The position numbers and the translations under genes were made by a program. 16,441 nucleotides of DNA from Candidatus Rokuibacteriota bacterium (lineage in GTDB: Bacteria > Methylomirabilota > Methylomirabilia > Rokubacteriales > CSP1-6), in contig JACPCX010000129.1 in assembly GCA_016184305.1 (NCBI GenBank), positions 1-16,441 of the forward strand, written 5' to 3'. The first letter of the stretch is position 1, and each line of letters opens with the position of its first letter. A model generated the notes under the pieces. That model was not told the DNA's origin. It made no database searches and saw nothing but the letters and a program-made list of their open reading frames with translations. Shown in pieces: positions 1 to 16,441 of this stretch.

Positions 1-542
1 ATGGTGACATCGCCTCCCACGATGAATCCGAGGCGGCGGAGGCCGGCGTCGCCTCCGGCGAGGCCTGCCAGCCGGGAGGAGGCGAGGAAGGCGCCGAGGG
101 CGCCGCCGAGGACCTTCCACCCGGCCTCCACCAGCTGCGCGTCGCCGATGTCGAGGAGCGCGGGGTCATGGTAACCGCGGAGCGCGCGCCTCTCGGGGCC
201 TGGCTTCGGCAGCGACACGAACTCGGGATCGTGGACCGCGCCCCGCCGCGCCTTGTCGAGCGCCCGCTCCACGCCCGCCTGCGAGAGGTCGCTCGGCTCC
301 GAGCCGAAGCCGATGGCGATGCCGTCGGCCGTGTCGAAGGCGACCTGCAGGCCGAGCCCATACGCCTCGCTGGACTTGGGTTCCTCCACGCCGTTGCAGG
401 GGATGTGCGACGTGTAGTTCAGGCGCGCGAGGAGCGTGCGGTTGGCCGCCGCGAACGCCTCGACCTCGCGCACGCCGGGTTGCGCTGACACCAGGGCGAG
501 CGCGTCGGCCACCGCCCTTCGCAATTCCTCGGTGGTCGGCAC
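1..542 (-). CDS. pmbA: PmbA/TldE-family metalloprotease partner subunit, N-terminal part (runs off the left edge; absent from the ORF track)
   Basis: Manual translation from GTG at 542, 5 nt after the tldD TGA, gives MPTTEELRRAVADALALVSAQPGVREVEAFAAANRTLLARLNYTSHIPCNGVEEPKSSEAYGLGLQVAFDTADGIAIGFGSEPSDLSQAGVERALDKARRGAVHDPEFVSLPKP... and stays open to position 1. The 'E.f......v....ve..k.....GlglrV......GF...dls...l..al..A' pattern is the TldD/PmbA N-terminal domain. Position directly after tldD is the usual tldD-tldE arrangement. Confidence 0.8.
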   Translation of the reverse strand, partial: MPTTEELRRAVADALALVSAQPGVREVEAFAAANRTLLARLNYTSHIPCNGVEEPKSSEAYGLGLQVAFDTADGIAIGFGSEPSDLSQAGVERALDKARRGAVHDPEFVSLPKPGPERRALRGYHDPALLDIGDAQLVEAGWKVLGGALGAFLASSRLAGLAGGDAGLRRLGFIVGGDVT

Positions 543-547
543 CCTTC

Positions 548-2116
548 TCAGCGGCCTCCCGTGAGGATGGCGCGGCTCCGCATGGTGGGCCCGCCGTTGC
601 CCAGCTTCTTGGTCTGCATGGGCTGGCCCTTGCCGCAGTTGGGGATCGGGTAGAGGCGGAAGTCCGCACCCACGGCGTCCACGTTCATCAGGTAGGTCTT
701 GGTGTCGGCCATGATCCCACCGTCGCGGTAGAGCCGGCCGAGCTGGCCGTTGCGGATCTCGTACACCTTGCGGGCCGAGATGCGGAAGTTCTCGCGGCTC
801 TCGGCGATGGACGGGGTCTTGTGGCCCACGAGGTAGTAGCCGTGGTCCACCTCGCTGATGATGTCGGCCGGATCGCGGTCGCCCGCTCCGAAGACGGTGC
901 TGGACATGCGGATGAGCGGGACGAGGGAGGCGTCGGTGGCCTTCCAGTGCCCGTTGGGGCTGCCGCCGAAGATGGCGGCGGTCTGGCGGCTGTTCATGAA
1001 GCCCGTGAAGACGCCCTCCTCGATGTGGACCACCCGCCGGGCCGGCGTGCCCTCGTGATCGTACGCATAGTGCCCGTAGCCGGGCAGCCCCGGGTCGGAG
1101 TACGCCGTCACGAGGGGCGAGGCAATCTGCCGGCCGAGCTGATTCCGGTCCAGGTCGCGGAGGAGCCAGGAGCGGCCCGCGTAGGCCGTCTCCATCTTGA
1201 GCCCGCGGTCCAGCTCCATCGGGTGGCCGATGATCTCGTGAGAGACGAGGGTGTTGAAATGCGGGTCGGTCACCACGGTGACCTCGCGGTCGAGCGTGGG
1301 GACGGGCGGGGCTGCCGCCAGCTCCGCGCTCTCGCGCGCCATGTCCAGGGCGAAGCGCGGGAAGGGCGGGAATGGCATCAGCGGATCGTCCACCCCCGAG
1401 GTCAGGATCTCCCAGCCGCGCTGGTGCCCGACCACGTCGTAGATCTCCTGGCTGGTGCCGTCCCCGCCCGCCACGAGATAGCACATGCCCTGGGTCAGGG
1501 CGAAGGACTGGTCGATGAGGGCGCCCTCGGAGGAGGCGAAGAGCTCGCGGGCGAGCTGGGTCATGGTGGAGATGTAGTTGTAGTGGACATGGGCGTCGGC
1601 GGCCGCCACCTGGCGCGACACGTCGGTGGTGAAGCGGACCATCTCGCCGAGGTCCATGGTGCGCGGGTCCACCTGAAAGACGGCGGGCACCGCGTCGCGC
1701 GTGACGCGCACCGGGCAGAGCCGCGTGTCCGCCAAGGCGTCCCCGAGGGGCCCGAACTTCCCCCGGGCGTCGGCCTTCAAATCCGCGTTCACGAGCGCCC
1801 GACCGTGGGCGGACCGGAGAGCCTCCCTCAGGAGGGCCGCGAGCCCGCGCAGGTCCGCCGCGCCGAGGGCGCGGCCGAAGTAGCCCGGGGCGATCGCGCG
1901 GGAGCCCGCCAGCACGCGGACGCCGATCGCAAAGCCGTAGTCGTCCCCCGAGGACTTGGCCGACCCGTTCTCCGCGCCGGCCCACTTGCCCTCGGTGATC
2001 TCGATCCGGACGTCCGCGTAGGCCAGGCCGGCGAGCCCGCGGGCGTAGACGGTCGCCGCCTCCTCGGCGAGGGGCGCGATCTGCTCCATGAGATCGGTCC
2101 GGATCCTGTGCGGCAT
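548..2116 (-). CDS. tldD: TldD-family metalloprotease catalytic subunit (522 aa)
   Basis: HEIIGHPMELD (HExxGH metal site, 1223-1240), YAYDHEGTPA, PLIRMSST and C-terminal CGKGQPMQ (conserved Cys ligand) ...GGPTMR. Start moved to ATG 2116 (MPHRIRTD), which has an AGGAG SD and lies downstream of the moeA stop. Confidence 0.93.
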   Translation of the reverse strand: MPHRIRTDLMEQIAPLAEEAATVYARGLAGLAYADVRIEITEGKWAGAENGSAKSSGDDYGFAIGVRVLAGSRAIAPGYFGRALGAADLRGLAALLREALRSAHGRALVNADLKADARGKFGPLGDALADTRLCPVRVTRDAVPAVFQVDPRTMDLGEMVRFTTDVSRQVAAADAHVHYNYISTMTQLARELFASSEGALIDQSFALTQGMCYLVAGGDGTSQEIYDVVGHQRGWEILTSGVDDPLMPFPPFPRFALDMARESAELAAAPPVPTLDREVTVVTDPHFNTLVSHEIIGHPMELDRGLKMETAYAGRSWLLRDLDRNQLGRQIASPLVTAYSDPGLPGYGHYAYDHEGTPARRVVHIEEGVFTGFMNSRQTAAIFGGSPNGHWKATDASLVPLIRMSSTVFGAGDRDPADIISEVDHGYYLVGHKTPSIAESRENFRISARKVYEIRNGQLGRLYRDGGIMADTKTYLMNVDAVGADFRLYPIPNCGKGQPMQTKKLGNGGPTMRSRAILTGGR

Positions 2117-2138
2117 GGCGCTCCTGGTGACCCTGCGC

Positions 2139-3341
2139 TCAGATGAGGCCGAACGGCTCCACGAGGACGCGCTCGCCCCGCGCCACGTCGCCACGCTCTT
2201 CCTCGATGACGATGAAACAGTTGGCCTGGGCCATGGAGGTGAGGATGCCGGAGCCCTGCGGTCCGGTGGTGCGCACCTCCCAGGCCTCGCCCGTGTAGGT
2301 CAGGATGCCGCGCTTGAACTCGCGCCGCCCCGCCTTCTTGCGCAGAGGCTCCGCGGTCACGGCATGGAAGCAGGGCGGGAAGAGGTCACGCCGGCCCGCC
2401 AGCTTCCAGAGCGCCGGCCGGACGAACAACGCGAAGGTCAGCATGGAGGCCACGGGGTTGCCGGGCAGCCCGAAGAACTGTGCCATACCGATGCGTCCCA
2501 CGGCGAGCGGGCGTCCCGGCTGCATGGCGACCTGCCAGAAGTCGATGCCGCCGGCCTCCTGCAGCACCGCCTTCACGAGGTCGTGATCTCCCACCGACAC
2601 TCCGCCCGAGGTGAGCACGATGTCGGCGCCGTGGGCGGCATCGAGGAGCCGCGCCTGCAGCTCGTCGAAGAGATCGGGGACCACCCCGTGGTCGATGACC
2701 CGGCCGCCGGCGGCCTCCACCGACCCACGGAGAGAGAAGCGGTTGGAATCGTAGATCTGCCCGGGCTTGCGCGGGCTGCCGGGCTCGGCCACCTCGTCGC
2801 CCGTGGACACGATGGCCACGCGGGGGCGTTGCCGCACCGCGAGCTGGGGCAACCCCAGCGAGGCCGCCACACCGAGCTCCTGGGGGCGGAGGACGGTGCC
2901 AGCCCCGAGGACGATCTCGCCCGCCCGCACGTCCTCGCCGCGATACCGGACGTTGGCGCCGCGGGGGATCGGGCCGACGCTGATCCGGTCTCTCTCGCGC
3001 TCCACCACTTCCTGCAGGTACACCGTGTCGGCGCCAGCGGGCATGGGCGCGCCCGTCATGATGCGGACGGCCTCATCGGGCGCGATGGCGCCGTCGAGGA
3101 CCGCTCCGGCGGGCAGGTCGGCGACGACCCGGAGCTCGCGGCTGCCGCCGGCGGGCATTTCCGCGTGGAGGACGGCGTAGCCGTCCACCGCAGAATTGTC
3201 GGTGGGCGGGACGTCGATGCCGGCGCGGACGTCCTCGGCGAGCACACGGCCGAGGGCTTCGGGGAGCGGGACGATCTGGGGCGGCGCGACGGAGGTGACC
3301 TGCGCCAGGATGCGCGCCTGGCCCTCCTGGACTGAGATCAT
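2139..3341 (-). CDS. moeA: Molybdopterin molybdotransferase MoeA (gephyrin E-like)
   Basis: Motifs ALGRVLAEDV, PPTDNSAVDGYA, RIMTGAPMPAGADTV, STGDEV, IYDSN, TSGGVSVGDHD, MQPGRP, FGLPGNPVAS, QGSGILTSMAQANC. ATG at 3341 (MISVQEG) preferred over TTG at 3347. Confidence 0.97.
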   Translation of the reverse strand: MISVQEGQARILAQVTSVAPPQIVPLPEALGRVLAEDVRAGIDVPPTDNSAVDGYAVLHAEMPAGGSRELRVVADLPAGAVLDGAIAPDEAVRIMTGAPMPAGADTVYLQEVVERERDRISVGPIPRGANVRYRGEDVRAGEIVLGAGTVLRPQELGVAASLGLPQLAVRQRPRVAIVSTGDEVAEPGSPRKPGQIYDSNRFSLRGSVEAAGGRVIDHGVVPDLFDELQARLLDAAHGADIVLTSGGVSVGDHDLVKAVLQEAGGIDFWQVAMQPGRPLAVGRIGMAQFFGLPGNPVASMLTFALFVRPALWKLAGRRDLFPPCFHAVTAEPLRKKAGRREFKRGILTYTGEAWEVRTTGPQGSGILTSMAQANCFIVIEEERGDVARGERVLVEPFGLI

Positions 3342-3375
3342 GGCCAAAGTATACCTGTGCTACGATGCGCGCGCG
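3342..3375. promoter_or_regulatory. Back-to-back divergent -10 elements for moeA (minus) and the RDD gene (plus)
   Basis: Minus-strand TATACT (plus agtata 3348-3353) lies 6 nt before the moeA ATG. Plus-strand extended -10 TG-C-TACGAT (3358-3366) lies 9 nt before the RDD ATG. No SD is present for either gene in this 34-bp gap. Confidence 0.6.
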
Positions 3376-3879
3376 ATGCCGGAGTCCTGGTCGGAGTGCG
3401 GCTTGCCCGCGGTCGAAGGCACCGAACCTGACGCCGGACCCGCGGAGGCTGGGCCGTCGGGCGCGGCAGCGCGGCCGGTCGGCTTCTGGCTTCGCGCGGC
3501 TGCCGTCGGGATCGACTGGGCCTTCATGGGAGCGGTGCAGGTGGCACTGGGCCTGATGCTTCGGGTCCTCTGGGGCCGGGCGCCTCAGGGCTCGCGGGTC
3601 TTCCAGGCGGCAGGGGTGGCGTTCGAATGGCTGTTCCCCTGCGTCTACTCCGTCCTCTTCCATTGGCTCTTCGGCCAGACGATGGGCAAGATCCTGCTCC
3701 GGATCCGCGTCGTCGCGGTGGATGGAGGCCCGCTCACGCTCGGCGTCGCCGTGCGTCGGCTCCTCGCCTGGGTGCTGTCGCTCGCTGCCCTCGGGCTCGG
3801 CCACCTGCTGGCTGCTTTTCGTGTCGACAAGCGCGCGCTGCACGATCTGCTGGCGGGGACGCGCGTCGAGCGCTTGTGA
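3376..3879 (+). CDS. RDD-family membrane protein (167 aa)
   Basis: GFWLRAAAVGID, hydrophobic helices, GQTMGKILLRIRVV...G.PLTLGVAVRR and DKRALHDLLAGTRV are RDD hallmarks. The ORF-track start at 3196 overlaps moeA, so ATG 3376 is used. Confidence 0.9.
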   Translation: MPESWSECGLPAVEGTEPDAGPAEAGPSGAAARPVGFWLRAAAVGIDWAFMGAVQVALGLMLRVLWGRAPQGSRVFQAAGVAFEWLFPCVYSVLFHWLFGQTMGKILLRIRVVAVDGGPLTLGVAVRRLLAWVLSLAALGLGHLLAAFRVDKRALHDLLAGTRVERL

Positions 3880-3927
3880 CGCGCGTGGGATACTCAGCGC
3901 GCTTCGCAGGCCCCTCGGGAGGAATCC

Positions 3928-4056
3928 ATGGCCGCTCGCCCCTGCCCCATCTGTCGCGCGCCTCACCTCGAGCAGACAGTGTCGGGATTTTACCGGACAG
4001 GGCAAGCGCGCTGTAACGTCGTGAAACACGGAACATTCTTCGCAAGATTCCCTTGA
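3928..4056 (+). CDS. Candidate 42-aa Cys/His micro-protein (CPIC...CxxxxH)
   Basis: GGGAGG SD 5 nt before ATG 3928. Translation MAARPCPICRAPHLEQTVSGFYRTGQARCNVVKHGTFFARFP*. It is below the ORF-track length cutoff. Confidence 0.4.
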   Translation: MAARPCPICRAPHLEQTVSGFYRTGQARCNVVKHGTFFARFP

Positions 4057-4081
4057 CAGCTTTGGGTGCCCTCAGTACGGT
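4053..4081 (+). promoter_or_regulatory. Sigma70-type promoter for the RRM gene
   Basis: Perfect -35 TTGACA (4053-4058), 17-nt spacer, -10 TACGGT (4076-4081), with AT-richer DNA upstream. Predicted TSS about 4087-4088. Confidence 0.75.
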
Positions 4082-4091
4082 TACTTAGCGC

Positions 4092-4203
4092 GCCGATCGC
4101 TCGGGGTCGCGAGTCCTTCGCCGCGCAGTGGTCTCCCGGGGCGCTGTGCCCCAGTCGCCGCAGCTGAGCCGGGAAGAGCGGTCGACTCGGTCCTGATCGC
4201 GGC
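4092..4203 (+). promoter_or_regulatory. Long structured 5' leader (about 125 nt) of the RRM gene; candidate cis-regulatory RNA
   Basis: Nested complementary segments: GCCG/GATC 4092-4098 with GATC..CGGC 4195-4203, CGAGTC 4110-4115 with GACTCG 4184-4189, TCCCGG 4134-4139 with CCGGGA 4169-4174, and GGGGC 4138-4142 with GCCCC 4148-4152. The structure closes immediately before the AGGAGG SD at 4204-4209. Confidence 0.4.
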
Positions 4204-4215
4204 AGGAGGGTCGTG

Positions 4216-4551
4216 ATGCCCGCAAAGCTGTTCGTCGGCAATCTCTCGTTCCAGGCCACGGAGGAAGATCTCCGCGAGCTGTTCCAGCAGGCCGGCACGG
4301 TGGAGTCGGTGCGGATCGTGACCGATCAGTTCACCGGGCGGCCGCGGGGCTTCGGCTTCGTCGAGATGTCCTCCAAGGAAGAGGCGTCCAAGGCGGTCGA
4401 GATGCTGAATGGCCGTCTCTTCAGGGACCGCAATCTCGTGGTGGACGAGGCGCGGCCGCAGGCGCAGCGCGGTGCGGGAGGACCTCGCGGTGACCGCGGG
4501 CCCCGTCCCGGCGGCACCGGGGCCGGAGGCGGAGGCGGCTGGAGGCGGTAG
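4216..4551 (+). CDS. Single-RRM (RNP-1) RNA-binding protein with Gly/Arg-rich tail
   Basis: RNP2 LFVGNL, RNP1 RGFGFVEM, 'LNGR...RNLVVDEARP' and a Gly-rich C-terminus GGGGGWRR. AGGAGG SD 6 nt upstream of ATG 4216 (GTG 4213 is an alternative start). Confidence 0.96.
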   Translation: MPAKLFVGNLSFQATEEDLRELFQQAGTVESVRIVTDQFTGRPRGFGFVEMSSKEEASKAVEMLNGRLFRDRNLVVDEARPQAQRGAGGPRGDRGPRPGGTGAGGGGGWRR

Positions 4552-4577
4552 AGGCAGACGGAGGCCGCAGGAACGCG

Positions 4578-4605
4578 ACCCCGGGGCGGAGGCCCCGGGG
4601 TTTTT
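4578..4605 (+). terminator. Rho-independent terminator after the RRM gene
   Basis: ACCCCGGGGC-GGAG-GCCCCGGGGT 10-bp stem with a TTTTT run at 4601-4605, 26 nt after the stop, between convergent genes. Confidence 0.85.
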
Positions 4606-4663
4606 CCGGCGCATGACAACTCGCCACGTGAGGAGCGCCGGGTTTCGCCAGGCGCGCCGGCGG

Positions 4664-6949
4664 TCAGGCGTCGAGGTCGAGGGACTCCTGGGCGGCAGAC
4701 GCCGCCTCGTCCTCCTCAACGACGGGACGAAGCCCCTCCCGATCGATGAAGGGCCGGAACTTGTCCGAGAGGTCGCGGAGCTTGGCGCGGTAGTAGGCGG
4801 TGTTCTCGTCGGGTCGTCCCGCATCCCAGGAGGCGGCGAGCCTGGCGTTCTCGTTGACCTTGACCCGGGGCCCCGTGCCCGTGACGTAGTAGGAGAGCTG
4901 ATCGCCGGCCTGGTAGGGGCGTGAGGACCGGAGTGCCAGCTCGTAGAGCGCGCTGGCGTTCCGCTTCCCCGCCGTGACCTTCTCCTGGTAGCTCGGCAGC
5001 GACTCCTGCAGCGTCTCCGTCTTCATGAACTGCTGCACGGTCACGCGCCGGGCGGTGAAGTCCTCTTCCCAGCGACGCAGGAGCGCCGGGATCTCCTCGC
5101 GACGGCCCGTGAGGAGCAGGCGGAACATCTGCTCCATCCACTGGCGCTGGAAGAGCTCGAGTCCACGCGAGCGCAGGCTCGATCCCTTGATGAGGATCTT
5201 GCCGGCGGCATCCAGCAGCACGTAGTTCTTCATCTTGTAGCTCAGCATGGCCACGTAGCGGCCCGCGAGCTCGAGCTGGATGCCCTCGGGCAGGACAGCG
5301 GACAGGTCGGCAAGGAGAGCCTCGGCGGAGGCGGGTTGCGAATCGGGAGCGGTGAAGTAGATCCCGTCCGTGTCCACCTCGATGACGCTCGCCCCAAGCT
5401 CCCGCAGCCGGTGCACCAGTGCCGTCACGAGGCGCCGCCCCTCCGCCGTGACGCGGTTGGCGGCGTCGTAGTCGCTCCAGTGGGCGAACGAGGCGCCGAG
5501 GTAGCCGTAGAAGGAGTTGATGAGGGTCTTGAAGGTCTGCTGGAGCGCGGTGAGCAGGAGGCGGTCGGCCTCGGCGACGGCCTCCCGGGCCAGGCGCCTG
5601 GCCGCCAGGCGGAACTCCCGCAGGTCGCGCAGGAGCGCCGAGAAGATGCCGAGCCTGTCGGAGGCGGGCGCGATGCCCTGCGCGAGCATGAGCGAGGGGT
5701 AGAGCGAGGTGACGTCCACGTGGAGGACGTCGCGCGCGACCCCCTGCTGGAAGATCGCGGTGTAGCCCCCCGCCACCGACCGGCCGGGGCCGGGGTGGGG
5801 AACGGCCCGCCCGCGGTGGAGGTACTCCCGCAGGAGGAGCGCGTCGATCTTGGTGGCGTTGCCCCTGAGGACCACCGACTCGTAGTCGAAGGGCAGCGCC
5901 TGGGCCTGGACGAAGTAGGGCGGGGCGAGGATGGCCGACAGCGCCAGCGTCTCCAGCACGTCGTCGCGCGCGTAGGCCATGAGCCGCGCCGGCTCCTCGC
6001 GGAAGACGCGCGGGATGTCGTCCGGTGGCAGATAGGTGCGGTCCGGCGCCGCCACGCCGAAATGGCGCGCCACGTCCTTCAGGCCGTAGGACGGGAGGTC
6101 GCGGGCGGCCACGTCGTAGAGCTGGGAGAGGATCCACGTGTCCACGATGTGCCGGCCCACCACCCGGTAGCGGCGGTAGGCGATGGTCCGCTCGGCCACC
6201 TGCATGCGGGAGGGATGGCCGCGGAGCGCCGCGCCGTCACGGCCCCACGCGAGGACGACGCCATGGCGCCGCGCGCGGGCCTCCAGGTACTCGAGATCGA
6301 AGCGGAAGATGTTGTGCCCCTCGAGCACGTCGGGATCGCGCTCGCGAATGAGCCGCGTGCACTCCTCCAGGAGCGCGGCCTCGGGCATCTCCGCGCCCGA
6401 CAGGACCGTGCTCCAGCCCGACGAGTCGGCCATCGCGATGGCGATGATCCGGTCGGACTCGCGCGCCGCGTTTGGGAACTCGAAGCCCGGCGCTGTCAGC
6501 ACCTCGATGTCCACCGCCATGCGCACGATCTGGCCGAAGGTCATCCCGCGGAACGACGTCTTCCCGGTCCTGAGCAGGAACTGGTGGGTCGGATCCCCGA
6601 GGAAGCGGTACGGGGCATCCGGGGACCCCGGGGTCCGGCCCGAGACTTTCCGGCAATGGTCGCGGGCCTTCTCGGCCTGGGCCCATGAGGGGAGCACGGC
6701 CAGCCAGCGGTAGCCCTCCTCGCCGTCCAGAGGCGTGATCTCGGTGTCTCCCGTGAATCCGCCAAGGAGTGCGGCGTCGGTCAGCAGGAGGAAAGGCCGG
6801 AAGGGCAGGTCGGTCGCGACCGCGCGGCCGGCCTGCCGGGCCCAGGCGCGCACGGCCCCGTCCCGCGGCTCGAAGGCCACGAGCCCCTCGGTCGCGTCGC
6901 GGCCGAAGAGCAGGGGGTTGTCGAAGAAGAGGCGGGGGATGGAGGTCAA
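4664..6949 (-). CDS. polB: Family B DNA polymerase with intact 3'-5' exonuclease (761 aa)
   Basis: ExoI AVDIEV, ExoII GHNIFRFDLEYL, ExoIII YARDDV, motif A DVTSLYPS, motif B QQTFKTLINSFYGY, motif C EVDTDGIY, KMKNYVL...KG. TTG start directly follows the upstream gene's TAG. Confidence 0.95.
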   Translation of the reverse strand: MTSIPRLFFDNPLLFGRDATEGLVAFEPRDGAVRAWARQAGRAVATDLPFRPFLLLTDAALLGGFTGDTEITPLDGEEGYRWLAVLPSWAQAEKARDHCRKVSGRTPGSPDAPYRFLGDPTHQFLLRTGKTSFRGMTFGQIVRMAVDIEVLTAPGFEFPNAARESDRIIAIAMADSSGWSTVLSGAEMPEAALLEECTRLIRERDPDVLEGHNIFRFDLEYLEARARRHGVVLAWGRDGAALRGHPSRMQVAERTIAYRRYRVVGRHIVDTWILSQLYDVAARDLPSYGLKDVARHFGVAAPDRTYLPPDDIPRVFREEPARLMAYARDDVLETLALSAILAPPYFVQAQALPFDYESVVLRGNATKIDALLLREYLHRGRAVPHPGPGRSVAGGYTAIFQQGVARDVLHVDVTSLYPSLMLAQGIAPASDRLGIFSALLRDLREFRLAARRLAREAVAEADRLLLTALQQTFKTLINSFYGYLGASFAHWSDYDAANRVTAEGRRLVTALVHRLRELGASVIEVDTDGIYFTAPDSQPASAEALLADLSAVLPEGIQLELAGRYVAMLSYKMKNYVLLDAAGKILIKGSSLRSRGLELFQRQWMEQMFRLLLTGRREEIPALLRRWEEDFTARRVTVQQFMKTETLQESLPSYQEKVTAGKRNASALYELALRSSRPYQAGDQLSYYVTGTGPRVKVNENARLAASWDAGRPDENTAYYRAKLRDLSDKFRPFIDREGLRPVVEEDEAASAAQESLDLDA

Positions 6950-7552
6950 CTAGGCAGACTCGATCGCCTTCCGGTAGGTCGGCAGGTCCGTGAGCCCCGT
7001 GAGCCGCTGGCCGCCCTCGACGATGACCGTGGGGATGGCGCGCACCCGGTCACGGGTGAGCGCCTCCTCGTAGTCCGCGAGCACGGCCTCGCGCGCCGAG
7101 CCGCTCTCGAGGTCGGCGAGGAAGCGCGGCATGTCCGCCCCGGACTCCTGGATCACCGCGACCAGCTCCTTGGGCTGGGCGATGTTCACGCTGCGGGTGA
7201 AGAAGGCCTCGTAGAGGCGCAGGTGCAGCCGCTCGAACGCCTCGGGCCCCTGGAGCGCGACGCACTTGGCGGCCTCGAGCGCCGGCAGGGACCAGTTGGG
7301 GTAATCGTCCCGCGGCCACGGGGTGAAGCGGATCCCGTCGTCCTGCGCCATCGCATCGCAGCGGCGCCACCCCTCCTCCCGGGAGGTGCCCTTGAAGCTC
7401 ACCGTCGGGTCTGGCTCCGGACGGAGCGGGAAAGCCTTCCACTGGATGACCAGGCCGTCGCCCATCTCATCCTTGAGCCGCCGGAGGCGAACCGCCGCCG
7501 GATAGCACCAGGGTCAGAGGTAGTCGGCGTACTCCACGATGTGCACGGGCAT
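6950..7552 (-). CDS. DsbA/FrnE-family thioredoxin-fold oxidoreductase, predicted selenoprotein (UxxC, Sec at codon 13; 200 aa)
   Basis: AGGAGG SD and ATG 7552 give MPVHIVEYADYL-TGA-PWCYPAAVRLRRLKDE, in frame with the 171-aa ORF MGDGLVIQWKAFPLRP... The TGA (7514-7516) occupies the first Cys of the FrnE/DsbA 'D..CPWCY' motif. The cis-Pro loop AIPT is present at the C-terminus and a SECIS-like hairpin lies downstream of the TGA. Confidence 0.88.
7481..7501 (-). promoter_or_regulatory. Candidate bacterial SECIS element
   Basis: The mRNA after UGA reads 12 nt, then CCGG-C-GGCG-GUU-CGCC-U-CCGG: two 4-bp GC stems, a C/U mismatch and a small G-first apical loop 21 nt from the UGA. This fits the general bacterial SECIS layout. 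Confidence 0.7.
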
Positions 7553-7561
7553 GGTGAGGGT

Positions 7562-7584
7562 CCTCCTGTGCGGATTCTACCGCA
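7562..7584 (-). promoter_or_regulatory. -10 element (TAGAAT) and SD (AGGAGG) of the selenoprotein-polB unit, with a TGCGG-N6-CCGCA palindrome around the -10
   Basis: Plus attcta 7574-7579 is TAGAAT on the minus strand. Plus cctcct 7562-7567 is AGGAGG. Flanking inverted repeat at 7569-7573 and 7580-7584. No good -35. Confidence 0.55.
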
Positions 7585-7633
7585 AACGACAGCACTGGTA
7601 CGCGCGGGCTCCGTTCCGGTATGCTGTCGCCCG

Positions 7634-7702
7634 ATGAGCGCCGGAGGCGCGAAGAGGCCCAACCGCAAGGTGAAGTCATCCACGTTCAGGCGTGATCAAT
7701 GA
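7634..7702 (+). CDS. Candidate leaderless 22-aa basic uORF coupled (ATGA overlap) to the hydrolase gene
   Basis: TATGCT -10 at 7620-7625, 8 nt before ATG 7634. Translation MSAGGAKRPNRKVKSSTFRRDQ*. Its TGA (7700-7702) overlaps the hydrolase ATG (7699-7701). Confidence 0.35.
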   Translation: MSAGGAKRPNRKVKSSTFRRDQ

Positions 7703-8538
7703 CGACGCGCGCTCTCGCTCTGGTGATCGTGGCCGCGCTCCTGGGCGGGTGCGCGGGGCGCCTGACCTTCCAGAGCGTGACGCCCGGCGCTCCGGAGGAG
7801 ATCACGGCAACCCTGACCAGGCCGCCGGGCCGGGGACCGTTCCCCGCCGTCGTGCTGCTGCACGGCTGCGGCGGCGTCTCGCCGCAGCTGACGCGCTGGG
7901 CCCGGTGGCTCGCCGACCGCGGCCACGCCGCGCTCGTGGTGGACAGCTTTGGCCCGCGGAAGGTGGCGGGCGACTGCTTGCCCGACAGCCCCGACGACAT
8001 TCCCGTCACCGCGCGCTTCGACGATGCCATGGGCGCCCTTCGCTGGCTGCAGTCGCAGCCGTTCATCCGGCCGGACCGCGTCGCTGCCATGGGGTTCTCG
8101 CAGGGGGGCGTCTACGCCATCTCGGTGATCAACGGGCCGAGCCTCGAGCGGGCGCAGCGGCGCGGCGTGAAGCTTCCGGAGCCCGGCTTCGCGGCGGCCG
8201 TGGGCGTCTATCCCGGCGGGTGCTTCTCGCTGGTGAAGCAGCTCGTGGTGCGTCCGCTCCTCGTGCTGATCGGCGAGGCCGATGACTGGACACCGGCCGC
8301 CATCTGCAAGGAGATGACGGACAGCATGCGGGCGCGGGGGGCCGAGGCCTCCATCGTGATCTACCCCGGCGCCTACCACTACTTCGACGTGGAGGGGCAG
8401 CGCCTCGAGGTGCTGCCCCACGTCGACAACGACTACAGGCCCGGCGGCCGCGGCGCCACCGTCTCGTATCAGGCCGAGGCCGCGGCCGGCGCGTTCCGCG
8501 AGGTCGAGTCCTTCCTCGGGGCGCACCTCGCGCGGTGA
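7699..8538 (+). CDS. Dienelactone hydrolase-family alpha/beta hydrolase, predicted lipoprotein
   Basis: Signal peptide with lipobox LLGG-C, GPFPAVVLLHGCGG, VVDSFGPR, nucleophile elbow GFSQGG (Ser), IGEADDWTP (Asp), YPGAYHYFD (His). Confidence 0.92.
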   Translation: MTTRALALVIVAALLGGCAGRLTFQSVTPGAPEEITATLTRPPGRGPFPAVVLLHGCGGVSPQLTRWARWLADRGHAALVVDSFGPRKVAGDCLPDSPDDIPVTARFDDAMGALRWLQSQPFIRPDRVAAMGFSQGGVYAISVINGPSLERAQRRGVKLPEPGFAAAVGVYPGGCFSLVKQLVVRPLLVLIGEADDWTPAAICKEMTDSMRARGAEASIVIYPGAYHYFDVEGQRLEVLPHVDNDYRPGGRGATVSYQAEAAAGAFREVESFLGAHLAR

Positions 8539-8541
8539 GCG

Positions 8542-8571
8542 TTGCGCCCTTCGACGGCTCCGTGGTAGGGT
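8542..8571 (+). promoter_or_regulatory. Putative sigma70 promoter for the cyclo-ligase-like gene and downstream genes
   Basis: TTGCGC (8542-8547), 18-nt spacer, extended -10 TG-G-TAGGGT (8563-8571). GAGGGA SD before ATG 8595. Confidence 0.45.
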
Positions 8572-8594
8572 GACGGCTCGCATGAGGGACGGGG

Positions 8595-9326
8595 ATGAAT
8601 GAGCCGCTGTCCAAGCAAGAGCTCCGCGAGCGTGTCTGGCGCGCGCTCGAGATCCACGGAGGCGCGCGCTTTCCCGGAGCGAAGGGTCGCATCCCCGACT
8701 TCACGGGCGCCGAGCGGGCAGCGCTGCATCTGCGGGATCTTCCCGAGTGGAAGCGCGCCCGCGTGGTGAAGATCGATCCCGACGCCCCGCAGCTGTCCGT
8801 GCGCCGCATGGCGCTTCGCGAGGGAAAGGTCGTGTACATGGCAGTGCCGCGGCTGCGGGCGTCGGCCTGCTTCATCGAGCTCGATCCCGCACGGCTGGGC
8901 GCGAACAGCCGACGGGCGGCGGGCATCAAGGGGGCGGCGGCTCTCGGCCGCGCCGTGACGTCTGCCGCCGTCCGGCCCATCGATTTGATCGTCTGCGGCT
9001 CGGTGGCCGTCAACGGCCGCGGCGCGCGCGTGGGCAAGGGGGGCGGTGACTCCGACCTGGAGTACGGGCTCTTGCGCGAGCACGGCCTGGTGACCGCGCG
9101 AACCCCCGTGGTCACCACGGTGCATCCGCTCCAGCTCGTGCCGCACGAGATCGAGATGCGGCCGCACGACATCGTGCTCGACTGGATCGCGACCCCCGAG
9201 GGCCTGCTGCACTGCGGGGGCGGCCTCACGCGTCCGCGCGGCCTCTACTGGGAGTATCTGGATGCCTCGAAGACAGCCGCGGTGCCGGCGCTGGCAGCAA
9301 TCCAGTCCGCGTCTCACCGCTCCTGA
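8595..9326 (+). CDS. 5-formyltetrahydrofolate cyclo-ligase family protein, archaeal/MTHFSD-like paralog type
   Basis: KQELRERVW, ARFP...GRIPDFTGAERAA, KIDPDAPQ, YMAVPRLR, DLIVCGSVAV...GARVGKGGGDSDLEYG, VVTTVHPLQ, HDIVLDWIATP. Confidence 0.88.
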   Translation: MNEPLSKQELRERVWRALEIHGGARFPGAKGRIPDFTGAERAALHLRDLPEWKRARVVKIDPDAPQLSVRRMALREGKVVYMAVPRLRASACFIELDPARLGANSRRAAGIKGAAALGRAVTSAAVRPIDLIVCGSVAVNGRGARVGKGGGDSDLEYGLLREHGLVTARTPVVTTVHPLQLVPHEIEMRPHDIVLDWIATPEGLLHCGGGLTRPRGLYWEYLDASKTAAVPALAAIQSASHRS

Positions 9327-9336
9327 GAGGAGCCTC

Positions 9337-10128
9337 ATGGATCTCGGACTCAAGGGCAAGACGGCGTTCGTGGCGGCGGCAAGCAAGGGGATGGGTCGCG
9401 CCTGCGCGCTGGGGCTGGCCGCCGAGGGCGCGCGCGTCGCCCTGTGCGCCCGCAGCGAGGGCCCGCTCCGCGAGGCTGCGGAGGACGTGCGGAAGCGCAC
9501 CGGGGCCGAGGTGCTTGCCGTTCCGGCCGACCTGAGCCGGATGGAGGACGTGGCGCGCGTCATGGCCCGGACGGCCGAGGCCTTCGGGGGCGTGGACGTG
9601 CTGGTCGCCAATGTCGGCGGGCCGCCACCCGGCGGCTTCGACCAGATGACGGACGAGCAGTGGAAGCAGGCCTTCGAGGAGGTCCACCTGTCCACGGTGC
9701 GCCTCATCCGCGCGGTGCTGCCCCACATGCGCCAGCGGAAGTGGGGTCGAATCCTCGCCATTCAGTCCTCCTCGGTGAAGCAGCCAGTGGACGGGCTCGT
9801 CCTCTCCAACGGCATCCGGCCCGGGGTGGCGGGGCTCTTCAAGACGCTGGCCACGGAGGTGGCGAAGGACAACATCACGGTGAACCTGGTGCTGCCGGGG
9901 CGGATCATGACCGATCGATTCATCCACCACCAGACCGAGCGGGCGCAGACGGCCGGTCGGAGCCTCGAGGCGCAGATCGCGCTGTCGGGCGCCGACATCC
10001 CGGTGGGGCGCGTCGGCACCCCGGAGGAGTTCGCGAACATGGTTGTGTTTCTCGCCTCCGAGCGGGCCTCGTACGTCACCGGCGCCGCCATCCAGGTCGA
10101 TGGAGGCCTCATCAAGAGCGTGGTGTAG
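9337..10128 (+). CDS. Short-chain dehydrogenase/reductase, atypical BKR-like subgroup (263 aa)
   Basis: GAGGAG SD before ATG 9337. MDLGLKGKTAFVAAASKGMG, DVLVANVGGPP, LVLSNGIR in place of YxxxK, IPVGRVGTPEEFA, SYVTGAAIQVDGG. Confidence 0.93.
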   Translation: MDLGLKGKTAFVAAASKGMGRACALGLAAEGARVALCARSEGPLREAAEDVRKRTGAEVLAVPADLSRMEDVARVMARTAEAFGGVDVLVANVGGPPPGGFDQMTDEQWKQAFEEVHLSTVRLIRAVLPHMRQRKWGRILAIQSSSVKQPVDGLVLSNGIRPGVAGLFKTLATEVAKDNITVNLVLPGRIMTDRFIHHQTERAQTAGRSLEAQIALSGADIPVGRVGTPEEFANMVVFLASERASYVTGAAIQVDGGLIKSVV

Positions 10129-10161
10129 GCTGCGGCCTCCGCGGGGCCCGGGCGCTCGCCG

Positions 10162-10971
10162 GTGATCGTCGCTTTCTGGAAGGCACTCAGGGGGTTCGGC
10201 GCCCACCGCGGCCTCTTCATGGCCGCGGGGCTCTCCTTCTATCTGCTCATGTGCCTCATCCCCATGCTGTTCCTCGCGGTCTCCGTCCTCGGCTTCGTCC
10301 TGACCAGCGAGACGGCGACCCAGGCCGTCCTCGGCCAGATCTCCCAGGTCATCCCGGTCTACAAGAAGGAGCTGAGCGACGTCCTGACCCGCCTCATCGC
10401 CACGCGCAAGCTCTCGGGGCTGCTCGGCACCGGGATCCTGCTGCTCTTCTCGACCCAGCTCTTCGGGGCGCTGCGGCTCGTGATGAACGACATCTTCGGC
10501 GTCAAGCGCGGGCGGGGCTTTCTCCGCGGCATGCTCTCCGACGTCATCATGCTCTCCGTGATGGGGACGCTCTTCCTGGCGAGCGTCGGCATCATGGACC
10601 TGTTCTTCTGGCTGCGGACCTTCGTGCTGACGCCATCGCTGATGCCGCGCCAGTGGATCCGCTGGATGTTCGTCGGGCTGTCGCTGGGGCTCAACGCGGG
10701 GCTGTTCTTCGTTGCCTACCGCTACTTCCCGGGCCGGAAGATCCTCGCCGGGGCGGCCCTCGGGGGCGCGCTCCTGGGGGCCGTGCTCTGGGAGATCGCC
10801 AAGCAGCTCTTCCGCTGGTACATCATCACAGTCGGGGTCTACGATCAGATCTACGGACCACTGGGCGTGCTGGTGGCGCTGGCGATGTTCGCTTACTACA
10901 CGGGGATCGTCCTCATCCTGGGCGCGGAGTATGGCGCCGCGCTCGAGGCCTGGCGCCGCTCCCGCCGGTAG
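10162..10971 (+). CDS. YihY / virulence factor BrkB family inner-membrane protein
   Basis: MAAGLSFYLLMCLIP, 'LRLVMNDIF', AYRYFP, LWEIAKQLFRWY, YDQIYGPLG...ILGAE; about six TM segments. Confidence 0.92.
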   Translation: MIVAFWKALRGFGAHRGLFMAAGLSFYLLMCLIPMLFLAVSVLGFVLTSETATQAVLGQISQVIPVYKKELSDVLTRLIATRKLSGLLGTGILLLFSTQLFGALRLVMNDIFGVKRGRGFLRGMLSDVIMLSVMGTLFLASVGIMDLFFWLRTFVLTPSLMPRQWIRWMFVGLSLGLNAGLFFVAYRYFPGRKILAGAALGGALLGAVLWEIAKQLFRWYIITVGVYDQIYGPLGVLVALAMFAYYTGIVLILGAEYGAALEAWRRSRR

Positions 10972-11029
10972 GGCGGCCTGGGTCGATTGCTTCAGGCGGC
11001 ACGCGGCGGCTCACGCGCCGTCGCGGATA

Positions 11030-11038
11030 TGTTAGGGT
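11030..11038 (+). promoter_or_regulatory. Extended -10 element upstream of the CoA-transferase (near-leaderless)
   Basis: TG-T-TAGGGT at 11030-11038, 9 nt before ATG 11048, with no SD between. Confidence 0.45.
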
Positions 11039-11047
11039 GATCCGGCC

Positions 11048-12247
11048 ATGGACACGCCATCTCCACCGCCGCTCGAGGGCCTGCGGGTCCTGGAGCTGGC
11101 CCATCTGATCGCGGGGCCCATCTGCGGCATGTACCTTGCCGACATGGGCGCCGACGTCGTCAAGGTCGAGTCCCGTGACGCGCCGGACGCGGGCCGGACA
11201 GTGTACCGGGCCTTCCGGGGGGGGGAGGGCGTGCTCCATCTGACGGTGAACCGCAACAAGCGCGCGGTGTGCGTGGATCTGCGCCAGGCGCAGGGGCTCG
11301 CGGTGTTCCATCGCCTCGCCGAGCGGGCCGACGTGATTGTCGAAGCGTTCCGGGGCGGCGCGGCGGAGCGGCTCGGCATCGCTTACGCATCGCTCCGGGC
11401 GGCCAATCCCCGACTCATCTATTGCTCCCTCTCGGCCTTCGGCCCAGGCGGCCCGTGGCACGACAAGCCCGGCCTCGACGCGCTGGCGCAGGCGCTGGGC
11501 GGAGTCATGGCGATCACCGGTGAGCCGGACGGCGGCCCGGTGCTGTGCGGCGCGCCGGTGGCGGACACGATCGGAGGGCTGCTCGCCACCCAGGGCATCC
11601 TCACCGCATTGCTGGCCCGCCAGCGCTCCGGACAAGGGCAGCGGGTGGACGTCTCGCTGCTGGACGGCATGCTGCTCGCCCACACCGCCAGGCTCTCCGT
11701 CTTCCACGAGACCGGGGAGGAGCCCGGGCGCCGGGGCAGCGGCCATCCGGAGATAGTCCCGTACCAGGCCTTCCGCGCCCAAGATGACTGGTTCTTCGTG
11801 GCGGTCTGGAAGGACGCGACCTGGCGCCCGTTCTGCGAGATCATCGGGCGCCCCGGCCTGGCGGACGACCCGCGGTTCCGCACTCGCGAGGCCCGTGTGG
11901 CCAATCGCGCCGCGCTCGTGCCGGTGCTGGTCGAGGTGTTCGTGGACAGGAACGTTGCCGAGTGGATGGAGGCCCTCGAGCGCGCGGATGTGCTCTGCGC
12001 GCCGGTGGCCGGGTACGCGCAGATGATCGCCCATCCCCAGGTGGTCGCCTCGGGGATGATCGTCGAGCAGGACCATCCGCGCGCGGGGCGCTTCAAGACC
12101 ATTGCCACGCCGGTGAGATTCGAGAAGACCCCGGGGACGATCCGCACGCCTGCCCCGGCCCTGGGCGAGCACACGCGCGAAGTGCTGAGGGAGATCGGAT
12201 ACGCCGAGGGGGAGATCGAGGCTCTCGGCGCCCGCGGAATACTCTAA
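11048..12247 (+). CDS. Family III (CaiB/BaiF/Frc) CoA-transferase
   Basis: PLEGLRVLELAHLIAGP, LADMGADVVKVE, NRNKR, ADVIVEAFRGG, NPRLIYCSLSAFG, catalytic Asp in VADTIGG, PALGEHT. Confidence 0.96.
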   Translation: MDTPSPPPLEGLRVLELAHLIAGPICGMYLADMGADVVKVESRDAPDAGRTVYRAFRGGEGVLHLTVNRNKRAVCVDLRQAQGLAVFHRLAERADVIVEAFRGGAAERLGIAYASLRAANPRLIYCSLSAFGPGGPWHDKPGLDALAQALGGVMAITGEPDGGPVLCGAPVADTIGGLLATQGILTALLARQRSGQGQRVDVSLLDGMLLAHTARLSVFHETGEEPGRRGSGHPEIVPYQAFRAQDDWFFVAVWKDATWRPFCEIIGRPGLADDPRFRTREARVANRAALVPVLVEVFVDRNVAEWMEALERADVLCAPVAGYAQMIAHPQVVASGMIVEQDHPRAGRFKTIATPVRFEKTPGTIRTPAPALGEHTREVLREIGYAEGEIEALGARGIL

Positions 12248-12284
12248 TCCAGAGGCCCGAAGTCACTCCGAGGAGACAGAACAC

Positions 12285-13196
12285 ATGATGCTACAGGACA
12301 AGGTCGCCGTCGTGACTGGCGCGGCCCGCGGCATCGGCCGGGAGATCGCCCTTCTGATGGCCCGCCACGGCGCGGCGGTGGTGGTGAACGACTACGGCGG
12401 GGGCGCCGACGGCACGGGCGGCAGCTCGGCCCCGGCCGACGAGGTCGTGAGCCAGATCAAGGCTCTCGGGGGCCGGGCCGCGGGCAACTCCGACTCGGTG
12501 ACCACCATGGCGGGCGGGCGGAACATCGTCAAGACGGCGCTGGATCACTTCGGCCGCGTGGACATCGTGGTGAACAACGCCGGCATCCTCCGCGACCGCA
12601 TGATCTTCAACATGACGGAGGAGGAGTGGGACGGTGTCATCAACACGCACCTCAAGGGGTGCTTCGCGGTGACCCGCGCGGCGGTCCCCCACCTGCGCGA
12701 GCAGAAGTGGGGGCGCATCGTCAACATGACCTCCACCTCGGGGCTCGTGGGGAACGTGGGTCAGGCCAACTACGCCGCCGCCAAGCTCGGCATCGTGGGC
12801 TTCACCAAGGTGGTGGCGCTGGACATGGCGCGCTACAACGTCACCGCCAACTGCATCTCGCCCTTCGCGTGGACGCGGATGATCGGCACCATCCCCACCG
12901 AGACGGAGGCGCAGAAGGCGCGGGTGGAGAAGATCAAGAAGATGGGCCCGGAGCACATCGCTCCCGTGGCCGTGTTCCTCGCCTCGGACGCTGCCAAGGA
13001 GGTCTCGGGGCAGGTGTTCGGCGTGCGCGGCAAGGAGGTCATGCTCTTCGGCCACATGCGCCCCATGCGGAGCGTCCACCACGACCTGGGCTGGACGCCC
13101 GAGCGGCTGGCCGACATGTTCCCGGGCACGCTCAAGCACCACCTGGTGCCGCTGGAGACGTCCGCCCAGTACTTCAACTACGACCCGCTCGTCTGA
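12285..13196 (+). CDS. SDR, hydroxyacyl-CoA dehydrogenase (MFE-2/HSD17B4 N-terminal)-like
   Basis: TGAARGIG, VVVNDYGG, NNAGILRDRMIFNM, GNVGQANYAAAK (YxxxK). GAGGAG SD; start at 12285 or 12288. Confidence 0.95.
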   Translation: MMLQDKVAVVTGAARGIGREIALLMARHGAAVVVNDYGGGADGTGGSSAPADEVVSQIKALGGRAAGNSDSVTTMAGGRNIVKTALDHFGRVDIVVNNAGILRDRMIFNMTEEEWDGVINTHLKGCFAVTRAAVPHLREQKWGRIVNMTSTSGLVGNVGQANYAAAKLGIVGFTKVVALDMARYNVTANCISPFAWTRMIGTIPTETEAQKARVEKIKKMGPEHIAPVAVFLASDAAKEVSGQVFGVRGKEVMLFGHMRPMRSVHHDLGWTPERLADMFPGTLKHHLVPLETSAQYFNYDPLV

Positions 13197-13232
13197 GCAT
13201 GGACAGGGCGCCGGCTCAGGCCTGACGCGGGC

Positions 13233-13448
13233 ATGGAGACCCCCTACTACCTGCGGCAGAAGGCCATCGCCGATCCCGCCGGGGCCGCGCGGATCCTCGG
13301 TGACCCTCTCGCGAAGCGGAAGTTCGTCCTGGCGAACGTCCCGCAGCTCGCGAACACGTGCTGGGTCTTCAACACGGACAATGGCCGGCGCTTCGAGGAG
13401 CAGATCGAGGGCGGCGCGGGAGCGTCCCCGCCGGCCTCCGGGACGTAG
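13233..13448 (+). CDS. Small hypothetical protein (71 aa)
   Basis: Fills the gap between the SDR and phoD on the same strand, with GC3-rich codons and a protein-like composition (METPYYLRQKAIADP...CWVFNTDNGRRFEEQIE). It ends 4 nt before the phoD ATG. No SD or family is recognised. Confidence 0.6.
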   Translation: METPYYLRQKAIADPAGAARILGDPLAKRKFVLANVPQLANTCWVFNTDNGRRFEEQIEGGAGASPPASGT

Positions 13449-13452
13449 CCCG

Positions 13453-14862
13453 ATGCCGATCGACGTCCACGTCCGCCTGCTGCCGCCGCGGCGGTCCCGG
13501 CGGCCCGTGGCGGCCGCTGCGGGGCTCTGCATCGCCGCGGTGCTCGCGGCGGGGCTCGCCGGCGGGACGGAGACGCCCCGCCAGCTCCTCATCACGGCGG
13601 GGGAGGTCATCGACACCGGCGCCGTCCTCTGGGTGCGCGCGCCCGAGCCCGGGCCCATCGCCTTCCGCTACGGCCCCATGGATGGTCCGCCCACAGGCCG
13701 GGGCCGGGTGGAGGCCGCATCCGCCAGCGATCTCACGGTGAAGATCAGGATGAGCGGGCTCACACCCGGCGGGCGGCATCGCTACACCGTCGAGCAGGGG
13801 GCGCTCCACGTGGACGGCGAGTTCGTGACCGCGCCGGCCCCGTCGACGCCCGCACCCGTCACCTTCGCGTGGAGCGGGGATCTCGGCAGTCGGACGGCGT
13901 GCCGCCACGTGACCGACGGCTACCCGATCTTCCGCGTCCTGGCCAGGCGCGCGCTGGACTTCTTCCTCTTCGTGGGCGACACGATCTACGCCGATCATGT
14001 CTGCGAGGGCCCCGACCGCGTGCCCGGCTCCGCCTTCGTCGCCCGGACGCTACCGCAGTTCTGGGCCAAGCACCGCTACAACCGGTCCGATCCGGCGGTG
14101 CAGGAGCTCTTCCGGCGTAGTTCCGTCTACGCGATCTGGGACGACCACGAGGTGAGGAACGACTTCTCGGGCTCGGTGGACAGGCTGATGCCCACCGGAC
14201 GCCAGGCCTTCATCGACTACTTCCCGATACAGCCGCCGCGCTCGCAGCCGGGACGGCTCTACCGGAAGTTCCAGTGGGGCCGCCTCCTCGATGTGTTCAT
14301 CCTCGACACGCGGCAGTACCGGAGCCCCAACAGCGATCCCGACGGGCCGGAGAAGACCATGCTCGGCCCCGCCCAGAAACGGTGGCTGATCGAGGGCGTG
14401 ACGGCATCGAGGTCCACGTGGAAAATCATCGTGACCAGCGTGACCCTGTCGGTCCCCACGGGCCGGGGCGCCCGGGACTCGTGGAGCAACGCCAATATCC
14501 TCGGCTTTCCCGAGGAGGGGGGCTCGGGCTTCGCCGTGGAGCGCGACGGCATCCTTCGCGCTTTTCGCGAGGCGGGCGTGAAGAATCTGGTCTTCCTCGC
14601 CGCCGACGTGCATCACGCCGAGGTGCTCCGCCATCACCCCGGGGCGGGGTGGTCCTTCCACGAATTCATCGCGGGCCCGCTCTCGGCCTCGCTGGGGCGC
14701 CCGCGCCCGACCGATCAGGGGCTCAGCTCGCGCACCCTCTATGGCCTCGGCGAGATCGAGAACTTCGGCGAGGTCGCCATCGCCGAGGCGGGCCTCACCG
14801 TGCGCATCGTGGACGTCACGGGGCAGGTCCGCTTCACCCACACCATCGCCCCCGAGCGGTAG
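13453..14862 (+). CDS. phoD: PhoD-family alkaline phosphatase / metallophosphatase, secreted (469 aa)
   Basis: N-terminal RRSRR plus hydrophobic signal, AVLWVRA...DLTVKI..GLTPG.RHRY (PhoD N domain), FAWSGD, GDTIYAD, WDDHEVRND, LDTRQYRS, MLGPAQKRWL, ADVHH, EFIAGP. ATG 13453 is used rather than the ORF-track start at 13300. Confidence 0.93.
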   Translation: MPIDVHVRLLPPRRSRRPVAAAAGLCIAAVLAAGLAGGTETPRQLLITAGEVIDTGAVLWVRAPEPGPIAFRYGPMDGPPTGRGRVEAASASDLTVKIRMSGLTPGGRHRYTVEQGALHVDGEFVTAPAPSTPAPVTFAWSGDLGSRTACRHVTDGYPIFRVLARRALDFFLFVGDTIYADHVCEGPDRVPGSAFVARTLPQFWAKHRYNRSDPAVQELFRRSSVYAIWDDHEVRNDFSGSVDRLMPTGRQAFIDYFPIQPPRSQPGRLYRKFQWGRLLDVFILDTRQYRSPNSDPDGPEKTMLGPAQKRWLIEGVTASRSTWKIIVTSVTLSVPTGRGARDSWSNANILGFPEEGGSGFAVERDGILRAFREAGVKNLVFLAADVHHAEVLRHHPGAGWSFHEFIAGPLSASLGRPRPTDQGLSSRTLYGLGEIENFGEVAIAEAGLTVRIVDVTGQVRFTHTIAPER

Positions 14863-14897
14863 GGCAGCGCTGGGTCCGACTGGGCGGGGAGCCTCCC

Positions 14898-14981
14898 TCA
14901 GGGCCGAGCGCGGAGCAGGGCCTCACCGAGGCGCAGCCCGGTGCGCGCGAGGAGAGGGAAGAGGGGGTCATAGCGGCGCGC
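14898..14981 (-). pseudogene. Tyrosine recombinase/integrase remnant (box I fragment)
   Basis: The minus strand reads ARRYDPLFPLLARTGLRLGEALL then stops (TGA 14898-14900). This matches the integrase 'Y.LF.LLA.TGLR.GE.L' motif carrying the catalytic Arg. No box II (HxLRH...Y) is nearby. Confidence 0.65.
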
Positions 14982-15306
14982 AAGAGCGTCCTTGCCGGCG
15001 CGTCCTGGCCTCATGGACAGCCCGAGCGATACCCGTGTATTCACCCCTCGCCCCGCCCTCGGGCCCCCGGACCTCGCCCCGAGCGCCTCGGCCCTGGAGG
15101 GTGGGACCGCGCTTCGCCCTCCGTGGCTTTCGCCACTCACGGCCACGTCAGCATCTGCGGCGCTCCCGGGGCGAGGTGAACGCCGCGTTCGTCAAGGGGG
15201 CGCTGCTCGAGAAGGCGGCCGGCTCGTCGAGATGGGCGCCGCCGGCATCGCGGTGGCGCGACGGTGAGCGGGGCGTCAGGGCCACCGCGCCAGTTCGTCC
15301 AGAGCT

Positions 15307-16401
15307 TCATGCGGGCAGGAACACGATGAGCCACCAGGGCAGCTTTTCGCGCCAACGCTCGCGCCAGGCGCGCTTGATTGCCTGCCAGCCCTTGCCCATG
15401 GCCACCAGCAGCAGCGCCAGCAGGGCGCAGGCCGCGGAAAAGATCCACCAGTTGTTGAAGCGCAGGCCGAGCCACTGGTTGATCAGGGTCAGCACGATCA
15501 GGTGGTGGGTGAAGTAGAGGAAGAGCGCCGTCTGGCCCAGGATCACCAGCCACCGCGACGGCCAGTGCCGCATCTCGACGAGGTAGTAGAAGAGGGCGAT
15601 CTGGCAGAAGACCCCGCCCAGAATCCAGGCGAGCGTGTTCCCCCGCGGCGTCCAGTGGTTGTTCAGGGTGAAGTCGCGCGTGAACATCCAGCGGTTCGGC
15701 GTCCCCGCCCACCAGTCCCAGCCGAAGAACCACAAGAGGCAGAGGCCCCCGGCCGCCGCCATCCCCCACAGGTAACGCGCCCGGCCGGGGGCATCGGTCC
15801 GCTCGACCCACCAGCCGCCCAGCACGAGGCCCACCAGCACCAGGCTCACCCAGGGCCAGGGGGGGAACTCGAAGAAGAAGATGCGTGAGCTCCGCGGGTG
15901 GGCGACCACCCACTGGGTGAGTTGCGGGAAGGCGCCGACAAAGGCCAGATAGATGATGACGGCGGCGCCCAGGAGTCCCCAGCGTCCCGCCCGGGAGCCG
16001 AGAAGCAGCGCGGCCGGGGCGGCGATCAGGATGCTGAAGCCGATGGTCTGGAGCACGCCGTTGTTCCAGATCGGGTCCTCCGGGAAAACCAGGAGGTTGA
16101 GCAGAAGCCCGGCCAGGATGAGCCGCGCGCCGCGCGCGGCCCATTTGCCCAGCGCGGCGTCCCGGCCGCCGCCCGCGCGGGAGCCGGAGAGCGGCAGGCA
16201 GAAGCCCACCAGGAAGAGGAACATTGGCGCGGCCAAAGTCAGGGAGACGTAGATCACGTAGTAGCGGGGCCACGTCATGCGGCCGTCTTGCCACCAGCGG
16301 CCCGTGTGGTTGAGCACCATGAGGAGCAGCGCCCAGCCGCGGACCGCGTCCAGAAAACGCAGGCGCTCACGCACCGGTCGGGCCGCCGTTGGCGTCGCCA
16401 T
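15307..16401 (-). CDS. DUF1624 / heparan-alpha-glucosaminide N-acetyltransferase-like membrane protein (putative transmembrane acyltransferase)
   Basis: RLRFLDAVRGWALLLMVLNH, AAPMFLFLVG, GVLQTIG, FPPWPW, LGQTALFLYFTHH; about 10 TM helices. Start is ATG 16401 (MATP) or GTG 16419. Confidence 0.88.
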   Translation of the reverse strand: MATPTAARPVRERLRFLDAVRGWALLLMVLNHTGRWWQDGRMTWPRYYVIYVSLTLAAPMFLFLVGFCLPLSGSRAGGGRDAALGKWAARGARLILAGLLLNLLVFPEDPIWNNGVLQTIGFSILIAAPAALLLGSRAGRWGLLGAAVIIYLAFVGAFPQLTQWVVAHPRSSRIFFFEFPPWPWVSLVLVGLVLGGWWVERTDAPGRARYLWGMAAAGGLCLLWFFGWDWWAGTPNRWMFTRDFTLNNHWTPRGNTLAWILGGVFCQIALFYYLVEMRHWPSRWLVILGQTALFLYFTHHLIVLTLINQWLGLRFNNWWIFSAACALLALLLVAMGKGWQAIKRAWRERWREKLPWWLIVFLPA

Positions 16402-16441
16402 GGCGGTCAGTGCTGGCACCTGGTCGGCATGCGACGCGGCG

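Follow-up and report, generated by a model that had tools for sequence, protein, structure and literature searches.

A predicted DsbA-like selenoprotein gene preceding, and probably translationally coupled to, a family B DNA polymerase gene in Rokubacteria-type bacteria

Closest described systems

DsbA-like UxxC proteins are a listed selenoprotein family (PMC1088965; PMC13188914). Form 1 of the family (UxxC, PF01323, COG2761) was originally described in metagenomic data from the Sargasso Sea (PMC1088965), and a Methylomirabilota MAG with 63 predicted selenoproteins has been described (PMC13188914). A position as first cistron before polB is absent from the descriptions of the family in the parts of these two papers that deal with it. 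The word “polymerase” has 0 occurrences in PMC13188914, and a connection between polB and a DsbA-like selenoprotein has not been found in the open-access literature searched.

Termination-reinitiation coupling has been described for co-directional genes (PMC6728339; PMC10666635). According to the sections of PMC10666635 on this subject, coupling requires overlaps or very short distances and is almost abolished by a distance of ~20 nt, as reporters in other species have shown, whereas a short 3' portion of the upstream gene is enough to sustain it. The same source reports that subunits of complexes are over-represented among overlapping gene pairs.

Selenium-dependent control of expression has been shown experimentally in Treponema primitia, where an undecoded UGA in fdhF(Sec) uncouples translation from transcription and results in less downstream mRNA, as described in the relevant part of PMC3892789. 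The first-pass annotation of the present locus followed the same logic and did not recognise a redox-plus-DNA-repair module gated by Sec recoding as described; selenium-dependent control downstream of a Sec codon is already known from this system. In T. primitia the effect is located within the selenoprotein gene itself, whereas the predicted affected product here is a separate downstream cistron.

The locus lies in a 16,441-nt stretch of DNA, referred to here as the window. The dsbA-like gene (dsbA) runs on the minus strand from an ATG at 7552-7550 to a TAG at 6952-6950 (6950..7552, 200 codons plus the stop). It is followed on the same strand by polB (4664..6949, 761 codons), which encodes a family B DNA polymerase with a 3'-5' exonuclease domain, starts with a TTG at 6949-6947, and has a frame that closes at 4664. 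At the junction (6947..6952, minus strand), read from the sequence, the dsbA TAG and the polB TTG share one frame with a gap of 0 nt, and all coordinates of this previously noted abutment (TAG at 6950-6952, TTG from 6949) hold on re-reading and translation. A 0-nt junction by itself is commonplace in operons; what goes beyond chance is the comparative picture, namely the TGA codon, the -10 box, and the abutting or overlapping stop and start across relatives.

The dsbA-like gene and its in-frame UGA

The product of dsbA matches the Pfam family DSBA (PF01323, 2.6e-21) over residues 5-197, and its AF2 model has a pLDDT of 94.3. The best Foldseek matches of the model are 2in3, YjbH, and the D. radiodurans FrnE (TMq 0.82-0.84), and DsbA-fold PDB structures match it with E values of 1e-10 to 1e-9. 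There is no room for a signal peptide because the catalytic motif begins at residue 13. FrnE (5co3, 5cnw, 5xwh) has the same fold, with an rmsd of 2.8-2.9 Å over ~215 columns (TMq 0.84 for 5co3 and 0.82 for 5cnw, 5xwh, and 5coh), and both proteins would be cytosolic. However, FrnE has only ~20% identity to the DsbA-like protein, which is predicted to have Sec in place of Cys, and it is not retrieved by phmmer against the PDB at E <= 1e-3 with the DsbA-like query. FrnE chains contain 228-245 residues with a Cys at 239 (from the entry title), while the DsbA-like protein ends at residue 200; the latter shows neither sequence-level membership in FrnE nor the extra C-terminal Cys-bearing tail.

Codon 13 of dsbA is a TGA (7514..7516, minus strand) that, read as selenocysteine, gives the motif L-U-P-W-C-Y and a UPWC active site. 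TGA occupies the same codon in all 14 dsbA genes compared (the window gene and 13 related genes). On the 5' side of the TGA, Y8, D10, and Y11 are invariant in the 14 genes, and the residues from P14 to R24 are conserved downstream. In 17/17 full-length homologues (31-40% identity), codon 13 aligns with a Cys in the motif D-Y-L-C-P-W-C, and in each case this is the first Cys of CPWC. Judged from these alignments, the TGA is very probably a selenocysteine codon. The initial prediction of a selenoprotein oxidoreductase is supported by the TGA, the aligned Cys residues, a conserved hairpin (see below), and the known UxxC family; the N-truncated calling (171-185 aa) of the database homologues listed is in keeping with it. 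With that family the gene shares the DSBA thioredoxin-like domain, a predicted Sec for the first Cys of CxxC, and the cytoplasmic type without a signal peptide, and a small hairpin with G in the apical loop directly after the UGA is a putative further likeness. Nothing essential differs, and the window gene can be considered a Rokubacteria-type member.

Two readings without Sec have been considered. The use of TGA as a sense codon genome-wide (an alternative genetic code) has been rejected because TGA terminates dsbA itself in 10/13 relatives. If the TGA were instead a true stop, dsbA would be a pseudogene, or the real gene would be a 171-codon ORF from the ATG at 7465 with no recoding. Gene callers do annotate such proteins, as the database homologues are N-truncated (122-185 aa) in all matches listed (at least 120), and no Sec machinery is seen in the window, where ARAGORN found no tRNA or tRNA-Sec and no sel genes are present. 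On the other hand, codons 1-12, ahead of the TGA, show protein-level conservation in 14/14 genes and encode the first beta strand (E3-9 in the AF2 model) of the thioredoxin fold, and the truncated ORF would lose the entire catalytic motif. Its Met30 codon is an ATG in only 5/14 genes, and the TGA aligns with a catalytic Cys throughout the homologues. A true stop is considered very improbable on this evidence, and the pseudogene reading has been rejected.

The internal ATG at codon 30 of the window gene could in principle reload ribosomes downstream of the UGA.

The hairpin after the UGA

A SECIS-like hairpin (7481..7501, minus strand) is predicted to start 13 nt after the UGA, based on folds and on near-invariance in 14 sequences. 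It consists of 4 bp, a C/U mismatch, 3-4 bp, and an apical loop starting with G, and it is present in the 5/5 sequences folded and in the alignment consensus. The folding energy of the hairpin is no better than that of shuffled sequences (z = -0.95 for the window sequence; 0.15, -0.77, -2.03, and 0.64 for those of four relatives), and an 81-nt stretch gives z = -1.14. Folding energy has been dropped as evidence for the hairpin, and conservation has been used in its place.

The sequence from the TGA to +35 is almost invariant across the 14 dsbA sequences, third codon positions included. The stem codons 18, 19, 22, 23, and 24 use a single codon in 13-14 of the 14 genes, while the loop codons 20-21 vary. 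The mean minor-codon fraction is 0.15 in 10 columns vs. 0.26 in the 83 others (one-sided MWU p = 0.024), and the lowest value for any 8 consecutive columns in dsbA falls on codons 17-24. RNAalifold shows 0/11 compensatory pairs among sequences that are too similar, and Rfam at gathering thresholds gives 0 matches in the window. In the deep-branching locus L030, the changes G27C and C42G shift the register of the lower stem and the hairpin is kept in the locus’s own fold, which is only suggestive as support for the hairpin.

Promoter and leader

The single -10/SD region (7562-7579) earlier reported ahead of both genes is found on the minus strand as a TAGAAT box (7574..7579, read 7579-7574), the putative -10 promoter box of the dsbA-polB operon, and a Shine-Dalgarno AGGAGG (7562..7567, read 7567-7562) located 9 nt before the dsbA ATG. 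TAGAAT, TATAGAAT, or TACAAT occurs at the equivalent site 5' of dsbA in 14/14 loci, in agreement with one upstream promoter-like element common to dsbA and polB. The same -10 box stands ahead of tpr in the tpr-polB loci examined (see below). A consensus scan of 4300-7800 returned 0 promoter-like and 0 terminator-like sites; owing to the poor -35 of the window, even the conserved TAGAAT went undetected, and the scan neither supports nor excludes an internal promoter. The window shares the AGGAGG ahead of dsbA with L002, L004, and L006. The dsbA ATG of six more distant loci is found 6-8 nt after the -10 box, which suggests a leaderless mRNA in those loci.

The polymerase and its start codon

The polB product matches PF00136 (5.7e-22) and PF03104 (1.4e-13). 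Residues D147, E149, D218, D330, D412, Y417, K474, D526, and D528 are invariant in 20 PolB sequences, and we take them to be the exonuclease and polymerase motif residues. Both domains and the catalytic residues are shared with archaeal PolB (1wn7, 1qht) and with E. coli Pol II (1q8i, 3k57), but in a PDB sequence comparison the window PolB matches the archaeal enzymes better (E 4e-34, vs. 3e-14 for E. coli Pol II). The NCBIfam Pol II models give 85, 75, and 52 bits, far below the cut-offs (570-1435) of the Pol II equivalog level. The earlier label of a “repair-type” polymerase was an assumption and is unsupported, given that archaeal PolB enzymes are the closest relatives with solved structures.

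The TTG is the first possible polB start because the preceding codon is the dsbA stop. The next canonical start is a GTG at about codon 24, the use of which would cut off N-terminal PolB residues whose conservation across 20 homologues is 90% or higher. By eye, no SD-like run is present 5-15 nt before the TTG in the window. The description of polB as lacking an ATG and an evident SD stands; a GGAAGG lies ~20 nt upstream of the TTG. An in-frame ATG candidate is present in 1/30 Rokubacteria-type polB genes vs. 37/46 in other phyla.

The cistron preceding polB in relatives

A DsbA is encoded upstream of polB in 13/29 evaluable Rokubacteria-type loci and in 0/44 loci of other phyla, so that the proposed dsbA-polB adjacency is real but not fixed. 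Among the 29 loci, a TPR gene (tpr) takes the place of dsbA in 9, both genes are present in 4, with tpr standing between dsbA and polB, and neither is present in 7. The same-strand dsbA-polB association is found in both polB subclades and in L030. In L002 and L006, which are nearest to the window, tpr separates dsbA from polB, so the window junction appears recent, and its 0-nt spacing looks like a lineage-specific loss of tpr.

Where dsbA and tpr are both missing, 6/7 loci retain a mini-ORF of 6-25 codons that starts 6-7 nt after the -10 box; at its end it either overlaps the start of polB or stops 3-13 nt short of it. The C-terminus of the mini-ORF product resembles that of DsbA. DNA matches to the DsbA 3' end are found in L076 (E 3e-6) and L061 (E 0.002), and some of the mini-ORFs are recognisable DsbA remnants. 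These in-frame deletions are not fully independent because L057, L060, L061, and L076 form one clade (FastTree only). In L070 there is apparently no ORF upstream of polB. The dsbA-polB link is real, and the upstream gene is replaceable. DsbA is absent from 16/29 related loci, so polB does not need it, and the fixed redox-plus-repair module of the first-pass annotation is not sustained, dsbA being swapped for tpr or cut to a mini-ORF in the remaining loci.

In two Thermodesulfobacteriota loci, a thioredoxin-fold (AhpC/Redoxin) plus TPR protein is encoded 117 nt upstream of polB.

DsbA and PolB could also be functional partners, with Sec-DsbA keeping PolB cysteines reduced under oxidative stress or binding as an accessory subunit, and with coupling setting the stoichiometry. 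The association in 13 loci from both subclades and L030, the enrichment of complex subunits among overlapping pairs (in the relevant part of PMC10666635), and the Thermodesulfobacteriota arrangement can be cited in its favour, as can the ability of DsbA-fold proteins to act as protein-binding adaptors, YjbH-Spx being among the best structural matches. The repeated loss of DsbA with polB kept, its absence from the 44 loci of other phyla, and the intervening tpr in four loci make such a partnership improbable.

Junctions and translational coupling

In every one of the 9 relatives whose dsbA directly precedes polB, the stop and start codons abut or overlap; the distance is -4 nt in seven of them, -1 nt in another, and +4 to +5 nt in the last. 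In 7/9 of these loci the polB open frame has no ATG, GTG, or TTG, and the sole candidate start is the CTG in a conserved CTGA; in the other two polB has a GTG, which overlaps the dsbA stop in one and lies 5 nt after it in the other. Across the relatives the junctions are CTGA, TTGA, or taGTG overlaps or 3-5 nt gaps, and where tpr precedes polB the overlap is TTGA in 12 loci and CTGA in one. The CTG inside CTGA is also the only possible polB start in L063 and L068. In relatives, SD-like GAGGAAG or GAGGAGG runs have been noted by eye 7-14 nt before polB, within the DsbA C-terminal codons, and polB initiation in such loci need not depend wholly on reinitiation.

These features resemble the described cases of termination-reinitiation coupling (PMC6728339; PMC10666635, as far as these sources treat it) in the co-directional genes, in their spacing (0 nt in the window; -4, -1, or +3 to +5 nt among relatives), and in the short 3' piece of the upstream gene that is kept even after deletion. 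The usual overlaps are ATGA or TGATG, whereas the downstream starts here are TTG, GTG, or CTG (TTGA, CTGA), and the upstream cistron here holds a UGA predicted to be recoded. What is conserved is an architecture with a single TAGAAT promoter, an upstream ORF whose end coincides with the polB start or lies no more than 13 nt from it, and a non-ATG polB start (TTG, GTG, or CTG inside CTGA), and this architecture supports translational coupling. The earlier suggestion that polB relies on upstream translation is retained in that coupling is the best reading, because the stop/start arrangement recurs in relatives; the selenium-gated module attached to it is not the conserved trait.

It is possible, though rather unlikely, that the two genes are adjacent without dependence. 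The genes would then be co-transcribed, polB would initiate by itself at the TTG, for example from a standby site or weak SD, Sec decoding would have little effect, and the 0-nt junction would be a mere scar of the tpr deletion. The recent origin of the window junction, the persistence of polB without dsbA in 16/29 loci, L070, and the SD-like runs of more distant relatives are consistent with this. However, the TTG of the window is weak and has no SD-like run at 5-15 nt, and an ORF ending at the polB start is kept in 6/7 deletion variants. Efficient independent initiation is also hard to reconcile with loci in which only the CTG in CTGA is available, i.e., 7/9 dsbA-polB loci together with L063 and L068.

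A DsbA-PolB fusion protein, formed by TAG readthrough in the window or by frameshifting in relatives, is suggested by nothing more than the common frame of TAG and TTG in the window. Relative to dsbA, polB is shifted to the -1 frame in the 7 CTGA loci, and the 3-5 nt gaps elsewhere alter the frame, so that no single recoding mechanism fits; no slippery site is seen by eye. Database PolB sequences (757-775 aa, 97-100% query coverage) have no N-terminal extension. Such a fusion is extremely improbable, and TAG readthrough has been rejected.

Proposed mechanism

We propose, with a probability of about 0.6, that the evidence as a whole is best explained by a Sec-dsbA/polB operon in which polB is coupled by termination-reinitiation and PolB is capped by Sec insertion. 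In this Rokubacteria/Methylomirabilota-type bacterium, a two-gene operon would be transcribed from the conserved TAGAAT promoter into a short-leader mRNA. The first cistron would encode a cytoplasmic DsbA/FrnE-fold thiol oxidoreductase with Sec from UGA13 as its first active-site residue, the UGA presumably being decoded by SelB with the hairpin 13 nt downstream. Since polB has a weak TTG right after the dsbA stop and no evident RBS, it is most likely translated by ribosomes fresh from dsbA termination. The selected feature would be polB as the last cistron, coupled to any upstream ORF, whether dsbA, tpr, or a remnant mini-ORF.

In the window the upstream ORF is a predicted selenoprotein gene, and therefore PolB output should be capped by Sec insertion at codon 13, leading to a predicted dependence of PolB output on selenium supply. 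Between the UGA and the start of polB there are 565 nt, so a ribosome released at the UGA would fall ~565 nt short, in line with the ~560 nt given originally. Selenium gating of PolB follows logically from this arrangement in the window, as a prediction for this locus rather than a trait conserved among relatives, and it looks like a by-product of operon history and not a dedicated selenium switch.

A more specific role is doubtful, in which the Sec-DsbA cistron would be a selenium- and redox-sensing leader setting the amount of the archaeal-type PolB, or would encode a polymerase partner with a thioredoxin fold, as a cellular counterpart of T7 DNA polymerase with its accessory subunit thioredoxin. 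If either role were true, the CTGA or TAG-TTG junction would enforce a fixed, low ratio of DsbA and PolB, and lineages with tpr or a mini-ORF would have lost the selenium input while being obliged to retain the device for coupling.

If the preferred reading of termination-reinitiation coupling is real, the window would represent a natural case of DNA polymerase synthesis limited by the decoding of a Sec codon in another gene, and selenium-dependent polarity would reach beyond the selenoprotein gene itself into a cistron downstream. More robust, and perhaps more useful, is the series of variants behind one promoter (dsbA-polB, dsbA-tpr-polB, tpr-polB, and mini-ORF-polB). This natural deletion series suggests that a translated upstream ORF is what polB expression needs in the phylum.

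For annotation, the consequences are that dsbA genes of this type are systematically called N-truncated and that the polB starts in CTGA loci are missed by callers limited to ATG, GTG, and TTG. Copies of polB and dsbA with 98% identity are carried on many short metagenome contigs.

Gene organization and identity of the polymerase

The window has a G+C content of 70–72% throughout and carries dsbA and polB on its minus strand. A TAGAAT box (7579–7574) and an AGGAGG sequence (7567–7562) precede the dsbA ATG at 7552, which opens a 200-codon frame with a TGA at codon 13 (7516–7514) in the motif L-U-P-W-C-Y. The dsbA stop codon TAG (6952–6950) abuts the TTG at 6949, from which the 761-codon polB frame runs to 4664. 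Re-reading and translation of the sequence showed all coordinates of the first-pass annotation to be correct. In Pfam, the first protein matches DSBA (PF01323, 2.6e-21, residues 5–197) and the second DNA_pol_B plus its exonuclease domain, while the named database matches are to Candidatus Rokubacteria or Methylomirabilota.

The polymerase residues that we take to belong to the exonuclease and polymerase motifs are all invariant in 20 homologues. Sequence comparison places PolB closer to archaeal family B polymerases (E 4e-34), with E. coli Pol II more remote (E 3e-14), and it falls far below the NCBIfam Pol II cut-offs. The earlier description of a “repair-type polymerase” is therefore unsupported. 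The JGI names on polB homologues read “DNA polymerase, archaea type”.

Codon 13 as a predicted selenocysteine codon

Eighty genomic loci encoding polymerase relatives (L001–L080) were retrieved and then searched with the DsbA-like protein. The TGA is found at the identical codon in the window and in all 13 relatives with dsbA upstream of polB; the first-pass annotation had raised whether a Sec or a Cys form lies beside polB, and it is the TGA form in 13/13 relatives. The protein is conserved on either side of the TGA in these 14 genes (D-Y-L/V-TGA-P-W-C-Y/F-P-A-A-V-R-L-R). An exhaustive profile-free search supplied 17 full-length homologues (31–40% identity), and in the alignment every one of them has cysteine at the TGA position.

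At the nucleotide level, the 14 genes show almost no variation over the 35 bases downstream of the TGA. A hairpin begins 13 nt 3′ of the UGA and consists of four pairs, a C/U mismatch, three or four further pairs and a loop starting with G. A single codon is used at the stem-arm positions in 13–14 of the 14 genes, and two loop codons vary freely. Among the conserved degenerate columns, codons 14–24 (10 columns) have a minor-codon fraction of 0.15, versus 0.26 elsewhere (83 columns; one-sided Mann-Whitney p = 0.024), and the lowest 8-column window of the gene is codons 17–24. The stability of the hairpin, which lies in a G+C-rich context, is not above that of shuffled sequence (z −2.0 to +0.6), its pairs show no compensatory change, and Rfam returned no match at gathering thresholds. 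UGA13 is read as a predicted selenocysteine codon on the basis of the conserved TGA and its flanks, the cysteine of the homologues, the near-invariant bases with their hairpin, and the suppressed codon variation.

Recognition of DsbA-like UxxC proteins as a selenoprotein family dates from the Sargasso Sea analysis (PMC1088965). A 2026 review lists the family and reports a Methylomirabilota MAG with 63 predicted selenoproteins (PMC13188914).

The best 120 database homologues are all annotated as 122–185 residues long, covering 61–91% of the query, which is what gene callers yield on stopping at an in-frame TGA. All 120 of these listed homologues are annotated in an N-terminally truncated form (mostly 171–185 aa) that misses the catalytic motif, a systematic mis-annotation of the selenoprotein family in Rokubacteria-type genomes.

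The AF2 model of the DsbA-like protein is confident (pLDDT 94.3) and resembles the cytosolic DsbA-fold proteins 2in3, the Spx adaptor YjbH and D. radiodurans FrnE (TMq 0.82–0.84). The label “FrnE-type” is thus fair for the predicted fold but not as a claim of close kinship, since identity to FrnE is only ~20%, FrnE is not matched at the sequence level (E <= 1e-3), and the window protein ends at residue 200, short of the C-terminal part of FrnE.

Distribution of dsbA and tpr upstream of polB

The polB N-terminus is present with enough upstream flank in 73 of the 80 loci, the exceptions being L010, L013, L023, L024, L027, L039 and L073. A dsbA gene lies upstream of polB on the same strand in 13 of the 73, all within the Rokubacteria-type part of the polB tree (29 evaluable loci), and in 0 of the 44 evaluable loci of other groups, which are titled Methylomirabilis/NC10, Binatia, Verrucomicrobiota and Thermodesulfobacteriota. 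The tree was built with FastTree only, and L021 sits on a long branch. Conservation of the adjacency, a point raised in the first-pass annotation, is therefore partial: the pair recurs in 13/29 Rokubacteria-type loci, but it is missing in 16/29 and elsewhere. Among the 29, dsbA is directly before polB in nine, dsbA is followed by tpr, a 164-codon TPR gene, and then polB in four (L002, L004, L006, L030), tpr alone precedes polB in nine, and neither gene is present in seven.

The tpr gene is absent from the entire window, and the nearest polB relatives are L005 (tpr-polB) and L002 and L006 (dsbA-tpr-polB). This suggests that the TAG/TTG junction arose in the window's own lineage, when a deletion removed tpr precisely between the dsbA stop and the polB start. 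The 164-residue TPR protein, lost from the window, is a recurrent neighbour of this polB family. Its gene is directly upstream of polB in L001–L008, L021, L022, L025, L030 and L063 and overlaps the polB start in 13 Rokubacteria-type loci (TTGA in 12, CTGA in one). In four Binatia-type loci (L020, L045, L048, L080), a homologue with 54–56% identity is encoded ~0.9–1 kb downstream of polB and on its strand.

Several further observations concern these loci. In L001, a 15-nt unit in three tandem copies (3440–3509) separates the AGGAGG from the GTG start of tpr, at the position that dsbA takes in other loci. In two Thermodesulfobacteriota loci (L042:1189–3780 and L044:1245–3866), a large ORF encoding an AhpC-TSA/Redoxin domain and then TPR repeats ends ~117 nt before the start of polB and is read from the same strand; it is a second, unrelated pairing of a thioredoxin fold and TPR with this polymerase family, and may be due to chance. 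Six contigs (L001, L003, L005, L007, L057, L063) have Rokubacteria-type polB, synteny and promoter yet carry the unrelated titles Limnocylindria, Deferrimicrobiaceae, Nitrosocosmicus, Nitrosotalea, Binatia and Acidoferrum, which is probably mis-binning in those MAGs.

Promoter, polB start and remnant ORFs

A TAGAAT-type −10 box precedes dsbA in 14/14 genes, and in loci that lack dsbA this box stands before tpr, often together with the same AGGAGG. In the more distant subclade, a TTGAGC −35 element lies 17–18 nt upstream and only 6–8 nt separate the −10 box from the ATG, which suggests a leaderless mRNA.

In the Rokubacteria-type group, the polB start is never a clear ATG, with an in-frame candidate in 1/30 loci (L070) versus 37/46 in other phyla. 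Seven of the nine direct dsbA-polB loci lack any ATG, GTG or TTG ahead of the conserved P-L-L-F-G in the open polB frame and share C-TGA-G-C, so the sole start candidate is the CTG overlapping the dsbA stop. The other two have a GTG start, one overlapping the dsbA stop and one 5 nt past it. A CTG within CTGA is the sole candidate in L049, L051, L053, L054, L066, L069, L072, L063 and L068, and standard gene callers would misplace polB starts in such loci.

A short ORF is kept in six of the seven loci without dsbA and tpr (6, 11, 16, 17, 22 or 25 codons). It starts 6–7 nt past the −10 box and ends 3–4 nt ahead of a GTG polB start (L057, L060, L061, L076), within CTGA (L068) or 13 nt ahead of a CTG (L052). 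Its last residues resemble the DsbA C-terminus (..A-V-Q-E-A-V-A, ..V-A-V-Q-E-L-A-A, ..L-V-E-E-A-L-A). DNA matches to the dsbA 3′ end are found in L076 (50 nt, 80%, E 3e-6) and L061 (26 nt, E 0.002), and matches to the promoter region in L057, L068 and L008; similar DsbA-end remnants ahead of tpr were seen by eye in L007 and L008. These mini-ORFs look like in-frame internal deletions of dsbA, with the start and the end of the gene preserved. Since four of the six loci belong to one clade, the six cannot all be counted as independent events.

Proposed translational coupling and selenium

The best-supported reading of the sequence data is an operon in which polB would be translated by ribosomes that terminate the upstream ORF. 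Reporter experiments in E. coli and Haloferax showed that coupling needs overlaps or very short distances, ~20 nt almost abolishing it, and that a short 3′ part of the upstream gene is enough (PMC10666635); the latter matches the retained mini-ORFs.

In the window, the upstream ORF is the predicted selenoprotein gene. A ribosome that leaves the mRNA at UGA13 would fall 565 nt short of the polB start and be unable to reinitiate there; the mRNA would also be left untranslated, which is what polarity requires. For fdhF(Sec) of Treponema primitia, selenium has been shown to control the transcript downstream of a Sec codon (PMC3892789). With this precedent, selenium limitation of PolB in the window's organism is a reasonable prediction. 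We argue that any such effect would stem from the history of the operon and not from a conserved design, since dsbA is missing from 16 of the 29 related loci, a tpr with its own ATG intervenes in four, and the window junction is recent. Two points speak against a strict dependence of polB: the SD-like GAGGAAG or GAGGAGG seen by eye 7–14 nt before polB in the more distant relatives, and, in the window's dsbA, an ATG at codon 30 that is not conserved.

The ingredients are each known, namely the DsbA-like UxxC selenoprotein family, termination-reinitiation coupling and selenium-dependent polarity. No description of a selenoprotein gene that acts as leader cistron for a coupled DNA polymerase gene, or of the CTGA/TTGA non-ATG junction series with remnant mini-ORFs, was found in the open-access literature searched.

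Flanking genes

The genes on either side of this region are stable. A divergent dienelactone hydrolase (DLH) gene lies upstream in 24 loci. In the window, it is found at 7699–8538 on the plus strand (PF01738 at 2.8e-19), and the intergenic region to the dsbA promoter side is 146 nt. Given the same divergent arrangement in 24 related loci, the interval from the DLH gene to polB stands out as a site of frequent gene gain and loss.

Downstream of polB, a convergent gene for an RRM-type RNA-binding protein is present in 24 loci. The window copy (4213–4551, plus strand, 112 codons; PF00076 at 3.3e-25) ends 113 nt from the polB stop, and its protein scores 102.7 bits against the NCBIfam Rbp_regulator cut-off of 100. 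The gene is 87–94% identical in the 24 related loci and far more conserved than its neighbours, and the spacing between polB and this gene is ~1.1 kb longer in the relatives than in the window.
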